Shown: piece by piece, positions 1 to 64,000 of the stretch
How the letters are laid out: each line of letters opens with the position of its first letter
Position numbering within the stretch: position 1 is the stretch's first letter
DNA from: an uncultured Bacilli bacterium
GTDB taxonomy: Bacteria; Bacillota_I; Bacilli_A; RF39; UBA660
Length of the DNA stretch: 64,000 nucleotides
NCBI GenBank assembly: GCA_947594925.1
Contig: CANQEJ010000002.1
Coordinates: forward strand, 2 to 64,001
Direction of reading: 5' to 3'
Translations under genes and position numbers: made by a program
The notes under the pieces: model-generated
What the model was told of the DNA's origin: nothing
What the model saw: the letters and a program-made list of their open reading frames with translations, nothing else
Database searches by the model: none

Positions 1-17
1 TCACTTTTTTACTTATA

Positions 18-70
18 GGACATTTTGTTTTGTAAATACTTTTTAAAAAAGCGGACATTTTGTTTTGTAA
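18..70. repeat. 18-nt perfect direct repeat GGACATTTTGTTTTGTAA x2 (18-35 and 53-70), 35-bp period, upstream of first CDS
   Basis: Read directly from sequence; both copies identical, flanks differ. Confidence 0.8.
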
Positions 71-151
71 TTCACAATCTTCATCATTGAATTCTTGATT
101 TTTATTTGCGTCTATGTTACAGTAACTTAAAAATTAAAGGCGAGGGGTTTT

Positions 152-1444
152 ATGAAATATATGATTTTTAATGATGGTTGTGTCAAAGAGCATGCAATGT
201 TAAACTATCTAGATAAAGAACTAATGTCTTTAGGTTATATTGAAGAAAGCGATTACCATCAAGCAGATATAATAATATATAGCACTTGTGCCGGATTAAG
301 AGAAGCTTTCGAAAATGCGGGCTATAATATTAGCTTCTTAGCTCATATAAAAAAAAGAACGACTAAGTTAATAATAGTAGGATGTTTAACAAGGAATTGC
401 AATCTTGAAAAATTAGCCAATTTAGAAGCCAATCGTCGTGATATTAAAATAATTTCTGATTACAATTTTGGTGAGGCTATAAAAAATTATTTATTAAATG
501 AAAATTCCCAATATACTATAAAACAACAATTAGAACAAAAAACAACATTTAAATATCACAATGATATATGTCTTAGATTAGAAATGGAAGATGGCTGTAT
601 TAATCATTGCACTTTTTGTAAATACAATTATATGAAAATGCCAATTACATCAGTACCTTTTCATGATACTTTAGAATATTTAAAAGAACGTATTCAAAAA
701 GGGACAAAAATAATCAATTTAGGAGGAGAAAATTTAGCATTATATGGAATAGATTTATATAAAAAGCCTGTTTTACATAAGTTTATTCAAGAATTATCAA
801 AGGTTCCCGGTCTTGAAAAAATTAATTTATTAGAAATTACAGTTTCTAATATGTATCCCGAACTATTAGATGAAATTTGTCATAATCCTAAAGTAGCTAA
901 AATATGTATTCAACTAGAAAGTGCTAGTAATAAAGTTTTATCTTTAATGAAAAGAAACCATACTATTGAAGATTTTTATTATATATTAAAAAAGTTAAGA
1001 GATAATGGTAAGTTTGTCACTACAATATTAATGAGTGCATTTCCAGAAGAAACCTATGCAGATTTAGATTATACTGCTAACTTTGTTAGAGAAAATGCCG
1101 TATATGTTAATCAAATATGTCAATATGTTGACTTTGAATATATCGCGTCCCATAACTTAAAACAATTTTCTTCTAAGGAAGCTGCCGCCCATCATCGTTA
1201 TTTAACAAATGCAATTGCCAAAAGTAATAAAGAGGTGTTATATAATGCAATGCCTATGTTAGAAAAAGCAGTAATAGTTGGGCAAAACGAAAAATATACT
1301 TATCTAAATAATGGTAGTTATACTGATGGTTATTCTTTTACTCAAAAATTTCAAGAATATAATCCAGGTGAGATTATAAAGGCTACACCTAAAATGATAG
1401 TTAAAAGCACTGATACTCCATATTTATACGTTTATCGATATTAA
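152..1444 (+). CDS. Radical SAM methylthiotransferase-family protein (MiaB/MtaB/RimO-like)
   Basis: CxxxCxxC radical SAM motif (CINHCTFC); three N-terminal Cys in UPF0004-like spacing (GC..., STC..., VGC); GGCGAGGGG RBS before ATG; a second, canonical miaB is at 17350. Confidence 0.7.
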   Translation: MKYMIFNDGCVKEHAMLNYLDKELMSLGYIEESDYHQADIIIYSTCAGLREAFENAGYNISFLAHIKKRTTKLIIVGCLTRNCNLEKLANLEANRRDIKIISDYNFGEAIKNYLLNENSQYTIKQQLEQKTTFKYHNDICLRLEMEDGCINHCTFCKYNYMKMPITSVPFHDTLEYLKERIQKGTKIINLGGENLALYGIDLYKKPVLHKFIQELSKVPGLEKINLLEITVSNMYPELLDEICHNPKVAKICIQLESASNKVLSLMKRNHTIEDFYYILKKLRDNGKFVTTILMSAFPEETYADLDYTANFVRENAVYVNQICQYVDFEYIASHNLKQFSSKEAAAHHRYLTNAIAKSNKEVLYNAMPMLEKAVIVGQNEKYTYLNNGSYTDGYSFTQKFQEYNPGEIIKATPKMIVKSTDTPYLYVYRY

Positions 1445-1559
1445 ATTTTCTGATTATATAACTTAATTTACTAAACTCTATGGAAAATTATTGAATTGCT
1501 CTGATTTTTTTGATAAAATGATATGGTAAGATATGAGATAGACTATGGAGGAATAGATA

Positions 1560-1967
1560 ATGGCTTTTAAAAGTTTAAAAAAGATATTTATGGATGAAGA
1601 TGCAGAAAATGAAGCTAGTGAAGATGAATTTTATGCAATGAGTGAAGAAGATGCTTTAAAAGAAGCAGATAAAACTGGTAATAAAATGATTTTATTAGAA
1701 CCAAGAGCTTATTCTGAAAGTCAACAAATTGCTGACCATTTAAAAAATCGTAATAGTGTTGTAGTTAATTTAAAAAGAGTTACCTCTGACCAAGCTAAAA
1801 GAATTATTGACTTTCTAAGTGGAACAGTTTATGCAATTGGTGGTTCAATGGAAAAAATTGGTGTCGGAATTTATTTATGTACTCCTAAAAACGTTAATGT
1901 TCAAGGTAAAATAACAGAAGATAATAAAGATAGTAAAAAAGATGATGAAGAAGAAGTAGAGTGGTAA
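1560..1967 (+). CDS. sepF: Cell division protein SepF
   Basis: [27 protein letters not shown]...[18 protein letters not shown] core typical of SepF; adjacent to DivIVA gene. Confidence 0.8.
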
Positions 1968-2004
1968 AATAAAAGACAATATAAAAAGTTTGTCGAGGTG
2001 AAAC

Positions 2005-2433
2005 ATGAAAAAGTTTAGTACGAGTTTCAGAGGGTATGATAAAAATGAAGTTAACGCTTTTGTTTCTACAGTAGCCGAAAAATATGAAAGTATGCTTAAT
2101 AATTTAAAAGAGCGTGATAAAAAAATTTCGGAGTTAGCTAGTAAATTAAAAGATTATAAAAATATTGAAAGTTCTTTTAATCGCGCTATGGCTATGGCTG
2201 AAGAAACGGCTAGTCAAATGAAAAAACTAGCTCGCGAAGAAGCAAATGGAATTATTAATGAAGCCAAAGCTAATGCTTCCCGAATAGTTAATAATGCCTT
2301 AGTTAAGTCTGAAAAGATTGAAAGTGAAAACCAAGCTTTAAAACATCGTACTAATTTAGTTAAAAAACGCCTTAAACAAACTTTAGAAGATGAACTTGCT
2401 ATGTTAGATGATATTGATGATTTTGATTATTAA
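2005..2433 (+). CDS. divIVA: DivIVA-domain cell division/polarity protein
   Basis: N-terminal F..SFRGYDKNEVNAFV motif followed by coiled coil. Confidence 0.75.
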   Translation: MKKFSTSFRGYDKNEVNAFVSTVAEKYESMLNNLKERDKKISELASKLKDYKNIESSFNRAMAMAEETASQMKKLAREEANGIINEAKANASRIVNNALVKSEKIESENQALKHRTNLVKKRLKQTLEDELAMLDDIDDFDY

Positions 2434-2486
2434 TATCTTTTTTTTCGAAACTATGTTAAGATATTTATATAAGGAGAGATTATAAA

Positions 2487-3023
2487 ATGTCAATTAATGA
2501 AGTAGAAACTAAAATGCAAAAGGCTTTAGATAATATGGAAGCTAGGTTTACTAATGTTAGAGCAGGAAGAGCTAATCCTGCTATGTTAAATGGAATAATG
2601 GTTGATTTTTATGGAACACCAACACCAATCAATTCTTTAGCTAATATTACTGTTCCTGAAGCTAAACAATTATTTATTAAACCTTTTGACAGAAATACTT
2701 TAAAAGATATTGAAAGAGCTATAAATGAAGCTAATATTGGGATTACTCCTACGAATAATGGAGAAACAATTATTTTAACTGTTCCAGATTTAACAGAAGA
2801 ACGTCGTCGTGACTATGTTAAGCAAGTTAAAGCTATGGCTGAAGATGCAAAAGTAGCTTTAAGAAATGTTCGTCAAGATGCCAACCAAGCAATAAAAAAA
2901 GAAGAACTACCTGAAGATGAAGAAAAAGGTATGATGGAAGATGTTCAAGAATTAATTGGAAAATACAATAAAATAATTGATGAAAAAGCCAAAGAAAAAG
3001 AACAAGAATTAATGCAAGTCTAG
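2487..3023 (+). CDS. frr: Ribosome recycling factor
   Basis: Full-length similarity to Frr (RAGRANPAMLNGI..., ITPTNNGE.I....P.LTEERR). Confidence 0.95.
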   Translation: MSINEVETKMQKALDNMEARFTNVRAGRANPAMLNGIMVDFYGTPTPINSLANITVPEAKQLFIKPFDRNTLKDIERAINEANIGITPTNNGETIILTVPDLTEERRRDYVKQVKAMAEDAKVALRNVRQDANQAIKKEELPEDEEKGMMEDVQELIGKYNKIIDEKAKEKEQELMQV

Positions 3024-3048
3024 TAAATCTTTTAGGATTTACTTTTTT
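3023..3048 (+). terminator. Rho-independent terminator after frr
   Basis: GTAAATC/GATTTAC hairpin followed by TTTTTT. Confidence 0.6.
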
Positions 3049-3060
3049 AAAGGAGTTAAA

Positions 3061-3390
3061 ATGGTAGAATTTAATGATTTTTTAAAATTTGATATAAGAG
3101 TAGGGACAATTATTGAAGTACTTGAGTTTGCTAAAGCAAAGAAAAAAGCTTATAAATTAAAAATTGATTTTGGTGCTAAAATTGGTCTTAAAAAATCATC
3201 TGCTCAGATTACGGAAAATTATAATCCTCATGATTTAATAAATAAACAAGTAATTGCTATTATTAATTTTCCGAAAAAACAAATTGCTGATTTTCTTTCT
3301 GAAGTACTAGTTTTAGGGATTTATACTGATAATGGAGTGGTTTTATTAAGTCCAGATATGCAAGTAAATAATGGCACAAAGATTGGTTAG
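3061..3390 (+). CDS. tRNA-binding domain protein (CsaA/EMAP-type OB fold)
   Basis: FDIRVGTIIEV...KLKIDFG...SSAQIT pattern of the tRNA-binding domain family. Confidence 0.7.
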   Translation: MVEFNDFLKFDIRVGTIIEVLEFAKAKKKAYKLKIDFGAKIGLKKSSAQITENYNPHDLINKQVIAIINFPKKQIADFLSEVLVLGIYTDNGVVLLSPDMQVNNGTKIG

Positions 3391-3441
3391 ACTTTAAGTT
3401 TTATTTTAATCATGCTATAATCTTTTTAGGATGTGAGACTA

Positions 3442-5358
3442 ATGAAGAAGTTTGGATTTTTTTTGTTAATGTTATTTATTCCCGTTTTAGTGCATGCTGA
3501 GGTAGATTATGATATTACCGATTATTATATTTCTTCCGAAATTGAGATTGCCGGGGGTATAAAAATTAAAGAATTAATAGTTTTAGACGGTTCTTTTAAC
3601 GGTTATCAAAGAGATATTGTCTATAAAAATAGCTCTTTGCCCCAATGGAAAGCTGGAGATATCAACTTTGAAAAAAGCTCTATTTATGGTGGTTCCAGTT
3701 TGGAAAACTTAAAAGTAGCAACATTTAAAGTTTCGGATAATGTTGATTTTAAAACTATGCAAAATATAAATAGCAATTCCTTTGCTGAAGAAGTTACTAG
3801 TGCCTCTTTAGGAGATAAAAATGTCTATACCATCGAAAAAACTGCCGATGGGGAAAATGTCAAAATGTTTAGCCCAACCAGTAACGGAAAAGTAGCTTTT
3901 TACTTAGAATATGTTATTACTAATGCGGTAGTTATGCATAATGACGTGGCCGAATTATATTATCCTTATGTTGGTGATAAATTTTCCGACCCAATTGATA
4001 ATGTTAAAGTCCAAGTAATTTTACCTTATGCTGATACATCTGATAATTTTCGCATCTGGGCGCATGGTCCTTTATCAGGAGAAATAAGCAAATATCAAAA
4101 TAAAGATAAAGAACCAATAGGTGTACTAGCCGAGGCCCGTAATCTTCCTGCTAATACTGGTTTTGATATTCGTTTAACCTTTGATAAATCTTTAATTCAA
4201 ATTGCAGATTTCATGAACCACTCTAACGAAGATGCTTTAGATAAAATTATTGCCGTTGAAGAAAAAAGAGCAGATGAAGCTAATGCCCAAAGAAGTAAAA
4301 TAAGATTTATCTATTATGGTGTTATTATTTTAGCAAGTCTTTATCTAGCTGGTTTAGGAGGACTATGGCTATACATTTACTTTAAACACGATAAAGAATA
4401 TAAAAGTGATTTTAAAAGCAAATATTATCGTGAATTTATTGAAGATTACGGGGTAGAAGTTATTGATTATTTAAATAAAAAAAGTATTACTCCTAATGCT
4501 ATGAGTGCCTCTATAATGAATTTAATTTATAAGAAAAATATTGAAGTAGAAGAAATAGCTGATGATAAAAATAAAAAGGCTTATAAATTTACATTAAAAA
4601 ATCAAGATAACTTAACGGAAGCCGAAAGTTATTTAGTTGATTTCCTATTTAATACAGTAGGAGAAAATAATGAATTTACAACAAAACAGTTAAAATCATA
4701 TGCCTCATCAACCCATACATATTCCGTATTTACATCTAAGTATGAAAATTGGAAAAATAAAGTAATTGCTGAAGGGATGAATCAAAATTTCTTTGAAGAT
4801 AAGAGTAATGTTCATAAATTAGGAATTTCTTATTTTTGTCTAGGAATAATCATTTCGGTTATAGGTATGGTTAATAATGTGCAAAGTCCCCTTATCTATG
4901 TAATGTTAATTCCAATGTTTATCTTTGTTATTTATACTGTAACCTTTAACAAAAGGACGAAAAAAGGTAATGAAGATTATGCAAAATGGCAAGCTTTTAA
5001 AAATTTCTTAAATGATTTTGGTACTTTTGATACAAAAGAACTTCCTGAAATAGCTTTATGGGAAAGATATATGGTTTATGCTGTAATCTTTGGTATTGCT
5101 GATAAAGTTCAAAAAGCTATGAACGTAAAAATTAAAGAATTTGACCCTAACAATCCAATGTATTCTCCTTACATGAATAATTGGTTATATTATGATATGC
5201 ATTTCCATTTAGCCAGAACTATTAATAGTACAGTTTCTAATAGTATTAGTGCTGCTAATGCTCACTCAGTTAATGCTAGTGGTGGCGGTTATGGAGGCGG
5301 ATTTTCCGGCGGCTCCGGAGGAGGTTTCGGTGGTGGTGGCGGTGGTCATGGCTTTTAA
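3442..5358 (+). CDS. DUF2207-like membrane protein with Gly-rich C-terminal tail
   Basis: Signal peptide, large extracytoplasmic N-domain, TM segments, terminal GGGYGGGFSGGSGGGFGGGGGGHGF. ATG 3442 preferred over GTG 3433 because of TAGGA RBS spacing. Confidence 0.6.
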   Translation: MKKFGFFLLMLFIPVLVHAEVDYDITDYYISSEIEIAGGIKIKELIVLDGSFNGYQRDIVYKNSSLPQWKAGDINFEKSSIYGGSSLENLKVATFKVSDNVDFKTMQNINSNSFAEEVTSASLGDKNVYTIEKTADGENVKMFSPTSNGKVAFYLEYVITNAVVMHNDVAELYYPYVGDKFSDPIDNVKVQVILPYADTSDNFRIWAHGPLSGEISKYQNKDKEPIGVLAEARNLPANTGFDIRLTFDKSLIQIADFMNHSNEDALDKIIAVEEKRADEANAQRSKIRFIYYGVIILASLYLAGLGGLWLYIYFKHDKEYKSDFKSKYYREFIEDYGVEVIDYLNKKSITPNAMSASIMNLIYKKNIEVEEIADDKNKKAYKFTLKNQDNLTEAESYLVDFLFNTVGENNEFTTKQLKSYASSTHTYSVFTSKYENWKNKVIAEGMNQNFFEDKSNVHKLGISYFCLGIIISVIGMVNNVQSPLIYVMLIPMFIFVIYTVTFNKRTKKGNEDYAKWQAFKNFLNDFGTFDTKELPEIALWERYMVYAVIFGIADKVQKAMNVKIKEFDPNNPMYSPYMNNWLYYDMHFHLARTINSTVSNSISAANAHSVNASGGGYGGGFSGGSGGGFGGGGGGHGF

Positions 5359-5374
5359 TAAAGAGGTGTTATAG

Positions 5375-6010
5375 GTGAATATCCAACTAAATGACTATTT
5401 AATCGAAGTTGTAATTGTCAGAAAAAATAATAAAAATATTTACCTACGTGTCAAAGAAGATTTAAAGCTTTATGTCACCTGTCATCCTTTAGTAAGTAAA
5501 AAAGAAATACTTAATCTAATTCAAGCTAATCAAAAAAGCATTCTTAAAATGTATGAAAATATGCTTAATACTAAGGCTTATAATAATGATTTTTACTACT
5601 TAGGAGATAAATACGAAGTAATTTATGATGAAAGTCTTAAAACTCCGGAAATAAAAGGTAATAGTCTTTTTGTCAAAGATACTAAAATGCTTGATAAATT
5701 TTGGCAAAATGAGTGTCAGCGAATTTTTAAAAGAAGAGTTAATGATTTAAAAATTTTATTTCCTAATTTACCCGATTTTAGTATTAGAATAAGAAAAATG
5801 AAAACGCGTTGGGGTGTTTGTAATCGTTCTAATAATACGGTAACTTTAAATAGTGAACTTTTAAAAAAAGATGTTTCTCTTTTAGACTATGTTATAATTC
5901 ATGAATTATGTCATTTTAAACATCCTAACCATAGTGCAGCCTTTTGGCAAGAAGTTAGCAAGTATTATCCATATTATAAATTAGCCCGTAAAAGATTAAG
6001 GGAGGTCTAG
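5375..6010 (+). CDS. YgjP/DUF45-type (M48-like) zinc metallohydrolase
   Basis: HELCHFKHPNHSAAFW zinc-binding signature near C-terminus. Confidence 0.7.
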   Translation: MNIQLNDYLIEVVIVRKNNKNIYLRVKEDLKLYVTCHPLVSKKEILNLIQANQKSILKMYENMLNTKAYNNDFYYLGDKYEVIYDESLKTPEIKGNSLFVKDTKMLDKFWQNECQRIFKRRVNDLKILFPNLPDFSIRIRKMKTRWGVCNRSNNTVTLNSELLKKDVSLLDYVIIHELCHFKHPNHSAAFWQEVSKYYPYYKLARKRLREV

Positions 6011-6011
6011 T

Positions 6012-6761
6012 ATGAATCAAATTACTTCTTTAGATAATGCCAATGTTAAAAGATGGTGTAAATTAAAAAATAAAAAATATCGTGATAAAGAGGGGATGTT
6101 TATTGTTGAAGGTGAACATCTCGTATTAGAAGCTATTAAGAAAAATGTTGCTTTAGAAGTTATATTAGATAAAGAAGCTTTATTTCCTATAGATATTCCT
6201 AAATATTATGTTACAAAAGAAATATTAAAGAAAATAACATCCTTAGATAATCCCCCTGGTATGTTAGCGATTGTTAAAAAATTAGAAGAACAACCTTATG
6301 GACATAAATTACTCCTAATTGATAGTTTACAAGACCCTGGAAATTTAGGAACGATAATTAGAACTGCTAATGCTTTTAATATTGATACAATCATCTTAGG
6401 TAATAATACAGTTGATTTATATAATGAAAAAGTCTTAAGAGCTACCCAAGGTTTAATTTTTCATATTAATATTCTGAAAAGAGATTTAAATACTTTTATT
6501 GGTGAATTAAAAGAAAAAGATTATATGATAATTGGTACTAATGTAACTCATGGTAGTAAAGTAGAAGACTTAACGTTAACCAAAAATTATGCTTTTATAA
6601 TGGGTAATGAAGGTAATGGGGTCAGTAAAGATATCTTAGATAAATGTAATAATTATATTTATATTCCGATGAGCGATAGTTGTGAAAGTTTAAATGTCGC
6701 AATAGCAACAGGAATAATATTATATGAATTAAATAAAAAGGGTGAAGAAAATGAAAAGTGA
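6012..6761 (+). CDS. TrmH/SpoU-family RNA 2'-O-methyltransferase
   Basis: SpoU motifs: DPGNLGTIIRTA, GNEGNGVS, LNVAIATGIILYE. Confidence 0.8.
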   Translation: MNQITSLDNANVKRWCKLKNKKYRDKEGMFIVEGEHLVLEAIKKNVALEVILDKEALFPIDIPKYYVTKEILKKITSLDNPPGMLAIVKKLEEQPYGHKLLLIDSLQDPGNLGTIIRTANAFNIDTIILGNNTVDLYNEKVLRATQGLIFHINILKRDLNTFIGELKEKDYMIIGTNVTHGSKVEDLTLTKNYAFIMGNEGNGVSKDILDKCNNYIYIPMSDSCESLNVAIATGIILYELNKKGEENEK

Positions 6762-7407
6762 TACAAAAGTTATAATAGTTATTTCTTTAATTGTTATCTG
6801 CTTATTAGGATATATTGGCTATTATGCTGTAGATACATATAATCAAAATAAAAAAGAAACGGTAGCTTTAAAAGCCAAAACTAAAAAAACAACTAAAAAG
6901 AAAACACCAAAAGTGGAAATAATTCCTAAAGAAGAACCAAAAACATATTCAGAGGCTTTTGGTAAAGAAGTAATGATTAAAGTAAATGACCAAGAACAAG
7001 TACCATTTTATATTTTAGAAGAAGATGATAATACTTATACATTAATTTCTAAAAATACTTTAGGAACATCTTCCTACTACAAATCAGATGATTGTGATGA
7101 AATAACCCAAAGTGGTTGTGAAAATATTACTGATGAGTTAAATATTACTAAGTTTTTACAAGAAAAAACACAAAATTGGACTAATATCGGCGAAATAAGA
7201 ATACCTAATACCCAAGAAATTAAAAATTTAATCACTTATCAAAAAGCTAGTCTTTACCAAAATTGTTCATACTGGTTATTAGATGATAATACCAAAGATT
7301 TAGCTTATTACTATGATAATAATTCTAGAAGCATTTTAGAAGATAAAGTTTATAATAGTCATGATGTTTTAGTAATAATAAAAGTGCTTAAAAGCTATGT
7401 CAGTTAA
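6751..7407 (+). CDS. Hypothetical membrane-anchored protein (Lys-rich linker, Cys-containing C-domain)
   Basis: ORF with GGTGAAG RBS before ATG 6751; N-terminal TM helix; no family recognised with confidence. Confidence 0.55.
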   Translation: MKSDTKVIIVISLIVICLLGYIGYYAVDTYNQNKKETVALKAKTKKTTKKKTPKVEIIPKEEPKTYSEAFGKEVMIKVNDQEQVPFYILEEDDNTYTLISKNTLGTSSYYKSDDCDEITQSGCENITDELNITKFLQEKTQNWTNIGEIRIPNTQEIKNLITYQKASLYQNCSYWLLDDNTKDLAYYYDNNSRSILEDKVYNSHDVLVIIKVLKSYVS

Positions 7408-7425
7408 AAATGCGCAAAAATAATC

Positions 7426-7456
7426 GAAAAGTTGAGGTAGAACTTTTCTTTTTTTT
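7426..7456 (+). terminator. Rho-independent terminator
   Basis: GAAAAGTT/AACTTTTC hairpin followed by T8. Confidence 0.7.
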
Positions 7457-7482
7457 GTTATACAATATTTCTGGTGATTTAT

Positions 7483-8235
7483 ATGTTAAAAATTGAAGAT
7501 TTAACTGTTGTTGCAGATAATAAAACAATTTTAGATAAATTAAATTTAACAATTGATACTGGCAGTATATGTGCTATAATGGGACCTAATGGGGTTGGGA
7601 AAAGTACAATTTGTAAAGTATTACTAAATGACCCTAATTATAAAATAGTTAAAGGAACAATAAATTATAATGGGAAAATAATAAATGATTTGCCAACGGA
7701 TGAAAGAGCAAGATTAGGTTTATTTTTACTTTCTCAAGTTCCTACAGCTATTCAAGGTGTTTCTAATAGTGAAATGTTACGAATTGCTATATCGGAAAGA
7801 ACTAAAGAAGCAACTGATATTTTAAAATTTCATAAAGAAGCCAAAGAAATATGTCAAAAACTAGATATGCCAGCGAATTTTATTCATCGGGATATCAATG
7901 CCGGTATGAGTGGTGGAGAACGCAAAAAAAATGAATTAATGCATTTATGGATGTTAAAACCTGAGTTTATTATCTTAGATGAAATTGATTCTGGTTTAGA
8001 TGTTGATGCCTTTAAAATTGTAATGAAATCCTTAAAAGAATATTATCAAGAATATAAACCATCTATTCTTATTGTAACGCATAATACTAAAGTGTTTAAA
8101 TATTTAAAACCTGATGTTATTAATATCTTAGATAATGGCCAAATTATAAAAACTGGTACGGAAAGTCTTGCTAAAACTATTGATGAGACAGGATTTGAGA
8201 CATTTAAAATAAGTAAGAGTGTGGCTCATGAATAA
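7483..8235 (+). CDS. sufC: Fe-S cluster assembly ATPase SufC
   Basis: Walker A GPNGVGKST, ABC signature MSGGERKK, Walker B ILDEIDSGLD; GGTGA RBS favours ATG 7483. Confidence 0.9.
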   Translation: MLKIEDLTVVADNKTILDKLNLTIDTGSICAIMGPNGVGKSTICKVLLNDPNYKIVKGTINYNGKIINDLPTDERARLGLFLLSQVPTAIQGVSNSEMLRIAISERTKEATDILKFHKEAKEICQKLDMPANFIHRDINAGMSGGERKKNELMHLWMLKPEFIILDEIDSGLDVDAFKIVMKSLKEYYQEYKPSILIVTHNTKVFKYLKPDVINILDNGQIIKTGTESLAKTIDETGFETFKISKSVAHE

Positions 8236-8899
8236 AATATTAATAGAAAATGATAATATATCATTTGATAATGAAGAAGTGGATGTAAACTTTAAAAATA
8301 AAAGCGTAATACTAAATATTACCAACAAAGTTACAATAAATGTTTTAGAAATTAATAATAGCTTAGAAAACTTAATAATAAATATTAATGATAATAGTTC
8401 TTTAACTTTAAATGTATTTAATGAAAATGCTAATTTAAACTTAGATGTTGTTATAAATTTGGCGGAAAATAGTATCTTTCATGGAAATATTGGTTTAATA
8501 GGTTTTACTGAAAATAATTTAAATATTACTACTAATATGTATAAAAATAATATTATTAATGATTTAAATATTAAAGGAATATCTAAAAAAGAGGGAAAAT
8601 TTAATATTAGAGTAGATGGAAAAGTCATTAAAGATACATACAATAATATTATGAAGGAAAGTATTAAAATCCTTAATTTAAATGGCCAGAAAAGTCGTAT
8701 TTTACCAAATATGCTTGTAGCTACTAATGAAGTAAAAGCTGACCATTTTGTAACAATATCTAGTATATCTTTAGATGAATTATTTTATCTTATGAGTAAA
8801 GGAATAAATAAATCCTTAGCTACTAAATTACTGGAAAAAGCTTTTATTTTTAGTCTTTATAGTGAGGATATTCAAAAAATAGTAAATCCAGGGAGGTGA
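8228..8899 (+). CDS. sufD: SufB/SufD-family protein, unusually short (about 223 aa)
   Basis: C-terminal SufB/D signature (VKADHFVTISSISLDELFYLMSKGI); ATG overlaps sufC stop (ATGAATAA). Confidence 0.65.
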   Translation: MNKILIENDNISFDNEEVDVNFKNKSVILNITNKVTINVLEINNSLENLIININDNSSLTLNVFNENANLNLDVVINLAENSIFHGNIGLIGFTENNLNITTNMYKNNIINDLNIKGISKKEGKFNIRVDGKVIKDTYNNIMKESIKILNLNGQKSRILPNMLVATNEVKADHFVTISSISLDELFYLMSKGINKSLATKLLEKAFIFSLYSEDIQKIVNPGR

Positions 8900-8904
8900 T
8901 TAAT

Positions 8905-10101
8905 ATGAATCGGGAAGATTTTCCCATGTTAAAACAAAATCTTATATATTTAGATAATGGAGCGACTTCCTTTAAACCAAAAGAAGTAATTGCTAAAATA
9001 AATGAGTATTATATGACCTATTCTGCTAATGCCCATCGAGGAGATTATGATATTTCTTATAAAGTCGACCAAGAATATGAAAATACACGGGATTTAGTCA
9101 AAGAATTTATCAATGCTAAAAGCAAAGAAGAAATTATTTTTACCTCGGGAACTACAGAGGGGCTAAATTTAATTGCTACCGGTTTTTTTGAAAGAAATAT
9201 TGAACCTGGTGATGAGATAATTATTACCAAAAGTGAACATGCTTCTAATGTTTTGCCATGGTTTAGAATTGCTAAAAATCAAAAAGCTATTATTAAATAT
9301 GTTGAATTAAATGAAGACCATCAAGTTACATTAGAAAATTTACAAAAAATAATTACGCCAAAGACTAAAATTATTGCTCTTGCTCAGATAACTAATGTTA
9401 TCGGTGATGTTCGACCAATTAAAGAAATTTGTTCTTTGGCTCATCAAAATAATATTTTTGTGGTTGTAGATGGGGCCCAAAGCATTCCTCATATGAAAGT
9501 TGATGTCCAAGATTTAGATTGTGACTTTTTATGCTTCTCCGCTCATAAAATGTGTGGTCCAACTGGTATTGGTGTATTATATGGCAAAAAAGAATTATTA
9601 GAAGCCATTGAACCGATTAATTTAGGGGGAGGCATGAACGAATCTTTTGATAACGAACAAGAAGTTTTTCTGAAAGCTTTACCAAGTCGTCTAGAAGCAG
9701 GCACTCCTAATATTGCTGGCGTTATTGGCTTAGGAGCAGCGATTTCTTATTTAAATAAAATCGGCATGGAAAAAATTGAGCAATATGAAAAAGAATTACG
9801 GGAATATTTAATTAGTAAATTAGAAAAAATAAGTTATATTGATATTATTAACCTTCATAGTAAGGCAGGTATCGTTGCTTTTAATGTCGATAATATTTTT
9901 AGTCAAGATGTAGCTTATTACCTAAATCGCTATAATATTTGTGTCAGGGCTGGTAATCATTGTGCTAAAATTTTAAAAAACGAAACCGGGGTTAAAAATA
10001 CCTGTCGAATTAGCTTGTATTTTTATAATACAAAAGAAGAAATAGATAAATTAGTAGAACTTTTAAGTGATAAAGAAAAAATAATAGCGGAGATGTTTTA
10101 A
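8905..10101 (+). CDS. sufS: Cysteine desulfurase SufS (class V aminotransferase)
   Basis: PLP-lysine context FSAHKMCGPTGIGVLYG, active-site RAGNHCA; GGAGGTGA RBS. Confidence 0.9.
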   Translation: MNREDFPMLKQNLIYLDNGATSFKPKEVIAKINEYYMTYSANAHRGDYDISYKVDQEYENTRDLVKEFINAKSKEEIIFTSGTTEGLNLIATGFFERNIEPGDEIIITKSEHASNVLPWFRIAKNQKAIIKYVELNEDHQVTLENLQKIITPKTKIIALAQITNVIGDVRPIKEICSLAHQNNIFVVVDGAQSIPHMKVDVQDLDCDFLCFSAHKMCGPTGIGVLYGKKELLEAIEPINLGGGMNESFDNEQEVFLKALPSRLEAGTPNIAGVIGLGAAISYLNKIGMEKIEQYEKELREYLISKLEKISYIDIINLHSKAGIVAFNVDNIFSQDVAYYLNRYNICVRAGNHCAKILKNETGVKNTCRISLYFYNTKEEIDKLVELLSDKEKIIAEMF

Positions 10102-10530
10102 ATGGATCAGGAAATAAAAAGAGAAATAATTATGGAAAACTATTTACATCCTTATAATAAAGCAACTATAAATGACGAAGAATATATTAAAGTAAATAGT
10201 AATAATGAGTCATGTATCGATAACATTGACTTGCAAATTTTAATTAAAAGTGGTAGGATAAGTGACATTAAATTTAATGGGGAGGCATGTGCGATTTCTA
10301 CGGCATCGACTTCAATTATGATAAAAGAATTAATGGGCAAAACTATTAAAGAAGCCCTTGATTTTATCAATAATTTTGAAGCTATGGTAAACGAAGAAGA
10401 ATATGACGATACCAATTTAAATGAAGCACTAGTATTTGATGATATCTTTAAACAAAAAAATCGCAAAACTTGTGCAACATTACCGTATAGAGGAATAAAA
10501 AAAGCACTTATGGAATATGAAAAAAAATGA
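10102..10530 (+). CDS. sufU: Fe-S scaffold/sulfur acceptor SufU (IscU-like)
   Basis: Three conserved Cys contexts (ESCID, GEACAIS, RKTCATLPY). Confidence 0.85.
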   Translation: MDQEIKREIIMENYLHPYNKATINDEEYIKVNSNNESCIDNIDLQILIKSGRISDIKFNGEACAISTASTSIMIKELMGKTIKEALDFINNFEAMVNEEEYDDTNLNEALVFDDIFKQKNRKTCATLPYRGIKKALMEYEKK

Positions 10531-11248
10531 TAGAATTGCAGAGTATTCACTTGTTCAAAGAAAAATAGTTAAAGATGAAAACAATAACATTAGGGAAAAT
10601 TCTTACTATATTATAGGTAAAACTTTAGTTAAAGAAGATGATTTTGGTTACACAGATTTAATTACTAAAAAGCCTATTTTAAAATTTAACTTTCAAGAAT
10701 TTAGCGATGGTCAAATAGGTATTATGTTTAAAAAAGACCAAAACTATTATCAAAACTATATTAACAATACAGTTTGTCTATATAATAAAAATATCAAAAA
10801 TATTATTGGGGAAATAAAAGAATTACTAGCTAGCGAAAATCATTTAACTGCGCGAAATATCAGAAATTATTTACATTATGTAGCTAAAAATATTTGTGAA
10901 GATAAAATAAAAAGAATTAATCCTTATAAAGAAGAAGCTTTTCTTAGTCCACAATTAAAAAAATTATTGAAAGCAATTGAAAGAGAAAATAGTTATTATT
11001 ACAATATTTATTTAAATTTTTATATTAATGTAAAGATTTTAAATGACTTAAATAGTCCTACTTTTAAAAGAATAAATCCTCAGAAAAATATTTATTTATA
11101 TGCCTCAGCTAATAATATGATTAGTAATACAGAAGCTAAATGGCAACAATTAAATGCTTATCCTAGTGAAGATAATAAAGAACAAGCTAGTGTCAATTTA
11201 AAAAGAGTTAAAAAGGGAATATTTCAAAAATTAATTGCTAAACTATAA
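10517..11248 (+). CDS. Hypothetical protein occupying the position where sufB normally sits
   Basis: ORF overlaps sufU end by 14 nt; no SufB-like motifs. Confidence 0.5.
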   Translation: MKKNDRIAEYSLVQRKIVKDENNNIRENSYYIIGKTLVKEDDFGYTDLITKKPILKFNFQEFSDGQIGIMFKKDQNYYQNYINNTVCLYNKNIKNIIGEIKELLASENHLTARNIRNYLHYVAKNICEDKIKRINPYKEEAFLSPQLKKLLKAIERENSYYYNIYLNFYINVKILNDLNSPTFKRINPQKNIYLYASANNMISNTEAKWQQLNAYPSEDNKEQASVNLKRVKKGIFQKLIAKL

Positions 11249-11269
11249 ATAAATATGATAAGATATTTA

Positions 11270-11468
11270 AAGAAAGCAAAAATAAAAGACTAGTAGTTAA
11301 TTAGAGCTTTAAAGAGAGTTAGTGGTTGGTGGAAACTAATAAGTAATAATTAATGAATCTCCTTTTTAGTGTAGCTAATCCCTACCGGGTAAAACCGTTA
11401 TCTAAAATTAAGTTAAATAAAGGATGGTACCGCATTATTTGCTCCTTGCAAGTAATGTGGTTTTTTTA
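11270..11468 (+). promoter_or_regulatory. T-box riboswitch leader, Ser specifier (UCU), with terminator
   Basis: AGAGAG bulge + GGTTGGTGGAAA distal loop; GAA-TCT-C specifier context; T-box AAAGGATGGTACCGCA; 13-bp terminator CCGCATTATTTGC/GCAAGTAATGTGG + T7; preceded by TGATAAGAT extended -10. Confidence 0.85.
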
Positions 11469-11485
11469 AAGAAAGAAGGTTATCT

Positions 11486-11731
11486 ATGCGGGAAGTAAAA
11501 GCTGGAGAAATATATCGCCATTTTAAGGGGTCTAAAGCATTTGTTATAACTATTGCTAAACATAGTGAAACAGGAGAAGATTTAGTAATTTATGCATGTG
11601 TTAGTAATGATAACACTAATCATAAAGACGGAATATATGCAAGACCTTATGCGATGTTTGTCTCGGAAGTAGACCATGAAAAATATCCAGATGTTAAACA
11701 AAAATACCGTTTTGAGAAAGTAGAGGAATAA
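11486..11731 (+). CDS. DUF1653-like small protein
   Basis: YRHFKGS...[13 protein letters not shown]...ARPYAMF pattern. Confidence 0.6.
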
Positions 11732-11733
11732 AA

Positions 11734-13020
11734 ATGATAGATATTAATTTAATAAGAGAAAACAAAGAATTAGTAAAAGAAAATATTAAAAAGAAGTTTC
11801 AAGATGAAAAACTTCCTTTAGTTGAAGAAATTTATGAATTAGATAAAAAATATCGAGAAACCAAACAAAAAATGGATGAAAAAAGAGCTTTAAAAAATAA
11901 ATTAAGTGACCAAATAGGGTCTTTAATGCGAGAAGGTAAAAAAGAAGAAGCTTTAAAAATTAAAGATGAAGTTGCCAAAATGGGTGAGGATATTGCCACT
12001 TTAACTCAAGATGAAGAAAAACTAAGTCAAGAAATTAAAACCAAAATGATGGTAATTCCTAATATAATTGCTGATGATGTGCCAATTGGTAAAGATGATA
12101 GTGAAAATGTCGAATTAAAACGTTTTGGGGACGCTTTTGTTCCTAATTATGAAATTCCTTATCATGCCGATATTTTAAATACTTTTAATGGTTTAGATAA
12201 AGAGGCAAGTGGTCGAACTAGTGGTAATGGCTTTTATTATTTAATGGGTGATATTGCTAGACTTTCTAGTGCAATGCTTTCCTACGCTCGTGATTTTATG
12301 ATTGAAAAAGGTTTTACCTATTGTATACCTCCTTTTATGATTAGAAGTGATGTCGTAACAGGTGTAATGTCCTTTGCCGAAATGGATGCCATGATGTATA
12401 AAATTGAAGGGGAAGATTTATATTTAATTGGAACGAGTGAACACTCTATGATAGGTAAATTTAAAGACCAAATTCTAAAAAAGGAAACGCTACCTATCAC
12501 TATGACTTCTTATTCTCCATGCTTTCGAAAAGAAGTAGGAGCTCATGGAATAGAAGAAAGAGGTATCTACCGAGTTCATCAATTTGAAAAACAAGAAATG
12601 ATTGTAATTTGTGAACCAGAAGATAGTGCTTCTTGGTATGAAAAGATGTGGCAATTTACGGTAGAATTATTCCGTAATTTAGATGTTCCGGTTCGCCAGC
12701 TTGAGTGTTGTAGTGGCGACCTTGCCGACCTTAAATATAAATCTTGTGATATTGAAGCTTGGTCTCCTCGTCAACAAAAATATTTTGAAGTAGGAAGTTG
12801 TTCTAACTTAACAGATGCCCAGGCCAGAAGATTAGGTATACGTGCTAAAGGCGATAAAGGTAATTATTACCTACATACCTTAAATAATACTGTTTTAGCT
12901 TCAACTAGAGCTTTGATTGCTTTAATTGAAAATAACTATCAAGAAGATGGTAGTGTTAAAATTCCTAAAGCTTTGCAACCTTATATGGGTGGTATTACTG
13001 TTATTAAACCTCATAAATAA
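11734..13020 (+). CDS. serS: Seryl-tRNA synthetase
   Basis: N-terminal coiled coil, class II motifs (FRKEVGAHG, GSCSN..D.QARRL, TLNNT). Confidence 0.95.
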   Translation: MIDINLIRENKELVKENIKKKFQDEKLPLVEEIYELDKKYRETKQKMDEKRALKNKLSDQIGSLMREGKKEEALKIKDEVAKMGEDIATLTQDEEKLSQEIKTKMMVIPNIIADDVPIGKDDSENVELKRFGDAFVPNYEIPYHADILNTFNGLDKEASGRTSGNGFYYLMGDIARLSSAMLSYARDFMIEKGFTYCIPPFMIRSDVVTGVMSFAEMDAMMYKIEGEDLYLIGTSEHSMIGKFKDQILKKETLPITMTSYSPCFRKEVGAHGIEERGIYRVHQFEKQEMIVICEPEDSASWYEKMWQFTVELFRNLDVPVRQLECCSGDLADLKYKSCDIEAWSPRQQKYFEVGSCSNLTDAQARRLGIRAKGDKGNYYLHTLNNTVLASTRALIALIENNYQEDGSVKIPKALQPYMGGITVIKPHK

Positions 13021-13112
13021 TATTTACATGAAATAGACACATATCAATCCTTTTATTGTACATTTAAAGTAAAAATTATATAATAAAATTAGATTAGAGA
13101 GGAATAAGTAAA

Positions 13113-13559
13113 ATGACAGAATCCCAAATAAAAGACCAAATTAATACATTAACTAACCAAAAATTGCAATATTCTACTTGGTTAAGTAATAATTTTAATA
13201 GTGATGTTTCCCTAGAAGAAAAAACTAGAGTGCAAAATACGATTGAAGAGTTAGAAAAACAAATTAATGATTTGTATGACCAGTTAAAAGCAGCCCCATA
13301 TCGTATGTCTGAAACTCCACAACCAACAGTTAATGTAGAAGCTTCTTCATATGATAATTCTACCTATGATAATGTAGCTATCCAAGCCCAAGATGAAGCT
13401 AGAACTAGATTTTATGGTATGAGTAAACTAAAACAATCTATAGCCAGAATAAATGGTAAAAAAGAAAAATTTGAGCAATTATCAAATAAAGCATATGATG
13501 CAATTTCCAAAGAAGAACAACAACAAATAGCTGGTGAGCTTAATAAAATGTTTAGGTGA
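13113..13559 (+). CDS. Hypothetical coiled-coil protein
   Basis: ORF with GAGAGG RBS; no family recognised. Confidence 0.5.
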   Translation: MTESQIKDQINTLTNQKLQYSTWLSNNFNSDVSLEEKTRVQNTIEELEKQINDLYDQLKAAPYRMSETPQPTVNVEASSYDNSTYDNVAIQAQDEARTRFYGMSKLKQSIARINGKKEKFEQLSNKAYDAISKEEQQQIAGELNKMFR

Positions 13560-13564
13560 TAATA

Positions 13565-13864
13565 ATGAGTGAACCAGAAAACTTTACTACCTATATTGAA
13601 AATTTTAAAAAATTGCCTTTAAAAGAAAAACAAAGTATCATAATTGACCAAATGAAACTTTTAGCTAAATTTACTAATAATTTATGTGAAGAATTAGGAA
13701 CTAAAAGTGAGTTAATTATGAATAAAGAATTACTTGATTTAAAAAATGAAAATTATACCGAAGATGATTTTGCGGAGGCTGTAATAGTTTTAGTAAATAC
13801 AATTCAAAACTCTTTATGTGATGCTACCGATGCGATAGCAACAATTGCTGATACAATTAATTAA
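13565..13864 (+). CDS. Hypothetical small acidic protein
   Basis: ATG 13565 preceded by AGGTGA; coupled to upstream ORF. Confidence 0.5.
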   Translation: MSEPENFTTYIENFKKLPLKEKQSIIIDQMKLLAKFTNNLCEELGTKSELIMNKELLDLKNENYTEDDFAEAVIVLVNTIQNSLCDATDAIATIADTIN

Positions 13865-13871
13865 CCCTTAT

Positions 13872-13970
13872 TTGACAAATTAGTGTAAATATGATATAAT
13901 GATAATATCAGTGGGGATTGGTTAGCAATTATATTACATCTTAAATCCTTTGCTGAAAAGGATTTTTTTG
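13872..13970 (+). promoter_or_regulatory. SigmaA promoter (TTGACA-17-TGATATAAT) plus ~65-nt leader with intrinsic terminator; copy 1 of a twin element
   Basis: Hexamers read directly; hairpin AAATCCTTT/AAAGGATTT + T-run at 13943-13969; near-identical to 39524-39624. Confidence 0.7.
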
Positions 13971-13990
13971 TTATAAAAAGGGGGATTATC

Positions 13991-14914
13991 ATGGCAAATT
14001 TAGAAGAAGATTTAATATTTGCTAGTAAACTTATTGAAGATAAGGAAAAATGTGGGGAATATTTTACTATTTTTAATCGTCTATGGCCTTTTGCTACTGT
14101 TAATATGAAAGAATACTTAGAACCTTATAATTTAGAAGGTAAAACTTGTGTAACCTTACAAGGTAGTTCTGACCATATTTTTGAACTGGCTTTAAAAAAT
14201 CCAAAAGAAATAATTGGTTTTGATATTAACCCCCTTACTGGATATTATGGCAATTTAAAAATTGCGGCTTTAAAGGCTTTAAAAACTCAAGAAGAATATT
14301 TAACTTTCTTTCGCAATAAAGGTTATTCTAATAAACTGTTTAATAAAGAAACTTTTAAAGAGATATCTAAGTATTTAGAAGGTAATGCTAAAATATTTTG
14401 GGAAGAATTATTTCAAACATATTCATCTTGGCAAATTCGCGAAAATCTTTTTAGCAAAGATGAAGGAAATTGGTCGGAAATTAAAGGTGCTTTAAATTAC
14501 ATTACCCCTGAAAATTATGCCTATTTAAAAAATAATGTTCAAAATATTAATTTTACTTTTATGAATACTGATGTTAAAGAATTAGCATCTAGACTACCTT
14601 ATAATGTCGATTTTATCACTTTATCTAATTTAATTATCTATGCGCAGGGATTGTTTCCAGAAAACACTTTAGAAAATTGGCATCGTCTCATCGAATTATT
14701 AGCTTTAAGATTAAATAAAGATGGTCATATCATAGCTGGTTATTTCTATGAGATTGAAAACGAAGATGATTATAGAGATATGTATAATAAAAAACTTCGT
14801 GATAAAATCTTTAATAGTTCTTCTTATAGTTATCATTTATTTACTAAAATGGATGATTTAGCTCGTCAAAAAACATCTTCTAATCATGATGCTACCTTAG
14901 TTTATACTAAATAA
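13991..14914 (+). CDS. DUF3419/BtaA-like SAM-dependent transferase-fold protein
   Basis: VTLQGSSDHIFELAL..IIGFDINP....NLKIAALKAL..EEYLTFF resembles the DUF3419 signature. Confidence 0.5.
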   Translation: MANLEEDLIFASKLIEDKEKCGEYFTIFNRLWPFATVNMKEYLEPYNLEGKTCVTLQGSSDHIFELALKNPKEIIGFDINPLTGYYGNLKIAALKALKTQEEYLTFFRNKGYSNKLFNKETFKEISKYLEGNAKIFWEELFQTYSSWQIRENLFSKDEGNWSEIKGALNYITPENYAYLKNNVQNINFTFMNTDVKELASRLPYNVDFITLSNLIIYAQGLFPENTLENWHRLIELLALRLNKDGHIIAGYFYEIENEDDYRDMYNKKLRDKIFNSSSYSYHLFTKMDDLARQKTSSNHDATLVYTK

Positions 14915-14937
14915 AAGGCAATATAAATTGCTTTTTT
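14914..14937 (+). terminator. Rho-independent terminator
   Basis: GCAAT/ATTGC hairpin with A/T extension followed by T-run. Confidence 0.55.
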
Positions 14938-14987
14938 ATTTTCTTTCTAAAGGTGATATAATAAGCTTATAAGGAAGTTGATGTTTT

Positions 14988-16493
14988 ATGAAAATGGCTC
15001 TTAAAAGAGGAACAGTTGTAGCAATTGGTTTACTATTACAATTATGTTTAACTTTATTTGTTTATCTAGTTTTAGGTAAATATATTAAGATAATTGGTAT
15101 CCTATATTCTATTTTAAGTATTATAATCGTCCTAGGGATTATTAAAAACAGTAAAAGATTAAGTAGTGATTTACCATGGATAATAATAATTATGATATTT
15201 CCCTTAATAGGTTCTTTAATGTATGTTATTATTGGTCGAAATATTCATCGTAGTAGACTTTTAAAAAATATTAATAAAAGTATTGAAAAAAGTAATAAAT
15301 ATTTAGTTCAAGACCCAGATATTTTAACGGAAATAAACGCAAAAGAATATGGTGATTTAAAATATATTACCGAATTTGCTCATTTTCCGATAACTAAAAA
15401 TAATCAAGTAAAATATTTTCCTTTAGGCGATGAAGCTTTTCCGGTAATGTTAGAAGAATTAAAAAAAGCCGAAAATTATATCTTTATGGAATATTTTATT
15501 ATTAATAAGGGAGAGATGTGGGGTCAAATATTAGAAATTTTAAAAGAAAAAGCTCAAGCTGGTTTAGATGTTCGTGTTATATATGATGATTTAGGTTCTC
15601 TTGCCATGTTACCAAGTGATTACCCTAAAACTTTAGAAAGTTATGGCATAAAATGTGTACCTTTTAATAAATTAAAACCTTTTGCTGGAGTGATAATGAA
15701 TAATCGTGACCATCGAAAGATGCTTATTATTGATGGTCATACAGCCTTTTCTGGAGGTATTAATATTTCTGATGAATATATTAATGTTACCCATCCGCAC
15801 GGTCATTGGAAAGATAATGGTATAATGATTAAAGGTGAAGCAGTTTGGAACTTTACAGTAATGTTTTTAAGTATTTGGAACGCTTATATTAAAACGGATA
15901 GTGATTATACAAAATTTAAATATGAATTTAAGAAAAAATATAAAGCTAATGGTTATGTAGCTCCTTATGGTGAAAGTCCTTTAGATGATGAAATTATTGG
16001 TGAAGACATATATCTTAATATCTTAAGTGAAGCTAAAAAATATGTATATATTTATACCCCTTACCTAATTATTGATACGGATATGATAAATGCTTTAATA
16101 AGATGTGCTAAAAAAGGTGTAGATGTAAGACTTGTAGTGCCAGGTATTCCAGATAAAAAAACAGTATATAGTTTAACATCTTCTTACTTTGATGTTTTAT
16201 TAAAAGGTGGCGTTAAGATATATAAATACTCTAAAGGCTTTGTCCATAGTAAAGTATTTGTAGCTGATGATAAAGTTGCAACAGTAGGTACTATCAATTT
16301 AGATTATCGTAGTCTTTATTTACATTTTGAGTGTGGTGTTTATTTAAAAGAAGTAGATGCTATTAAAGATATATGTGATGATTTTAATAAAGCCTTTAAA
16401 GATTGTCAAAAACTTACGAAAAAAGATATTAAAACTAAATTCTTTGCCAAACTATGGCAAGCTATCTTACGCTTATTTGCTCCTTTAATGTAA
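14988..16493 (+). CDS. cls: Cardiolipin synthase
   Basis: Two HKD motifs (HRKMLIIDGHTAFSGGINISDEY; HSKVFVADDKVATVGTINLDYRS) and N-terminal TM helices. Confidence 0.9.
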   Translation: MKMALKRGTVVAIGLLLQLCLTLFVYLVLGKYIKIIGILYSILSIIIVLGIIKNSKRLSSDLPWIIIIMIFPLIGSLMYVIIGRNIHRSRLLKNINKSIEKSNKYLVQDPDILTEINAKEYGDLKYITEFAHFPITKNNQVKYFPLGDEAFPVMLEELKKAENYIFMEYFIINKGEMWGQILEILKEKAQAGLDVRVIYDDLGSLAMLPSDYPKTLESYGIKCVPFNKLKPFAGVIMNNRDHRKMLIIDGHTAFSGGINISDEYINVTHPHGHWKDNGIMIKGEAVWNFTVMFLSIWNAYIKTDSDYTKFKYEFKKKYKANGYVAPYGESPLDDEIIGEDIYLNILSEAKKYVYIYTPYLIIDTDMINALIRCAKKGVDVRLVVPGIPDKKTVYSLTSSYFDVLLKGGVKIYKYSKGFVHSKVFVADDKVATVGTINLDYRSLYLHFECGVYLKEVDAIKDICDDFNKAFKDCQKLTKKDIKTKFFAKLWQAILRLFAPLM

Positions 16494-16549
16494 ATATTTA
16501 TTGCAGGGATTTAACATTTTTAATATAATCTTAATAAAGAGGTGAAAAA

Positions 16550-16891
16550 ATGCAAAGAAATATTGTTACTTGTATTATTTTAACTGTTATTACATGTGGT
16601 ATTTATGGAATTTATTGGTTTATTGTTCTAACCGATGATGTTGCTAATGTAACTGATGACCACTCTATGAGTGGTGGGGTAACATTTTTACTTAATTTGA
16701 TTACTTGTGGAATTTATGGTATTTACTGGGCTTTTCAAATGGGTCGTAAATTATATGATTATTCTAATAAACGTAATTTAGGTCTTGCTGATAACGCCAT
16801 TGTTTATTTAGTACTTCAACTATTTGGTTTTAGTATTGTAAATTATGCTCTAATTCAAAATGATTTAAATAGATTAAGTGAAAATAATTAA
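16550..16891 (+). CDS. DUF4234-like small membrane protein
   Basis: Duplicated TCGIYGIYW motif in TM helices; TTGCAG-17-TATAAT promoter at 16498-16527. Confidence 0.6.
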   Translation: MQRNIVTCIILTVITCGIYGIYWFIVLTDDVANVTDDHSMSGGVTFLLNLITCGIYGIYWAFQMGRKLYDYSNKRNLGLADNAIVYLVLQLFGFSIVNYALIQNDLNRLSENN

Positions 16892-16893
16892 AT

Positions 16894-17286
16894 ATGGCAA
16901 AAAATTCTTTAAGTAAATTAAGCTTGGTCATAATTTTAGGTATTGCTTATTTGTTATTAGGAAGTTACTTTAATATTTATCTTCCTTGTCCAATTTATCA
17001 AATAACGCATTTATATTGTCCAGGCTGTGGGATAACTAGAGCCTTTCGGTCTTTACTAAGTTTAAATTTTTATCAAGCATTTCGTTATTATAACTTAATT
17101 ATCTTATTACCAATATTTATTATATATTATGGAGAAGATTTATTAGATAAAAAGGGAATAAAGAATTTAAATTTAAAAAGATTTATGACTAATAAGTTTT
17201 GGTATACCATTTTAGTCTTAGTAATAATTTATGGTGTTTTAAGAAATATTCCCTATTTTAATTATTTAATACCAACAAAAGTTTAA
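16894..17286 (+). CDS. DUF2752-like membrane protein
   Basis: CPIYQITHLYCPGCGITRA motif. Confidence 0.6.
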   Translation: MAKNSLSKLSLVIILGIAYLLLGSYFNIYLPCPIYQITHLYCPGCGITRAFRSLLSLNFYQAFRYYNLIILLPIFIIYYGEDLLDKKGIKNLNLKRFMTNKFWYTILVLVIIYGVLRNIPYFNYLIPTKV

Positions 17287-17305
17287 AGGCTAATGCCTTT
17301 TTTTC
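17286..17305 (+). terminator. Rho-independent terminator
   Basis: AAGGC-TAAT-GCCTT followed by T-run. Confidence 0.65.
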
Positions 17306-17349
17306 TTTGGGCATCTTTGCTATAATAGGGGAGTATTGGAAGTGATTAT

Positions 17350-18750
17350 ATGAACCTACCAGATTTAAAAAAAGCACGAATTAGAACCGATAAAGAAGTT
17401 GAATATGTTTATTTAGATGAACATTATCAAAAATTATTTGCCGGTCAAAAATATTTTTTAAAAACGTATGGTTGTCAAATGAACGTTCATGATTCTGAAG
17501 AAATAGCTGCTCGTCTAGAAAGTTTAGGATTTAGTAAAACTGATGTTTTAGAAGAGGCGGATATTGTTATTTTAAATACTTGTGCGATAAGAGAAAATGC
17601 TCATGATAAACTTTATGGCTTTTTAGGACGTTGTAAGCATTTAAAAAAAGAAAAAAAAGATTTAATTATTGGGATATGTGGGTGCATGGCTCAAGAAGAA
17701 AATGTTGTGGAAGAAATAATGAATAAACATCAATATATTGATATTGTTTTTGGTACGCATAATATTTACAAATTACAAGATTTAATTATTAATAAAAAAG
17801 GAAAACAAAATATTGAAGTCTACTCTTGTGAAGGAGAAGTATATGAAAATGTTCCTTATAAAAGAGATTCCCAAATTAAAGCCTGGGTTAATATTCAATA
17901 TGGTTGTGATAAATTTTGTACATATTGTATAGTTCCTTATACTAGAGGTAAACAAAGAAGCCGTAAAAGTAAAGAAATAATTAAAGAGGTTGAAGATTTA
18001 GTTAAAAAGGGTTATAAAGAAGTTACATTGCTTGGTCAAAACGTTAATGCTTATGGAAAAGAATTAAAAGACGAAATAAATTTTGCTGCGCTTTTAGAAG
18101 AAGTTGCAAAAACGGGGATAGCACGTATTCGTTTTGTTACTTCCCATCCTTGGGATTTTACTGATGAAATGATTGAAGTAATTGCAAAATATGATAACAT
18201 CATGCCTTATATTCATTTACCATTACAATCTGGCTCTTCCAAAATTTTAAAATTAATGGGTCGTCGCTATACTAAAGAAGAATATTTAACTTTATATCAT
18301 AAAATAAAAGAAACTATTCTTAATGTGGCGATTACTACAGATATTATTGTTGGTTTTCCTAATGAAACAGAGGAAGATTTTCAAGAAACTCTTGATGTTG
18401 TAAATGCTTGTCAATTTGATAGTGCCTTTACATTTATCTATAGTCCAAGAGAGGGAACTCCAGCAGCTAAAATTGATGATAAAACTCCTGGGTATATTAA
18501 AGAAGAACGTTTACATAAATTAAATGAAATTATTAATAGTTATAGCTTAAAAGCTAATCAAAAATACCTTGATAAAACTGTTAAAGTATTAATAGAGGGA
18601 GTAAGTGAAAAAGATAACACTAAGGTCTTTGGTTATACGGAAACCATGAAATTAGTAAATGTGGAAAATGCTTCTGATAAAATCGGCGAAATTATTGATG
18701 TTAAAATAACTGATGCTAAAAGTTTCAGCTTAGATGGCATATATCAATAG
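17350..18750 (+). CDS. miaB: tRNA-2-methylthio-N6-dimethylallyladenosine synthase
   Basis: YGCQMN, NTCAIRE, GCMAQ, radical SAM CDKFCTYCIVPYTRG, C-terminal TRAM. Confidence 0.9.
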   Translation: MNLPDLKKARIRTDKEVEYVYLDEHYQKLFAGQKYFLKTYGCQMNVHDSEEIAARLESLGFSKTDVLEEADIVILNTCAIRENAHDKLYGFLGRCKHLKKEKKDLIIGICGCMAQEENVVEEIMNKHQYIDIVFGTHNIYKLQDLIINKKGKQNIEVYSCEGEVYENVPYKRDSQIKAWVNIQYGCDKFCTYCIVPYTRGKQRSRKSKEIIKEVEDLVKKGYKEVTLLGQNVNAYGKELKDEINFAALLEEVAKTGIARIRFVTSHPWDFTDEMIEVIAKYDNIMPYIHLPLQSGSSKILKLMGRRYTKEEYLTLYHKIKETILNVAITTDIIVGFPNETEEDFQETLDVVNACQFDSAFTFIYSPREGTPAAKIDDKTPGYIKEERLHKLNEIINSYSLKANQKYLDKTVKVLIEGVSEKDNTKVFGYTETMKLVNVENASDKIGEIIDVKITDAKSFSLDGIYQ

Positions 18751-18795
18751 GGAAAATTTATAATATTATTAATTAATTAATTGGAGGGTTTAGAT

Positions 18796-20184
18796 ATGAA
18801 AGAAGAAATCGATTGGAAAGAAAAATTAAGGGCTATTGATAAAGAAATAAAAGCAAATATGAGTGAAGAAGAAAAGGAAAAATTACAAAAAGAAGAAGAA
18901 AATTTTAAGATTTTAGAAACTATTTTAAGATATTATTATAAACGTTTAATAAAAATTAAACATAAAAATTTAAATATTGTTGATGTCGCCGAATATTTTA
19001 ATATTCCTATAGATATAAAGCGATTATATGATTATGAAATTCATTTTTTAAGAAATGATAAATATCCTGTTATAGAGATAATTGATAAAAAAGAAAATAT
19101 CCAATACGTAAGTAATTTCTATGCAAAAGGAGAATTACTAGATGTGATTGATAATCCTATTTTCAATAATTTGGATATAACTAATTTCAATACTAATATT
19201 CAAATTAAGCATTTATATTATATTGGTCAAAATAGTCCTATTAAATCTCAACTAATTATACCAAATGATAAATATGAATTAGTATTTGAAAAAGAACAGC
19301 CAAATGATTTGGGATTTGGAAATAGTAGTAATATTTTTGTAGTCCGCTTTTATAAAAAATATGAAAAAGAAGGCATGACCAAAAAAGAACAGTTATTTGC
19401 TAATCACTTTCATACCTTTGCAAACAATATTGAAAATACTATGAAACAATTTATTACTTATGATTTTACTTCTTTTGATTTACCAAGAGAAGATAGACAA
19501 GATATCTATACTTATACAATCAATAACAATATTATCCATGGTATTAATGAATTAGATACAATAAATGAACATATTTCTTTTAAGGCTTTTGCTAGTATGG
19601 AAAATACAAAAATAGCAAATTTAGAAAGATATCTTCCTATAGATTATAGTATCTACGAAAAAGAAGAATTAAAGCGTGAAAATGTAAATGCTGCTATTTG
19701 GTTTTCGGGCTATAATACTGATAATGCTTATTATGCCGTTAAGATATTTAAGAAACTTGATAAAATTAATTTAAATTTACATTGTAGATATATAGATGAA
19801 CAACATAATACTATCGAAAGGACGGAAATAAGAGAATTACCAATTTTAGATAATGGCAAATTAACAATTGAGGAAATAGATAGTATAATAGACTTATTAA
19901 ATCAAATTTATCCTGATAATTTATTTATGTCCTATACCATAGACCAAATAAGAAAATTTCAAACGGAAATAAAAATAAAAGAAAAAATTATAAATAAAGA
20001 GGAAAATTTACTAGACCCAGAAATGTTATCTTCAAAGGAATATGCAGAAATAGCGCAAATGGTTTTAGAAGATAAAAAAGCTTATTTTGATTTAGCATTA
20101 GAGCAATTTTATAATGCTACGCATATGGGAGAAGCAAGAGAAAAGAAACAAAATCAATATCAAAAATTACTTAATAAAAAATAA
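18796..20184 (+). CDS. Hypothetical protein, paralog of 24487-25716
   Basis: GGAGGG RBS before ATG 18796; collinear similarity blocks with the 409-aa protein. Confidence 0.6.
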   Translation: MKEEIDWKEKLRAIDKEIKANMSEEEKEKLQKEEENFKILETILRYYYKRLIKIKHKNLNIVDVAEYFNIPIDIKRLYDYEIHFLRNDKYPVIEIIDKKENIQYVSNFYAKGELLDVIDNPIFNNLDITNFNTNIQIKHLYYIGQNSPIKSQLIIPNDKYELVFEKEQPNDLGFGNSSNIFVVRFYKKYEKEGMTKKEQLFANHFHTFANNIENTMKQFITYDFTSFDLPREDRQDIYTYTINNNIIHGINELDTINEHISFKAFASMENTKIANLERYLPIDYSIYEKEELKRENVNAAIWFSGYNTDNAYYAVKIFKKLDKINLNLHCRYIDEQHNTIERTEIRELPILDNGKLTIEEIDSIIDLLNQIYPDNLFMSYTIDQIRKFQTEIKIKEKIINKEENLLDPEMLSSKEYAEIAQMVLEDKKAYFDLALEQFYNATHMGEAREKKQNQYQKLLNKK

Positions 20185-20228
20185 AATATCAAATATATGT
20201 TATTTCATTGTTTAATAAGGGAGGAAAA

Positions 20229-21776
20229 ATGAAAGATATACCATATTTATTAACTACTTTAATTGCTCACACATTAGTATTGGAACTTGATAATAGAAGA
20301 AATATAAAAATCGATGATTTAATTAAATTTCGTCAATTACTTTTTGAAAAATATTTAGAGCAATACCAAGAATACGGTGACCATACTATTGGGGAAAAAT
20401 GGGAGGGAAACATAAGCTTTGCTCCCGTAGATGACGTTAAAGAAATAAAAAATTTGCTAATTGAATATCCGGAAATATTTTATTTTCAAGATGATTCGTT
20501 ATGGATTCATGAAAATATCGATTTAGCTTATTTATATAAATTAAAAGAAGATGAGTTTTCTAATATATGTCATAAATTTAATAGAGTATCAGACTTAAAA
20601 CAAATTAGAAATAGTTTAGGAATAACTAAAATATATGAATTAGGTAATTTTGTAAATCAACAACTAGAGAATATTGAAAGTCAGTTAGAACAGGCTTATA
20701 ACGATTTAAATAATTCTAAAGATTTAATAAAACCCTTATTAACTAAGAAATTTTTGTTTTTAACTAATGTGATTGCTAATTATCCTGTTTTATCTAATCA
20801 GTTTAATATCATAACGTCATCTGATGAGGAAAATAGTGTAAGTATTACGGAAGATTATGATTATATAAAGGAATCTTTTTATACAAAAAATAAAGAAACG
20901 TATCCAATCGATAATAATTTATATAAAAATAGTGATTATTATGAAAATATAGCTTGGTTATGCAATCCAATTCAAGAAAGTATTGAAGATACTTACCAAT
21001 ATGCGATATTTAGTGATTTTAGTTTATATAAACATAAAGTTTCCGAAATTTTTTGTCAATTAAGTTTTATGTCTTTAGTAGGTAACAATAACTCAAACAA
21101 CAATCCAGATAATAATTTAGATTTTGATATTGATGAATTTTTAAGCAATGTTGAAAAAGAAGACTTGGAAAAAGAAAATAAAAATAGAGAAAGTTATGCT
21201 GTCTTAAATAACAATGCCCTTGAAGAAGAATTTATTTTTTGGCTAACTTATATTCATAAAATTAATGAATATTTAGTAAATAATTATGACAAAAACCTTG
21301 TAAAAGTTAAAAACAGATTATTATATTTGTTAGATGATGTTTCCAAATGCTTATATATAGACGAAAATTTTGAAACTATATATGAAGAAGCTATGGAAAA
21401 ATTAGAAGAATTAAAGGATGAATATGAAGAAAAAAAATTAGAGGACCTAGTATATAGTGGATATTATAAATATTTAGCAGCTGAAGATGAAGATGAAGAT
21501 TATCTTGATGAGGAGGAATATGATGATGAAGACTATTCTGACGAAGATGGATTGTATGGTTATTTAGGTAAAGAGTCTAAATATTTAATTTATGATTGCT
21601 TTTTAGGAAGAGAGTATAAAGTAGTTGAAAAGTTATTATTAATTTCAACATATTATAGTTTAACTAATAATGAAAAAATAGAAGAAATATTAGATAGTTT
21701 TGAAGACCATCCTAAATACTCTATATATAAAGATATAATAATGGGTAAAAATTATGGCAAAATTTTAACAAAATAA
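20229..21776 (+). CDS. Hypothetical protein with strongly acidic D/E/Y-rich segment
   Basis: AAGGGAGG RBS before ATG 20229; segment AAEDEDEDYLDEEEYDDEDYSDEDG. Confidence 0.6.
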   Translation: MKDIPYLLTTLIAHTLVLELDNRRNIKIDDLIKFRQLLFEKYLEQYQEYGDHTIGEKWEGNISFAPVDDVKEIKNLLIEYPEIFYFQDDSLWIHENIDLAYLYKLKEDEFSNICHKFNRVSDLKQIRNSLGITKIYELGNFVNQQLENIESQLEQAYNDLNNSKDLIKPLLTKKFLFLTNVIANYPVLSNQFNIITSSDEENSVSITEDYDYIKESFYTKNKETYPIDNNLYKNSDYYENIAWLCNPIQESIEDTYQYAIFSDFSLYKHKVSEIFCQLSFMSLVGNNNSNNNPDNNLDFDIDEFLSNVEKEDLEKENKNRESYAVLNNNALEEEFIFWLTYIHKINEYLVNNYDKNLVKVKNRLLYLLDDVSKCLYIDENFETIYEEAMEKLEELKDEYEEKKLEDLVYSGYYKYLAAEDEDEDYLDEEEYDDEDYSDEDGLYGYLGKESKYLIYDCFLGREYKVVEKLLLISTYYSLTNNEKIEEILDSFEDHPKYSIYKDIIMGKNYGKILTK

Positions 21777-21800
21777 AATCTTTTAATATATAGTATATAA

Positions 21801-21828
21801 ATAGATGAACTCACTCATCTATTTTTTT
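21801..21828. terminator. Bidirectional terminator between convergent genes
   Basis: ATAGATGA/TCATCTAT hairpin flanked by A-run and T-run. Confidence 0.6.
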
Positions 21829-22184
21829 ATAAATTTAATTTGATTACCAACTTTAAAATATTTACCTAAACCTTTTGGTAATTCTAAAATATTAGTTTCA
21901 TAAATATCTCTATTAATAGAAAGGATTTTATAGGGTTTAAAATCATTTAAAATAAATAAAATAATATTTTGATTATCTAAAACTAAGACATCAATTGGTT
22001 CTTTCATTGTATAAGTTTGTATGGCATTGCAATTATTAAAATACATCCCAAAATTAATATTAGTCATATTACTTAAACCTTGTAATTTAGTTTTTAAATC
22101 ACTTGCAAATATAATGGGATATTCTCGATTATTTATTTTTAATATCATAATAAATAATATGCTTAAAATGACAAAATATGACAA
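21819..22184 (-). CDS. DUF192-like protein
   Basis: N-terminal anchor, GL....GM.F, PIDVLVLD, ILELPKG pattern. Confidence 0.5.
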   Translation of the reverse strand: MSYFVILSILFIMILKINNREYPIIFASDLKTKLQGLSNMTNINFGMYFNNCNAIQTYTMKEPIDVLVLDNQNIILFILNDFKPYKILSINRDIYETNILELPKGLGKYFKVGNQIKFIKK

Positions 22185-22245
22185 TTTAAAGCTTATTAAT
22201 TGCGCCTTTTTTTTAAATAAGTTATAATAATAAAGGTGAGAATAA

Positions 22246-24405
22246 ATGGCTAAAAAGAAAAAAAAGAAAGAAGAAACATCAAAAAGTTTTAATTATAGCG
22301 TAGAATTAAATGGCCTATTATTAATATTGATTGGATTAATTGGTTTTGGTACATTTGGTCCAGTTGGAAAAATTATTAAAAACTTTGCAATTTTTTTAAT
22401 GGGGTCTTGGTATGTAGTGGCTTTACTTTCTGTTTTAATATTGGGAATTTTTATGATTATTAAAAGAAAATTACCTAATTTATTAACGACACGCATGATT
22501 GGTTTTTATTTTCTATTAATTGCTATTCTAATGTTTTCTCATTTAGAATATGCTGTAGCTAATGAACTTAAAGGTAAAGCTATTATTAGTACAACTATTG
22601 ATAATTTTATGGGGGCAACTAGTAGTTTAAATTCTAATGTAGGAGGAGGCATAATTGGCGCTTTATTTATTGTCTTATTTACTTCACTTTTAGATATTAC
22701 TGGTTCTAAAATAATTATTGGCGTTTTAGCTTTATTTGGTTTTATCTTAATCTTTGATATAACTATTGCTGATATCTTTAAAAAGATTAAAGAAATCTTT
22801 GTTGGTCTTAAAAATAAAACACATACTAAAAAAGAAAAAATTAGTAATGATAATGAAGAAGAGGAAGAAAAAGAAGAAGACGATGATGATGCGAAGATTA
22901 TTATTACGAGTGCCGAAGAATTAAAAGTAAATGCTCATGAAGAGGCACCAAAAGTAGTAAATGAAGTGGCGCCGGTTAACGCTAATTACATTTTGCCATC
23001 TCTTAATTTACTAGAAAATCCTAAACATCAAGCTAAAGTTAATTCCAATGATTTTATTAAATCTAATAAGATGGTCTTAGAAAGAGTATTAAATGATTTT
23101 GGAATTAAAGGAACGGTTGTGGAAATTCATGTTGGTCCCGCAGTTACACAATATGAACTTTCCATTTTATCCGGAACTAAAGTAAGTAGAATTAAAAATT
23201 TAGATAAAGAAATTGCTTTAGCTTTAGCTGCAAAAAATGTTGCTATTGAAGCACCAATTCCCGGTAAAAATACCGTAGGTATTGAAATTCCTAATCCAAC
23301 TATTTCAGCTGTTAAGATAAAAGAAGTGTTAGGTAATATTCCTGCTAGTCAACAAAATTCCAAAATTTTAGTTGCTTTAGGAAAAGACTTAATGGGTAGA
23401 GTCCAAACTGCTGATATTTCGAAAATGCCACATTTATTAGTAGCAGGTTCAACTGGTAGTGGTAAATCAGTATGTATGAATAGTATTATTGCTTCTATTT
23501 TAATGCGTTATCGTCCTGATGAAGTAAAACTAGTTTTAGTCGACCCGAAAAAAGTTGAAATGTCTAATTATAACGGAATTCCGCATTTATTATGGCCAGT
23601 TGTAACTGACCCGAAAAAAGCTTCTGTCGCTTTACAAAAATTAGTAGATATGATGGATAATCGTTACAATATGTTTGCTGATAATGGAGTTAAAAAAATC
23701 GAAGAATATAATGTTTTAGCTAATAAAAAAGGTTTAGATAAAATGCCATATATTGTTATAATTATCGATGAACTTGCCGATTTAATGATGGTTGCTTCTA
23801 AAGAAGTTGAAGGTTCTATTCAAAGAATTACCCAACTAGCAAGAGCTGCTGGTATTCATTTAATTGTGGCCACTCAAAGACCAAGTACTAATGTTATCAC
23901 TGGTGTAATTAAAGCTAATATTCCATCCCGTATTGCCTTTGCAGTCGCATCTTCCATTGATTCTCGTACTATCCTAGATGGTGGGGGAGCTGAAAAACTT
24001 TTAGGTAAAGGAGATATGTTATATTTACCAATGGGTGAAAATACTCCAATTCGTATCCAAGGCTGTTTCATAACTGATGAAGAGACGCAAAAAATTATTG
24101 ACCATGTTTGTTCTCAACAAAAGGCAATGTATGATAATACCCTACAACAAGCCGAAGTAGAAGAACATAATCCTATTTCTGGAGATAAAGAAGAATATGA
24201 TGACCCCCTTTATAATGAAATTGTCGATTTTGCTATTGAAACCGGAAAAATTAGTGCTTCACTTTTACAAAGAAGATTTAGACTAGGTTATAATAGAGCA
24301 GCAAGAATTGTCGATTTATTAGAAGAAAGAGGCATTATAGGACCTCCAAATGGTTCTAAACCTCGAGAAGTTTTAGTTAAACTTAAAAATGACGAAAATG
24401 AATAA
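22246..24405 (+). CDS. ftsK: DNA translocase FtsK/SpoIIIE
   Basis: N-terminal TM helices, Walker A GSTGSGKS, Walker B IIIDELADLM, C-terminal gamma wHTH (LLQRRFRLGYNRAARIVDLLE). Confidence 0.95.
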   Translation: MAKKKKKKEETSKSFNYSVELNGLLLILIGLIGFGTFGPVGKIIKNFAIFLMGSWYVVALLSVLILGIFMIIKRKLPNLLTTRMIGFYFLLIAILMFSHLEYAVANELKGKAIISTTIDNFMGATSSLNSNVGGGIIGALFIVLFTSLLDITGSKIIIGVLALFGFILIFDITIADIFKKIKEIFVGLKNKTHTKKEKISNDNEEEEEKEEDDDDAKIIITSAEELKVNAHEEAPKVVNEVAPVNANYILPSLNLLENPKHQAKVNSNDFIKSNKMVLERVLNDFGIKGTVVEIHVGPAVTQYELSILSGTKVSRIKNLDKEIALALAAKNVAIEAPIPGKNTVGIEIPNPTISAVKIKEVLGNIPASQQNSKILVALGKDLMGRVQTADISKMPHLLVAGSTGSGKSVCMNSIIASILMRYRPDEVKLVLVDPKKVEMSNYNGIPHLLWPVVTDPKKASVALQKLVDMMDNRYNMFADNGVKKIEEYNVLANKKGLDKMPYIVIIIDELADLMMVASKEVEGSIQRITQLARAAGIHLIVATQRPSTNVITGVIKANIPSRIAFAVASSIDSRTILDGGGAEKLLGKGDMLYLPMGENTPIRIQGCFITDEETQKIIDHVCSQQKAMYDNTLQQAEVEEHNPISGDKEEYDDPLYNEIVDFAIETGKISASLLQRRFRLGYNRAARIVDLLEERGIIGPPNGSKPREVLVKLKNDENE

Positions 24406-24423
24406 AGCCTTTGGGCTTTTTTA
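24404..24423 (+). terminator. Rho-independent terminator after ftsK
   Basis: AAAGCC-TTTG-GGCTTT followed by T-run. Confidence 0.6.
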
Positions 24424-24486
24424 TTTGCAATTAAAAACAACCTGTACTATAATAACTTTCATATCTTTACAAAGGGGGAAATTTAG

Positions 24487-25716
24487 ATGAAACAAAGAAC
24501 TTTAGATATGGAAGAAATGAAAAAAGATTTAGCTCTAACTTATGATAAATATCAGAAGGCAAAAAAAAGTAAAATGGTGCAGTTAACAAGAATTTTAAGA
24601 TACTTTCGTTTAAAAATTGATAAAACAAGAATAAATGATTACCAAATAATAAAATTAGAGTGGCTTAAAGAACCTATTCTTATTTTAATTGATACAAAAG
24701 AAAATATCTTGTATCAAAGTAAGTATTATTATGACCATTATTCGCACCAATTTAAATATATTAAAAATAAGATATCTGGTTCTTTAAGAGAAAGAGAAGA
24801 TTATTATGCAATCAATAATTCTTGGGCTTATGCTACTAACTTAACTTTTAAATTAGATAATGAAAAATTAATATTTAAAAAAGAAAATCCTTATCCACCT
24901 AATTATCCAATTCCGCAGTTTAATCAAGGTATTACAATCTTATATCAAAAAGACTTAGAGGAAGAAGAGTGTCTAGAAAAAACATACCAAAGTTATGACG
25001 AAGGAAGATGCTATGCATCTAGCTATGAAAAAGTATGTAGTAATGAAAAAATGGCTTTACAAGAAGAAACAGGTTGGCAAAATAGATATACATATACCAA
25101 TCAAAATAGTCTAATATATGGTATTGATACTTTCAACGATACTTATAAATGTGCTGGTGTTTTATTTACTAATAGCCATATTCTTGAGCCTTACAAATTC
25201 TTCCCAGAATCTCTTAAAGCATGTTGCCCTGAAAGATTATTTCATGATAGTAATACTTATTCTGCACTTATTTTTCGAGTAATTAGACCGACAGATTTTA
25301 ATAATATAGAAATTTACAAAACTAAAGAGGGTTTTAAAGTTTATTTAAGAATATGTCATTTTGCTAAAAATAATACTATTGAAAATAAAGAATTTGGTTT
25401 TCCAGTTTTAAAAAATGGGAAAATAGCAGAAGAAGAATTATCATATATAACTAAAAATCTAGAAAGTCACTTAGACCCGGAAGTAATGCAAATTTTCGTC
25501 TCATATTTAAATAGTGCTGCCGAAAAAATGACTGGCTATCAAGATTTAGAAGAAAGTCAAAAAGGCACCTTATCAGCCAAAACTTTTCTTTCTAAATCCG
25601 CTGATGAAATAGTTAAAACAATTGAAGCCAAAAAGGAATATTATTTTTCTTTAGCTTCTAAAGAATATAACGATTTAGCCTTTAAACAACCCGCTAATTC
25701 TCGTATTTTAAAGTAA
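24487..25716 (+). CDS. Hypothetical protein, paralog of 18796-20184
   Basis: GGGGGA RBS; collinear similarity blocks (ILRY, IDTKENILYQS, YTYTNQNSLIYGID, PVLKNGKI.EEEL, KKEYYFSLA). Confidence 0.6.
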   Translation: MKQRTLDMEEMKKDLALTYDKYQKAKKSKMVQLTRILRYFRLKIDKTRINDYQIIKLEWLKEPILILIDTKENILYQSKYYYDHYSHQFKYIKNKISGSLREREDYYAINNSWAYATNLTFKLDNEKLIFKKENPYPPNYPIPQFNQGITILYQKDLEEEECLEKTYQSYDEGRCYASSYEKVCSNEKMALQEETGWQNRYTYTNQNSLIYGIDTFNDTYKCAGVLFTNSHILEPYKFFPESLKACCPERLFHDSNTYSALIFRVIRPTDFNNIEIYKTKEGFKVYLRICHFAKNNTIENKEFGFPVLKNGKIAEEELSYITKNLESHLDPEVMQIFVSYLNSAAEKMTGYQDLEESQKGTLSAKTFLSKSADEIVKTIEAKKEYYFSLASKEYNDLAFKQPANSRILK

Positions 25717-25802
25717 AAGAAGTACCTTATTTCCATGAATTAGAACTAAATAGATTGTTAATCCCCTCTAAATAGAGTATAATATTTTTAATGGTGATGG
25801 GT

Positions 25803-26291
25803 ATGTCTTCTTATGTTTTAATTGGGAAAGTATGTGGCACACACGGTATTAAAGGTGAAATTAGAATTAGCTCTAATCATGAGTTAAAAGAGCAAATTTT
25901 TAAACCAGGATTTACTCTTTATTTTACTGACCATAAAATAAAAGAAATAATAACCTCTTATCGCCATCATAAAATTTATGAAATGGTTACTTTAGAAGGC
26001 TATAGCAATATTAATGAAGTTTTAAAATATAAAAATCAAAATGTTTATGTTAAAAGAGAAGATTTAACTATTACGGATTATTTATTAGAAGATTTAATTT
26101 CTTGTGAAGTTATTGAAGATAGTAAAAGTTTAGGAAAAGTTGTAAATATTATTCATAATGGACCTAATACATTATTAGAAGTTTCCGGAATTAAACATTT
26201 TTATATTCCTAAAGTTAATGATTATATTGAAAAAGTAGATATAAATAAAAAACAAATCTATGTAAAAAATACAGGGGGTCTTATTTTATGA
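25803..26291 (+). CDS. rimM: 16S rRNA processing protein RimM
   Basis: IGKVCGTHGIKGEIRI N-terminus, PRC barrel C-terminus; upstream of trmD; TTGTTA-17-TATAAT promoter upstream. Confidence 0.85.
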   Translation: MSSYVLIGKVCGTHGIKGEIRISSNHELKEQIFKPGFTLYFTDHKIKEIITSYRHHKIYEMVTLEGYSNINEVLKYKNQNVYVKREDLTITDYLLEDLISCEVIEDSKSLGKVVNIIHNGPNTLLEVSGIKHFYIPKVNDYIEKVDINKKQIYVKNTGGLIL

Positions 26292-26950
26292 AAATAGATA
26301 TCCTAACTTTATTTCCGGAAATGCTTAATGGTTATCTTAGTGAATCTATTTTAAAAAGAGCCATAGAAAAAAATATAGTCGAAATAAATATTATTAATTT
26401 TCGGGACTTTTCTAAATTAAACAATAAGCAAGTAGATGATACGCCTTATGGTGGGGGAGCTGGGATGGTTTTAAGATGTGAACCGATCGTTGCTGCCATC
26501 GAAAGTGTAAAAACTGAAGATAGTTTAGTTATTCTTCTTACGCCACAAGGGCAAACCTATACCCAAAAAATGGCGGAAAAACTTAAAAGTTATAAGCATT
26601 TAATTTTAGTATGTGGTCACTATGAAGGTTTTGATGAACGGATTTTAAACTTTGTGGATTTAGAATTAAGTATCGGCGACTTTATTTTAACCGGAGGAGA
26701 AGCCGCTGCCTTAGTAGTAACAGATAGCATTGTTCGGCTTTTAGATAATGTTATTAGAGTAGATTCTAAAAATAATGAAACTTTTGCCGATAATTTAGTA
26801 GATTATCCTACCTATACCAAACCGCGAGAATTTAGAGGTTTAAAGGTACCGGAAGTATTATTAAACGGGGACCATCAAAAAATCGAAGACTGGCGAAAGG
26901 AACAACAAATAATTAAAACCAAAGAAAAAAGACCGGATTTATTAAAGTAA
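26288..26950 (+). CDS. trmD: tRNA (guanine37-N1)-methyltransferase
   Basis: DDTPYGGGAGMV, CGHYEGFDERI, SIGDFILTGGE motifs. Confidence 0.95.
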   Translation: MKIDILTLFPEMLNGYLSESILKRAIEKNIVEINIINFRDFSKLNNKQVDDTPYGGGAGMVLRCEPIVAAIESVKTEDSLVILLTPQGQTYTQKMAEKLKSYKHLILVCGHYEGFDERILNFVDLELSIGDFILTGGEAAALVVTDSIVRLLDNVIRVDSKNNETFADNLVDYPTYTKPREFRGLKVPEVLLNGDHQKIEDWRKEQQIIKTKEKRPDLLK

Positions 26951-26962
26951 AAGAGTGATATT

Positions 26963-27409
26963 ATGAGTTATTTAATAAAAAGAGATAAAAAAACTAATAC
27001 TATTACCTACATGGAATATAACATGCAAGGCTATAAATTTACTCCCAAAAGCAAAGAAAATGCTAAAATTCAAGTTAACCAAATTGTCGTTGTCAATCCT
27101 AGTATGATTGAACAAATTCTTACTTTAAAATTTAATACTATGTTTAGAAAATTAATGGCCTTTGTTTTAAATTTTTTAAATGACCCATCCTCAGATTCTA
27201 CTAATGGTATGTATGCCTTAACAGAAATTGAACGTTTAAAAAGTATTATCTTTAATAAATATCAAAATTATTTAACTATAGAAAAACAAAAAGCTTTTCT
27301 AGATAAGTTAGCCTACTTAGAAAAGCAAATTAATATGAAAATGTTAATGACCTATGAATTTATGGCTCCTAGTTATGAAGAAGAACAAACCCAAGGAAGA
27401 GGTCGTTAA
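26963..27409 (+). CDS. Hypothetical protein
   Basis: ORF following trmD (where rplS is common in Firmicutes); no family recognised. Confidence 0.5.
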   Translation: MSYLIKRDKKTNTITYMEYNMQGYKFTPKSKENAKIQVNQIVVVNPSMIEQILTLKFNTMFRKLMAFVLNFLNDPSSDSTNGMYALTEIERLKSIIFNKYQNYLTIEKQKAFLDKLAYLEKQINMKMLMTYEFMAPSYEEEQTQGRGR

Positions 27410-27414
27410 AAAAA

Positions 27415-27435
27415 TACTCCTTACGGAGTGTTTTT
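27415..27435 (+). terminator. Rho-independent terminator
   Basis: TACTCC-TTAC-GGAGTG followed by TTTTT. Confidence 0.7.
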
Positions 27436-27537
27436 AAATGGTGTTAAAGTTCTTTTTAAGTTTTCTTCTAAAAATAATCTTGTTTGTTTTCCTTTCATTT
27501 GTTAATAATCCAAAAATTTTTGAAAAAAATTATAAAT

Positions 27538-27577
27538 AAAAAAAGGAAATAGAAGATTTATCTATAATATATATAAT
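27538..27577 (+). promoter_or_regulatory. Conserved 40-nt promoter block (AAAAAAAGGAAAT-N3-AGATTTATCTATAATATAT-N-TAAT), copy 1, upstream of comEA
   Basis: 36/40 ungapped identity with 34696-34735; TATAAT at 27563-27568 with no TTGACA-like -35. Confidence 0.6.
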
Positions 27578-27607
27578 AGGATAACTATTTTTCAAGAAAG
27601 GAATAAT

Positions 27608-28351
27608 ATGGATGAAATTTTAAATTATAATAAGAAAGGTAAAAAAGTTCTTTACTTTATTGGAGCTCTTATCCTTATTTTAGGTGGTATTATCAGTTAT
27701 TTTATTATTAATAAATATGATGATAATAACGAAAAAGAAACATCTATTGCTAGTCTTACTGATGAGTTAAAAGATAGTGATACAATAGACAAAGAGGAAG
27801 ATAAAAATGAGAATGCCACTAAAGATAAAGAGGTAAAGATTAAAGTAGATATTAAAGGAGCTATTAATAATCCTGGTGTCTATGAAGTTTCCGAAGATAC
27901 CATCGTTAATGAACTTATTAATATGGCAGGTGGCCTGATGGCTAATGCAACGACAAAAAATATTAATTTAAGTCGCAAACTTCAAGATGAAATGGTAGTC
28001 ATTATATATACGGAAAATGAACTTAAAAATAAGGAAGAAATAAAAGAAGATTGTTTAGAAGATAAAGTAGATATATCTTCATGTTATGAAGAAGAAAAAG
28101 CAATTGTTGTTCCTAAGAATACTACCGAAGAGGCTGCCCAAACTCAAAGTAGTAGTGATGCTAAAGTTTCTTTAAATAAGGCCTCTAAAGAAGAATTAAT
28201 GACTTTAAGTGGCATTGGGGAAGCTAAAGCATTAAAAATAATTGCCTATCGCGAAAGTAATGATGGTTTTAAAACAATTGATGAATTAATGGAAGTAAGT
28301 GGGATAGGGGAATCTATATTTAATAAGATTAAAGAACGTCTTACACTCTAA
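27608..28351 (+). CDS. comEA: Competence DNA receptor ComEA (TM anchor, SLBB-like domain, tandem helix-hairpin-helix)
   Basis: C-terminal LNKASKEELMTLSGIGEAKALKIIAYRE..G.F..IDELMEVSGIGESIFNKIK. Confidence 0.85.
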   Translation: MDEILNYNKKGKKVLYFIGALILILGGIISYFIINKYDDNNEKETSIASLTDELKDSDTIDKEEDKNENATKDKEVKIKVDIKGAINNPGVYEVSEDTIVNELINMAGGLMANATTKNINLSRKLQDEMVVIIYTENELKNKEEIKEDCLEDKVDISSCYEEEKAIVVPKNTTEEAAQTQSSSDAKVSLNKASKEELMTLSGIGEAKALKIIAYRESNDGFKTIDELMEVSGIGESIFNKIKERLTL

Positions 28352-28697
28352 TAAATTTTTAAGTTTATTAATTGTTTTATTACTAATCTATGCTCTAATC
28401 TTTTTAAAATTAATTCCTTTTAAAAGTAAATTAAAACCTACGCAAAAAAGTATTGAAGGAATAATTTTAGAACAAAATATTGACGGTGATAAACTAGATA
28501 TAACTTTAAAAGCTCAAGAGAAAGTTAAAGTAACCTATTATTTTAAGACGGAAAAAGAAAAAAATAGTTTAGCAAAGAACCTAAAATTAGGCGTCAAAAT
28601 TAAAGTAGTTGGCAATTTAGAAGTTCCTTTAAAAAATACCATACCCAATACTTTTAATTATCAAAAATATTTAAATCATAATCATATTTACTATATA

Positions 28698-30389
28698 ATG
28701 CAAGCTCAGAAAATTATGATATTAAATAATAAAACCAAAGGAATTTATCAAATTAAAAATGCTTTAATTAAAAGAATAGAAAAAATGCCTCATAAAGAAT
28801 ATTATTATACTTTTATTTTAGGAAACAAAAACTATATTGATGAAGATACTTGGCAAGCTTATCAAAAAAATGGTATAACACATTTATTTGCTATCTCAGG
28901 AATGCATATTGCTATATTTGTTGCCATTATTAATAAAATATTTCAAGTATGTTCCATCAATAAAAAATTTAAAAATGGTGTTATCATTTTATTTGTTTTA
29001 TTTTATCTTTGCTTAACAAACTACGCTCCGAGTATTCTAAGAGCTAGTATCTTCTTTATTTTTAAATCTTTAAATCAAAAATATAATTTAAAATTACCAA
29101 CAATCAAAATTCTTTTGTATACCATTATCTTTATTATCTTTTTAAATCCTCATATTATATTTAATATTGGATTTTCATATTCTGTTATCTCAACGGCAAG
29201 TTTAATTATTTTTTCTAAACAAATTACTAGTAATAATTATTTTCTCCAAATTTTAAAAAGTAGTTTAATAATTAATATTGCCACATTACCAATAACGTTA
29301 TATAACTTTTATGAAATAAACTTATGGGCCTTTTTAAGTGGGTGTCTTTTTATTTCCTATGTTACTTTTATATTATATCCTTTAATTTTAATTAATTTTG
29401 TTTTTCCACTTTTTTCATTAGATTATTTTATTAAAATAATGGAAATAGGAGCCAAGATAACTAGTAAATTAGGGATTAATATTGTAATAGCTAAAATCAA
29501 TTATCTATTTATTATTTGCTATTATTTATTGTTTTTCCTCTATATCTTCTTTTTAAAACCTAAATATTTACTACTTCTAGCGTTTTTAATTTTGCTAGGA
29601 AAAATAATGCCTAATCTAAATCCTAATTATTATATTTATTTTTTAGATGTAGGTCAGGGAGATAGTATAGTTTTAACTAGTAAATTTAAAAAAGAAGTTA
29701 TTATGATAGATACAGGAGGGAAAATATCTTATCCTAAAGAAGATTGGCAACAAAGAAAGCATAACTACAAATTAAGTACTAATACTATTACTTTTTTAAA
29801 AAGTATTGGCGTAACTAAAATTGATTTACTTATTATTACCCACGGTGATACTGACCATGCGCAAGAAGCCTTAAATATTGATAAAGAAATTCCCATAAAA
29901 AAAGTCATTATTAATAATGGAGAATTGACATCTTTAGAAAATGCTATTATCAAATCTTTAAATGTTGGAAAATCTTATGTTTCAAAAAATTTTAAAATGC
30001 AATTTCTTAATAGCCAAATTTATAAGGCTGAAAATGATAATAGTATCGTAACTTTAATGCAAATATATAAATATAAAATTCTTTTTACTGGTGATATATC
30101 ATCAAAGGTAGAAAATGATATTTTAGCGCATTATAATTTGAAGCTAGATTTTCTAAAGCTTGCTCATCATGGTTCTAAAACAAGTAATTCTTTAAATTTT
30201 TTAAAGCAATTAAACCCAAAGATAGCATTTAATAGTAGTGGTCGAAACAATCGCTACAATCACCCTTCTAAAGAAGTATTAGAAAATTTAGCTAAATTAA
30301 AAATTACCCTTTATGATACGCAAAAGTGTGGGAGTATAACTTTAAAAATTAATAAGAAAGAATTCACCATTAAAACCGCTCTTACATAA
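28698..30389 (+). CDS. comEC: DNA internalisation channel ComEC/Rec2 (competence domain + metallo-beta-lactamase domain); true 5' end probably upstream
   Basis: GITHLFAISGMHI competence-domain motif; FLDVGQGDS and ITHGDTDH MBL motifs. The same frame stays open back to 28308 and encodes a ComEC-like TM + OB-fold N-terminus without ATG/GTG/TTG. Confidence 0.85.
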   Translation: MQAQKIMILNNKTKGIYQIKNALIKRIEKMPHKEYYYTFILGNKNYIDEDTWQAYQKNGITHLFAISGMHIAIFVAIINKIFQVCSINKKFKNGVIILFVLFYLCLTNYAPSILRASIFFIFKSLNQKYNLKLPTIKILLYTIIFIIFLNPHIIFNIGFSYSVISTASLIIFSKQITSNNYFLQILKSSLIINIATLPITLYNFYEINLWAFLSGCLFISYVTFILYPLILINFVFPLFSLDYFIKIMEIGAKITSKLGINIVIAKINYLFIICYYLLFFLYIFFLKPKYLLLLAFLILLGKIMPNLNPNYYIYFLDVGQGDSIVLTSKFKKEVIMIDTGGKISYPKEDWQQRKHNYKLSTNTITFLKSIGVTKIDLLIITHGDTDHAQEALNIDKEIPIKKVIINNGELTSLENAIIKSLNVGKSYVSKNFKMQFLNSQIYKAENDNSIVTLMQIYKYKILFTGDISSKVENDILAHYNLKLDFLKLAHHGSKTSNSLNFLKQLNPKIAFNSSGRNNRYNHPSKEVLENLAKLKITLYDTQKCGSITLKINKKEFTIKTALT

Positions 30390-30484
30390 GATATATTGTA
30401 CGTTATATAACGTTTATATAGATGAAAAGAGGGCATTTACTTGTCCTTTTTTCAGTTTTTTTGTACAATATTAATGGTGGTTGT

Positions 30485-31417
30485 ATGAATAACTATTTAA
30501 TTGTTAGTGAAAGTTTTCGTTTAATAGCAGACGAGCTTGAGCAGATTATCGGCAAAAATACGAATATCATTAAATATGATATGCAAAATGTTACTATTTT
30601 TGACTTAATTAATGAAGCTGCTTATATGTCTTTATTAGATGAACCGAAATTTATTATAGCTACCAATGCTAATTTTTTTGGCAATATTAAGTTAAAAGAG
30701 GAAGAAAGTGAATACTTAATTAATTATCTCGTAAATCCTAATAAAAATACCACTATTATTTTTACAACTAATAAGAAATTAGATGAACGCAAAAAAATAA
30801 CGAAATTTATGAGAAATCAATATAAAGTAATCGATATTCCCAAATTAAATGAATTTGATATGAATAAAAAAGTTAGTAATATTTTTAAGAAAAATAATTA
30901 TAATATTGAATTTGATGCAGTTCGGTATATTACGAGCAGTTGTCTTAATAATTACGATTTAATTTATAATGAAATTGCTAAAATTAAATTGTGTTATACT
31001 GAAAAAAAAGATTTGACCCTAGAAGATATTAAAAAATTAGTATTTCCGTCCATTGAAGATAATGTTTTTAAATTAATTAATGCTATTGTAACTAAAGACC
31101 ATAAATTAGCACGTAAATATTTTAATGATTTAAAAATATTAAAAGAAGAACCTATTGCCTTTATTGCCTTATTAGCGCGGGAATATCGCAATATGTATCT
31201 TATAAAAACTTTAGGGCGAACTAAAAGTAAAGAAGATTTATTAAAAATTATGAATATTCAAAACTGGCAATATGAAAAACATGAAAAAAACGCATACCAA
31301 TATGACGAGCAAGAATTAAAGGAAAAATTAAAAGAATTATATGATTTAGATTGTCAAATTAAAATGGGTAAAATAGATAAATATTTCGGTTTTGAATTAT
31401 TTTTACTAAATAACTAG
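30485..31417 (+). CDS. holA: DNA polymerase III delta subunit
   Basis: Conserved comEC-holA synteny, size and overall delta-like pattern. ATG 30485 has a GGTGG RBS, and a terminator-like hairpin at 30430-30456 precedes it. Confidence 0.65.
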   Translation: MNNYLIVSESFRLIADELEQIIGKNTNIIKYDMQNVTIFDLINEAAYMSLLDEPKFIIATNANFFGNIKLKEEESEYLINYLVNPNKNTTIIFTTNKKLDERKKITKFMRNQYKVIDIPKLNEFDMNKKVSNIFKKNNYNIEFDAVRYITSSCLNNYDLIYNEIAKIKLCYTEKKDLTLEDIKKLVFPSIEDNVFKLINAIVTKDHKLARKYFNDLKILKEEPIAFIALLAREYRNMYLIKTLGRTKSKEDLLKIMNIQNWQYEKHEKNAYQYDEQELKEKLKELYDLDCQIKMGKIDKYFGFELFLLNN

Positions 31418-31458
31418 ATTATAGTACAAATGTATGATATGATAAGTATGGTGATAAA

Positions 31459-32013
31459 ATGTATAACTATATAAAAGGAAAATTAGTCGACCAAGATAGT
31501 AGCTTTATTGTAATAGATGTAAATGGAATAGGTTACCAAATATATGTAGCAAATCCCTATAGTTTTGAGCTTGATAAAGAGTATCAGGTATTTATATATA
31601 ACCACATTAGAGAAGAAGAAAATACTTTGTATGGCTTTAAAACTAAAGAAGAAAAAGAATTATTCTTGCGTCTTATTAATGTTAAAGGATTAGGTCCAAA
31701 AATGGCTTTACCAATGTTAGCTACTGGTAGTGTTTCAGGTATTGTTGATGCTATTGATAGAGAAAATATTTTATATTTAAAAAAATTTCCTAAAATTGGC
31801 GATAAAGTGGCCCGTCAAATTATTTTAGATTTAAAAGGTAAATTAAGTATTGCAATTAATAAAGAAGAGGAAAGTTCTTTAGATGAGTTAACTAATGTCT
31901 TAACCAGTCTAGGGTATAAAGCCGCTGATATTAAACGAGTTGTGCCACAAGTTGATAAGGATTTAACGATTGAAAATCAAATTAAAGAAGCTTTAAAATT
32001 ATTTTTAAAATAG
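31459..32013 (+). CDS. ruvA: Holliday junction DNA helicase subunit RuvA
   Basis: MYNYIKGKL...GIGYQI, HhH region VKGLGPKMAL. Confidence 0.9.
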   Translation: MYNYIKGKLVDQDSSFIVIDVNGIGYQIYVANPYSFELDKEYQVFIYNHIREEENTLYGFKTKEEKELFLRLINVKGLGPKMALPMLATGSVSGIVDAIDRENILYLKKFPKIGDKVARQIILDLKGKLSIAINKEEESSLDELTNVLTSLGYKAADIKRVVPQVDKDLTIENQIKEALKLFLK

Positions 32014-32029
32014 AAAGGATTGTATCTAA

Positions 32030-33034
32030 ATGGAAGAACGTATTTTGACGCCAGAAGAAATGACTAGTGATGATTTTGAAAAAAGTATCAGACCCCTAAG
32101 TTTAAGTGAATATGTTGGACAAGAAGAGCTAAAAGGTAATTTAGATGTTTTTATCAAAGCATGTAAATTACGTAATGAATCTTTAGACCATGTTTTACTT
32201 TATGGCCCACCGGGACTAGGTAAGACAACTTTAGCTCATATTATTGCTAATGAACTTGGTACTAATATTCGCACTGCCAGTGGTCCTTCCATTGAAAAAA
32301 GTGGCGATTTAGCTGCGATTTTATCTACTTTAGAGCCGGGAGATGTTTTATTTATTGATGAAATACATCGTATGCCTCGTTATATTGAAGAAATTTTATA
32401 TCCAGCTATGGAAGATTTTGAATTAGATATTATCGTCGGAGCTGAGGGTAATTCTCGAAACATTAAAATTGATTTGCCACCTTTTACTTTAGTAGGGGCA
32501 ACTACGAGAGCAGGAGATATTTCTAGTCCTTTAAGAGACCGTTTTGGAATTGTTTCAAAATTAAATTATTATACATATCAAGAATTAGAACAAATAATTA
32601 AACGTACATCAAGAGTTTTAGAATTTGATATTACTGATGAAGCGGCTTTAGAATTAGCCAAAAGAAGTCGTAAAACTCCGCGTATTGCCAATCGTTTATT
32701 TAAAAGAGTACGCGACTTTGCTTTAGTTTCTGGTGAATCTCACATAACTAAAGCGATGACTACTAATTCCTTAAAACGCTTAAATGTCGATGAAGAAGGC
32801 TTAGATAGTATTGATACTGAATACTTAGAAGCTTTAATTTTAAAATTTAATGGAGGACCAGTTGGGGTTGAAACAATCGCAACATCTATTGGGGAAGAAG
32901 TTTCAACGATTGAAGATGTTGTTGAACCTTATTTATTACAAGAAGGATTTGTCAAAAGAACCCCAAGAGGACGTATAGCTACAGAAAAAGCCTATACGCA
33001 TTTAAAAATTGCTCATAATAAAACATTATTTTAG
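32030..33034 (+). CDS. ruvB: Holliday junction DNA helicase RuvB
   Basis: Walker [27 protein letters not shown]. Confidence 0.95.
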
Positions 33035-33045
33035 GAGGTTTAAAA

Positions 33046-33624
33046 ATGGATAAAAACAGAATTATAATTGTCGAAGGACCGCAAGGGACTGGAAAAACAA
33101 CTTTAACTAATTACTTAAGAGATAATATTGCTGCCAGTAATTTATATCGTTTATCTGGGCAAAGAGATAAAACTATTAATGGTAAAGTAAAAAGTGACAT
33201 TATGTATAATGCTTTGTTAGAATATTTAAATAAAATGAAAGAAGTAGGATTAGATTTAATTTTCGACCGAACCTTTTTTACAGAAGAAATCTATGCTCGC
33301 TTAGGTTATAAAGAATATAGCTTTACAGACAGTTACCAAACTTTACTTCATAAATTAGAAGCTCTAAATAAATATTACGAAATTTATTTGATTTTATTAT
33401 ACTTAAAAGATGTTAATTTATATAAAACTCGTTTAGATAGAAAAGAGCATCATAATTATCAAAGCTTTAGTATTCAAAATAGTATTAATCAACAAGAAGC
33501 ATATATACAATTAGGCCAAGAAATAAGTAATTCATCTTCCCCAATTGAAGTAGTCGAAACAGCTACGGATGATTTTGGTTATACTTATCAAAAAATAAAA
33601 GGAATTTTTAGAATTAATAGTTAG
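33046..33624 (+). CDS. P-loop NTPase, nucleoside/nucleotide kinase-like
   Basis: Walker A IVEGPQGTGKTT near N-terminus, size about 190 aa; family not resolved. Confidence 0.45.
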   Translation: MDKNRIIIVEGPQGTGKTTLTNYLRDNIAASNLYRLSGQRDKTINGKVKSDIMYNALLEYLNKMKEVGLDLIFDRTFFTEEIYARLGYKEYSFTDSYQTLLHKLEALNKYYEIYLILLYLKDVNLYKTRLDRKEHHNYQSFSIQNSINQQEAYIQLGQEISNSSSPIEVVETATDDFGYTYQKIKGIFRINS

Positions 33625-33633
33625 GATAAATTT

Positions 33634-34659
33634 ATGAAAACAGAAGATTTTAATTACACATTGCCGCAACATTTAATTGCTCAAACACCTCTTAAAGACC
33701 GCAGTTTATCAAGACTTATGGTTTTAGATAAAAAGACAGGAGAAGTAACTCATGACCATTTTTATAACATTATTAATTATCTAAATAAGGGAGATGTTTT
33801 AGTTTTAAATGATACTAAAGTTATTCCTGCTCGTTTAATTGGGAGTAAAAAACAAACAGGAGCTGTTATTGAACTTTTATTACTTAAAAATTTAGAAAAT
33901 AATACTTGGGAGTGTTTAGCTAAACCAGTTAAACGTTTGAAAAAAGGAACAATTATTGACTTTGGTGAAGGAAAACTAGCTGCCGAAGTTATAGAAATAT
34001 TAGAAGATGGTATTGTCCATGTTCAAATGCATTATGAAGGCATATTCTATGAGATATTAAATGAACTAGGACTTATGCCTCTTCCTCCATATATCAAAGA
34101 AAGATTAGAAGATAAAGACCGATATCAAACTGTATATGCTAAAAATATTGGTAGTGCTGCTGCTCCAACAGCTGGCTTACATTTTACAAAAGAACTTTTA
34201 GAAAAAATAAAAGCTAAAGGGATTACTATTTTATCAATAACTTTACATGTTGGTTTAGGCACTTTTAGACCTGTTGTAGTTGAAGATGTAACTAAACACG
34301 AAATGCATAGTGAATTTTATTCTATGAATAAAGAAACTGCTTTAAAGCTTAATAAAGCTAAAAAAGAGGGTCGTAAAATAGTGGCGGTTGGAACTACTAC
34401 AGTTCGGACTTTAGAAACTATTATGGCTAAATATAACGAGTTTAAAGAGTGTAGTGGGGAAACAAAAATATTTATCTACCCCGGTTTTAAATTTAAAGCC
34501 GTTGATAATTTAATAACTAATTTTCATTTGCCCAAAAGTACTCTTTTAATGTTAGTTAGTGCTTTTGCTTCCAAAGAATTTATTTTAAAAGCTTACGAAG
34601 AAGCTGTCAAAAATGAATATCGTTTTTTCTCCTTTGGGGATGCGATGTTTATTAAATAA
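33634..34659 (+). CDS. queA: S-adenosylmethionine:tRNA ribosyltransferase-isomerase
   Basis: [43 protein letters not shown]. Confidence 0.95.
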
Positions 34660-34691
34660 TACAAATTATTAAAAATTTGTATTTTTTTTTT
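34659..34691 (+). terminator. Rho-independent terminator after queA
   Basis: ATACAAATT/AATTTGTAT 9-bp hairpin followed by T10. Confidence 0.8.
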
Positions 34692-34695
34692 ACGA

Positions 34696-34735
34696 AAAAA
34701 AAGGAAATCAGAGATTTATCTATAATATATCTAAT
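34696..34735 (+). promoter_or_regulatory. Conserved 40-nt promoter block, copy 2, upstream of M23 peptidase gene
   Basis: 36/40 identity to 27538-27577; TATAAT at 34721-34726; same 12-nt spacing from GGAAAT. Confidence 0.6.
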
Positions 34736-34784
34736 GTAAGGATTAAAAATTCTTACAAATCTAATAAAGAAAGGAGGTGAAAAA

Positions 34785-36230
34785 TTGAAGGCCTTGTTTT
34801 TTTCTAGTTTAGTTTGTCTATGTTTTTTAGCATGTGGTGTTTTATATTCGCAAAGCGATATTGAAACAGAAAAAAGCTTAGCTACTGAAAAACTAGAAAC
34901 TAAAGCATCTAATAAAACGGAGAAGTCTATTAGTAATATTAAAGAATTAAAATATAAAAAGCTAGAAACTAAAATAACAGATAACCAGGCTTTAGAAGAA
35001 GAAAGCGTTATTGCTATTAAAAATGAAGAAAGTCCTAAAGAAATAGATGCTTCTAACGTAGAAGAACTACCAGTAGAAGAAAGTGTTCAAGAGACTAACT
35101 CTTTAGAATTAATAGATAATAATGTTGTAGAAAAAGAAGTTCCTAAAGAAGAGATAAAAGAAGAAAACGATATTGAAAAAATAAAGCAAACTATTTCCTT
35201 ATTTTCCGATTCATTAGTTAAAGCTCAAAATATCGAAGAAATAAAAAGTAATGCTTTAGATTTAGAAAATATCGATACTAGTCTATTACAAGAAACATCT
35301 ACTATTTCTAATGATTTGAAAGAAGTCCAAAATGGTTATAATAATATATTACAAGTTGATGACTTTCTAAAAAAAGCTCAAGTGTTAGATAATCCAAATA
35401 AAACTAAAGATGATGTTTTAAGTTTAAAAGCTACATTACAAAGTGCTGATATTAAAAACATTGTTCAAACAATTCCTAATGATAAACTTAAGAATAATTA
35501 TCTAACTAAACTAGCTAACGTTACTAAAATATTAGATGATGAAACTTCTCCAGAAGTTAATATTGGTGATAATCAAGTTTTAAATGATAATGTTCAGTTA
35601 GAAATAACTGATGAAAATGCATATCAAGTATACTTAAATGGCCAACTAGTAGACGACTTGAATATTACCGAAAATGGCGAATACAATCTTAAAGTAGAAG
35701 ATGAAGCATTAAATGAAACTAATATTCATTTTAAATTAGAAAAACCGGAAGAAGAGGAAGAAGAAATCATTTATACCGAGGTTTCTAACGATACCGAAAG
35801 TATTCCCGAAGAAGAAAAAGAACAAACGCGCTATCCACTTAATAATTGGTATATGACCCAAGACTATGAAGGTAAAAATGGTCATATGGGGATAGATTTA
35901 GGAAGTTCTAATAAAAAAGAAGAAATCTATCCTATAGCAGATGGCACAGTAGTCTATGTCGGGCAAGATAATTATGGTGCTAATCTAGTTCAAATTAAAC
36001 ATAATATTAATGGAGAAGAGCTTTATTCAACTTATGGACATATGAGCGAAGTTTATTTTAATAATGACCAAGAGGTTAGTCAAAATGATTTATTAGGGTT
36101 AATGGGAGCTACTGGTAATGCTACTGGTCCTCATTTGCATTTAGAAATGGCTACCTGCGGATTTGAAGCCAATTGCTCTTATGCAACATATAAAGATAAT
36201 CTTGTTAATCCTTGGGATTACTTGCCTTAA
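34785..36230 (+). CDS. Secreted M23-family (LytM-type) peptidoglycan endopeptidase with long Glu/Lys-rich N-terminal region
   Basis: Signal peptide; HxxxD (NGHMGIDLG) and HxH (GPHLHLE) M23 motifs; TTG start after AAGGAGGTGA. Confidence 0.85.
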   Translation: MKALFFSSLVCLCFLACGVLYSQSDIETEKSLATEKLETKASNKTEKSISNIKELKYKKLETKITDNQALEEESVIAIKNEESPKEIDASNVEELPVEESVQETNSLELIDNNVVEKEVPKEEIKEENDIEKIKQTISLFSDSLVKAQNIEEIKSNALDLENIDTSLLQETSTISNDLKEVQNGYNNILQVDDFLKKAQVLDNPNKTKDDVLSLKATLQSADIKNIVQTIPNDKLKNNYLTKLANVTKILDDETSPEVNIGDNQVLNDNVQLEITDENAYQVYLNGQLVDDLNITENGEYNLKVEDEALNETNIHFKLEKPEEEEEEIIYTEVSNDTESIPEEEKEQTRYPLNNWYMTQDYEGKNGHMGIDLGSSNKKEEIYPIADGTVVYVGQDNYGANLVQIKHNINGEELYSTYGHMSEVYFNNDQEVSQNDLLGLMGATGNATGPHLHLEMATCGFEANCSYATYKDNLVNPWDYLP

Positions 36231-36238
36231 TTTAATTA

Positions 36239-36267
36239 ATAAGAAGATGCCTAATCTTCTTATTTTT
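36239..36267 (+). terminator. Rho-independent terminator
   Basis: ATAAGAAGAT/ATCTTCTTAT 10-bp hairpin followed by TTTT. Confidence 0.75.
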
Positions 36268-36281
36268 ATATAGAAAATTAA

Positions 36282-37757
<1,476 letters not shown>

Positions 37758-37761
<4 letters not shown>

Positions 37762-38126
37762 TTTTCCTTCTTTTTATTTTTCCCAAAACTACCACCAAAC
37801 ATCCCAATTAAAATTAAAATACCATAGTATAAAAACGTTGTTAATTTAATATCTTTCGTAAAAAATATTAAACTGATTAAAAGCATTATAAATACAAGAA
37901 GTAAACTAGTTTTAAGACCACATAAAAAACCTTTTTGCATCGTATTTTTGCCTTTTTTAAAACAAATAATAAAAAACATTACTCCTAAAGTTAAAATATT
38001 AAAAGTATTAAGAAAACCACTACCTAAATTAGTAAAATAATTAAATAGGGTTGAAATAAAAGCAATTAGCAAAAGACCTATTAAAAAGTAGCCAATAATT
38101 TTAAAATTATTTTTAATTTTTTCCAT
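37758..38126 (-). CDS. Small multi-pass membrane protein
   Basis: Four hydrophobic segments; family uncertain. Confidence 0.5.
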
Positions 38127-38198
38127 TAAATCACCTAATAAATCATATGTTATGTTTAAAATAATATGTTTTTTCCATAATAAAATTAGGTGATAATA

Positions 38199-38846
38199 AT
38201 GGAATTATTTTCAATTATATTTCGAACAGCTTTCTTTTATTTTTTTATTCTTTTAGCATATCGTATTATGGGAAAAAGAGAAATTGCCCAATTAGGAATA
38301 ATTGATTTAATCGTTTCTATCTTAATTGCGGAGATGGTTGCTATTAGTATTGAAAACGTTAAAGACCCCATTTTATATACGATATTACCAATTAGTTTGT
38401 TAGTTATATTAGAATTAGTTTTAGCTTTTGTTTCGGTTAAATCTCGTAAATTTAGAAGCATATTTGATGGAAAACCTTCTTTAATTATTTGTAATGGAAA
38501 AATTAACTTTAAAGAAATGGTTAAACAAAGATATAGTATGGATGATTTACTCTTAGAACTTAGGCAAAAAGAAATTAAATCTATCGAAAATGTCGAATAT
38601 GCTTTCTTAGAACCTAATGGGAAACTATCGGTATTTAAATATAATTTCTTAAAACTACCTAGTAACTATCCCATGCCTTTAATAGTCGATGGCCAAATTC
38701 AAGATAAAGCTTTAGATTATATTCATAAAAATAAAACTTGGTTAAAAAAATTATTAGAACAAAAAAAATTAACGATTGAAAACGTCTTTTACTGTTTTTA
38801 TAAAGGAAGTAAGTTATATATCATTAAAAGAAGTGATTTAATTTGA
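38199..38846 (+). CDS. DUF421 (YetF-like) membrane protein
   Basis: RIMGKREIAQLGIIDLIVSILIAE motif. Confidence 0.7.
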   Translation: MELFSIIFRTAFFYFFILLAYRIMGKREIAQLGIIDLIVSILIAEMVAISIENVKDPILYTILPISLLVILELVLAFVSVKSRKFRSIFDGKPSLIICNGKINFKEMVKQRYSMDDLLLELRQKEIKSIENVEYAFLEPNGKLSVFKYNFLKLPSNYPMPLIVDGQIQDKALDYIHKNKTWLKKLLEQKKLTIENVFYCFYKGSKLYIIKRSDLI

Positions 38847-39508
38847 AAAAATATCTTAAAGCTTTAATATTAGTGATTTTTTTAACTAGTATCCTTTATC
38901 TTTCTGGTTCATCTAAAGAAAAAGAACTTCCAGTTTTTAATGAAAATACGCCGAAATATGTCGCCTTAACTTTTGATGATGGACCACATTATAAATATAC
39001 CGAAATGCTTTTAGATGGTTTAAAGAAAAGAAATGTTAAAGTAACCTTTTTTGTTTTAGGTAGTAATGCTTCTAAAAATTATAATATCATAAAAAAGGCT
39101 GCTTTAGATGGTCATGTTATTGGTAATCATACATATTCACATAAAAATTTATTTCGTTTAAAAGAAGAAGAAATTTTAGAAGAAATAGATAAAACTAATC
39201 AAATAATTGAAGCAATAACTGGGACTACTCCTAAATATTTTCGTCCTAGTTATGGAAATTATAATGGTAAAATCTTAAAATTAGCTAAGATGGAAACAGT
39301 TTTATGGAACGTTGATTCACTTGATTGGAAAATAAAAAATAGTAACCAAATTACAAGAAGAGTTCTTAATAAAGTTTCAGATGGTAGTATTATTTTAATG
39401 CATGATATTTATAAAAGTAGTGTTAAGGCTGCTTTCTTAATTATTGATAAATTACAAGAAGAAGGTTATGAATTTGTAACTATAGATGAATTGCTAACTT
39501 CTAGTTAG
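38843..39508 (+). CDS. Polysaccharide/peptidoglycan deacetylase (NodB domain)
   Basis: LTFDDGP, GNHTYSH, RPSYG, LMHD motifs; signal/anchor. Confidence 0.85.
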   Translation: MKKYLKALILVIFLTSILYLSGSSKEKELPVFNENTPKYVALTFDDGPHYKYTEMLLDGLKKRNVKVTFFVLGSNASKNYNIIKKAALDGHVIGNHTYSHKNLFRLKEEEILEEIDKTNQIIEAITGTTPKYFRPSYGNYNGKILKLAKMETVLWNVDSLDWKIKNSNQITRRVLNKVSDGSIILMHDIYKSSVKAAFLIIDKLQEEGYEFVTIDELLTSS

Positions 39509-39523
39509 CTTTTTTTCATAAAC

Positions 39524-39624
39524 TTGACAAAAAAGTGTAAACATGATATAATTAAAGTACCAGTTGGGGGATTGGTTAGAGTTATTACGATATATTATTA
39601 ATCCTTTCAATTAAGGATTTTTTC
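39524..39624 (+). promoter_or_regulatory. SigmaA promoter (TTGACA-17-TGATATAAT) plus ~65-nt leader with intrinsic terminator; copy 2 of twin element
   Basis: Promoter 26/29 identical to 13872-13900; shared CAGTTGGGGGATTGGTTAG; hairpin AATCCTT/AAGGATT + T-run at 39600-39623. Confidence 0.7.
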
Positions 39625-39717
39625 TTGGTAAAATAGCCTTTTTTAGGAGGCAATTTGCAAAAAGAATACAACTATGGTAAAATGTAGTTACTCTATTAAA
39701 AAGAGAGGAATTTAATA

Positions 39718-40599
39718 ATGAAACTATTTAGAAATCCTTATTTTCAAAAAATAGGGAAGATAATGGCAGTCTTTATTTTAACTATCTTAGTAAGTGGAGC
39801 AAGTATTAAACAGATGGCAATTAAATCACAATCAAATTTACAAACCAAATATATTGCTGAAAATACTGATTTTCAAGTAGATTTACGTTTGGAAGAAGAA
39901 GTTAAAACTATTGATACATTTATTAAAGACAATGAAGAACAAATTCGTTTTTATGCTAATATGTTTGATATAGATTATGATACTGCTATAAATAAATTAA
40001 AAGAAATTAATAGTGACCCGACATTATATAATGAAAACAATATCGGTTTACTAAAAGATTCTTTTGGCAATATTTTAAGTTTTAATAGTATTGACCGTGG
40101 TATTTTAGAATTTATGAGTTCTTTAGAAACAACAAATCCTGAACTTGTAGGTTATAATTATCGTCCATGTGCAAATGATGCTGAATATATTGAAGGTTTA
40201 GTCCAATATTTTAGTTCTTTATACGATAATGTTGATTATAAATTAATGTTAAGTATTGGAGCGGCGGAAAGTGGTTATTATACTGCTAGTACTATGCTTT
40301 ATAAAAACAATATTTATGGTGGTATGGGTAGTGGTGGCCTTATTGCTTATAAAAATATCGAATATGGCGTATGGCAATACGTTAAAAGAATGAGTGAGCA
40401 ATATTATGCTAAGGGCTTAAATACCATTGAAAGCATTGGTTATGTTTTCTGCCCACGAATGGAAAATGGGGTAAAAGTTGCTAGTTCTCATTGGATTAGT
40501 TTAGTAAATAAAGCTTTAGAAACTTACAATTATGAAATTCGTTATGTTAGCATTTCTCAATTAAATGATTTAGCTAATAACGAAATAAACGAAATATAA
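39718..40599 (+). CDS. Membrane-anchored glucosaminidase-domain (LytD/FlgJ-type) protein
   Basis: SIGAAESGYYTASTMLYKNNIYGGMG resembles the mannosyl-glycoprotein endo-beta-N-acetylglucosaminidase core. Confidence 0.55.
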   Translation: MKLFRNPYFQKIGKIMAVFILTILVSGASIKQMAIKSQSNLQTKYIAENTDFQVDLRLEEEVKTIDTFIKDNEEQIRFYANMFDIDYDTAINKLKEINSDPTLYNENNIGLLKDSFGNILSFNSIDRGILEFMSSLETTNPELVGYNYRPCANDAEYIEGLVQYFSSLYDNVDYKLMLSIGAAESGYYTASTMLYKNNIYGGMGSGGLIAYKNIEYGVWQYVKRMSEQYYAKGLNTIESIGYVFCPRMENGVKVASSHWISLVNKALETYNYEIRYVSISQLNDLANNEINEI

Positions 40600-40602
40600 T
40601 TT

Positions 40603-40630
40603 AGAAATATCTTTGAATATTTCTTTTTTT
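40603..40630 (+). terminator. Rho-independent terminator
   Basis: AGAAATAT/ATATTTCT hairpin + T6, followed by TGTTATAAT extended -10. Confidence 0.7.
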
Positions 40631-40669
40631 ATGTTATAATTTTTTTATGATAAAGAGGAGTTGAAAGAT

Positions 40670-42550
40670 ATGTTTGGAAATATCAAATATATTAGTGATA
40701 ATGAAGCGCATGTTATTAATGCTGCTGGCGTTAATATGAGCGGCGACTTAATGAACGTTCATGTCGTATTTGAAGATGAAAATCAAGCTGTTTTAGGAGA
40801 AGTTACCGAGGTTAATGAAGATATAATTAAAATTCGTTTTTTAGGAGAATTTCAAAATGGCCATTATGTTAGTGGTGTTATTAGAAAACCTAAGCTATCT
40901 TCAAAAATTAGAGTTATAAATGAAGGAGAGCTATCAGAATTAATGGGTACTGATGGTCCAACTTCTTTCTTACTTGGAACAAGCTCTATTTATAATGGTC
41001 AACCTGTATATGTTGACATTAACCAAATGTTTGCTAATCATGCTGCCATTTTTGGTAATACTGGTAGTGGTAAATCATGTGGAGTAGCAAGACTTGTCCA
41101 AAATATTTTTAGTAATAAAAATATGGTTCCTTATAATGCCAACTTATTTATATTTGATGCTTATGGTGAATATAAAACAGCTTTTAGAAATATAAATCAA
41201 ATTAATCCTTATTTTAGTTATAAATTTATTACTTCAAATCCAACTGACCCTGAAGATGTTCCTTTAAAAATACCACCTCATCTTTTAAATCTAGATGACT
41301 GGTCATTATTCTTACAAGCAGACTCTCATAGTCAAATACCGATAATTGAAAGAACTTTAAAATTAGCTAAAATTTTCTCTAAAAATGATGAAACAGCAAT
41401 GAAATATAAAAATCATTTAATTGCGAAAGCTCTTCTTGCCGTTTTATTCTCTAATCAAACAACTTCTCATAAGAAAAATGAAATTTTTACTATAATTGAA
41501 GCTTGTAGTACGCCAGAATTTAATTTTGATTCTGAAATTCAAGGTTTAGGTTATACACGTGTATTTAGTGAGTGTTTTGAAATCGATTCTAATGGTAATT
41601 TTGGCGAAAGTGTTTTAATTACCGAATATATTTTAAAACACATTGACGAAAGTCTAGAAGGTACACCAGAGCCAGAAGGTGCTTTCTTTACTTTAATTGA
41701 TTTTAGTAAAGCTATGGAATTTACTTTAATATCTGAAGGTTTCCAAAATAACCAACAAATCTATGATGATGCTATGCTTCTTAAAGTACGTCTTAACTCT
41801 GCTATTAATAGTAAAGTAGGTTCTTTCTTTACTTATGAATCACCAATTTCTATGGATGGATATATTTCTTCCCTTGTTGCTGTAGGACAAAATAAAAAAG
41901 CCCAAATTATTAATATTAACTTAGAAGATGTTGATGATACATATGCCAAAGTAATCGTTAAAATTATTGCTAGATTTTGTTTTGAATTTGCTAAATCTCG
42001 TAAAGAAAGGGCTTCAATTCCTTTTAACTTATTTGTTGAAGAAGCCCATAGATATATTCAAAAAGATACCGATACTTTCTTAATTGGTTATAATATCTTT
42101 GACCGTATTGCTAAAGAAGGTCGTAAATATGGTGTATTATTAGATATTATTACCCAAAGACCAGTAGAATTATCTGATACCGTTATTGCCCAATGTTCTA
42201 ATTTCTTAATCTTTAAAATGACCCACCCATTAGATATTGAATATATTAGTAAAATGTTACCAAACATTTCTGCTGATGTTTTAGATAAACAAAAAGTATT
42301 ACAACCAGGAAACTGTGTAGGTTTTGGTAGTGCTTTTAAAATTAACATGATTATTAAAATGGAAATGCCTAATCCAAGTCCATACAGTAATTCCTGCGAT
42401 GTATCTGCAAGATGGCGTATTCCTATTTCTGGGCAAAATACTTATGGTGCACCAAGTCCAATGCCAACAGAAAATCCTGCCAATCCTAATGGGGCAAACC
42501 CAATGGGTAATATGTATGGCGGCGCCATAAACCCTATAATGCCAAACTAA
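40670..42550 (+). CDS. HerA/FtsK-superfamily (DUF87-like) P-loop ATPase with Pro/Asn/Gly-rich C-terminal tail
   Basis: N-terminal barrel-like domain; Walker A GNTGSGKS; Walker B-like LFVEEAHRY; GRKYGVLLDIITQRP. ATG 40670 fits the AAGAGGAG RBS better than TTG 40661. Confidence 0.65.
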   Translation: MFGNIKYISDNEAHVINAAGVNMSGDLMNVHVVFEDENQAVLGEVTEVNEDIIKIRFLGEFQNGHYVSGVIRKPKLSSKIRVINEGELSELMGTDGPTSFLLGTSSIYNGQPVYVDINQMFANHAAIFGNTGSGKSCGVARLVQNIFSNKNMVPYNANLFIFDAYGEYKTAFRNINQINPYFSYKFITSNPTDPEDVPLKIPPHLLNLDDWSLFLQADSHSQIPIIERTLKLAKIFSKNDETAMKYKNHLIAKALLAVLFSNQTTSHKKNEIFTIIEACSTPEFNFDSEIQGLGYTRVFSECFEIDSNGNFGESVLITEYILKHIDESLEGTPEPEGAFFTLIDFSKAMEFTLISEGFQNNQQIYDDAMLLKVRLNSAINSKVGSFFTYESPISMDGYISSLVAVGQNKKAQIININLEDVDDTYAKVIVKIIARFCFEFAKSRKERASIPFNLFVEEAHRYIQKDTDTFLIGYNIFDRIAKEGRKYGVLLDIITQRPVELSDTVIAQCSNFLIFKMTHPLDIEYISKMLPNISADVLDKQKVLQPGNCVGFGSAFKINMIIKMEMPNPSPYSNSCDVSARWRIPISGQNTYGAPSPMPTENPANPNGANPMGNMYGGAINPIMPN

Positions 42551-42557
42551 AAGAAGA

Positions 42558-43136
42558 TTATAAATATCTTCTTTTTATATACTGGTAACATAATTTATTA
42601 TTCTGACCAAATAAAATATCATCTAATTCGCGTCTAGAAAAATTAATAAGATTATTAAAATTTAAATCTTCATCTAAAACCTTTAATTTAGCTTGTAAAT
42701 CAGGTTTTAAATAAGCATACTCACCATTATCTAATATTTCCTTTAAAGCCTCTTGATGAGCCCGAAAATAACGATTTTTTTGATAATCATCATACACTTC
42801 ATAATTCTTTAAAAAAGAATATAAACTTACTAATAAAGCACTCAAAGAAAATAAAGTAAAAGTAGGATATTTTAAATTAGCCATACTAGCAATTGATATT
42901 GGTAAAGCTAAACCTATACCTATTAAAGATGCTGTAAAGTTATCATAATTAAACTCGGGATTTTGAATTAATTGTTCTTCCATCTTAGCTAGTAAATATT
43001 CTTCATTTTCTGGCGTATTAGGTATTCTATTAATAGCTTTATTAGCGTAATAAACTATTATGCTATCTTTATCATTTTTAAAATGGGTAATAAAATTACG
43101 ATAATAATGCATATCCATATCTAAAAAAGGTAACAT
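42558..43136 (-). CDS. Hypothetical membrane protein (two central TM helices)
   Basis: ORF with GGAGGAAG RBS; no family recognised. Confidence 0.5.
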   Translation of the reverse strand: MLPFLDMDMHYYRNFITHFKNDKDSIIVYYANKAINRIPNTPENEEYLLAKMEEQLIQNPEFNYDNFTASLIGIGLALPISIASMANLKYPTFTLFSLSALLVSLYSFLKNYEVYDDYQKNRYFRAHQEALKEILDNGEYAYLKPDLQAKLKVLDEDLNFNNLINFSRRELDDILFGQNNKLCYQYIKRRYL

Positions 43137-43230
43137 ATACTTCCTCCTTTAAATGAGCTTATAATAGCAAAATAACGTCAAATAGTAAATAATATTGTAT
43201 AAAATAAATATCTTGTGATATAATAAAAGT

Positions 43231-43376
43231 ACCTAGAGTAATAGTTTGTTTTATATAAAACCGACTAAGTGATACATTGGGAATCTAATTGCTCTTCGGT
43301 GTAGAAGACTGAGCCATTAAGTGATTCAGGATCCTAAAGAAAAGCATGTGATGCCCACCTCGCGCGAGCGGGTTTT
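43231..43376 (+). promoter_or_regulatory. Structured GC-rich 5' leader with terminator-like hairpin, unassigned class
   Basis: TGATATAAT extended -10 at 43216-43224; local hairpin TCTTC-GGTGTA-GAAGA; GC-rich hairpin CCCACCTCGCGCGAGCGGG + TTTTT at 43354-43376. Confidence 0.4.
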
Positions 43377-43422
43377 TATCACAACAGGCTATTATCTTCT
43401 AGGTTTTTATGTGGTGATTTTC

Positions 43423-44109
43423 ATGGATAGATTTCAAAGATTTAAATTATTAGTTGCATCTGATTATGATTTAATAAAAAATAAGAAAATAGCCATTATT
43501 GGGCTTGGAGGAGTAGGAGGCTATGCCTTAGAAAGTTTAATTCGTTGTGGCATTGAAAACTTTGTCTTAATTGATAATGATAAAATTGAAATAAGCAATT
43601 TAAATAGGCAAATAATTGCTTTAGAAGAAAATATTGGTTATCCTAAAGTCCAAGCTTGGCAAAAAAGAGGCTTAGCTATTAACAACGAAGCTAATATTAC
43701 AATTTATGAAGAGTTTCTTTTAAAAGAAAATATCACTCTTTTAGATAAATTTTCTCTAGATTATATAATAGATGCCTGTGATACTATAACAACTAAAATT
43801 GAACTTATTAAATATGCCAAAAAACATAATATTAAGATAATTTCTTCAATGGGTACCGGTAAAAGACTTGATGCTACTAAACTAACTATTACAACTTTAG
43901 ATAAAACTCAAAATGACCCTATTGCTAAAATAATGCGTAAGAAGTTAAAAGAAGAAAATATTTCTTTAAAAATTCCTGTTATTTGGAGTAGGGAATTACC
44001 TTTAAAAATAAAAAGTGATAATATTCCAAGCTGCTCATATGTTCCTGCTACAGCTGGCTTATTAATCACTAATTACATTATAAATGATATATTAAATCAT
44101 AAAGTATAA
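43423..44109 (+). CDS. tcdA: ThiF/HesA-family adenylyltransferase-like, TcdA (tRNA ct6A dehydratase)-like
   Basis: IIGLGGVGGYALESLIRCG...LIDNDKIEISNLNRQ; the N-terminus aligns from MDRFQRF (ATG 43423, GGTGA RBS), so the GTG 43321 start on the ORF track is probably too far upstream. Confidence 0.7.
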   Translation: MDRFQRFKLLVASDYDLIKNKKIAIIGLGGVGGYALESLIRCGIENFVLIDNDKIEISNLNRQIIALEENIGYPKVQAWQKRGLAINNEANITIYEEFLLKENITLLDKFSLDYIIDACDTITTKIELIKYAKKHNIKIISSMGTGKRLDATKLTITTLDKTQNDPIAKIMRKKLKEENISLKIPVIWSRELPLKIKSDNIPSCSYVPATAGLLITNYIINDILNHKV

Positions 44110-44534
44110 ATTCTTAAAATTGGGTCATCTTTTCGATTTTTAAAATAACTTGAATATCTTTGCATTAAAGCTTTGAGGTATTCAGGTTTTATTTTTTGCA
44201 TTTCTAAATACATTAAATTAATTTCATCTTCTGTATAATTATATTTTGCTCGGCGCCAGATATTTGGTTCCATCTTTTTATCCTTTAAAAGATTTTGTTC
44301 TTTAAGAGTATAATGCCGATTTAAATATTCTAAATTGGGAACATGATATAAAAGGATATCAATGGGAGCAACGATAATATCTTGATTACCAAATAAATCA
44401 TCTTTAGTTCCAACCAAACAATTACTAAAGTATTCATATAAATTACCTTTTTCTAAAATTAATAAATATAAATACTCATACTCACTTTTTTCTAATAAAA
44501 AATAAATATTATTTCGATTATAGGCTTCAAGCAT
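44097..44534 (-). CDS. Hypothetical protein downstream of XRE regulator
   Basis: ATG 44534 preceded by AGGTGA; the longer form from 44612 lacks an RBS and would overlap the XRE gene. Confidence 0.5.
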   Translation of the reverse strand: MLEAYNRNNIYFLLEKSEYEYLYLLILEKGNLYEYFSNCLVGTKDDLFGNQDIIVAPIDILLYHVPNLEYLNRHYTLKEQNLLKDKKMEPNIWRRAKYNYTEDEINLMYLEMQKIKPEYLKALMQRYSSYFKNRKDDPILRIYTL

Positions 44535-44574
44535 TGATATATCACCTAAGAAAATATATGCTAAAAAAATAAAA

Positions 44575-45021
44575 TTATGCTTTTTTACCACATAATTTAT
44601 CCATTGAGACATTATATCTTTTAGCTATTTGATATAAAAAAGCTGTTAAAATTAAAGTTTTACCATTAATATAAGCACTTATTGTTGATTGCGAAGTATT
44701 TAAAAAATCAGCTAATTCAGTTTGCGTAACTTTTTCTTTTTTTAATAAAGCTTTTAAATTTTGACCAACTACAACCTTATCTAAAGGTCCAGACAAAAAG
44801 GTATTATACTTAGGTTTAGTTGTTAATTTAAAAACATAATCCATACTAACATTAAAGATTTGACAATAATTATTCAAATGTTTTAAAGGAATAAACTTGC
44901 TATTAGTTTCCCATACAGAATAATTTTGTCGCGATGTATGCAGAAGTTTAGCAACTTCTTTTTGAGTTAAATCTTTGCTTTCTCTTATATCGTATAAACG
45001 GGTTTGATAAATTATACACAT
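44575..45021 (-). CDS. XRE-family regulator with two tandem HTH domains
   Basis: LTQKEVAKLLHTSRQNYSVWE and VTQTELADFLNTSQSTISAYING. Confidence 0.8.
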   Translation of the reverse strand: MCIIYQTRLYDIRESKDLTQKEVAKLLHTSRQNYSVWETNSKFIPLKHLNNYCQIFNVSMDYVFKLTTKPKYNTFLSGPLDKVVVGQNLKALLKKEKVTQTELADFLNTSQSTISAYINGKTLILTAFLYQIAKRYNVSMDKLCGKKA

Positions 45022-45115
45022 TGTGAAATCACCTATATTGATTTTCCCATTTAAATAAACTAATTTAGCTTTTTGCTAACTTATACGATATATAATATAA
45101 TTTTTAAAATTTATT

Positions 45116-45143
45116 GCAAAGAAAAAGAAGTAAACTTACTTCT
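45116..45143 (-). terminator. Terminator after gpsA (minus strand)
   Basis: AGAAGTAA/TTACTTCT hairpin overlapping the stop, followed by a T-run on the minus strand. Confidence 0.5.
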
Positions 45144-46113
45144 TCGAAATTAAAAATTCAATTAATATATCTGGATTTTCTTGATTAAAAATAATATCAT
45201 AAATTAAATTAATTGTTTCTAAATCAATATCTTCATCATTAATTAATTTATAAATTGATTTTAAAGTATAATATCCTTCTACAGTATTATCAATTAAATA
45301 ACGTTCAATTTCTTTATAAGGAGCCTTTTGACCAAGAAGGGTACCATAGGTAAAATTACGACTTTTGGTACTAGTACAAGTAAGAAGTAAATCCCCAATT
45401 CCGGCATAGCTTAAAATTGTATTTTTCTCGCCACCTAATTCTTTAATTAATGATTTAATATCATGTAAAGCTTCAGTGATAAGAAAAGCTTGTGTTGTTT
45501 CACCATAGCCTAAACCGTCAATAATACCAGCGGCGATAGCTATAACATTTTTAATACTTCCACATATTTCTAAACCAATTACATCTTCAGTTGTTCTAAT
45601 TTTTAAATTATCAGTTGCTAAAACTTTGGGAATAGTTTCTAAAGCTTTCTTACTATGACTAGCTAAACTAATAGCAGCCGGTTCGCCTTTAGCTAAATCA
45701 ATAGCAAAAGTAGGACCCGAAATAACTGCTAAATTCTTAGTCTTAATTTCTTTTAAAACTACTTTATCGATAAACTTACAAGAATCTTGTTCAATTCCTT
45801 TTGTTCCAATACAAATAATAGTATCTTCTGTAATATAATCTTTAATGCTTCGTGAAATATTACCGACATATTGAGCCGCTACAATAATAAAAATAATATC
45901 TTTATCCTTAGTAGCTACCTCTAAATCAGTAGTAAATTTCAAAGAAGAGGGTATTTTAATATTGGGTAAAATATAATCAATTTGGCCTTTTCTTTTAATA
46001 GTCTCTATTTTATCTTCTGCTTCGGACCAAATAGTAATATCATTATCATTTTTATTAAGCATTAAACTTATCGCTAAACTATAAGCTCCTAAACCAATTA
46101 CACCTATTTTCAT
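45136..46113 (-). CDS. gpsA: NAD(P)H-dependent glycerol-3-phosphate dehydrogenase
   Basis: N-terminal Rossmann fold, GSIKNVIAIAAGIIDGLGYG, SRNFTYG motifs. Confidence 0.9.
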   Translation of the reverse strand: MKIGVIGLGAYSLAISLMLNKNDNDITIWSEAEDKIETIKRKGQIDYILPNIKIPSSLKFTTDLEVATKDKDIIFIIVAAQYVGNISRSIKDYITEDTIICIGTKGIEQDSCKFIDKVVLKEIKTKNLAVISGPTFAIDLAKGEPAAISLASHSKKALETIPKVLATDNLKIRTTEDVIGLEICGSIKNVIAIAAGIIDGLGYGETTQAFLITEALHDIKSLIKELGGEKNTILSYAGIGDLLLTCTSTKSRNFTYGTLLGQKAPYKEIERYLIDNTVEGYYTLKSIYKLINDEDIDLETINLIYDIIFNQENPDILIEFLISKK

Positions 46114-47315
46114 TTTTCTTTTCCTTCTTTCATTTCTGTATTAAATTTATTAGCAGCATTTTCATATTTATTATTTTTACCATGATAGTATTTTCTATCC
46201 TTAATATTATCCGGTAGATACTGCTGGGCAACATAAGACTTCGGATAATTATGCGGATACTTATAGGCAGGATTGTGATTTTTAATATGAGCAGGAACAT
46301 TACCGGTATTACCACTATGAATATCATTTAAAGCTTCATCTATAGCCATTATAGCACTATTACTTTTAGGACTTAGAGCAAGTTCAATAACTACTTGGGC
46401 TAGGGGAATTCGTGCTTCCGGAAGACCTACTAATTCTGCTGCAGATATAGCAGCCATTACTTTTGGTCCCATAGAAGGATTAGCCATCCCGATATCTTCA
46501 TAGGCAATAACACTCATGCGCCGATAAATACTATCTAAATCACCAGCTTCAATAAGTCGTGCTAAATAATGGATTGCAGCATCGGGGTCACTACCGCGAA
46601 TTGATTTTTGAAAAGCCGATAACACTTCATAATGACCATCTGCATTTTTATCGTGATAAAAAACGGGTTTAGCATTAATATCTTTTAGGACATCAATCGT
46701 AATTTCATGATTACTAGCTGAATAATAACTTATCTCTAAAAGATTTAAAGCACTCCGAAAATCCCCACTAGCAACAGTACTAATGTATTCTAAAGCTTCA
46801 TCATCAATAATAATTTTATCTAAAGAATTACAAGCTTTTTTAAGACCTTTAATAATATCATCTTGAGATAACTCATGTAATTCAAAAATTTGTAAACGAC
46901 TTCTAATCGCAGGATTAATTCGATTATAGGGATTAGATGTCGTAAGACCAATTAAAGTAATTAAACCATTTTCAATATAGGGAAGTAGAAGGTCTTGTTT
47001 ATCTTTATTTAAACGATGTATTTCGTCCATAATAACAATCATTTCGCCTTCCATCTTCGCTTCTTCTATCACAATATCAAAATCCTGTTTATTATTAATC
47101 GTCGCATTTAAAAAACGGTAGGGTAGATTAAGTTCGGAAATAATAGCATAAGCAATAGAAGTTTTGCCAATACCAGGTTTACCATACAAAATACAAGAAA
47201 ACATTTTCTTATTTTCGACTAAATTTCTTAAAACTTTATTTTTTCCTACTAAATGTTCTTGACCAATAACATCATCTAACTTTTTAGGTCTTAACATATT
47301 GGCTAAAAGTTCCAT
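46110..47315 (-). CDS. rarA: Replication-associated recombination protein A (AAA+)
   Basis: LRPKKLDDVIGQEHL, Walker A GKPGIGKTS, MDEIHRLNK, C-terminal MgsA domain (FQKSIRGSDPDAA). Confidence 0.9.
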   Translation of the reverse strand: MELLANMLRPKKLDDVIGQEHLVGKNKVLRNLVENKKMFSCILYGKPGIGKTSIAYAIISELNLPYRFLNATINNKQDFDIVIEEAKMEGEMIVIMDEIHRLNKDKQDLLLPYIENGLITLIGLTTSNPYNRINPAIRSRLQIFELHELSQDDIIKGLKKACNSLDKIIIDDEALEYISTVASGDFRSALNLLEISYYSASNHEITIDVLKDINAKPVFYHDKNADGHYEVLSAFQKSIRGSDPDAAIHYLARLIEAGDLDSIYRRMSVIAYEDIGMANPSMGPKVMAAISAAELVGLPEARIPLAQVVIELALSPKSNSAIMAIDEALNDIHSGNTGNVPAHIKNHNPAYKYPHNYPKSYVAQQYLPDNIKDRKYYHGKNNKYENAANKFNTEMKEGKEK

Positions 47316-47398
47316 ATAACCACCTAATAATATTATAAACTATTCTTTCTTTAATTAACAGATTTACTGTGTTAAAATGTTAAATAGGTAGTGATAAT

Positions 47399-48274
47399 AT
47401 GATTGATAAATATCTTGATTATTTAAAATATGAAAAAAAATTAAGTGCTAATACTTTAAAAAGTTATCAAAATGATTTAGATATATTTAAAGAATATTTC
47501 CACACAAAAGATTTAACATCTCTTAAGCCTAATGATATAAGTGCTTTTATTGAAAATCAAAGTAAAAATAATAAATCTGTAGCTACTATTGCTCATAACA
47601 TAACTGTTATAAATTCTTTTTATAACTTTTTAAAAGATGAAAATGAAAATATTATCAATCCTTGTGAAAATATTATTTCCCCTAAAAAAGGCTTAAAATT
47701 ACCCCATTTTTTAACCGAAGAAGAAGTTGATAGACTTTTAGATGTTCCTTTAAATAATGCTTATTGTTATCGCAATAAAGCGATGTTAGAACTTTTATAT
47801 GCCACTGGTATTAGAGTTAGTGAACTTATTAATTTAAAATTTATTAATCTGGATTTAGAAAATGATTTCATTAGAGTTTTAGGAAAGGGGAGTAAAGAAA
47901 GACTAGTACCTATTGGAGATATAGCTAAAAAATGGTTAATTATCTATTTAAATGAATATCGTCAAGAACTTTTAAAAAATAAAAATAGTGATTACTTATT
48001 TATTAATAATCAAGGTAATGTAATCTCTAGAGTAGGCTTTTTTAAGATTATCAAAAAACAATGTCAAGAAAAAAACATTACCAAAAATGTAAGTCCTCAC
48101 ATCTTAAGACACTCCTTTGCCACTCATTTATTAGCACACGGAGCAGACCTTAGAGTAATTCAAGAAATGCTTGGCCATAGTGATATAGCAACTACCCAAA
48201 TCTATGCTCATTTAGTAAATGAAAAACTAAAAAAAGACTACGAAGAATTTCATCCTCGCAGTCATAAATATTAA
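47399..48274 (+). CDS. xerD: Tyrosine site-specific recombinase, XerD/XerC family
   Basis: ATGIRVSEL (Arg), HILRHSFATHLL, LGHSDIATTQIYAH (catalytic Tyr). Confidence 0.8.
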   Translation: MIDKYLDYLKYEKKLSANTLKSYQNDLDIFKEYFHTKDLTSLKPNDISAFIENQSKNNKSVATIAHNITVINSFYNFLKDENENIINPCENIISPKKGLKLPHFLTEEEVDRLLDVPLNNAYCYRNKAMLELLYATGIRVSELINLKFINLDLENDFIRVLGKGSKERLVPIGDIAKKWLIIYLNEYRQELLKNKNSDYLFINNQGNVISRVGFFKIIKKQCQEKNITKNVSPHILRHSFATHLLAHGADLRVIQEMLGHSDIATTQIYAHLVNEKLKKDYEEFHPRSHKY

Positions 48275-48308
48275 AGGAAATTTAAAATCATTTCCCCATT
48301 TAAATCTT

Positions 48309-48458
48309 CTAACGAGCGTTATTACGAGCTGAGTTAGAATTTTTTGCGCTGTTGCTATTACTGTTTCTAGAACTATTATTATTTCTAGCACTATTGCAAC
48401 TACTATTGCTTTTAGAATTATTATTTCTTGCGCTATTATTATTTCTTGTATTACTCAT
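48309..48458 (-). CDS. Unannotated 49-aa basic Asn/Ser/Arg-repeat peptide
   Basis: GGGAGGT SD 8 nt before ATG. Translation is MSNTRNNNSARNNNSKSNSSCNSARNNNSSRNSNSNSAKNSNSARNNAR. It falls below the ORF-track length cutoff. Confidence 0.5.
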   Translation of the reverse strand: MSNTRNNNSARNNNSKSNSSCNSARNNNSSRNSNSNSAKNSNSARNNAR

Positions 48459-48570
48459 ATAAACTACCTCCCACTATTATTATGGATGAAAAAAAGCTAG
48501 TTATACAAAAAGTTAATGGAAAAACTTCCCATTTTATGTTAGGATATAATCCATAAAAAGGAAAGATATT

Positions 48571-49671
48571 ATGAACAAAAAAGCTTACCATTTTGAATTA
48601 TTATCCGAAAGAAACTTACAACCTTACGATAAAGAAATATTACAAACTGATAAAAAAAATACCTATTATCTGGCGCGTGTTTTAAAATTATTTTATTCCT
48701 TGCCTTGGCAAAATCCTAGTCTTATCATCGGTACAAGCAATAATGAAATAAATGTTGTAGTATCTTTTAATGAAGAAGGTTTTTTAAAAATAGCTGATTA
48801 TAAAAATAATTTAATTATGGCCAAAAATGAATATTACGAATTATTTAATTTTCAAGAATTAAATACTTTAAATAAGTTTGAAATATATACAATTGCTAAT
48901 TTTCTAAAAGATACCAATACTGATAATCTTATTTTTAAATATTTAATTTTTAGTAAAGAACTCTTACAAGATTTAAAAAAGAAAAATATTTATCCTTATC
49001 TAAGCCAAACTTATGATGAAAATGGGTTTAATTATCATAACTATACTTGGATAGGTAATGACTGTGATAATGTTTTTTTCTGTCGGGTTGATTGCTATCA
49101 TAAAAAATACGAAAAAATTGTTGATGAAATAAGTGCCTTTACTCAAAATCCCCAAAATGAAAGAGAACATATTAAAATATTAATTAAAGATGCTCTTTAT
49201 TCATATTCTGAACCTGATTTTGGAAATTTTTCCTTTTCTTTAATATCTGATATATTTTTAGAGCCAAAAATAAAAGAAGAATTACTATCTATTAAACGTT
49301 ACCATAACTGTCATAATAACGCTAATATATTTGCCAGAATTTATCAAAGTGAAAATAAAAGTAACGTCTTTATCGTAGGAGGAAAGATTAAAGAAAATGA
49401 AAATGATTATTTATATCACTCTTGGATTGAAGTTGAAGAAGAAAATAAATGGTTAGTTATCGATTGGAACGAAAATTTAATAATAGCTAAAGATACTTAT
49501 TATAAACTTTTTGAAGCTTATCCAATTGCCAAAACATCTGCTCAAGAAATGGACGAAATAATAAAAATAACAACTAAGGCCGGTTTAAGTTTTCCTTTAA
49601 TGGATTTAAATTATTTTGGTAAAGAAATTAAAAATGACTTACTAAAAAGAAATATTCTTAGAAAAAAATAA
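48571..49671 (+). CDS. Hypothetical protein with C-terminal transglutaminase-like Cys-His-Asp core
   Basis: NCHNNANIFARIY ... YHSWIEV ... VIDWN spacing resembles the transglutaminase/papain-like core. Confidence 0.4.
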   Translation: MNKKAYHFELLSERNLQPYDKEILQTDKKNTYYLARVLKLFYSLPWQNPSLIIGTSNNEINVVVSFNEEGFLKIADYKNNLIMAKNEYYELFNFQELNTLNKFEIYTIANFLKDTNTDNLIFKYLIFSKELLQDLKKKNIYPYLSQTYDENGFNYHNYTWIGNDCDNVFFCRVDCYHKKYEKIVDEISAFTQNPQNEREHIKILIKDALYSYSEPDFGNFSFSLISDIFLEPKIKEELLSIKRYHNCHNNANIFARIYQSENKSNVFIVGGKIKENENDYLYHSWIEVEEENKWLVIDWNENLIIAKDTYYKLFEAYPIAKTSAQEMDEIIKITTKAGLSFPLMDLNYFGKEIKNDLLKRNILRKK

Positions 49672-49704
49672 TGGTATAATACTTTTAGATAAAGGAGCAA
49701 AAAT

Positions 49705-50382
49705 ATGTCTATTGAAGAAGAATTATTTAAAAAAACTAAACCTGATTTTAATAAAATTATAGCTTATGGTTTTAAACAAGATAATGAGGAATACAAATAT
49801 TCTTATCATATTATGAATAATACTTTTAAAGTAGATATAACAATAAATAAAGAGGGGAGAGTAAAAGGCAAAATTTATGATATAGCTTTTAATGATGAAT
49901 ATACTAATTTTCGTCTTAAAGATATAACTGGGTCTTTTGGGATAAAGGTTAAAAATGAATTTATAAAGTTACTTACAGATATTAAAAAACATTGTTTTAT
50001 AGAAGAACCATTTAAATCTACCCAAACTAATAAAATAGTAAAATATATTCAAGAAAAATATCAAGATAAGCCTGAATTTGAGTGGGAAAAATTCCCTGGT
50101 TTTGCCACATTTAAAAATAAAGATACCAAAAAATGGTATGCTTTAATAATGAATATTTCTAAAAATAAAATAGAAGGGGATACCTTAGAAGAAATTGAAA
50201 TACTTAACTTAAAATTAAATCCCTTAGAAATAGAAAAATTATTAAAGCAAAAAGGTTTTTATCCTGCTTATCATATGAATAAAAAACATTGGCTTACTAC
50301 TATCTTAGATAGTAGTATTCCTGATGAAACAATTTTTCCTCTTATTGATGAAAGTTATTCTTATGCAAAGAAGAAAAAATAA
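49705..50382 (+). CDS. MmcQ/YjbR-family protein with N-terminal extension
   Basis: C-terminal half: FATFKNKDTKKWYALIM...FYPAYHMNKKHWLTTIL. Confidence 0.65.
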   Translation: MSIEEELFKKTKPDFNKIIAYGFKQDNEEYKYSYHIMNNTFKVDITINKEGRVKGKIYDIAFNDEYTNFRLKDITGSFGIKVKNEFIKLLTDIKKHCFIEEPFKSTQTNKIVKYIQEKYQDKPEFEWEKFPGFATFKNKDTKKWYALIMNISKNKIEGDTLEEIEILNLKLNPLEIEKLLKQKGFYPAYHMNKKHWLTTILDSSIPDETIFPLIDESYSYAKKKK

Positions 50383-50390
50383 TATCTAAG

Positions 50391-50927
50391 TTAATTATAG
50401 ATATTATTTTTATTTTTATATTCACTTTCTAAAATATTTTCCATTTCTTCTGGCGTTTCTTTACAACCATTACTAAGCCATTTTTTTATAATAGCATTAA
50501 GTCCTGCCTTAAAAAATTCCATATGATAATCTATATATTTATCATTATATAATTTCTTAGATAAATGATAATCATATTCTTTAATAATGAAGCTTTGGTC
50601 TAATTTTAATTTAAAATATGTTTTATAAAATATTTGATTATCTTTAATATGCTTGAAAAGTTTTAAAAAATCATTTGAATTGTTTTGATTATCTTTTTCT
50701 TCTTGGTATAAAAATGATACTTCTTGCTCTAGTTCTTGACCGATTTTGCCTGCTAAATCGTAAATATCAAGGTAATTAACATAAAAGGTAGAACGATTTA
50801 TTTTAGCAAGTTTACAAATATCAGTAACAGATATTTCACTTATTTCTTTGATTTGTAATAAAGTTATAAATACTTTACTAATTTTATCTCTTGTTTCTTT
50901 TCTTCTTTTATTATTTGGTGTATTCAT
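50391..50927 (-). CDS. TetR/AcrR-family transcriptional regulator
   Basis: HTH SVTDICKLAKINRSTFYVNYLDIYDL; ATG 50927 preceded by AAGGAGTGA. Confidence 0.8.
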   Translation of the reverse strand: MNTPNNKRRKETRDKISKVFITLLQIKEISEISVTDICKLAKINRSTFYVNYLDIYDLAGKIGQELEQEVSFLYQEEKDNQNNSNDFLKLFKHIKDNQIFYKTYFKLKLDQSFIIKEYDYHLSKKLYNDKYIDYHMEFFKAGLNAIIKKWLSNGCKETPEEMENILESEYKNKNNIYN

Positions 50928-51051
50928 ATATTCACTCCTTTTAATTGGACAAATGTCTATAAATTGTTGATTGTATTTCTTTTTCAAAAAGATTATACTA
51001 AAATTGTAAAAAAAAGACAAGTGTCTAATTATTTGAAAGGAAGCGAGAAAT

Positions 51052-51315
51052 ATGTCTAAAATCGTAGATGCTAATAAGAAAATTGAAAAAGCAGTTGTTG
51101 ATGGATATAAAGCAGTTGAAAACACAGTTGTTGGAGGATATAAGAAAGTTGAAGATAAATTTGTTGATACTTTCTTAAAAAAAGATGGTGAAACAATAGA
51201 AGAAGCAAAGATGAGATTACAAAAAGAACAAGAAGAAAGAGAGCAAGAACAACATAAATATTCAAAGACAACAGAAGAAATACAAGCTGAAATTAAAGAA
51301 AAATTAAGTAAATAA
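51052..51315 (+). CDS. Hypothetical small hydrophilic protein with VxGYKxVE repeats
   Basis: AAGCGAGAAA RBS-like; repeats VVDGYKAVEN / VVGGYKKVED. Confidence 0.5.
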   Translation: MSKIVDANKKIEKAVVDGYKAVENTVVGGYKKVEDKFVDTFLKKDGETIEEAKMRLQKEQEEREQEQHKYSKTTEEIQAEIKEKLSK

Positions 51316-51333
51316 AATTATATGGAGGTAAAA

Positions 51334-51744
51334 GTGAAAAAAGAAACTTTATTAGAAATAATTTTAGGGACTATTGGTGGTTTAGTATTTGCAGTTGGTA
51401 TGTGTATGTGTTTAATACCAGAGTGGGATTTATTTGCATCAGGTGTTGTAGTAGCAGTTTTAGGATTTATTATTCTTCTTTGTATTATTCCTGTATATCG
51501 CAAAAATCATCCGAAAAAAGAACATACGCCAATAAATTGGGGAATAGTATTTACCTGGATAATTGGTATAATAGGAGCATTAGTAATGGGATTTGGGATG
51601 AGTAAAGTTATGATTGAAACTCCTAGTAAAACTGATTTTCTAATAGGTATCATAGCAGGCATTGTTGGTTTACTTGTATGTGTCCTTAACTATCCAATAT
51701 ATTCTTATTTAAAAAGTAATAAAAATGAAAAAAATATTAAATAA
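51334..51744 (+). CDS. Hypothetical 4-TM membrane protein
   Basis: GTG 51334 sits 5 nt after GGAGGT; ATG 51322 lacks an RBS. Confidence 0.5.
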   Translation: MKKETLLEIILGTIGGLVFAVGMCMCLIPEWDLFASGVVVAVLGFIILLCIIPVYRKNHPKKEHTPINWGIVFTWIIGIIGALVMGFGMSKVMIETPSKTDFLIGIIAGIVGLLVCVLNYPIYSYLKSNKNEKNIK

Positions 51745-52579
51745 ATTATTTAGGCCTAATAAAGTAATTGGCTTTTTCATTTTTAATATTAGTTTTGGAT
51801 TGCTAATTTATATTTTTATTTGCCATTTAGAAGATACACCTCTTGCTTATATAAGTTATCTTTTATCTACTTATGCCTTAATTATATTTTGTGTTTGGTT
51901 TTATAAAATATGTCAATTTAGTAATCATGCCCTTAAAACCTCTAAACATTATAAGTTATATAAAAAACATGAACTTATAGTAACTAAATATAGTCTAGCA
52001 TTTGCTACCTTACTTCATTTTGTTTATGGTATTTTTAAACTAGGTACAGGAATATATTATAAATCTTGGTGGTTTATTACTTTTGCAGCTTACTACTTAA
52101 TTTTATGTTTAATGAAATTATCCCTTGTTCAAGATATAAAAAATAGAGGAGGGGTTAATTTAAAAAAAGAGTATCAAAAGCTAAAATTAACTGGTTTAAT
52201 TCTTTTATTTTTAAATATCATATTATCTGGGATGATAATTTTAATTATTAAACAAAATCAAGAAATAACTTATGCAGGTTTTATTATCTATATTGTAGCT
52301 ATATATGATTTTTATTTAATCATAAGTGCTATAATAAATGTAATCAAATATCAAAAAAATCATCGTCCTATTTTAATCTCAAGTAAATGTCTTAATCTAA
52401 CTGTAGCAATGATTTCCATGATTTCCTTAGCAGTAGCAATGATATCCCAATTTGGAACAAATGATAGGGAATTTAAAATTATTACAATTAGTATTATGGG
52501 ATTTGTTGTATGTATTATAAATACTGCTATGTCTATATACATGCTCATTAAAGCTCACAAATATTTAAAAGAGAACTAA
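51725..52579 (+). CDS. Hypothetical multi-pass membrane protein
   Basis: At least 6 hydrophobic segments; overlaps the upstream gene by 20 nt. Confidence 0.5.
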   Translation: MKKILNKLFRPNKVIGFFIFNISFGLLIYIFICHLEDTPLAYISYLLSTYALIIFCVWFYKICQFSNHALKTSKHYKLYKKHELIVTKYSLAFATLLHFVYGIFKLGTGIYYKSWWFITFAAYYLILCLMKLSLVQDIKNRGGVNLKKEYQKLKLTGLILLFLNIILSGMIILIIKQNQEITYAGFIIYIVAIYDFYLIISAIINVIKYQKNHRPILISSKCLNLTVAMISMISLAVAMISQFGTNDREFKIITISIMGFVVCIINTAMSIYMLIKAHKYLKEN

Positions 52580-52639
52580 TATTTTTAATAAAATGTTAGT
52601 TTTTTTCATATAAATTAAAAAGAGGAGGGAAGAAGTGTA

Positions 52640-53389
52640 ATGAAAATATTAATACCACTACTTATTTCCTCTATCGCCGGTCTTTCTACTGTCTTAGGAG
52701 CTTTAGTTATTCTTTTTAAAATCAAAAAAGAAAATATTTCTAAATTTATTACATTTTGCCTTGCGTTTTCTTTAAGTGTTATGATATCTATCTCTTTAAC
52801 TGATTTAATCCCTAATTCAACGTTAATTTTATATTCTCGGTATAATTTACTGAAATGTATTATAATTTGTCTAATTTCGTTTCTAATTGGGGTATTTTCC
52901 ATAAATATAATTAATAAAAAGATTAAAAAATATAATAATACGAGTAATTTATATAAAGTAGGTATCTTAAGTATGCTAGCTTTAATGTTACATAACCTCC
53001 CAGAAGGTATAGCTACTTTTATGAGTGCATATAAAGATGTTAGTTTAGGAATATCTTTAGGTCTTGCGATAATGCTTCATAATATTCCCGAAGGTATCTC
53101 TATTGCTGTTCCCATTTATTATGCAACCGGTAATTTTAAAGAAGCTATTAAAAAAACATTAATCTCCGGTTTAGCTGAACCAGCTGGAGCCTTATTAGCT
53201 TATATTTTTCTTTCTAAATTTATTACTGATAGTCTAATTAGTATAATTTTAATTTTTGTCGCAGGTATCATGATAACATTAGCCATAAATGAACTTTTAC
53301 CCGAAGCCTTAAAATATAAAAAAGAGAAGTGGATTATCTACGGTTTAATTAGCGGGGTAATCATTGTTTTATTGACCCATTTCATTTAA
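52640..53389 (+). CDS. zupT: ZIP-family zinc transporter ZupT
   Basis: LHNLPEGIATF and LHNIPEGISIAVP motifs; GAGGAGGGAAG RBS. Confidence 0.85.
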   Translation: MKILIPLLISSIAGLSTVLGALVILFKIKKENISKFITFCLAFSLSVMISISLTDLIPNSTLILYSRYNLLKCIIICLISFLIGVFSINIINKKIKKYNNTSNLYKVGILSMLALMLHNLPEGIATFMSAYKDVSLGISLGLAIMLHNIPEGISIAVPIYYATGNFKEAIKKTLISGLAEPAGALLAYIFLSKFITDSLISIILIFVAGIMITLAINELLPEALKYKKEKWIIYGLISGVIIVLLTHFI

Positions 53390-53478
53390 ACTATATTAAG
53401 CTTATTAATGCCGGTTAACATAATATATATTATAGGAAGTTAGATATTTTAGAAAAAAAGCTTAATAACTATCTGTTA

Positions 53479-54264
53479 TTAAACCTTTCGAGATTGAATT
53501 TCGGCAATCTTTTCTAATACTTCTGCGGCATTAGATTCATTTATTTCCGAATAATTTAATTCTTTTAAAGCTTGAACTTTCATTGTATTTAATTGTTGCG
53601 TTCTACTTAATGCTTCTTCTTTTTTATGTTCTATTTCTTGAACAAATCTCTTATGAGTTTCTAAAATTCTACTCCTAGAGGCTCCCCCATTGTTATATAA
53701 GGTTAGGGCAGAGTACAAAATTCCTTCAAAAATAAATTGCTTATCTTCATTAAATTTATAATCTTCAGGGTCAGTAAAACCAGTAGTTTTAGACATATAA
53801 CCAAAGATATATTTAATTTCTGGAACATTATCAATAGATTGTAACATATGATATAGATACAAAATTGCATAATAATTTTGTTCATGTTCTGCTTCATCTT
53901 CAGTATCAGTTAATTTTTCTTTAAGTAAATAGGCAATATCGGATAGAAGAGTTTGTTCTTCTTTTTTTAATCCTTTTAAATCAAAGAAACTATCAAAATC
54001 TCCCCCATTTTTTAAACCTTTATTTAAACGAGCTTCGACAGTCATTAAATAATCTGTATTAACCTTTATATTGGCAATAGTGCCTTCATCACCATCTTCA
54101 ATATCTAATAATTTAAATAATAATAATTTTTTTTCTTTTGGCCATTTGTTTATATTATCTAATTCTAAATAATTATAAACCATCTGACGTGATACCCCTA
54201 AATATTTTGCTAATCTAACTTTAGAGATACCTAATTCTTGTAATAAATCTTTTAATGCGTTCAT
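53479..54264 (-). CDS. HTH-domain protein with uncharacterised C-terminal domain
   Basis: N-terminal LGISKVRLAKYLGVSRQMVYNYL; own promoter TTGACA-16-TGATATAAT at 54304-54335 (minus). Confidence 0.6.
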   Translation of the reverse strand: MNALKDLLQELGISKVRLAKYLGVSRQMVYNYLELDNINKWPKEKKLLLFKLLDIEDGDEGTIANIKVNTDYLMTVEARLNKGLKNGGDFDSFFDLKGLKKEEQTLLSDIAYLLKEKLTDTEDEAEHEQNYYAILYLYHMLQSIDNVPEIKYIFGYMSKTTGFTDPEDYKFNEDKQFIFEGILYSALTLYNNGGASRSRILETHKRFVQEIEHKKEEALSRTQQLNTMKVQALKELNYSEINESNAAEVLEKIAEIQSRKV

Positions 54265-54372
54265 TTTCTTAAACTTCCCTTCTCTATTTTGCTATATTTA
54301 CAATTTAATTATATCACTTAACAAAAAAGTGTCAACTAAAAAGTAAATTTAATTAAAAAATATAGTAATGAA

Positions 54373-54849
54373 TTATTTACTATATTTTCTTACTTTTTCA
54401 TTAGTATCCGTTAAATCTTTTACTAAATTAAATTTTTCATAAATCTGGGCAAGTGTCTCTATTACTTCTTTCGGATTTTCTTCATAATCCCCTCTATTTA
54501 TATTTGTTCTTAAACCATAACCATCTATTTCTACTTTTATTTTCTCTTTTTGATTTTCATCTTTTAATACTAATCGATAAGTACGTAGTTTGCCTTTTTC
54601 ATAAAATGCAGATTCATTTAAATCACTAGCATCATAAAAGATATTAAAAGAAGTAACATCTTGATAGCTTTTATAAATATCACGTGCCATAATTTCTATA
54701 CCAATTAAAGGACTTAAAGAATTTAAAAGAAAAACTAATTGACTATCATCTTCTTTAATTTTATCAATAACTTCTTGCTTTGGTGAAAATAACATTACCT
54801 TAATCTTTTCTTTATTTTCGGTTTCGTGGACTTTTTCATATAAATACAT
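54373..54849 (-). CDS. Hypothetical protein downstream of mnmA
   Basis: ORF with GGAGGG RBS; no family recognised. Confidence 0.5.
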   Translation of the reverse strand: MYLYEKVHETENKEKIKVMLFSPKQEVIDKIKEDDSQLVFLLNSLSPLIGIEIMARDIYKSYQDVTSFNIFYDASDLNESAFYEKGKLRTYRLVLKDENQKEKIKVEIDGYGLRTNINRGDYEENPKEVIETLAQIYEKFNLVKDLTDTNEKVRKYSK

Positions 54850-54875
54850 ATCAAACCCTCCTAAATTAAATTATA

Positions 54876-55982
54876 TCATAGATACCAAAGTTTTTTGCCC
54901 TCTTTATAAACTTCTTTAATAATTCCACTGCCTAAACATTGTTCTCCTAAATATAAAACACAAGCTTGGCCAGGCGTTACAGCTTTAGCTTTACCGCTAT
55001 AAGAAACCATGGCTTCATTATTTTCTAAATACTCAATCGCTACAGCATGGTCTTCTCCCCTATATCTAAACTTTGCTGTACAAAAAGTGGGTGTTGTCGG
55101 CGAAATAAAATTAACATTTTCAATTAAACAAGCATCAGAATATAAATATTCATTATCATCACCAAAACAAACATATAAAATATTTTTTTCAACATCTTTA
55201 CCACAAACAAAATGTCTTTTATCATTACCACTAATACCCACATTACGTCTTTGACCAATAGTATAATTCATAAGACCAGTATGACGACCAATAACTTCTT
55301 TCGTTTCAACATCAACAATATCGCCAGGATTAGGTTTTAAATAATTAGCTATAAATTCTTGATAATGTCTTTCGCCAATAAAACAAATTCCCGTTGAATC
55401 TTTTTTATGAGCCGTTGTAATATTAATTTCCTCAGCAATCTTTCTTACTTCTGGTTTAGTCAAATGACCAATTGGAAATAAAACATCTTTTAATTGATTA
55501 GGGGTAAGTTGAGCAAGAAAATAACTTTGGTCCTTATTTTGGTCTATCCCTCTTAATAATCTATTACCAAAAGTTCGCGCATAATGACCGGTGGCTATAT
55601 AATCGGCCCCTAACTTGCGGGCTTCTTTAATAAATAAATCAAATTTAATATACTTATTACACATTAAATCGGGATTAGGTGTTCTCCCCCTTTTTAACTC
55701 TTCTAAAAAGTAAGAGAAAACATTATCCCAATATTCTTTAATAAAATCTACCCGATGCAAAGGAATATCTAATTCTTCACAAACTTTTTTAGCATCATTA
55801 TAATCTTGTTCTTGGGGGCAAATATCGTTATTTAAATTAGGATTTCCTAAATTATCATTATTTAAAGTACTATCCCAATTACGCATAAAAAGACCGATTA
55901 CTTCGTAACCTTCTTTTTTAAGTAAATAAGCCGCAACTGAAGAATCAACTCCCCCGCTTAATCCTATAACAACCTTTTTCAT
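54876..55982 (-). CDS. mnmA: tRNA 2-thiouridine(34) synthase
   Basis: PP-loop GLSGGVDSSVAA, NPDLMCN, GICFIG. Confidence 0.95.
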   Translation of the reverse strand: MKKVVIGLSGGVDSSVAAYLLKKEGYEVIGLFMRNWDSTLNNDNLGNPNLNNDICPQEQDYNDAKKVCEELDIPLHRVDFIKEYWDNVFSYFLEELKRGRTPNPDLMCNKYIKFDLFIKEARKLGADYIATGHYARTFGNRLLRGIDQNKDQSYFLAQLTPNQLKDVLFPIGHLTKPEVRKIAEEINITTAHKKDSTGICFIGERHYQEFIANYLKPNPGDIVDVETKEVIGRHTGLMNYTIGQRRNVGISGNDKRHFVCGKDVEKNILYVCFGDDNEYLYSDACLIENVNFISPTTPTFCTAKFRYRGEDHAVAIEYLENNEAMVSYSGKAKAVTPGQACVLYLGEQCLGSGIIKEVYKEGKKLWYL

Positions 55983-56050
55983 TGCATCACCAACTAACTT
56001 GCTAAGATTATACCAAATAGTTAAGAAAAAATAAAGGTATCAAGACTTAT

Positions 56051-56989
56051 CTAAAAAGGTTTTAAAGCTAAAATATTAGGATTATCTAAATCATCTTCCA
56101 AGGAAGTTAAATCAAAATCATAAGCTAAATCTTTTTCTAGTTTTTTTAACTCTTCCAAGATATCCTTAATAACTGCTAAATGAAAAGGATTAAATTCTAA
56201 CGTCTTTAATAAATACGTTATAATATCATAAGTTTCCTGAAAGTAATTTTTTTGAAACTCTTTATCTTGAGCTGTCGCTAAATCTTGTAAATTAGCAAGA
56301 CGGTCGCATAGTTTTACAAACATCGCCCCAATGCTCATATCTAACATCTTAGCTTGTAAATATTTCGTTTTCCCCAATAAATTAATTTTGGCCTCATCAT
56401 TAGTAAGTTCTAACACTATTTTAACAGCATAAGATGGAAAACTTTGCTCTAATTCATGAGCATTTATAGCACCCATTTCTAAAACATCATGTAAAACACA
56501 GCCAATAAAAACATCATTAATATCTTGTAAATCTTTTAAAGTTTGCATACTAAATAATGGTAAATAATTAATTGCTAATTTTAAAACTGTTAAAGGATGA
56601 TTTATATAAGGAGTTACCCCATCCTTACGGATTTGTCCTTCATGTACCTCTTTAGCTAAATCAATCGCTTTTTTTAAATCATTTGAAAAAAACATATTTG
56701 GTATTCCATATTCATTATCTTTATTTTCTGGTCTTTTTTTATTATAAGCTTCTCTTGCATTTAATTGGTCTAAAATACTTAAATTATAATTATATATTTC
56801 CATAATTCTATCCATATTACCATAACGAAATTTTTCTTTAATAACTTCATCAATATCTTTTTTAATTGGTACATACTGCACATAATCCGTATAATCCCAA
56901 GTATCACACCAAATTATCGCATGCGAATAATCTTCTCCTACCCCTCTTAAAACTACCCTAGCAATCTCTTCTTTATCCATCGCCGCCAT
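56051..56989 (-). CDS. RelA/SpoT-type HD-domain protein (small alarmone hydrolase-like) with ~100-aa N-terminal extension
   Basis: AKEVHEGQIRKDGVTPYINHPLTV ... CVLHDVLE matches the (p)ppGpp hydrolase HD signature; no synthetase domain. Confidence 0.65.
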   Translation of the reverse strand: MAAMDKEEIARVVLRGVGEDYSHAIIWCDTWDYTDYVQYVPIKKDIDEVIKEKFRYGNMDRIMEIYNYNLSILDQLNAREAYNKKRPENKDNEYGIPNMFFSNDLKKAIDLAKEVHEGQIRKDGVTPYINHPLTVLKLAINYLPLFSMQTLKDLQDINDVFIGCVLHDVLEMGAINAHELEQSFPSYAVKIVLELTNDEAKINLLGKTKYLQAKMLDMSIGAMFVKLCDRLANLQDLATAQDKEFQKNYFQETYDIITYLLKTLEFNPFHLAVIKDILEELKKLEKDLAYDFDLTSLEDDLDNPNILALKPF

Positions 56990-57075
56990 TTAATCACCTC
57001 TTTCTAATTGCATTATAGCAGCTAGTTTAATATAATAAAAATATATATTAGTTATATTTAATATAACAGGAGGTT

Positions 57076-57972
57076 ATGATGATTGATATTGAATTATACA
57101 AAATATTTTATGCTGTTGCTGAGTGTGGGACTATAACTAAAGCAAGCAACCTTCTTAATATATCCCAACCAGCTGTCACAAAACAATTAAAAAACTTAGA
57201 ACAAATGCTTAATAATCCCCTATTTATAAGAACTAAAAAAGGGGTCATTTTAACAGAATTTGGTCAAAAAATATTTCTTAAAGTAAAACAAGCCTTACTT
57301 CTTTTAGATGAAGTTGAAAAAGAAGCTCATAATTTTGCCCAAGTTTTAGAAGGTACTATCAAAATAGGTATCAGTACAACTCTCATGCGTCATTATCTTC
57401 TTTCTCATATTGAAAAATTCCACCAAACCTACCCCCAAATTGTTTTAGATATCTATACTGACCCTACCCAAGAATTAATAAATAAACTAAAAACGGGTCA
57501 AATTGATTTAATTATTGCCAAAAAGCCGAAAAATTTAGACCATGATTTAAAATTTATTCCCTTAGCCAAAACTTCTTATGTCTTCTTAGGAAATCCTAAA
57601 TATTTTCCTATAACTTCTCCTATCAATGCCAAACAATTAGAAAATTATCCCATTATTTTACCAAAAGAACCAGCTAACGCCCGACATAGTGCTACTACCT
57701 ACTTTCAAAATAATCATTTAAATATTACACCCAAAATGAATATTGCCAGTTCTAATTTACTTATTGATTTTATTAAAATGGGTTATGGTATTGGCTATGC
57801 CACTAAATTATACGCCCAAGAAGAAATTCAAAATAATAATTTAAAAATTATAAACGTTCTTCCTGCTCCCGAAGAAATTACCTTTGGTATTATAACCCTT
57901 AAAAACAATATTTTAAGTAAATCATGTCAAGCATTTATTACTTTAATCATTGAAAAGGGCTCTAACTTATGA
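57076..57972 (+). CDS. LysR-family transcriptional regulator
   Basis: N-terminal wHTH (ITKASNLLNISQPAVTKQLKNLE) + substrate-binding domain. Confidence 0.9.
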   Translation: MMIDIELYKIFYAVAECGTITKASNLLNISQPAVTKQLKNLEQMLNNPLFIRTKKGVILTEFGQKIFLKVKQALLLLDEVEKEAHNFAQVLEGTIKIGISTTLMRHYLLSHIEKFHQTYPQIVLDIYTDPTQELINKLKTGQIDLIIAKKPKNLDHDLKFIPLAKTSYVFLGNPKYFPITSPINAKQLENYPIILPKEPANARHSATTYFQNNHLNITPKMNIASSNLLIDFIKMGYGIGYATKLYAQEEIQNNNLKIINVLPAPEEITFGIITLKNNILSKSCQAFITLIIEKGSNL

Positions 57973-58002
57973 TACGCTTTTAATAGAATAAGAAGGTGTG
58001 TT

Positions 58003-59409
58003 ATGCAAATTAATATTCCGAATAAATCCAAAAAAATAATTATGATAATTATTCCCATCTTAATTATAATTTTATCTATTATTTTAATATTTAGATTAAA
58101 ACCCCAAAAAAAGATAGAAAAGCCTACTCCTACCCCTCAAGAAAAAGAAATTGTCTTAACCGATTTAAACTTTCTCAAAAATGAAGCTAATTCTTATATA
58201 GATTTTTATGGGATAAAAGTCATTACTCCGGATTTATTTATAGTAAAAAATTCCTCTAATGATAATTATTCTTTAATAGATAAAAATAATAATGTTAAAG
58301 AAAATAACTATCAATACTTTAAAACTTATTATTATCCTAAAGCTTTTATAAATGCTAATATCTCAAATACTAATAGTATTAATAATTTTCAAATATATGA
58401 TTTAGATGGTAATAAAATATTAGAAGCTGAAGAAGGAATTCTTCTTAATGATTATCTTCTTTTTATTGGTGATAGTTTTAGTCAAACAGGTAAAATCTAT
58501 AACTTAGAGACCCAAAAATCAAGTAATGAATTAACCATATATCAAGTTGTTGGTAATCTTCTTCTAGTAAAAGAAGGCAATGAAATTAAAGTTATCGATA
58601 AAGATTTTAAATTAGTTAAAACATTGGATAAAGAAAACTATCTTCTTTTAAATGATACTTATTTATATAATTCTAAAGATAAAGAACTTCTAAATTATCA
58701 AAAAGATAAAAAAACTAAAGGTACATATGATAATTATTATCCTTTATATAATGAATTTGTTGAAGTTTGTAATCAAAAACAATGTGGTATTTTAAATATG
58801 GATACTAATAAATTAATTGTTCCTTTAGAATATGAAGATTTATTTGTTAATTTAGAATATAATGATATTACGACTAATAATAGAAGCTTTTATTATCAAG
58901 ATGGTTTATTTGTTATAGATGAAAAAGCCATTTATAACAGGGAGGGCAAACTTTTATTTAATCTAGATTTAGAAAGTTATCTATCAACTATGGATAATAA
59001 AAAGGCTTACCTTTTAGAACAATATCCAAATGAAAATGAAAAGAAAATAACTATATTTAATCAAGAAAAAGATATTTTCTTAGAAAAAACCTTATCAACC
59101 TTTGATGTTGAAAGTTCTTCTTTTAATAGTTATATTGCCTATGAAGATAATGAAACTAAGAAGTATGGCATTAGCGATTTAAATGGTAAAAAAATAACTG
59201 ATTTTACCTACGATGATATTGATTTATATAGTAAAGTTTATGTCGTAACAAAAGATGATAAACAAGCTATTTATGATTACCAAAATAAAGAAATATTAGC
59301 TATGGGAAGTTATAATATCGAGTGGCAAGTTACAAATGATAATACGGAAATACTTTTAATTGAAAATAAAGCCAATCACTCTATTACTATGCTTTTAATG
59401 AATAACTAA
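58003..59409 (+). CDS. Membrane-anchored WG/KWG-repeat-like protein
   Basis: N-terminal TM; repeated units of type KKYGISDLNGKKITDFTYDDI / QCGILNMDTNKLIVPLEYEDL. Confidence 0.45.
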   Translation: MQINIPNKSKKIIMIIIPILIIILSIILIFRLKPQKKIEKPTPTPQEKEIVLTDLNFLKNEANSYIDFYGIKVITPDLFIVKNSSNDNYSLIDKNNNVKENNYQYFKTYYYPKAFINANISNTNSINNFQIYDLDGNKILEAEEGILLNDYLLFIGDSFSQTGKIYNLETQKSSNELTIYQVVGNLLLVKEGNEIKVIDKDFKLVKTLDKENYLLLNDTYLYNSKDKELLNYQKDKKTKGTYDNYYPLYNEFVEVCNQKQCGILNMDTNKLIVPLEYEDLFVNLEYNDITTNNRSFYYQDGLFVIDEKAIYNREGKLLFNLDLESYLSTMDNKKAYLLEQYPNENEKKITIFNQEKDIFLEKTLSTFDVESSSFNSYIAYEDNETKKYGISDLNGKKITDFTYDDIDLYSKVYVVTKDDKQAIYDYQNKEILAMGSYNIEWQVTNDNTEILLIENKANHSITMLLMNN

Positions 59410-59990
59410 TGTAAAAGGCCTAAAAAAAGAGTTAATATTTTATTAGCAAAAAAATATAAAAATAAATCATAAATAATAATTACACCTAAAGCTATACCTA
59501 ATTTTAAAAATAAATTTTTTAAATGTGCATATAAAGAATCGTTTTCTTTAAAAATTAAAATTCTTAATAACTTTTTCGTAATTTTAAGAGCAATATAGCT
59601 AATATATATTAAACACAAAATAAAGATTAATTTACAAATAAAAGTATAAATTAAACCAAATAAAATACCTTTAAATTTAAAACTATTATAAAAAGCTGCT
59701 AATAAAAAACCAATTGAGGTACACTCATAAAACAAATAAAATAAAATTAAAGGCACACCAATAATTGAATAAGATAAAAATACTAAAGCAATGATAATAA
59801 TTAAATGCGGTAATATCATATTTTGCGAAGATGTTTTAATCGTATTTTCTAATCCTAGCATTTTCTGGGTAATTAAAGATTTATTAACATCACTTTGCAT
59901 ACTAAAATAAATAATTCCAAATAATATTCCTAACACTAGTAAAGTAATTATAAAAACTTTGGCTGTATTCTTTTCCTTTATCCTTTTCAT
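59406..59990 (-). CDS. Integral membrane protein, possibly SpoIIM/DUF95-like
   Basis: About 5 TM helices, size and topology only. Confidence 0.35.
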   Translation of the reverse strand: MKRIKEKNTAKVFIITLLVLGILFGIIYFSMQSDVNKSLITQKMLGLENTIKTSSQNMILPHLIIIIALVFLSYSIIGVPLILFYLFYECTSIGFLLAAFYNSFKFKGILFGLIYTFICKLIFILCLIYISYIALKITKKLLRILIFKENDSLYAHLKNLFLKLGIALGVIIIYDLFLYFFANKILTLFLGLLH

Positions 59991-60064
59991 ATTGTTTCAC
60001 CTATTTAAATATATTTACAATAAAGAAAAAATATGATAAATTTAATATATTGAGGTGAAAGAAC

Positions 60065-60160
60065 ATGAGTAAAAAAGTTCAAAAAATTGCCGTATGGTCA
60101 ATGTTAATTGTTATGGTAGTTGGTACATTAATTGGTATAGTTGCTTATTTGGTAAGATAA
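60065..60160 (+). CDS. Unannotated 31-aa single-TM miniprotein (DUF4044/Prli42-like class)
   Basis: GAGGTGA RBS 6 nt before ATG; MSKKVQKIAVWSMLIVMVVGTLIGIVAYLVR; terminator hairpin GCTAAC/GTTAGC follows. Confidence 0.5.
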   Translation: MSKKVQKIAVWSMLIVMVVGTLIGIVAYLVR

Positions 60161-60177
60161 TAAAAGCTAACATTTAG

Positions 60178-60609
60178 TTAGCGTTTTTTATTTTCTTTTA
60201 ATAAATCTCTTATTTCTTCAAGTAATACTACTTCTTCACTCTTAGCAGGAGCTTCTTCTTTTACTTCTTCTTTTTTAGGCATTATTCTATTAATAATCTT
60301 GACAATTACAAAAATACAAACAGCAATAATTAGAAAATCAATAACATTTTGAATAAAATTACCAATCATTATATTAGCATTACCAAAAGTAATTTTTAAA
60401 GCTGTAAAATCATGACCACCAATAATAACACCAATAACAGGCATTAATAAATCACTAACAATGGAAGTTACTATTTTACCAAAAGCTCCACCAATAATAA
60501 CACCGACTGCTAAATCAACAACATTTCCTTTCGCAATAAATTCTTTAAATTCTTGAATAAACTTATTCTTTTTGATTTTTTCTAAATCTTTCTTTACTTC
60601 TTTTTTCAT
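60178..60609 (-). CDS. mscL: Large-conductance mechanosensitive channel
   Basis: [27 protein letters not shown] signature. Confidence 0.95.
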
Positions 60610-60645
60610 TATACTTCCCTCACTTCTTTTTATTAGTATACAACA

Positions 60646-60996
60646 TTAATTATCCATTGTATATCTTCTTTGTAAATGACCATATTTATCTAATGGTTTA
60701 TTTTTATCTTCTGGCCATAAAAGAGCAATCTCATTAAATAAATCATTAAAAGAACTTTCTAATAATCTTTTTTTCATCCTAATCTTGCCATTTATATCAT
60801 AGATTAAAGTCTTTTCATAATTATTACTTACAATATTTAATTGTTGCCAATCACTTTTAGCTTCCTTATATACATCTAAAACATTTAAACTATCTACTTT
60901 GGTATATAATTCTAAAATTCTTTTACTTAACTTATCTAAAGCTTTCTCATATTCTTTTAAAGCTTGTTTGTCATTAAAAACCTCAATACTATCCAT
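60646..60996 (-). CDS. Hypothetical protein
   Basis: ORF coupled to the upstream ORF (2-nt gap). Confidence 0.5.
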   Translation of the reverse strand: MDSIEVFNDKQALKEYEKALDKLSKRILELYTKVDSLNVLDVYKEAKSDWQQLNIVSNNYEKTLIYDINGKIRMKKRLLESSFNDLFNEIALLWPEDKNKPLDKYGHLQRRYTMDN

Positions 60997-60998
60997 TT

Positions 60999-61673
60999 TT
61001 ATCTCCTTTTTAAAGACTTACTAGTCCCATAAGTATTAATATAATTAAATAATATTTCAAAATTTTTTTCAATAACTTCACTAAATACTAAAATATTTTC
61101 TTTTAAAGCATAATGATAACTTTCTACAAATGCTTGAAACTCTTGATATAAATTTAAACTTTCTTCTTGAACTTGTTCTAAACTATTTACACTAAGACTA
61201 TTTTCTAACTGTCCTATTCTATTATTAAAAGTTTGTAAAGCTTCCATACAGATTGGTTTTAAGTCTTTATCTTGAAATAAAGTATCAATTGGTAATTTAT
61301 CTTCTGTTACAGTAAAACTTTTATCTTCTTTTAATTCTAAATGCCAAATAGGTTTATTTGCTAATGTTATTTCTGCCTCATAGTTAGGTAGATAATTAAG
61401 CCAGAAAGGATTATATTCTCCATCTTTTATTTTCGAAGTATGCCAACGTTTTATTCTAATTTCAACTACTTCTTCTTTAGCATTTTTAAATTTCGCATAA
61501 CCTTCTTCATCATAATAATTTTCTTTCATCTTACTAGTTGCCAGATTATTACTTTCAAAATGGTTCAAACGATAATAATGATAATCTTCTCTATTAAGTA
61601 AATATTCTTTTAATTCTTCATATAAACTTTGTACTTTAAAAGTATCTAACACTTTATTTACCATAGCCCTCAC
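60999..61673 (-). CDS. Hypothetical protein (sits where a Nif3-family gene usually follows trmK)
   Basis: ORF with GAGGTGAGGG RBS; no Nif3 motifs. Confidence 0.5.
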   Translation of the reverse strand: MRAMVNKVLDTFKVQSLYEELKEYLLNREDYHYYRLNHFESNNLATSKMKENYYDEEGYAKFKNAKEEVVEIRIKRWHTSKIKDGEYNPFWLNYLPNYEAEITLANKPIWHLELKEDKSFTVTEDKLPIDTLFQDKDLKPICMEALQTFNNRIGQLENSLSVNSLEQVQEESLNLYQEFQAFVESYHYALKENILVFSEVIEKNFEILFNYINTYGTSKSLKRR

Positions 61674-61720
61674 CTCATATAGGTCTATATTTTATAACAT
61701 TTAAAAAGAATAATCAATTA

Positions 61721-62371
61721 TTAATTATTATTAATAATCTTTTTGATTATTCTTATGTGTTTTTTTAGATTATGACGATATCTTATATTACTTTTAGGAA
61801 TTTGCTTTAAAATGGCTTCATTTTTGTCTAATAAATGGCTAAAATATTCTTTATTCTTTTTGTCTTTAGATAATACAGGGCCATACATTAAATCTTGATA
61901 AGAATACTTCTTCTTGCCTTTTTGAAATTCAATAATAATATAATACTTATGATTATCTAAAACTACTAATTCATTTTGAATAAAGTAACCCATTTTGGTC
62001 ACTTTTTCGCGTAACTCACAGATATTATTATTACTTTGAATAATTAGTTTAGAAATACTTTGAAGTTTTTCTTTATTATTTAAAATCTTTAAAATAGTCG
62101 AAGTTCCCATCCCAGAAATAACGATGGTATTAAAATCTTGAGTATCAATATTATCTAACCCGTCACTTAAAATAGTCGGTATATCTAAATTTTCTTTTTT
62201 AATATTAATTCTTGCCTGAGCCATTGCCTTAGCATTAACATCACTTGCTAAAACTTTGATGTTTCTTTTAGCAAGATAAATACTTAAATAAGCATGGTCA
62301 CAACCGATATCTAAAACTTTATCACTAGAATTAATTAAAGAAGCAATTTTTTGAAGTCTTAAAGATAACAT
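61721..62371 (-). CDS. trmK: tRNA (adenine22-N1)-methyltransferase
   Basis: LSLRLQKIASLI...VLDIGCDHAYLSIYL; synteny rpoD-trmK. Confidence 0.85.
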   Translation of the reverse strand: MLSLRLQKIASLINSSDKVLDIGCDHAYLSIYLAKRNIKVLASDVNAKAMAQARINIKKENLDIPTILSDGLDNIDTQDFNTIVISGMGTSTILKILNNKEKLQSISKLIIQSNNNICELREKVTKMGYFIQNELVVLDNHKYYIIIEFQKGKKKYSYQDLMYGPVLSKDKKNKEYFSHLLDKNEAILKQIPKSNIRYRHNLKKHIRIIKKIINNN

Positions 62372-63462
62372 TAATCATCACTTAAGAAGTCTTTAAGTTT
62401 TTTCGCACGAGATGGATGTCTTAACTTACGTAAAGCTTTGGCTTCAATTTGTCTAATACGTTCACGGGTAACATTAAATCTTTTTCCTACTTCTTCAAGG
62501 GTATGACTAGTTCCATCGATAAGTCCAAATCTTAACTCTAATACTTCTTGTTCTCTTTCTTGTAAAGTCATTAAAACATTTTTAATTTCTTCTTTTAAAA
62601 TTTCATTAGTAGCATATTCTTCAGGAGACATACTATTAATATCTGGTAAGAAATCTCCTAAATGCGAATCATCTTCTTCCCCAATCGGCGTCTCTAAAGA
62701 GACAGGGTCTTGCGAAATTTTAATAACTTCCCTTACTTTTTCAACCGTAATTCCCATTTTCTTGGCAATTTCTTCTTCTGATGGTTCACGATTTAATTCC
62801 AAAGTCATTTGACGTTGAATACGAACCATTTTATTAATTGTTTCTACCATATGTACTGGCACACGAATAGTACGAGCTTGGTCTGCTAAAGCACGCGTAA
62901 TAGCCTGTCTAATCCACCAGGTTGCATAAGTTGAAAATTTATAACCTTTATCATAATCAAACTTTTCAACGGCTTTCATTAAACCAATATTACCTTCTTG
63001 AATTAAATCTAAGAATAAAAGACCACGTCCTACATATCTTTTAGCAATTGAAACAACTAAACGTAAGTTAGATTCTGCAAGTTTATTTTTAGCCATCTCA
63101 TCACCAGCTGCCGAAGCAATCGATAAATCTCTTTCTTCTTCAGCCGATAGTAAGCTAATACGGCCTATTTCTTTTAAATACATCCTAACAGGGTCATTAA
63201 TATTGACATCTTTTGTAATTTCTTCATCATTTAAAATTTCTACTTCGCCTTTATCTTTTGAAGAACCACCATCTTCTTCACCTTCTGCAATAATTTCAAT
63301 ATTATTTTCTACAAAGAAATTATATAAATCATCTAAATCATCATTATCAATTTCTAATCCTTTTAAAGCATTAGCTAACTCTTCAAAAGTTATATAACCA
63401 CGTTTTTTACCTAACTCTAATAACTCTTGTTTTCTTTCTTCTAAACTTTTAATTTCTACCAT
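62371..63462 (-). CDS. rpoD: Primary RNA polymerase sigma factor
   Basis: Regions 2-4 ([49 protein letters not shown]); ATG 63462 preferred (AGAGGAAG RBS). Confidence 0.95.
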
Positions 63463-63463
63463 T

Positions 63464-64000
63464 TTAAACACTTCCTCTTTTTAACTCCGCTATTTGCATA
63501 GCAATTTCTATTTTCTTATTTTTATCTAATTCTTCTTTTAGACTTTGTTTTAACTCTTTAATTGTTTTTTGTTTATTCCCAATATTAATAGTCTTTAAAT
63601 AATCGAAAAATTCTTCTTCTTCTAAACTTTCTTCACTACACTTATTTAGTATATCCAAAACTTCGGGATAAAAACGTTCATTAGTACTTGCATAACTTAA
63701 AAAGTCGGCAAGATTAATGTCTTTATTACTTTCATAGTAATAAATTAAAGCCTTGGCAATTTCTCGATAATTTAAATCGTCTAAAAAAACTAAATTATTC
63801 TGATATATTCTAACATATTTTGCTTCGTTCATCATATAAAATAATATCTTTTGACAAGCAATCATATATTTTTTATTTTTTAATGTCTTTTTGGGTTCTT
63901 CTACTACAGTAGTTATCTCTTCAATATTTTTAACATTAACTTTTAAACTAGCTAATTTATTTTTAAGCATATCATATTCTAAATTATAATCACCTGCTAA
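63464..64000 (-). CDS. dnaG: DNA primase, C-terminal part (partial, continues past window end)
   Basis: Frame open to the window edge; dnaG-rpoD synteny; helical C-terminal domain character. Confidence 0.6.

What the first reader, a model, noticed from the sequence alone, without database searches (positions are those of the whole stretch)
13872..13970. Twin promoter-leader element, copy 1: candidate undescribed cis-regulatory RNA ahead of a DUF3419-cardiolipin synthase operon
A sigmaA promoter (TTGACA-17-TGATATAAT, 13872-13900) drives a ~65-nt leader. The leader ends in a 9-bp hairpin AAATCCTTT/AAAGGATTT plus T-run (13943-13969), only ~20 nt before the gene's RBS. The same architecture recurs 25.6 kb away at 39524-39624.

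The two promoter blocks are 26/29 identical. This includes the normally unconstrained spacer (AGTGTAAAnATGA). The leaders share CAGT(T)GGGGATTGGTTAG, then a variable AT-rich ~20 nt, then identical terminator arms with different loops.

GGGGATT (13913-13919) can pair with AATCCTT, the 5' terminator arm. That gives a built-in antiterminator alternative. It also mimics the downstream SD (GGGGGATT, 13980-13987).

I could not match it to the classes I know (T-box, preQ1, SAM, TPP, purine, ydaO/c-di-AMP, guanidine, fluoride). Both copies precede cell-envelope genes: lipid head-group/cardiolipin here, and a glucosaminidase-like gene at copy 2.

A protein operator is an alternative explanation. The spacer TGTAAA-N5-TATAAT is one mismatch from the WalR direct-repeat consensus TGTWAH-N5-TGTWAH.
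Basis: partly seen in the sequence, partly recalled or inferred. Interest (0 to 1): 0.72.

Follow-up and report, generated by a model that had tools for sequence, protein, structure and literature searches.

The report
Self-promoted terminator/antiterminator leader, small gene family
The two look-alike stretches are real copies of a small, undescribed promoter-plus-leader module, seen so far only in a few uncultured rabbit-gut Bacilli, that most likely decides whether transcription stops or continues into cell-envelope genes; what it senses is unknown.

Summary
Window 13872-13970 and 39524-39625 each carry a perfect TTGACA-17-TGnTATAAT promoter, the motif CAGT(T)GGGG(G)ATTGGTTAG 8-9 nt after the -10 hexamer (so about 2-4 nt after the predicted start), an AT-rich linker, and an AATCCTT/AAGGATT hairpin with a T-run. 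Nothing in Rfam 15 matches.

I found six more copies in relatives: 8 sequences at 3 loci, from at least 4 uncultured Bacilli genomes. In 7 of the 8, the T-run is followed within 3-12 nt by the ribosome-binding site of a gene. Those genes are DUF3419-cardiolipin synthase, a lipoprotein, and a Cys-rich secreted protein after priA.

The promoter spacer, linker and loop all vary between genomes. The 5' G-rich motif and the hairpin arms do not. In all 8 copies the 5' motif is predicted to pair with the terminator's 5' arm and loop (-8.9 to -12.6 kcal/mol) before the 3' arm is made. Compensatory changes support both helices.

Best reading: a compact transcription attenuator that reads through by default and terminates when an unknown factor sequesters the 5' motif.

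Copy 2 is an orphan; the glucosaminidase-like gene downstream has its own conserved promoter.

The parts
13872..13900 (+). Copy 1 promoter: -35 TTGACA (13872-13877), 17-nt spacer, extended -10 TGATATAAT (13892-13900)
   Evidence: 12/12 hexamer match with TG. The same promoter, 28/29 identical, heads the L042 copy.
13907..13922 (+). Copy 1 predicted 5'-terminal hairpin P1: AUCAGU / GGGG loop / AUUGGU, starting at about the predicted transcription start
   Evidence: Predicted fold. On the model-fitted alignment 95.8% of cells pair, with only one-sided changes (U-G to C-G, G-U to A-U, A-U to G-U).
13909..13925 (+). Copy 1 conserved 5' motif CAGTGGGGATTGGTTAG. Nucleotides 13909-13919 are the 5' strand of the antiterminator.
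   Evidence: Family consensus CA(G/A)U-GGGG(G)-AU(U/A)GGUU-RR holds in all 8 copies.
13926..13942 (+). Copy 1 variable AU-rich linker
   Evidence: Length (8-21 nt) and sequence are not conserved among copies.
13943..13969 (+). Copy 1 intrinsic-terminator-like hairpin AAATCCTTT-GCTGA-AAAGGATTT plus T7. Nucleotides 13944-13955 (5' arm plus loop) are the 3' strand of the antiterminator.
   Evidence: Hairpin -8.3 kcal/mol. The antiterminator (-9.7 kcal/mol) is the minimum-energy fold until the 3' arm is made. Predicted barrier from antiterminator to terminator is 12.2 kcal/mol.
13970..13993 (+). GTTATAA spacer, SD GGGGGATT (13980-13987) and ATG (13991) of the DUF3419 gene. There is no room for a separate promoter.
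   Evidence: A (N)TTATAA-plus-SD stretch follows the T-run in 6 of 8 copies.
13991..16493 (+). Controlled genes: DUF3419 protein (13991-14914) and cardiolipin synthase (14988-16493)
   Evidence: Pfam PF11899, PLDc_2. TIGR04265 scores 336 bits against a 290-bit cut-off.
39524..39552 (+). Copy 2 promoter: TTGACA, 17-nt spacer, TGATATAAT
   Evidence: 12/12 with TG; 26/29 identical to copy 1.
39559..39579 (+). Copy 2 P1 hairpin (ACCAGUU / GGGG / GAUUGGU, 39559-39576) and 5' motif CAGTTGGGGGATTGGTTAG (39561-39579)
   Evidence: P1 -6.0 kcal/mol. The extra U and G relative to copy 1 can form one more U-G pair.
39600..39623 (+). Copy 2 hairpin AATCCTT-TCAATT-AAGGATT plus T6. Nucleotides 39600-39612 pair with 39562-39573 in the antiterminator.
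39624..39654 (+). Stretch after copy 2 where relatives have the RBS and start codon of a cargo gene. Here there is only an AGGAGG followed by a 10-codon TTG frame. I read this as the remnant of a lost gene.
   Evidence: Read directly. L038 has a 272-aa lipoprotein gene at this point.
39655..39717 (+). Not part of the element: the glucosaminidase-like gene's own promoter (TTGCAA-17-TGGTAAAAT, 39655-39683) and leader ACTCTATTAAAAAGAGAGG (gene 39718-40599)
   Evidence: The same promoter and leader are present in L037, L039, L040 and L038, with or without the element.

Best explanation
The element is a compact cis-acting transcription attenuator that travels with its own strong sigma-A promoter. 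The transcript is about 55-66 nt long.

It starts with a weak hairpin, P1 (AUCAGU-GGGG-AUUGGU), which displays a conserved G-rich segment. As the terminator's 5' arm (AAUCCUU) and loop emerge from the polymerase, CAGUGGGGAUU pairs with them. This forms an antiterminator of 10-12 pairs and prevents the AAUCCUU/AAGGAUU-U6-7 terminator from forming. RNA polymerase then reads into the gene, whose ribosome-binding site lies 3-12 nt beyond the U-run.

I infer that read-through is the default. Termination would occur when an unidentified factor (an RNA-binding protein, a small RNA or a small ligand) holds the 5' segment or stabilises P1.

Copy 1 controls the DUF3419-cardiolipin synthase operon. Copy 2 is an orphan whose cargo gene has been lost. 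It would give either a short terminated RNA or read-through into the next gene.

Shown here: the anatomy, the pattern of conservation, and the mutually exclusive pairings. Inferred: that termination really occurs, which state is the default, and that a factor exists.
For: - Family size. Eight homologous copies at three loci all keep the same order of parts.
- Position relative to genes. In 7 of 8 the U-run is followed within 3-12 nt by an SD and start codon, with no room for another promoter. The downstream gene therefore depends on read-through.
- Selective conservation. The promoter spacer, linker (8-21 nt) and loop (4-7 nt) all diverge. CA(G/A)UGGGG(G)AU(U/A)GGUU, AAUCCU(U/A) and (A/U)AGGAUU-U6-7 stay fixed.
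- Predicted folding. Before the 3' arm is transcribed, the antiterminator is the minimum-energy fold in 8 of 8 copies (-8.9 to -12.6 kcal/mol). It remains the full-length minimum-energy fold in 5 of 8. The two states differ by only 0.1-5.7 kcal/mol (under 1.5 in four of eight copies), and predicted barriers from antiterminator to terminator are 10.5-16.6 kcal/mol.
- Compensatory changes. The pairing of the 5' tetranucleotide with the terminator loop is CAGU:GCUG in copy 1 and L008, but CAAU:AUUG in L038, L043 and L042, a G-C to A-U change. The innermost terminator pair is U-A in seven copies and A-U in L042 (read).
- Loop complementarity. The real loops extend the antiterminator better than random AU-rich loops in copy 1/L008 (0.03), L038/L043 (0.004) and L042 (0.05). 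The other three copies extend it on the inner side instead, for example GGUU:AACU.
- Variable spacing. Loop length and motif-to-hairpin distance vary, and G-U pairs occur. These fit RNA pairing and do not fit a rigid DNA operator.
Against: - No transcript data exist. The start site, termination and regulation are all predictions.
- There are only 8 sequences from about 4-5 independent lineages. Several are paralogues within one genome, so the covariation rests on very few events.
- The model-fitted alignment shifts the terminator out of register, so its pair counts for that helix are unreliable.
- The hairpin is weak (-5.5 to -9.4 kcal/mol, 2 G-C pairs) and fails the scan tool's terminator rule.
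- When the upstream part is shuffled, the antiterminator energy is exceeded in only 0.2-13% of shuffles per sequence. That is suggestive, not decisive.
- No effector was identified. The downstream genes share no single pathway.
- A close relative (L028, DUF3419 protein 82% identical) expresses DUF3419-cls from a promoter at the same place without the hairpin. The element is therefore dispensable at that locus.
Confidence: 0.55

Rival explanations
1. No sensing takes place. The module is just a strong promoter with a 5'-end-paired stabilising leader and a leaky hairpin. Its apparent conservation reflects recent duplication and gene conversion among paralogues in a narrow lineage.
For: - Distribution is very narrow: 2 true hits among 185,579 species genomes, none in JGI metagenomes and none in viral contigs.
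- Copies within one genome share promoter spacers. Copy 1 and L042 are 28/29 identical, which suggests homogenisation.
- The L028 orthologue lacks the element.
- The antiterminator is predicted to win in most copies, so the terminator might rarely act.
- Both P1 and the antiterminator pair the 5' end. In Firmicutes that is known to protect mRNA from 5' exonuclease (my own knowledge, RNase J1).
Against: - Spacer, linker and loop have diverged heavily between genomes, yet the 5' motif, both arms and the U6-7 run are fixed.
- Compensatory changes keep both helices.
- A U-run kept at 6-7 in 8 of 8 copies has no role in a pure stabiliser.
Confidence: 0.2
2. The functional product is the short terminated RNA itself: a trans-acting small RNA of about 60 nt. 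Its G-rich 5' loop, or its anti-SD-like AAUCCUUU segment, would pair with other RNAs. The downstream genes would simply be expressed by leakage.
For: - Copy 2 keeps an intact perfect promoter, motif, the strongest P1 of the set (-6.0 kcal/mol) and the terminator, although no cargo gene follows it.
- The promoter-plus-terminator anatomy fits a small RNA gene.
- 5'-UTR-derived small RNAs are known in other bacteria (my own knowledge).
Against: - Seven of 8 copies abut an RBS with no intervening promoter.
- The conserved alternative pairing has no purpose in a plain small RNA.
- No complementary target was seen in the window: the 17-mer search on both strands, with up to 3 mismatches, found only copy 1 itself.
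- The two roles are not mutually exclusive.
Confidence: 0.15
3. The conserved blocks are DNA operators. Either a WalR-type response regulator binds the promoter spacer (TGTAAA-N5-TATAAT), or a repressor binds RRGGATT half-sites at about +7 and in the inverted repeat.
For: - The spacer AGTGTAAAYATGATAT is shared by all three copies attributed to the window's genome.
- GGGGATT, AATCCTT and AAGGATT can be read as three half-sites, and the inverted repeat is perfect at the DNA level.
Against: - The spacer is not conserved in L008, L007, L041, L038 or L043.
- The gap between inverted half-sites varies by 4-7 bp, and the distance from the 5' motif to the hairpin varies by 8-21 bp. A dimeric DNA-binding protein would not normally tolerate this.
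- P1 and the antiterminator rely on G-U pairs and are strand-specific.
- The T6-7 run is conserved.
Confidence: 0.07

Closest known systems
Bacillus subtilis pyrG leader (CTP-sensitive reiterative transcription attenuation; Meng, Turnbough & Switzer 2004, as cited in PMC4448216)
   Same: Very short leader directly after the promoter. A run of G at the 5' end pairs with the pyrimidine-rich 5' arm of an intrinsic terminator and prevents termination (mechanism from PMC4448216 plus my own knowledge).
   Different: Here the G-run is encoded in the genome, 6-7 nt after the predicted start, not added by slippage at a GGGC start. The downstream genes are not pyrG. Rfam's PyrG_leader model gives only a 17-bit chance hit elsewhere, at 39688-39744. 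No nucleotide-sensing step is evident.
HMP-PP (thiS motif) riboswitch with a terminator-embedded aptamer (PMC6478431)
   Same: Unusually compact switch. Conserved nucleotides sit inside an otherwise classic terminator hairpin, the loop matters, and a mutually exclusive second fold exists.
   Different: No Rfam match. No link with thiamin genes. The conserved partner here is a 5' G-rich segment that pairs with the arm, not a ligand pocket within the stem. The thiS motif has 400 representatives in two phyla, against 8 here in one narrow lineage.
Protein-dependent attenuators of Firmicutes (TRAP-trp leader, PyrR-pyr leaders; my own knowledge)
   Same: The logic I propose is the same: the antiterminator forms by default, and a factor binding its 5' strand frees the terminator's 5' arm so that termination occurs.
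   Different: No (G/U)AG repeat array and no PyrR binding loop. No Rfam PyrR hit on the element. tblastn with PyrR found nothing in 244 kb of related sequence, which covers too little to be informative. The factor here is hypothetical.
BglG/LicT-type RAT antiterminator sites (my own knowledge)
   Same: GGAUUGGUUAG resembles the 5' half of the RAT consensus (GGAUUGUUACUG), and RAT also overlaps a terminator's 5' arm.
   Different: The RAT 3' half (CAGGCAAAACC-like) is absent. No PTS or PRD-antiterminator genes lie nearby.

Membership tests
Any Rfam 15 family (4227 models, including T-box, preQ1, SAM, TPP, purine, ydaO, guanidine, fluoride, thiS/HMP-PP, PyrG_leader, PyrR) | Covariance-model score at or above the family's gathering threshold | tested here: not met
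   Whole window at gathering threshold: only 6S RNA. Both copies at E up to 10: best scores 14-19 bits against thresholds of 41-65.
Intrinsic (Rho-independent) terminator | Stable stem-loop immediately followed by a U-run | tested here: met
   7-10 bp stems (-5.5 to -9.4 kcal/mol) followed by U6-7 in 8 of 8 copies. Actual termination was not testable.
Terminator/antiterminator transcription attenuator | A conserved alternative helix that uses the terminator's 5' arm and excludes the terminator | tested here: met
   The antiterminator is the minimum-energy fold before the 3' arm in 8 of 8 copies. Barriers are 10.5-16.6 kcal/mol. One G-C to A-U compensatory change in the loop-pairing part.
Terminator/antiterminator transcription attenuator | Signal-dependent change in the ratio of terminated to read-through transcripts | not testable with these tools
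   Needs Term-seq or RNA-seq, or in vitro transcription.
Metabolite riboswitch | Structured conserved aptamer, plus consistent association with genes of one pathway or transport function | tested here: inconclusive
   The conserved unpaired or alternatively paired core is only about 17 nt. Downstream genes are heterogeneous: DUF3419-cls, a lipoprotein and a Cys-rich secreted protein. No ligand can be inferred. Ligand binding is not testable here.
pyrG-type reiterative-transcription leader | Start at a GGGC-like run where extra G are added, and a pyrG gene downstream | tested here: not met
   The G-run begins 12-13 nt after the -10 hexamer, about 6-7 nt after the predicted start. Downstream genes are not pyrG.
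WalR (YycF) operator | Direct repeat TGTWAH-N5-TGTWAH conserved at the promoter | tested here: not met
   Present with one mismatch only in copies from the window's genome. The spacers of L008, L007, L041, L038 and L043 do not keep the first half-site.
Trans-acting small RNA gene | Independent transcription unit (own promoter and terminator, no cargo gene) with a conserved seed and targets | tested here: inconclusive
   Copy 2 is such a unit, but the other 7 copies abut an RBS. No target was found in the window. Targets elsewhere in the genome could not be searched.

The most novel reading that the evidence does not exclude
This is a previously unseen, ultra-compact riboregulator class. A G-rich segment at the very 5' end of the transcript (13 nt invariant in five of eight copies, GGGGAU.GGUU in all eight) is the receptor for a dedicated factor: a protein, a small RNA or a small ligand. 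That factor co-ordinates a small cell-envelope regulon (membrane lipid head-group genes, a lipoprotein and a secreted Cys-rich protein) in an uncultured gut Bacilli lineage. The whole promoter-leader unit spreads within genomes as a cassette that captures, and sometimes loses, cargo genes.
Probability: 0.3. Interest if true: 0.6.

Novelty: new member of a known kind. Interest (0 to 1): 0.45.

Why it matters
If the model holds, this is a new family of very small attenuators (about 60 nt including the expression platform) that current catalogues do not contain. It would also be an example of a regulatory leader that moves together with its promoter between genes.

It would give a handle on how an uncultured, low-GC gut Bacilli lineage regulates its envelope genes. 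It also offers a minimal natural scaffold for engineered terminator/antiterminator switches.

Its very narrow distribution and unknown effector limit wider significance for now.

Tried and rejected
- **Rfam.** Gathering and permissive scans assigned no family.
- **Genome collection scan.** One exact-pattern scan gave 2 true relatives (L007, L008) and 2 chance hits (L009, L010).
- **Metagenome scan.** All 17 hits lack the promoter and terminator, so they are chance matches.
- **Viral contigs.** 0 hits.
- **More copies.** Covariance models R1 and R2 found none in the window (filters off) or in about 180-200 kb of related loci. The 22.6-bit hit at 57900-57975 lacks the G-run and lies in coding sequence, so I rejected it.
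- **Leader peptide.** Rejected. No canonical start codon lies 5-9 nt after the G-run, and the frames differ between copies (read).
- **WalR or other DNA operator.** Rejected as the family-wide explanation, because the spacer is not conserved and the half-site spacing varies.
- **BglG/LicT RAT.** Only the 5' half resembles it.
- **tRNA-like.** There is a D-loop-like CAGUUGG..GGUUAGAG, but no cloverleaf. I did not pursue it.
- **CsrA site.** GGA motifs occur in the 5' motif, the 3' arm and the SD, so this is conceivable. tblastn found no CsrA, Hfq, NusG or PyrR in 244 kb, which covers too little of any genome to be informative.
- **Model-fitted alignment A6.** It shifts the terminator out of register between sequences, so its both-sides changes for helix 2 are artefacts. 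I read the terminator and antiterminator pairs directly from the sequences instead.
- **Function of the secreted protein.** No PDB relative, and only weak family hits.

Full report

Yes. Copy 1 reads TTGACAAATTAGTGTAAATATGATATAAT (13872-13900), then GATAATAT, then CAGTGGGGATTGGTTAG (13909-13925). A 17-nt AT-rich linker follows, then AAATCCTTT-GCTGA-AAAGGATTT (13943-13965), with the T-run ending at 13969. After that come GTTATAAAAA, the SD GGGGGATT (13980-13987) and the ATG at 13991.

Copy 2 reads TTGACAAAAAAGTGTAAACATGATATAAT (39524-39552), then CAGTTGGGGGATTGGTTAG (39561-39579), a 20-nt linker, and AATCCTT-TCAATT-AAGGATT plus T6 (39600-39623).

Both promoters score 12/12 with a TG extension. 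The degenerate 29-mer occurs exactly twice in the window, against 0 in 100 shuffles.

Minor corrections: in copy 1 the T-run ends 10 nt before the SD, and the arms shared by both copies are 7 nt long.

**2. Is it a known RNA?**

No. The whole window at Rfam gathering thresholds gives only 6S RNA at 43227-43409. Permissive scans of both copies give nothing above 19 bits.

**3. Relatives**

The window has 26.9% G+C. Its exact proteins occur only on a few ENA and Logan metagenome contigs.

- A pattern scan of 185,579 species genomes found two true relatives, both "uncultured Bacilli bacterium" MAGs from rabbit gut: L008 and L007. It also gave two chance hits.
- A JGI metagenome scan gave only chance hits.
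- A viral scan gave none.

I then fetched orthologous loci through the neighbouring proteins. This brought the total to eight copies at three loci:

- **SerRS → element → DUF3419-cls.** Window copy 1 and L008.
- **Polysaccharide deacetylase → element.** Window copy 2 and L038.
- **priA → element → Cys-rich secreted protein of about 290 aa.** L007, L041, L043 and L042.

L042 comes from the same sequencing run as L001, which is identical to the window at copy 1. Its promoter is 28/29 identical to copy 1's. The window's organism therefore probably has at least three copies.

L028, L038 and L043 belong to one further species.

Covariance models built from 5 and then 8 copies found no other copy. 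They were run over the window with filters off and over about 180-200 kb of related DNA.

**4. What is conserved and what is not**

Conserved in all eight copies:

- the -35 and -10 hexamers;
- the 8-9 nt between the -10 hexamer and CA(G/A)U;
- CA(G/A)U-GGGG(G)-AU(U/A)GGUU-RR;
- AAUCCU(U/A);
- (A/U)AGGAUU followed by U6-7.

In 6 of 8 copies, (N)UUAUAA plus an SD follows the U-run.

Not conserved:

- the promoter spacer, except between copies within one genome;
- the linker (8-21 nt);
- the loop (4-7 nt).

The spacer AGTGTAAAYATGATAT is a feature of the window's genome only.

**5. Relation to genes**

In 7 of 8 copies the U-run is followed within 3-12 nt by an SD and start codon. That leaves no room for another promoter, so expression of the gene depends on read-through.

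Copy 2 is the exception. After its U-run there is only a degenerate stretch (39624-39654). Then comes a separate promoter (39655-39683) and the leader ACTCTATTAAAAAGAGAGG of the glucosaminidase-like gene. That promoter and leader are conserved in L037, L039 and L040, which have no element at all. They are also present in L038.

In L038 the element instead directly precedes an extra 272-aa lipoprotein gene, which has an LAGC lipobox and Cys-containing repeats. I therefore read copy 2 as an orphan whose cargo gene was lost.

Conversely, L028 has a DUF3419 protein 82% identical to the window's. It has a promoter in the same place as copy 1 but a different 55-nt leader with no hairpin. L031, L032 and L035 lack the element as well.

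The module is thus gained and lost at individual loci. The priA locus is its most widespread site.

**6. Structure**

Three pairings compete.

- **P1** (AUCAGU/AUUGGU around a GGGG loop) sits at the predicted 5' end (-2.5 to -6.0 kcal/mol where it is the predicted fold). Its variation is all one-sided and compatible with pairing, apart from two mismatched cells.
- **The terminator (T)** has 7 invariant core pairs (-5.5 to -9.4 kcal/mol). There is one compensatory change, U-A to A-U at the innermost pair, in L042.
- **The antiterminator (AT)** pairs GGGGAUU with AAUCCUU (5 Watson-Crick pairs and 2 G-U pairs). It is extended either outward or inward.
  - Outward, the CA(G/A)U tetranucleotide pairs with the terminator loop: CAGU:GCUG in copy 1 and L008, and CAAU:AUUG in L038, L043 and L042. 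That is a G-C to A-U compensatory change.
  - Inward, the extension is GGUU:AACU in L007 and L041, and GG:UU in copy 2.

Folding predictions:

- With only the 5' arm and loop available, the antiterminator is the minimum-energy fold in 8 of 8 copies (-8.9 to -12.6 kcal/mol).
- It remains the full-length minimum-energy fold in 5 of 8 copies.
- Shuffling the upstream part reaches the observed energy in 0.2-13% of trials per sequence.
- Replacing the loop with random AU-rich loops reaches it in 0.4-5% of trials for the five loop-pairing copies. For the three that extend inward there is no advantage.
- The two states differ by 0.1-5.7 kcal/mol (under 1.5 in four of eight copies). They are separated by predicted barriers of 10.5-16.6 kcal/mol going from antiterminator to terminator.

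**7. Most likely mechanism**

This is a self-promoted transcription attenuator.

The antiterminator can form before the terminator's 3' arm exists, and it is then kinetically trapped. Read-through is therefore the likely default. Termination would need something that withholds the 5' G-rich strand: a bound protein, a bound RNA, or a stabilised P1.

The fixed sequence of the three interacting segments fits a three-way constraint, since AAUCCUU must pair with two different partners. The conserved GGUU-RR just beyond P1 is not explained by pairing. It is the best hint of a sequence-specific trans factor.

None of the transcriptional behaviour has been shown.

**8. Rivals**

- **An unregulated strong promoter with a stabilising leader**, whose conservation reflects young paralogy (0.2).
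- **A trans-acting small RNA** of about 60 nt (0.15). The intact orphan copy 2 favours this; the RBS abutting the other seven copies argues against it. The two roles could coexist.
- **A DNA operator** (0.07). The non-conserved spacer, variable half-site spacing, G-U pairs and conserved T-run all argue against it.

**9. Comparison with known systems**

It works most like the B. subtilis pyrG leader, in which 5' G residues pair with the pyrimidine arm of a terminator (PMC4448216, citing Meng et al. 2004). Here, however, the G-run is encoded in the genome and pyrG is not involved.

It shares its extreme compactness and sequence-conserved terminator with the HMP-PP thiS riboswitch (PMC6478431). 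It does not share that riboswitch's sequence, gene context or breadth of distribution.

The default-on, factor-terminated logic I propose is that of TRAP and PyrR. None of their defining binding sites is present.

It is a member of none of these families.

**10. Verdict**

The feature is real and belongs to no described family. It is best filed as a new small family within the known kind "terminator/antiterminator leader".

The WalR idea and the assignment of copy 2 to the glucosaminidase-like gene do not.

Interest is moderate. The design is neat and uncatalogued, and it comes with cassette-like spread and an orphan copy. But it is confined to a handful of uncultured genomes, rests on eight sequences, and has no known signal.

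Noticed in passing
window 11270-11449 (+): A T-box leader ahead of the small ORF at 11486-11731 and seryl-tRNA synthetase (11734-13020). It scores 87 bits (E = 8e-20), just under Rfam's 93-bit gathering score, so the default scan missed it.
   Followed up: partly
window about 27539-27580 and 34701-34742 (+): A second twin-promoter pair: AAAAAAAGGAAAT(AGA/CAG)AGATTTATCTATAATATAT(A/C)TAAT. It lies upstream of genes 27608-28351 and 34785-36230. This suggests paralogous promoter blocks are a habit of this genome, or that the two genes share a regulator site.
   Followed up: partly
window 43227-43409 (+): 6S RNA (RF00013, 47.5 bits), the only Rfam gathering-level hit in the window.
   Followed up: no
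window 13113-13864 (+): Two ORFs of unknown function (148 and 102 aa, coiled-coil-like, no Pfam family). They lie between SerRS and copy 1 in the window but are absent from the orthologous spot in L008 and L028, so they are a lineage-specific insertion just upstream of the element.
   Followed up: partly
L038 9021-9032 and 9981-9992: A 12-nt direct repeat, TTTGCAAAATTT, brackets the element-plus-lipoprotein insert. The right-hand copy is the -35 region of the next gene's promoter. This may be a footprint of how the cassette was inserted or duplicated.
   Followed up: no
L007 3661-3666; L042 3346-3426; L038 10001-10043: In L007 the priA stop codon (TGA) lies inside the element's -35 hexamer. 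In L042 and L038 the public gene calls start too early: the called ORFs run over the element (L042) or over the promoter (L038). The alignment with L007 puts the true L042 start at 3427.
   Followed up: partly
window 48275-48570: A low-complexity repetitive intergenic stretch (ATTATTATTTCT(A/T)G-like units), possibly a small Ser/Asn-rich ORF on the minus strand.
   Followed up: no

What the first reader, a model, noticed from the sequence alone, without database searches (positions are those of the whole stretch)
27538..27577. 40-nt conserved non-canonical promoter block shared by comEA-comEC and an M23 murein hydrolase gene
AAAAAAAGGAAATAGAAGATTTATCTATAATATATATAAT (27538-27577) and AAAAAAAGGAAATCAGAGATTTATCTATAATATATCTAAT (34696-34735) are 36/40 identical without gaps. 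Each lies 30-50 nt upstream of a start codon. Both have a TATAAT but no TTGACA-like -35. At the expected -35 position there is AAAAAG.

Instead, the conserved upstream block AAAGGAAAT matches the B. subtilis sigmaH -35 consensus RNAGGAWWW. SigmaH-family factors (ComX/SigH) drive late competence genes in non-sporulating Firmicutes.

The second copy drives a secreted peptidoglycan hydrolase. This parallels competence-induced fratricins (CbpD, LytF) in streptococci. Together this suggests a competence-type regulon with its own lysin in this lineage.
Basis: partly seen in the sequence, partly recalled or inferred. Interest (0 to 1): 0.62.

Follow-up and report, generated by a model that had tools for sequence, protein, structure and literature searches.

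The report
SigH-type competence promoter in gut Bacilli
The two near-identical 40-base blocks are copies of a lineage-wide promoter, most likely read by the alternative sigma factor SigH, that in uncultured rabbit- and human-gut Bacilli sits in front of DNA-uptake, recombination, primase/sigma-A and cell-wall hydrolase genes: a new variant of a known kind of competence regulon.

Summary
The blocks at 27538-27577 and 34696-34735 are 36/40 identical. They are the only such pair in the window, and none arose in 10 simulated windows. Each lies between a terminator-like hairpin and a gene (comEA-comEC; an M23 peptidase).

The block is conserved upstream of both genes in related uncultured Bacilli MAGs. 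Its form is AAAAAGGAAAT, a variable 12-nt spacer, then [T/G]ATAATATAT-N-TAAT, followed closely by the ribosome-binding site.

A scan of 185,579 species genomes with the correct spacing found 56 sites. Twenty carry the full signature, all in this clade and up to six per MAG. A scan one base off found none. The genes downstream are comEA, M23 peptidase, recA, dnaG-rpoD, radC, a UvrD-like helicase and several nucleases.

More distant comEA orthologues have AAAGGAAAT-N11-TGCGAAT, the canonical SigH promoter, at the same place. A sigH orthologue sits in the classical mrnC-rlmB-sigH locus of two MAGs that carry five or six sites each.

The gene set parallels the experimentally defined Listeria SigH regulon (comE operon, dnaG-rpoD, a murein hydrolase).

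Still untested: transcription itself, sigH in this genome, comG/comF/dprA, and the lysin's role. The invariant 15-nt -10/start module (T in place of the diagnostic G) is unexplained.

The parts
27416..27435 (+). Terminator-like hairpin (ACTCC-TTAC-GGAGT followed by T5) ending the upstream 148-aa gene. It isolates block 1 from upstream transcription.
   Evidence: Sequence. The symmetric hairpin was flagged by the scan, which listed it on the - strand.
27538..27577 (+). Block 1, a SigH-type promoter. A-tract plus -35 AAAGGAAAT at 27542-27550, spacer at 27551-27561, -10 CTATAAT at 27562-27568, invariant ATATATAAT at 27569-27577. The predicted start is the A at 27575 or 27576.
   Evidence: The transcription start is inferred from the geometry only.
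27608..28351 (+). comEA (SLBB and helix-hairpin-helix DNA-binding domains), 247 aa.
   Evidence: TIGR00426 at 70.9 bits against a cut-off of 53.1; PF12836; PF10531.
28308..30389 (+). comEC (Competence and metallo-beta-lactamase domains). Homology to full-length ComEC starts at 28308, but the first canonical start codon is the ATG at 28698.
   Evidence: (TIGR00361 at 236.7 bits against a cut-off of 190).
30423..30454 (+). A 13-bp hairpin with a T-run directly after comEC. It is the probable end, or an attenuation point, of the comEA-comEC transcript.
34660..34691 (+). Terminator-like hairpin (TACAAATT-ATTAAA-AATTTGTA followed by T10) after queA. It isolates block 2.
   Evidence: Read from the sequence. 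The stem is A+T-rich, so the consensus scan did not flag it.
34696..34735 (+). Block 2, a SigH-type promoter. -35 AAAGGAAAT at 34700-34708, -10 CTATAAT at 34720-34726, invariant ATATCTAAT at 34727-34735. The predicted start is the A at 34733 or 34734.
34785..36230 (+). M23 (LytM-type) peptidoglycan endopeptidase, 481 aa. It has an N-terminal signal or anchor, a long acidic linker and a C-terminal M23 domain with HxxxD (HMGID) and HxH (HLH) intact.
   Evidence: PF01551, E = 1.9e-21. The catalytic motifs were read from the translation.

Best explanation
Each block is a complete promoter for RNA polymerase carrying a SigH-family alternative sigma factor. This is the group that drives competence genes in non-sporulating Bacilli.

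Proposed mechanism. Region 4 of the sigma factor reads AAAGGAAAT. Eleven bases further on, region 2 reads a 7-nt -10 element, n[T/G]ATAAT, which occupies exactly the place of RRMGAAT in canonical SigH promoters. Transcription is predicted to start about 7 nt later, inside the conserved TAAT. This gives a very short leader that runs almost directly into the ribosome-binding site.

Gene set. When the factor is active, the cell co-expresses the DNA-uptake channel (comEA-comEC), recombination functions (recA, radC, a UvrD-like helicase), dnaG-rpoD, several nucleases and an exported M23 murein endopeptidase. This is a competence or DNA-recombination regulon with its own cell-wall hydrolase.

Shown here: the conservation, the geometry, the gene set, the presence of sigH in the clade, and the GAAT-to-TAAT series across relatives.

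Inferred: that SigH is the factor, the position of the start site, co-induction of the genes, and what the M23 enzyme does (lysis of neighbours, or local opening of the cell's own wall).
For: (a) Bipartite conservation. In orthologous comEA and M23 upstream regions retrieved by protein homology, the A-tract/AGGAAAT and the 15-nt [T/G]ATAATATATNTAAT are invariant. The 12-nt spacer can be entirely different, as in L004. Across 34 sites, per-position information in most of the spacer is 0.1-0.7 bits.

(b) The spacing is critical. The pattern with N14 gave 56 hits in 185,579 species genomes. Twenty carry the full signature (A-run, T/G before ATAAT, RBS within 12 nt), all in uncultured Bacilli/Tenericutes MAGs. 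MAG CANQLL01 has 6 sites and CANQNZ01 has 5. The same pattern with N13 gave 33 hits and none with the signature.

(c) Downstream genes. comEA at 5 loci, dnaG followed by rpoD at 5, M23 at 2, recA at 2, a UvrD-like helicase at 3, radC at 1, and PD-(D/E)XK, YhcG and MvaI/BcnI nucleases.

(d) More distant comEA orthologues have AAAGGAAAT-N11-TGCGAAT or CGAGAAT at the same place. This equals the Listeria comEA SigH promoter, AAAGGAATT-N11-GGCGAAT (PMC4754846).

(e) sigH orthologues (199-204 aa) lie in the classical mrnC-rlmB-sigH locus of both multi-site MAGs. Their best NCBIfam models are SigH (E = 1e-28 to 1e-26), and their best PDB sequence match is 'RNA polymerase sigma-H factor' 3mzy (E = 1.5e-19).

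(f) The Listeria SigH regulon, defined experimentally, comprises comG, comEA-EB-EC, coiA, the murein hydrolase lytG (-35 GAAGGAAAT) and LMRG_00908-dnaG-rpoD. The B. subtilis dnaG-sigA operon has two SigH promoters.

(g) The window's RpoD has a canonical region 4.2, and the blocks lack TTGACA.
Against: There are no transcription data. No RNA run holds this organism. The -10 lacks the G that is diagnostic of SigH promoters and is instead a perfect sigma-A TATAAT, so sigma-A could contribute. The sigH orthologues score below NCBIfam's equivalog cut-offs (about 100 bits against about 210-295). sigH could not be shown in the window's own genome; a candidate, P0127, comes from the same study but could not be linked to it. 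No comG, comF, dprA, ssbB or coiA gene appeared among the hits or in 412 kb of fetched clade DNA, so 'competence' rests on comEA/EC, recA and radC. The invariance of the 9 bases after the -10 is more than sigma recognition normally requires. sigH appears to be co-transcribed with housekeeping genes, so it is not clear how the regulon would be switched.
Confidence: 0.78

Rival explanations
1. The block is a sigma-A promoter that lacks a -35 element and depends on a transcription activator (class II, ComK-like or other) bound at AAAAAGGAAAT. The TATAAT is read by the housekeeping sigma factor.
For: There is a perfect TATAAT at the expected place. There is no alternative sigma gene in the window or in most of the fetched loci. 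The -10 lacks the SigH-type G.
Against: More distant orthologous comEA promoters keep AAAGGAAAT but have GCGAAT or GAGAAT in place of TATAAT. That is a poor sigma-A -10 and a canonical SigH -10. The 11-nt distance between the elements is the SigH geometry. A sigH orthologue is present in the clade. No candidate activator was seen.
Confidence: 0.1
2. The block is a promoter (SigH or sigma-A) overlapped by an operator. The invariant ATAATATATNTAAT is conserved because a repressor or another DNA-binding protein sits on the -10/start region and keeps the regulon shut. This can be true together with the main explanation.
For: Fifteen consecutive bases, including the discriminator and start region, are invariant at sites retrieved independently of the pattern. 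A relaxed matrix scan found only one intermediate site, so sites are either near-perfect or absent. This is tighter than the Listeria SigH promoters.
Against: The segment has no clear dyad symmetry. No candidate regulator gene was found next to any site. Related lineages keep only an A+T-rich stretch there, without the exact sequence.
Confidence: 0.1
3. The block is a dispersed repeat (a miniature mobile element or a product of gene conversion) with no regulatory role.
For: There are two nearly identical copies in one window. About six of some 35 copies in MAGs lie at contig ends. Two copies precede PD-(D/E)XK 'transposase' genes.
Against: Every interpretable copy has the same orientation and sits 7-50 nt upstream of a start codon, with the RBS right after it. 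The block has sharp 40-nt edges and no terminal inverted repeats or target duplications. The sites are orthologous across species with 49-68% ComEA identity. The downstream gene set is functionally coherent.
Confidence: 0.02

Closest known systems
Listeria monocytogenes SigH-dependent promoters and regulon (PMC4754846)
   Same: The -35 is AAAGGAWWT (the lytG promoter has GAAGGAAAT). There are 11 nt to a 7-nt -10. The targets are the comEA-comEC operon, the dnaG-rpoD operon and a peptidoglycan hydrolase. The promoters lie close to the genes (19-22 nt for comG and comE).
   Different: The Listeria -10 is GGCGAAT or GAAGAAT, whereas here it is n[T/G]ATAAT followed by nine more invariant bases. 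The Listeria hydrolase is a glucosaminidase (lytG), and here it is an M23 endopeptidase. Here recA, radC, a UvrD-like helicase and nucleases are also targets. comG and coiA were not observed here.
Bacillus subtilis sigma-H consensus RNAGGAWWW-N11-12-RNNGAATWW and the two SigH promoters of the dnaG-sigA operon (cited in PMC2824700; consensus as quoted in PMC4754846)
   Same: The -35 sequence and the spacing are the same, and dnaG-rpoD is a target. The sigH gene sits after mrnC-rlmB.
   Different: In B. subtilis SigH governs entry into sporulation and competence is driven by ComK. There is no sign of sporulation in this lineage. The -10 base G is replaced by T.
SigH of Staphylococcus aureus and Lactobacillus sakei (PMC3486894, PMC3364868)
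   Same: A SigH-family factor switches on com genes (comE, comG) in non-sporulating Bacilli.
   Different: I could not retrieve the promoter sequences from those papers. In S. aureus sigH is cryptic and controlled through its 5' UTR. Here sigH is translationally coupled to rlmB.
Streptococcal ComX (sigma-X) late-competence regulon with the fratricin CbpD (PMC6560143)
   Same: An alternative sigma factor co-induces DNA uptake genes, recA, radC and a secreted murein hydrolase. rpoD rises up to 10-fold during competence.
   Different: The ComX box is a -10-only element and is unrelated in sequence. Pneumococcal rpoD has no ComX site, whereas here dnaG-rpoD carries the block directly. CbpD and LytF are CHAP-domain enzymes (my own recall), not M23 peptidases.
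Mycoplasma genitalium sigma-20 (MG428) recombination regulon
   Same: A minor sigma factor in a reduced low-GC Bacillota-derived genome drives recA and other recombination genes.
   Different: As I recall it, the promoter is different (TTGTCA-N18-19-ATTWAT), the sigma factor is not of the SigH family, and there is no comEA/EC target.

Membership tests
SigH (sigma-H) dependent promoter of Bacillota | -35 element RNAGGAWWW | tested here: met
   AAAGGAAAT at 27542-27550 and 34700-34708. It is invariant (last base A or T) in all 34 clade sites.
SigH (sigma-H) dependent promoter of Bacillota | 11-12 nt between the -35 and -10 elements | tested here: met
   Exactly 11 nt in every site. A one-base-shorter pattern recovers no genuine site.
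SigH (sigma-H) dependent promoter of Bacillota | -10 element RNNGAATWW / RRMGAAW (G four bases before the end) | tested here: not met
   The block has [C/G/A][T/G]ATAAT, with T where the consensus has G. Orthologous comEA sites in more distant relatives do have GCGAAT or GAGAAT at that position. I therefore file the block as a variant that works like a SigH promoter, not as a canonical member.
SigH (sigma-H) dependent promoter of Bacillota | A sigH gene in the same genome | tested here: inconclusive
   Present in the related MAGs CANQLL01 (L068) and CANQNZ01 (L219), and on contigs from the same rabbit-gut study (L226). Absent from the 64-kb window. The rest of this genome was not available.
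SigH (sigma-H) dependent promoter of Bacillota | Transcription that depends on SigH, with a start site 5-10 nt after the -10 | not testable with these tools
   No RNA runs were found for this organism.
Sigma-A (sigma-70) housekeeping promoter | TTGACA-like -35 located 16-18 nt upstream of TATAAT | tested here: not met
   The -35 position reads AAAAAG, and the consensus scan does not list either block. TATAAT itself is present.
Streptococcal ComX box (cin-box) promoter | TACGAATA -10 box (sequence from my own knowledge) and a comX gene | tested here: not met
   The block has no CGAATA. The sigma factor found in the clade is best matched by SigH models, not ComX.
Competence-induced fratricin (CbpD/LytF type) | Exported murein hydrolase under the competence sigma factor | tested here: inconclusive
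   The protein has an M23 domain with intact HxxxD and HxH motifs and an N-terminal signal or anchor. It shares the block with comEA in four species. The domain family differs from that of known fratricins, and competence control is inferred.
Competence-induced fratricin (CbpD/LytF type) | Kills non-competent siblings, with a cognate immunity protein | not testable with these tools
No immunity gene was recognised next to the M23 gene; its neighbours are queA and tgt.
Known RNA families (leader or riboswitch) | Match to an Rfam covariance model | tested here: not met
   The only Rfam hit in the window is 6S RNA at 43227-43409.

The most novel reading that the evidence does not exclude
In this uncultured gut lineage the SigH factor may have switched its -10 specificity from GAAT to TAAT. 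It may also have come to require an invariant 15-nt -10/discriminator/start module. That would mean either a new mode of sigma-DNA contact or an unknown second factor bound there. The resulting 40-nt 'all-or-none' promoter would couple DNA uptake and recombination with an M23 lysin, several nucleases (including a restriction-type enzyme) and a small GG-motif peptide (seen at a single metagenome site). Under this reading these unculturable commensals are naturally transformable and carry a predatory, fratricide-like programme.
Probability: 0.3. Interest if true: 0.6.

Novelty: new variant of a known kind. Interest (0 to 1): 0.42.

Why it matters
It gives a sequence-defined and easily testable regulon for a group of gut Bacilli known only from metagenomes (27% G+C; rabbit, human, ruminant). 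It predicts that they can take up and recombine DNA, which bears on gene flow in the gut.

It extends the conserved SigH core (comE operon, dnaG-rpoD, a murein hydrolase) beyond Listeria and Bacillus, and it adds recA, radC, a helicase and nucleases.

The single-base shift of the -10 (G to T) along a phylogenetic series, with the sigma gene in hand, is a natural experiment on how sigma specificity evolves. The 40-nt block is also a ready-made portable promoter for reporter or induction work in this clade.

Tried and rejected
1. The first clade-wide pattern scan had the spacer one base too short. It found nothing genuine and cost one scan, but it serves as a negative control.

2. The search for related loci with the M23 protein chose low-complexity peptides and returned only one distant M23 domain.

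3. Looking up the exact M23 protein gave only a 1.9-kb contig.

4. RNA-seq start-site mapping could not be done. Only DNA runs from rabbit gut hold the sequence.

6. phmmer with RpoD against all fetched ORFs found no alternative sigma factor. A region-2.2 regular expression did.

7. Regular-expression searches for DprA, ComGA, prepilin and ComFC signatures in 412 kb of clade DNA found none. The sample is small and biased, so this is not evidence of absence.

8. From memory I compared the block with the LexA (Cheo), CodY, CtsR, CIRCE, Fur/PerR and ComK-box consensus sequences and saw no match. No tool was used for this.

9. An RNA leader or riboswitch has no Rfam support, and the leader is too short.

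10. A canonical SigH (GAAT) promoter search in the window found no gene-proximal site.

Full report
**The observation.** The two 40-mers are in the window exactly as quoted, at 27538-27577 and 34696-34735. They share 36 of 40 bases without gaps. The identity begins and ends abruptly, and the flanks are unrelated. An exhaustive seed-and-extend count found exactly one pair of 40-mers with at least 36 identities in the 64-kb window, namely this pair. None arose in ten first-order Markov simulations of the window, which has about 27% G+C. No third copy exists, even allowing 12 mismatches.

**The surroundings.**
- Block 1 ends 30 nt before comEA (27608-28351). comEA is followed by comEC, holA, ruvA, ruvB, an ATPase gene and queA.
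- Block 2 ends 49 nt before a 481-aa M23 peptidase gene (34785-36230). That protein has an N-terminal signal or anchor and intact HxxxD and HxH motifs. tgt follows it.
- Each block lies just downstream of a terminator-like hairpin (27416-27435 and 34660-34691), so each should act as an independent promoter.
- A 13-bp hairpin with a T-run directly after comEC (30423-30454) suggests that the block-1 transcript is mainly comEA-comEC. I do not count holA-ruvAB as part of the regulon.
- The sigma-70 consensus scan does not list either block. The position where a -35 would sit reads AAAAAG.
- No Rfam family matches there.

**Conservation in relatives.** The organism is an uncultured low-G+C member of the Bacilli from rabbit gut. 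Its closest named relative at the ComEA level is a Candidatus Coprovivens MAG, at 44% identity.
- I retrieved loci by ComEA homology, not by the motif. The block is present upstream of comEA in L001, L004, L005-7 and L008 (49-68% ComEA identity), and upstream of the M23 gene in L005-7.
- The conserved parts are an A-tract plus GGAAA[T/A], and [T/G]ATAATATAT-N-TAAT. The 12 bases between them vary and are completely different in L004.
- This is the footprint of a two-part recognition element with fixed spacing.

**Distribution and spacing.**
- A scan of one genome per species (185,579 species) with AAGGAAW-N14-ATAATATATNTAAT gave 56 hits. Twenty carry the full signature: three or more A before the motif, T or G before ATAAT, and a ribosome-binding site within 12 nt. 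All of these lie in uncultured Bacilli/Tenericutes MAGs. One MAG (CANQLL01) has six sites and another (CANQNZ01) has five.
- An accidental scan with the spacer one base shorter gave 33 scattered hits, none with the signature. The three hits in related MAGs lie inside a coding sequence on the other strand.
It added nine more sites of the same form by inspection; eight of them pass the three-feature filter.
- A position matrix built from 34 sites found only one further, slightly degenerate copy in the clade loci held at that point, with nothing at intermediate scores.

**The genes downstream.**
- comEA at five loci in the species-genome scan, plus four more retrieved by homology.
- The M23 peptidase in four species.
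- dnaG, followed by rpoD wherever the locus extends far enough (4 of the 5 loci), at five.
- recA at two, and radC at one.
- An orthologous UvrD-like helicase at three.
- Two PD-(D/E)XK 'transposase' (Rpn-like) genes, a YhcG nuclease and an MvaI/BcnI-family endonuclease.
- Less clear cases: a VanZ-like gene, an ABC/FtsX transporter, a membrane protein and a 40-aa peptide with a GG motif.
- In most sites the ribosome-binding site begins 1-4 nt after the block. This places the transcription start inside the conserved TAAT, about 7 nt after TATAAT, and rules out the second TATAAT-like hexamer as the -10.

**Which factor reads it.**
- The -35 half fits the SigH consensus (A/G)(A/C)AGG(A/G)WWW, and the distance to the -10 is the SigH distance of 11 nt.
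- The -10 half, n[T/G]ATAAT, occupies the seven positions of RRMGAAT, but with T in place of the diagnostic G.
- The decisive comparison is with more distant comEA orthologues. L222 and L223 read AAAGGAAAT-N11-TGCGAAT and CGAGAAT. L224 reads CGCAAT, and the Coprovivens locus reads AAAGGGATT-N11-TGTAGTA. The same promoter position therefore carries a canonical SigH -10 in outgroups and the TAAT form in the window's clade.
- A SigH-family gene is present in the clade. It is a 199-aa protein in CANQLL01 (L068) and a 203-aa orthologue in CANQNZ01 (L219). Both lie in the classical Firmicute arrangement mrnC-rlmB-sigH. All five best NCBIfam models belong to the SigH group (three of them named SigH). 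They align end to end with E = 1e-28 to 1e-20, but score below the equivalog cut-offs. The best PDB sequence match is annotated 'RNA polymerase sigma-H factor'.
- A further orthologue, P0127, lies on contigs from the same rabbit-gut study as the window. I could not link it to this genome.
- The window's own RpoD has a canonical region 4.2, so it should require TTGACA.

**Comparison with what is known.**
- Overexpressing sigH in Listeria monocytogenes defined six SigH promoters: comG, comEA-EB-EC, coiA, the murein hydrolase lytG (-35 GAAGGAAAT), LMRG_00908-dnaG-rpoD and one further operon.
- The B. subtilis dnaG-sigA operon has two SigH promoters.
- SigH activates com genes in S. aureus and L. 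sakei.
- In pneumococcus the ComX regulon contains radC and the fratricin CbpD among the late genes. rpoD rises up to tenfold there without a recognisable ComX site.
- The set found here is the conserved SigH core (comE operon, dnaG-rpoD, a murein hydrolase) plus typical late-competence genes (recA, radC). It uses a different hydrolase family and adds nucleases.
- Because the -10 fails the consensus at its key base, I file the block as a variant that works like a SigH promoter, not as a canonical member.

**What remains open.**
- There are no transcription data of any kind.
- sigH was not shown in this genome.
- No comG, comF, dprA, ssbB or coiA genes were in the DNA I could reach. The regulon could equally be described as a DNA-uptake/recombination or SOS-substitute programme.
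- The nine bases after the -10 are invariant within the clade, beyond what sigma recognition usually needs. An overlapping operator or an unusual discriminator requirement is possible.
- sigH is translationally coupled to rlmB, so its own regulation is unknown.
- The M23 enzyme may lyse neighbours as a fratricin, or it may open the cell's own wall for the uptake machinery. Nothing here distinguishes these.

**Verdict.** It is a new variant of a known kind of system, of moderate interest.

Noticed in passing
window 28308-28698: Homology to full-length ComEC (703 aa in L001) starts at 28308 and overlaps the end of comEA. The TTG start codon of L001 is TAG in the window, and there is no ATG, GTG or TTG in frame until 28698. 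About 130 N-terminal codons therefore either use a non-canonical start or are not translated. ComEC in L005-7 is also called short (585 aa).
   Followed up: partly
window 43227-43409 (+): 6S RNA (Rfam RF00013, 47.5 bits against a gathering score of 46.4). It overlaps the mechanical start of ORF 43321-44109, so that ORF's real start is probably further downstream.
   Followed up: no
window 30423-30454: A strong hairpin (13 pairs) with a T-run lies immediately after the comEC stop codon and over the nominal start of holA. It is a likely terminator or attenuator between comEC and holA-ruvAB.
   Followed up: partly
L046, L047, L068, L071, L072, L216 (contig ends): About six of some 35 block copies in MAGs and metagenome contigs lie within 100 nt of a contig end. 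L046 and L071 share near-identical flanks. The repeated block, or a multi-copy gene behind it, seems to break assemblies.
   Followed up: no
L059, L074 (MAG CANQLL01); L105; L194: The block also precedes two PD-(D/E)XK 'transposase' (PF12784, Rpn-like) genes in one MAG, a YhcG/DUF1016 nuclease and an MvaI/BcnI-family restriction endonuclease. These are nucleases under a putative competence promoter.
   Followed up: partly
L157 380-530: A block is followed, after an RBS, by a 40-codon ORF (MNLLDKELINIYGGG...) that resembles a double-glycine leader peptide. This may be a bacteriocin-like or signalling peptide in the same regulon. It has no family hit.
   Followed up: no
L068 6808-6813; L217, L219, L226: In the clade, sigH starts 0-5 nt after rlmB, or overlaps its stop codon (ATGA), with no block or obvious promoter of its own. 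A conserved 63-aa ORF converges on its 3' end. rpsF-ssb-rpsR follow.
   Followed up: partly
window 26963-27409: A 148-aa ORF between trmD and comEA has no Pfam or NCBIfam hit. It is conserved in the same position in L001, L005, L008 and L222.
   Followed up: no
window 18781-20184, 24487-25716; L051 3160-4347: Proteins of about 400-470 aa and unknown function whose N-terminal sequences look alike by eye (not aligned). One sits directly upstream of the recA block in L051.
   Followed up: no
L033, L035, L040: The mis-spaced (N13) pattern hit the same conserved sequence in three related MAGs. It lies inside a coding region on the opposite strand, which shows how coding conservation can mimic a conserved motif.
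   Followed up: yes

What the first reader, a model, noticed from the sequence alone, without database searches (positions are those of the whole stretch)
39524..39717. Twin promoter-leader element, copy 2, with an extra SD-led mini-ORF and second promoter before the glucosaminidase-like gene
This is copy 2 of the element above: promoter 39524-39552, shared GGGGGATTGGTTAG at 39566-39579, terminator AATCCTT/AAGGATT + T-run at 39600-39623. Unlike copy 1, ~95 nt separate the terminator from the ATG at 39718. That gap contains two overlapping features.

- A strong SD (AGGAGG, 39645-39650) is followed by a 10-codon TTG mini-ORF (39655-39687, MQKEYNYGKM).
- A good sigmaA promoter, TTGCAA-17-TGGTAAAAT (39655-39683), overlaps the mini-ORF.

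So copy 2 could be a stand-alone ~65-nt sRNA gene with the hydrolase expressed from P2. Alternatively it could be a two-tier leader. In either case, two copies of one short terminated transcript in a single window is unusual.
Basis: seen in the sequence. Interest (0 to 1): 0.6.

Follow-up and report, generated by a model that had tools for sequence, protein, structure and literature searches.

The report
Portable promoter plus switchable-terminator RNA leader
The flagged stretch is one copy of an undescribed, multi-copy cassette (strong promoter plus a 65-nt RNA that can fold as a terminator or as a competing anti-terminator) from uncultured rabbit-gut Bacilli; here it sits upstream of a cell-wall hydrolase gene that keeps its own older promoter, and the proposed mini-ORF is not real.

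Summary
Copy 2 (39524-39623) and copy 1 (13872-13969) belong to a family with no Rfam match. I found 12 distinct copies in related low-GC MAGs and metagenome contigs, and contig ends from the source sample show at least two more.

The main new result is a conserved alternative helix. The first ~13 nt of the predicted RNA (UCAAUGGGGAUU) pair with the terminator's 5' arm plus its loop (AAUCCUU-AUUGA). This helix has compensatory changes and about the same energy as the 5' hairpin plus terminator. The element is therefore a terminator/anti-terminator switch, not just a terminated transcript. Its effector is unknown.

Nine of 12 copies lie 10-20 nt before the SD of varied envelope, secreted or other accessory genes. 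Closely related genomes carry the cassette at different loci.

At copy 2, promoter P2 and a 5'-UTR hairpin are conserved in all 8 orthologous hydrolase loci. The cassette is absent from 6 of the 7 relatives; the seventh has it driving an extra lipoprotein gene. The mini-ORF's TTG is P2's -35 hexamer and the ORF is not conserved.

Verdict: a real element, a new variant of a known kind of regulation, of moderate interest.

The parts
39493..39516 (+). Intrinsic terminator of the upstream polysaccharide-deacetylase gene (GCTAACTTCTAGTTAGC + T7). It overlaps the stop codon and isolates the element as its own transcription unit.
   Evidence: 7 pairs, 3 G-C, T-run; PF01522
39524..39552 (+). Cassette promoter of copy 2: TTGACA-17-TGaTATAAT.
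   Evidence: 12/12 + TG. The same promoter type sits 12-13 nt before the G-run in all 12 copies.
39559..39576 (+). Hairpin P1 at the predicted 5' end of the RNA (ACCAGUU-GGGG-GAUUGGU), the putative anti-antiterminator. The TSS at A39559 is inferred from promoter geometry, not mapped.
   Evidence: -6.0 kcal/mol, the most stable P1 in the family; 98.6% of cells paired, one-sided changes only
39566..39579 (+). Conserved core GGGGGAUUGGUUAG. It supplies the P1 loop and 3' strand, and the 5' strand of the anti-terminator.
39580..39596 (+). AU-rich linker. Its sequence and length vary across the family (about 11 to 37 nt).
39562..39612 (+). Span of the anti-terminator helix AT. 39562-39576 pairs with 39597-39606 and 39608-39612, which are the terminator 5' arm plus loop. 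AT and the terminator are mutually exclusive.
   Evidence: forced AT -11.4 against MFE -12.2 kcal/mol; family covariation
39600..39623 (+). Intrinsic terminator T: AAUCCUU / UCAAUU / AAGGAUU + U6.
   Evidence: The stem has compensated changes in L019/L022 and in one metagenome copy.
39636..39651 (+). Small hairpin GCCUUUUUUAGGAGGC whose 3' arm is the 'SD' AGGAGG. It is specific to this genome. It may be a relic of a lost cargo gene's ribosome-binding site or of an old terminator (inference).
   Evidence: fold; absent in relatives
39655..39683 (+). P2, the conserved ancestral promoter of the hydrolase gene (TTGCAA-17-TGGTAAAAT).
   Evidence: conserved in 8 of 8 orthologous loci
39655..39687 (+). 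TTG mini-ORF (MQKEYNYGKM). Judged spurious: its start is the -35 of P2 and it is not conserved.
39690..39709 (+). Conserved 5'-UTR hairpin of the hydrolase mRNA (ACUCU AUUAAAA AGAGAGGA) that includes part of the SD.
   Evidence: ACUCU/AGAGA, ACUCA/UGAGA and CACUC/GAGUG variants keep the pairing
39718..40599 (+). Membrane-anchored 293-aa protein. Its homologues hit Pfam Glucosaminidase (PF01832) only below threshold.
13872..13969 (+). Copy 1 of the cassette. Promoter 13872-13900, predicted TSS A13907, core 13912-13925. Terminator AAAUCCUUU 13943-13951 / GCUGA / AAAGGAUUU 13957-13965 + U7.
   Evidence: 68.9 bits
13980..16493 (+). Cargo of copy 1: SD GGGGGA 13980-13985, a DUF3419 protein (13991-14914) and a cardiolipin-synthase-like PLD protein (14988-16493). 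No other promoter lies between the cassette and these genes.

Best explanation
Copy 2 belongs to a family of portable 'promoter + attenuator leader' cassettes. A consensus sigma-A promoter starts a transcript whose first ~18 nt can form a small hairpin, P1 (AUCAAU-GGGG-AUUGGU). After a non-conserved AU-rich linker comes a weak intrinsic terminator, T (AAUCCUU-loop-AAGGAUU-U6/7).

The same 5' nucleotides (UCAAUGGGGAUU) can instead pair with the terminator's 5' arm and loop (AAUCCUU+AUUGA). This 11-13 bp anti-terminator, AT, excludes T. The layout is the classical three-helix one: P1 as anti-antiterminator, then AT, then T. U residues in the shared strands can pair with either G or A, so each strand can serve two partners.

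Termination yields a ~65-nt RNA. AT formation lets RNA polymerase read into the downstream gene.

Shown: the two alternative helices and their co-variation, the multi-copy and patchy distribution, and the position directly before the SD of cargo genes.

Inferred: the TSS; that P1 acts as an anti-antiterminator; and that some factor binding or masking the G-rich 5' segment sets the T/AT ratio. That factor could be a protein, a small ligand or a C-rich RNA. I favour a protein-type or RNA-type factor over a metabolite, because the linker carries no conserved aptamer.

At this locus the cassette was placed upstream of the hydrolase's own conserved promoter P2, or its cargo gene was later lost. Here it either adds a regulated read-through tier to P2 or makes only the short RNA. 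Copy 2 has the most stable P1, so it is biased toward termination. The mini-ORF is an accident of P2's -35 TTG.
For: Family and architecture:
- 12 distinct copies share promoter, core, linker, terminator and usually an SD 10-20 nt later.
- Covariance-model scores are bimodal: 59-80 bits for copies against <=22 bits for everything else in about 425 kb.
- The G-run sits 12 nt after the -10 in 10 of 12 copies. It sits at 13 nt in L008, whose -10-to-hairpin stretch is 1 nt longer, and in w2, which has an inserted U; w2 and L005 also carry a fifth G.

AT helix:
- It is the MFE fold in 7 of 12 copies, and in all 12 nascent RNAs before the 3' arm is made.
- 93.7% of cells are paired. Four pairs and 7 cells change on both sides. 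The covariation score is 0.186 against 0.111 in shuffles (0 of 500 reach it). Slid registers pair only 31-60%.
- Examples: CAGU:GCUG, CUGAU:AUCA/AUCG, AGCAAU:AUUGUU.
- These distal pairs were not constrained by any search pattern.
- The invariant G.U pairs are legal only in RNA of this strand.

T helix:
- 93.6% paired.
- A-U to U-A compensation in L019/L022 and U-A to A-U in a metagenome copy.
- U6-7 follows the stem in every fully sequenced copy.

Energies: mean P1+T is -9.7 and mean AT is -10.1 kcal/mol.

Cis role: 9 of 12 copies have no other promoter before the cargo SD.

Locus-specific: P2 is conserved in 8 of 8 orthologous loci. The cassette is absent in L023, L026/27, L028, L029, L030 and L031. 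In L024/25 it is present with a lipoprotein cargo.

Patchiness:
- MAG CANQNZ has the cassette at DUF3419 but not at the hydrolase (L008, L023).
- The ERZ27249129 genome has the reverse (L025, L154).
Against: - No transcript data exist. No RNA runs were found, so the TSS, termination and read-through are all unverified.
- No effector has been identified.
- The terminator is weak (2 G-C pairs, -5.5 to -9.1 kcal/mol). It may terminate poorly, or only with NusA/NusG.
- P1 has only one-sided changes, all transitions. It is compatible with the data but not proven.
- The sample is small and related: 12 sequences from perhaps 6-8 genomes. Ten were found with patterns that fixed the 13-nt core, and 8 of those also fixed AATCCTT, so the invariance of the core and 5' arm is partly ascertainment. 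Contig ends show variants (GGGGGAAUUUGGAC, GGUUGG).
- Three of 12 copies lack a directly abutting cargo: w2, L006 (second promoter) and L015 (convergent terminator). This fits a stand-alone RNA as well.
Confidence: 0.62

Rival explanations
1. The element is a stand-alone trans-acting small RNA gene, one of a set of sibling sRNAs. The ~65-nt terminated RNA is the product. Its G-rich 5' hairpin is a seed, or a sponge for C-rich partners. Downstream genes are only incidentally read through.
For: - Each copy has its own perfect promoter and a terminator.
- Three of 12 copies have no abutting cargo: w2, L006 and L015.
- Copy 2 is identical in a second sample, so it is stably kept.
- Copy 2 is energetically biased toward P1+T.
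Against: - Nine of 12 copies sit 10-20 nt before an SD with no other promoter, so those genes need read-through.
- A conserved, co-varying helix that destroys the terminator has no obvious role for a pure sRNA.
- No complementary target stood out in the window.
Confidence: 0.2
2. The element is a reused ('mobile') strong promoter with a constitutively leaky terminator that merely damps expression. The AT pairing is a by-product and nothing is sensed.
For: - The same promoter-leader sits upstream of non-homologous genes and is present or absent at orthologous loci in close relatives.
- This matches 'promoter reuse' (PMC3575422).
- The terminator is weak.
- No aptamer-like conservation is seen in the linker.
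Against: - Compensatory changes maintain AT and T while the linker diverges freely.
- P1+T and AT are kept near iso-energetic in most copies. Both points argue for selection on a switch rather than on a fixed leak.
Confidence: 0.13
3. The element is a leader-peptide or mini-ORF-based control. The candidates are the first reader's TTG ORF (39655-39687) or the 4-codon RUG-GGG-AUU-GGU-UAR frame inside the core.
For: - AGGAGG lies 4 nt before the TTG.
- Ten of 12 cores read AUG/GUG GGG AUU GGU UAG/UAA, and the one change at the stop is UAG to UAA.
Against: - The TTG ORF is not conserved and coincides with the -35 of P2.
- The core frame is broken by an extra G in w2 itself and in L005.
- The core frame has no SD and only about a 4-nt leader.
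- It shows no synonymous variation.
Confidence: 0.03
4. The element is a DNA-level repeat, such as a MITE/REP-like unit or a recombination site, with no RNA function.
For: - It is multi-copy and patchy, and it contains inverted repeats.
- The cargo gene differs between the near-identical strains L019 and L022.
Against: - The helices rely on invariant G.U pairs that would be mismatches in DNA or on the other strand.
- Every copy carries an oriented consensus promoter at a fixed distance and a U-tract.
- There are no terminal repeats or target-site duplications.
- No copies were found in viral contigs.
Confidence: 0.02

Closest known systems
PyrR-dependent pyr operon attenuators of Bacillus subtilis (three-helix anti-antiterminator / antiterminator / terminator leaders). 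The comparison rests on established knowledge; Rfam RF00515 was tested here.
   Same: Both have three overlapping helices. A 5' hairpin has a 3' strand that is also the 5' strand of the antiterminator, and the antiterminator's 3' strand is the terminator's 5' arm. Stabilising the 5' hairpin would favour termination.
   Different: The element lacks the PyrR binding-loop consensus. The only RF00515 hit is 16 bits on the wrong strand against a gathering score of 54. The cargo is envelope, secreted and other accessory genes, not pyr genes. The whole switch is only about 65 nt and starts at the very 5' end. The effector is unknown.
pyrG leader (Rfam RF02371), where a G-rich 5' end pairs with the C/U-rich 5' strand of the terminator. 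The mechanism is from established knowledge.
   Same: In both, a G-run near the transcript's 5' end pairs, with G.U wobbles, to the pyrimidine-rich terminator 5' arm and prevents termination.
   Different: In pyrG the extra G residues are added by reiterative transcription at a +1 GGGC start when CTP is low. Here the G-run is templated and begins about 7-8 nt into the predicted transcript. There is no GGGC start. The only Rfam hit is 17 bits against 65 and lies in a different place.
Promoter reuse / putative mobile promoters in prokaryotes (Nijveen, Matus-Garcia, van Passel 2012, PMC3575422)
   Same: Highly similar promoter-containing upstream regions lie in front of non-homologous genes. Their presence or absence differs at orthologous loci among close relatives.
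   Different: The reused unit here is not just a promoter. It includes a complete structured leader with a terminator/anti-terminator switch. The mechanism of spread is unknown, and no transposase or terminal repeats are present.
Riboswitch or leader-derived small RNAs that also act in trans, and multi-copy sibling sRNAs (general knowledge)
   Same: Both give a short terminated transcript from a strong promoter, and several near-identical copies occur per genome.
   Different: No trans target, no chaperone and no known family match were found. Most copies are positioned as 5' leaders.

Membership tests
Any Rfam 15 family | Covariance-model match at or near the family's gathering score | tested here: not met
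   The whole window at gathering threshold gives only 6S RNA at 43227-43409. E-value scans of both copies give only 12-17 bit noise hits.
Intrinsic (Rho-independent) terminator | Stem-loop immediately followed by a U-tract | tested here: met
   The stem is 7-10 bp and is followed by U6-7 in all 12 copies. The stem has compensated changes in L019/L022 and in a metagenome copy. It has only 2 G-C pairs, so the simple scan misses it. Function was not tested.
Transcription attenuator (terminator/antiterminator switch) | Conserved alternative helix that overlaps the terminator's 5' arm and is mutually exclusive with the terminator | tested here: met
   The AT helix is 93.7% paired, with 4 pairs changed on both sides. 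Covariation is 0.186 against 0.111 (0 of 500 shuffles reach it), and slid controls pair 31-60%. It is the MFE fold in 7 of 12 copies.
Transcription attenuator (terminator/antiterminator switch) | Anti-antiterminator hairpin that sequesters the AT 5' strand | tested here: inconclusive
   P1 is 98.6% paired, but all changes are one-sided transitions against an invariant 3' strand. Its energy is only about -2.5 kcal/mol, or -6.0 in copy 2.
Transcription attenuator (terminator/antiterminator switch) | An identified sensor (leader peptide, RNA-binding protein, tRNA or ligand) | not testable with these tools
   No RNA-seq run is available.
PyrR attenuator (RF00515) | PyrR binding-loop motif in the anti-antiterminator | tested here: not met
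   The only hit is 16.1 bits on the minus strand against a gathering score of 54.
pyrG leader (RF02371) | GGGC initially transcribed sequence at +1 followed by a terminator whose 5' strand pairs with the added poly-G | tested here: not met
   The G-run begins about 12-13 nt after the -10, which is about 7-8 nt into the predicted transcript. The Rfam hit of 17 bits against 65 lies at 39688-39744, outside the element.
T-box leader | Stem I with specifier loop, plus the conserved T-box 14-mer in the antiterminator bulge | tested here: not met
   No T-box hit appears even at E<=10. The linker is 11-37 nt and unconserved.
Metabolite riboswitch | Conserved ligand-binding aptamer upstream of the expression platform | tested here: inconclusive
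   Only about 13-19 nt are conserved, and all of them are helix strands of the switch. The linker is not conserved. A very small or unconventional aptamer cannot be excluded.
Leader-peptide attenuation / functional mini-ORF | Conserved SD-led short ORF | tested here: not met
   The TTG ORF at 39655-39687 coincides with the -35 of P2 and is not conserved. The core RUG-GGG-AUU-GGU-stop frame is broken in w2 and L005.
Trans-acting sRNA gene | Own promoter and terminator, independent of a downstream gene; identifiable targets | tested here: inconclusive
   Promoter and terminator are present in all copies. Only 3 of 12 copies lack an abutting cargo. No target was found in the window.
Reused / putative mobile promoter (PMC3575422) | Homologous promoter region upstream of non-homologous genes | tested here: met
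   The cargo genes are a DUF3419+PLD operon, repeat lipoproteins, a thioester-domain adhesin and unrelated secreted or unknown proteins. Orthologous loci occur with and without the cassette.

The most novel reading that the evidence does not exclude
The cassette may be a new class of minimal, portable riboregulator. A ~65-nt leader would have a sensor consisting only of its G-rich 5'-terminal hairpin (GGGGAUUGG), read by an as yet unknown protein, C-rich RNA or small ligand. It would spread as a unit with its promoter among fast-evolving surface, envelope and other accessory genes of a reduced-genome gut Bacilli lineage, and so define a regulon that is rewired by cassette gain and loss.
Probability: 0.2. 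Interest if true: 0.7.

Novelty: new variant of a known kind. Interest (0 to 1): 0.5.

Why it matters
If the switch works as inferred, it is a very compact terminator/anti-terminator leader: about 65 nt, no leader peptide and no recognisable aptamer. It travels together with its promoter.

This would be a concrete example of regulatory rewiring by reuse of a whole promoter-plus-leader module. It occurs in an uncultured gut lineage where almost nothing is known about gene regulation.

It also gives a defined handle for finding the unknown effector: the invariant G-rich 5' hairpin and a small envelope or surface-protein cargo set.

For annotating this window, three corrections follow:
- The hydrolase is driven by its own conserved promoter P2.
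- The mini-ORF should not be annotated.
- The DUF3419/cardiolipin-synthase operon depends on read-through of copy 1.

Tried and rejected
- Rfam, at gathering threshold on the whole window and at E<=10 on both copies, gave no family.
- A literature string search for the core motif returned only unrelated hits.
- A viral-contig scan for the 14-mer returned more than 116 hits. The 117 occurrences screened lack the cassette architecture, and the recurrent ones lie in what looks like a conserved, unrelated phage coding region.
- I looked for RNA sequencing runs and found none. Only rabbit-gut DNA metagenomes hold the sequence.
- I looked for diverged copies in about 425 kb of related loci with two covariance models and found none between 22 and 59 bits. 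Model R1 was built with a mis-registered structure string. I used it only as a sequence model and to make alignment A6. R2 has the correct structure.
- More distant DUF3419 orthologues (51-67% identity; L032, L033, L036, L037) and the 82% orthologue (L154-157) lack the element.
- I looked for a gene family that always accompanies the element, as a candidate regulator. There is none. Only cargo paralogues recur.
- I looked for C-rich complements of the core in the window, as a candidate antisense partner. Nothing convincing turned up.
- Duplex energy of the core with a generic 16S 3' tail is -7.9 to -10.9 kcal/mol. That is SD-like but not discriminating.
- A global alignment of the copy-2 region with the L024 region, meant to find deletion scars of a lost cargo gene, was uninformative.
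- RAT/LicT, ANTAR, CsrA-site, preQ1-I and fluoride-riboswitch resemblances were considered from memory. I dropped them because the linker is unconserved and no Rfam model matches.

Full report
**1. Observation**

- Promoter: TTGACA (39524-29), 17-nt spacer, TG, TATAAT (39547-52). The promoter scan rates it 12/12 with an extended -10.
- Core: GGGGGATTGGTTAG at 39566-79.
- Terminator: AATCCTT (39600-06), loop TCAATT, AAGGATT (39613-19), and a T-run to 39623.
- A 94-nt gap to the ATG at 39718. It holds AGGAGG (39645-50), a TTG mini-ORF (39655-87) and TTGCAA-17-TGGTAAAAT (39655-83; 9/12 plus TG).

Copy 1 lies at 13872-13969 with the same layout. It sits directly before the SD and ATG of a DUF3419 gene, which is followed by a cardiolipin-synthase-like gene.

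The repeat is not chance.
- The 14-mer occurs twice at <=2 mismatches, against 0.09 expected.
- A covariance model scores the two copies at 61 and 69 bits, and nothing else in the window above 19 bits.

The deacetylase gene upstream of copy 2 has its own terminator at 39493-39516. The element is therefore an independent transcription unit.

**2. Not a known family, but a family**

Rfam gives only a 6S RNA in the window (43227-43409). E-value scans of both copies give only noise.

A pattern scan of one genome per species found 8 further copies. All are in low-GC MAGs labelled 'uncultured Bacilli' (rabbit gut) or 'uncultured Tenericutes', and one MAG has four copies. A promoter+core scan of metagenome contigs added two distinct copies, from three loci. 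Synteny walking added one more, in L024/L025.

The window itself comes from a rabbit gut metagenome.

All 12 distinct copies share these features:
- a consensus -35, a 17-nt spacer and an extended -10;
- a G-run beginning 12 nt after the -10 in 10 of 12 copies; it begins at 13 nt in L008, whose -10-to-hairpin stretch is 1 nt longer, and in w2, which has an inserted U (w2 and L005 also carry a fifth G);
- the core;
- an AU-rich linker of variable sequence and length;
- the AAUCCUU...AAGGAUU stem and U6-7.

In 9 of 12 copies an SD and start codon follow 10-20 nt later, with no other promoter in between.

Model searches over about 425 kb of related DNA are cleanly bimodal: 59-80 bits for copies against <=22 bits for everything else.

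*Caveat on ascertainment.* Ten of the 12 copies were found with patterns that fixed the 13-nt core, and 8 of those also fixed AATCCTT. The apparent invariance of the core and 5' arm is therefore partly built in. Contig ends from the source sample show two further copies at about the same depth as the window's contigs:
- one has the core GGGGGAAUUUGGAC;
- one has GGUUGG, an ~11-nt linker and the stem AAUCCUA/UAGGAUU.

**3. The main new finding: a conserved alternative helix**

Folding each copy shows a second possible structure. The first ~13 nt of the predicted RNA (UCAAUGGGGAUU) can pair with the terminator's 5' arm plus its loop (AAUCCUU-AUUGA). This helix (AT) cannot coexist with the terminator (T).
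- AT is the MFE structure of the complete short RNA in 7 of 12 copies.
- It is the MFE structure of all 12 nascent RNAs before the 3' arm is made.

On the model-made alignment A6:
- AT is 93.7% paired.
- Four pairs, in 7 cells, change on both sides.
- Covariation is 0.186 against 0.111 in shuffles (0 of 500 reach it).
- Slid registers pair only 31-60%.

Compensations:

| Copies | 5' strand | Terminator loop |
|---|---|---|
| w1, L008 | CAGU | GCUG |
| L011, L015 | CUGAU | AUCA / AUCG |
| L002 | AGCAAU | AUUGUU |
| L006 | first-nucleotide G | C |
| w2 | inserted U and G | loop UCAAUU and a third U in the arm |

These distal pairs lie outside every search pattern I used.

The invariant G.U pairs (GGGG:CCUU) are legal only in RNA of this strand. 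That argues against a DNA-level inverted repeat.

T itself is 93.6% paired. It has compensated changes in L019/L022 (A-U to U-A; their 3' arm is 2 columns out of register in A6) and in the metagenome copy (U-A to A-U).

The 5' hairpin P1 (AUCAAU-GGGG-AUUGGU) is 98.6% paired. All of its changes are one-sided transitions, so it is compatible with the data but not proven.

Energies:

| Structure | kcal/mol |
|---|---|
| P1 | about -2.5 (-6.0 in copy 2) |
| T | -5.5 to -9.1 |
| AT | -6.5 to -13.5 |
| P1+T, mean | -9.7 |
| AT, mean | -10.1 |

The two states are close to iso-energetic.

**4. Mechanism**

The layout is the classical three-helix attenuator. P1 is the anti-antiterminator, AT the antiterminator and T the terminator. 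U residues in the shared strands pair with G in one state and with A in the other.

Shown:
- the alternative helices and their co-variation;
- the position in front of cargo genes.

Inferred:
- the TSS (A39559 and A13907, 7 nt after the -10), which places P1 and AT at the very 5' end;
- that whatever stabilises or masks the G-rich 5' segment decides between termination (a ~65-nt RNA) and read-through.

I could not identify the effector.
- The linker has no conserved aptamer.
- No gene family always accompanies the element.
- No C-rich partner was seen in the window.
- SD-likeness of the core is unremarkable.
- No RNA data exist.

**5. Cargo and evolution**

Cargo genes are varied, fast-evolving accessory genes, most of them for the cell envelope or secreted:
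- the DUF3419 + PLD/cardiolipin-synthase operon (w1, L008);
- repeat lipoproteins (L012, L024);
- a thioester-domain, sortase-type adhesin (L006);
- secreted proteins of unknown function (L005, L011);
- unknown proteins (L019, L022).

L019 and L022 have 99-100% identical flanks but strongly diverged cargo.

Presence is patchy among close relatives.
- MAG CANQNZ has the cassette before DUF3419 (L008) but not before the hydrolase (L023).
- The ERZ27249129 genome has it next to the hydrolase with a lipoprotein cargo (L025). Before DUF3419 it has an ordinary promoter, while keeping the same GGGGGAUUU SD (L154).
- More distant DUF3419 orthologues lack it.

This matches 'promoter reuse' (PMC3575422). 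Here the reused unit includes a whole structured leader.

**6. What this means for copy 2**

All 8 orthologous hydrolase loci keep P2 (AATTTG -35, 17 nt, T(G)nTAtAAT). They also keep a 5'-UTR hairpin that includes part of the SD and shows pair-preserving variants.

Six of the 7 relatives have intergenic regions of 48-121 nt with no cassette. L024/L025 has the cassette, but there it drives an extra 272-aa lipoprotein gene, and P2 follows that gene.

P2 is therefore the ancestral hydrolase promoter. The cassette is an addition in this genome, either inserted without cargo or left behind after cargo loss.

The mini-ORF is not supported.
- Its TTG is the -35 of P2.
- The in-frame codons are not conserved.
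- AGGAGG is unique to this genome and is the 3' arm of a small hairpin.

Copy 2 keeps a full AT (-11.4 against -12.2 kcal/mol), and its insertions are compensated. It is identical in a second sample. It therefore looks functional rather than decaying. Its P1 is the strongest in the family, so it should terminate more often than the other copies.

Whether it adds a regulated read-through tier to P2 or serves as a stand-alone RNA cannot be decided without transcript data.

**7. Comparison and verdict**

The element works like PyrR-type three-helix attenuators. In the G-rich 5' end pairing to the terminator's pyrimidine arm, it resembles the pyrG leader. It fails the defining features of both families, and also those of T-box, known riboswitches and leader-peptide attenuation (see the membership table).

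I rate it a new variant of a known kind of regulation: real, undescribed and of moderate interest. Its main open question is the effector.

Noticed in passing
window 43227-43409 (+): A 6S/SsrS RNA matches at 47.5 bits, just above the Rfam gathering score of 46.4. An ORF called at 43321-44109 overlaps it.
   Followed up: no
window 27538-27577 and 34696-34735 (+): A second 'twin' upstream element: a 40-nt stretch, 90% identical (AAAAAAAGGAAAT..AGATTTATCTATAATATAT.TAAT). It lies before two unrelated genes, a 247-aa ORF at 27608 and the ORF at 34785-36230 (its orthologues in related loci carry Peptidase_M23). It may be another reused promoter or operator.
   Followed up: partly
window 39690-39709; L023, L024, L026, L028, L029, L030, L031 upstream of the hydrolase: A conserved 5'-UTR hairpin contains part of the hydrolase SD. 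The ACUCU/AGAGA, ACUCA/UGAGA and CACUC/GAGUG variants keep the pairing. It could be an mRNA stabiliser or a translational control element.
   Followed up: partly
L019:3358-4131 versus L022:3481-4242: Two contigs have 99-100% identical flanking genes. The gene directly downstream of the cassette, however, is recognisably similar only at its N-terminus. This suggests a cargo under rapid diversification or replacement.
   Followed up: partly
window 13113-13864: Two ORFs of 148 and about 100 aa, with no Pfam match, lie between serS and copy 1. They are absent in L008 and L154, where serS is directly upstream. This is an insertion specific to this genome.
   Followed up: partly
Run X4 contig laid on window 13871-13905: A contig carries a near-identical promoter (5 differences over 35 bases) followed directly by AGGAGG and ATG, with no leader. 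The promoter part therefore also occurs without the RNA switch.
   Followed up: no
L024:10001-10930: The gene caller's 309-aa hydrolase start (MIKYAYSIKKERKLM-) runs through P2 and the 5'-UTR hairpin. The conserved start is probably the downstream MKLFRNPY, so the annotated N-terminus is likely over-extended.
   Followed up: no
Viral contig loci, e.g. L041, L043, L047: The exact 14-mer TGGGGATTGGTTAG recurs in many viral contigs within a highly conserved stretch that appears to be a phage coding region. The cassette architecture is absent, so this is a coincidence and unrelated.
   Followed up: yes
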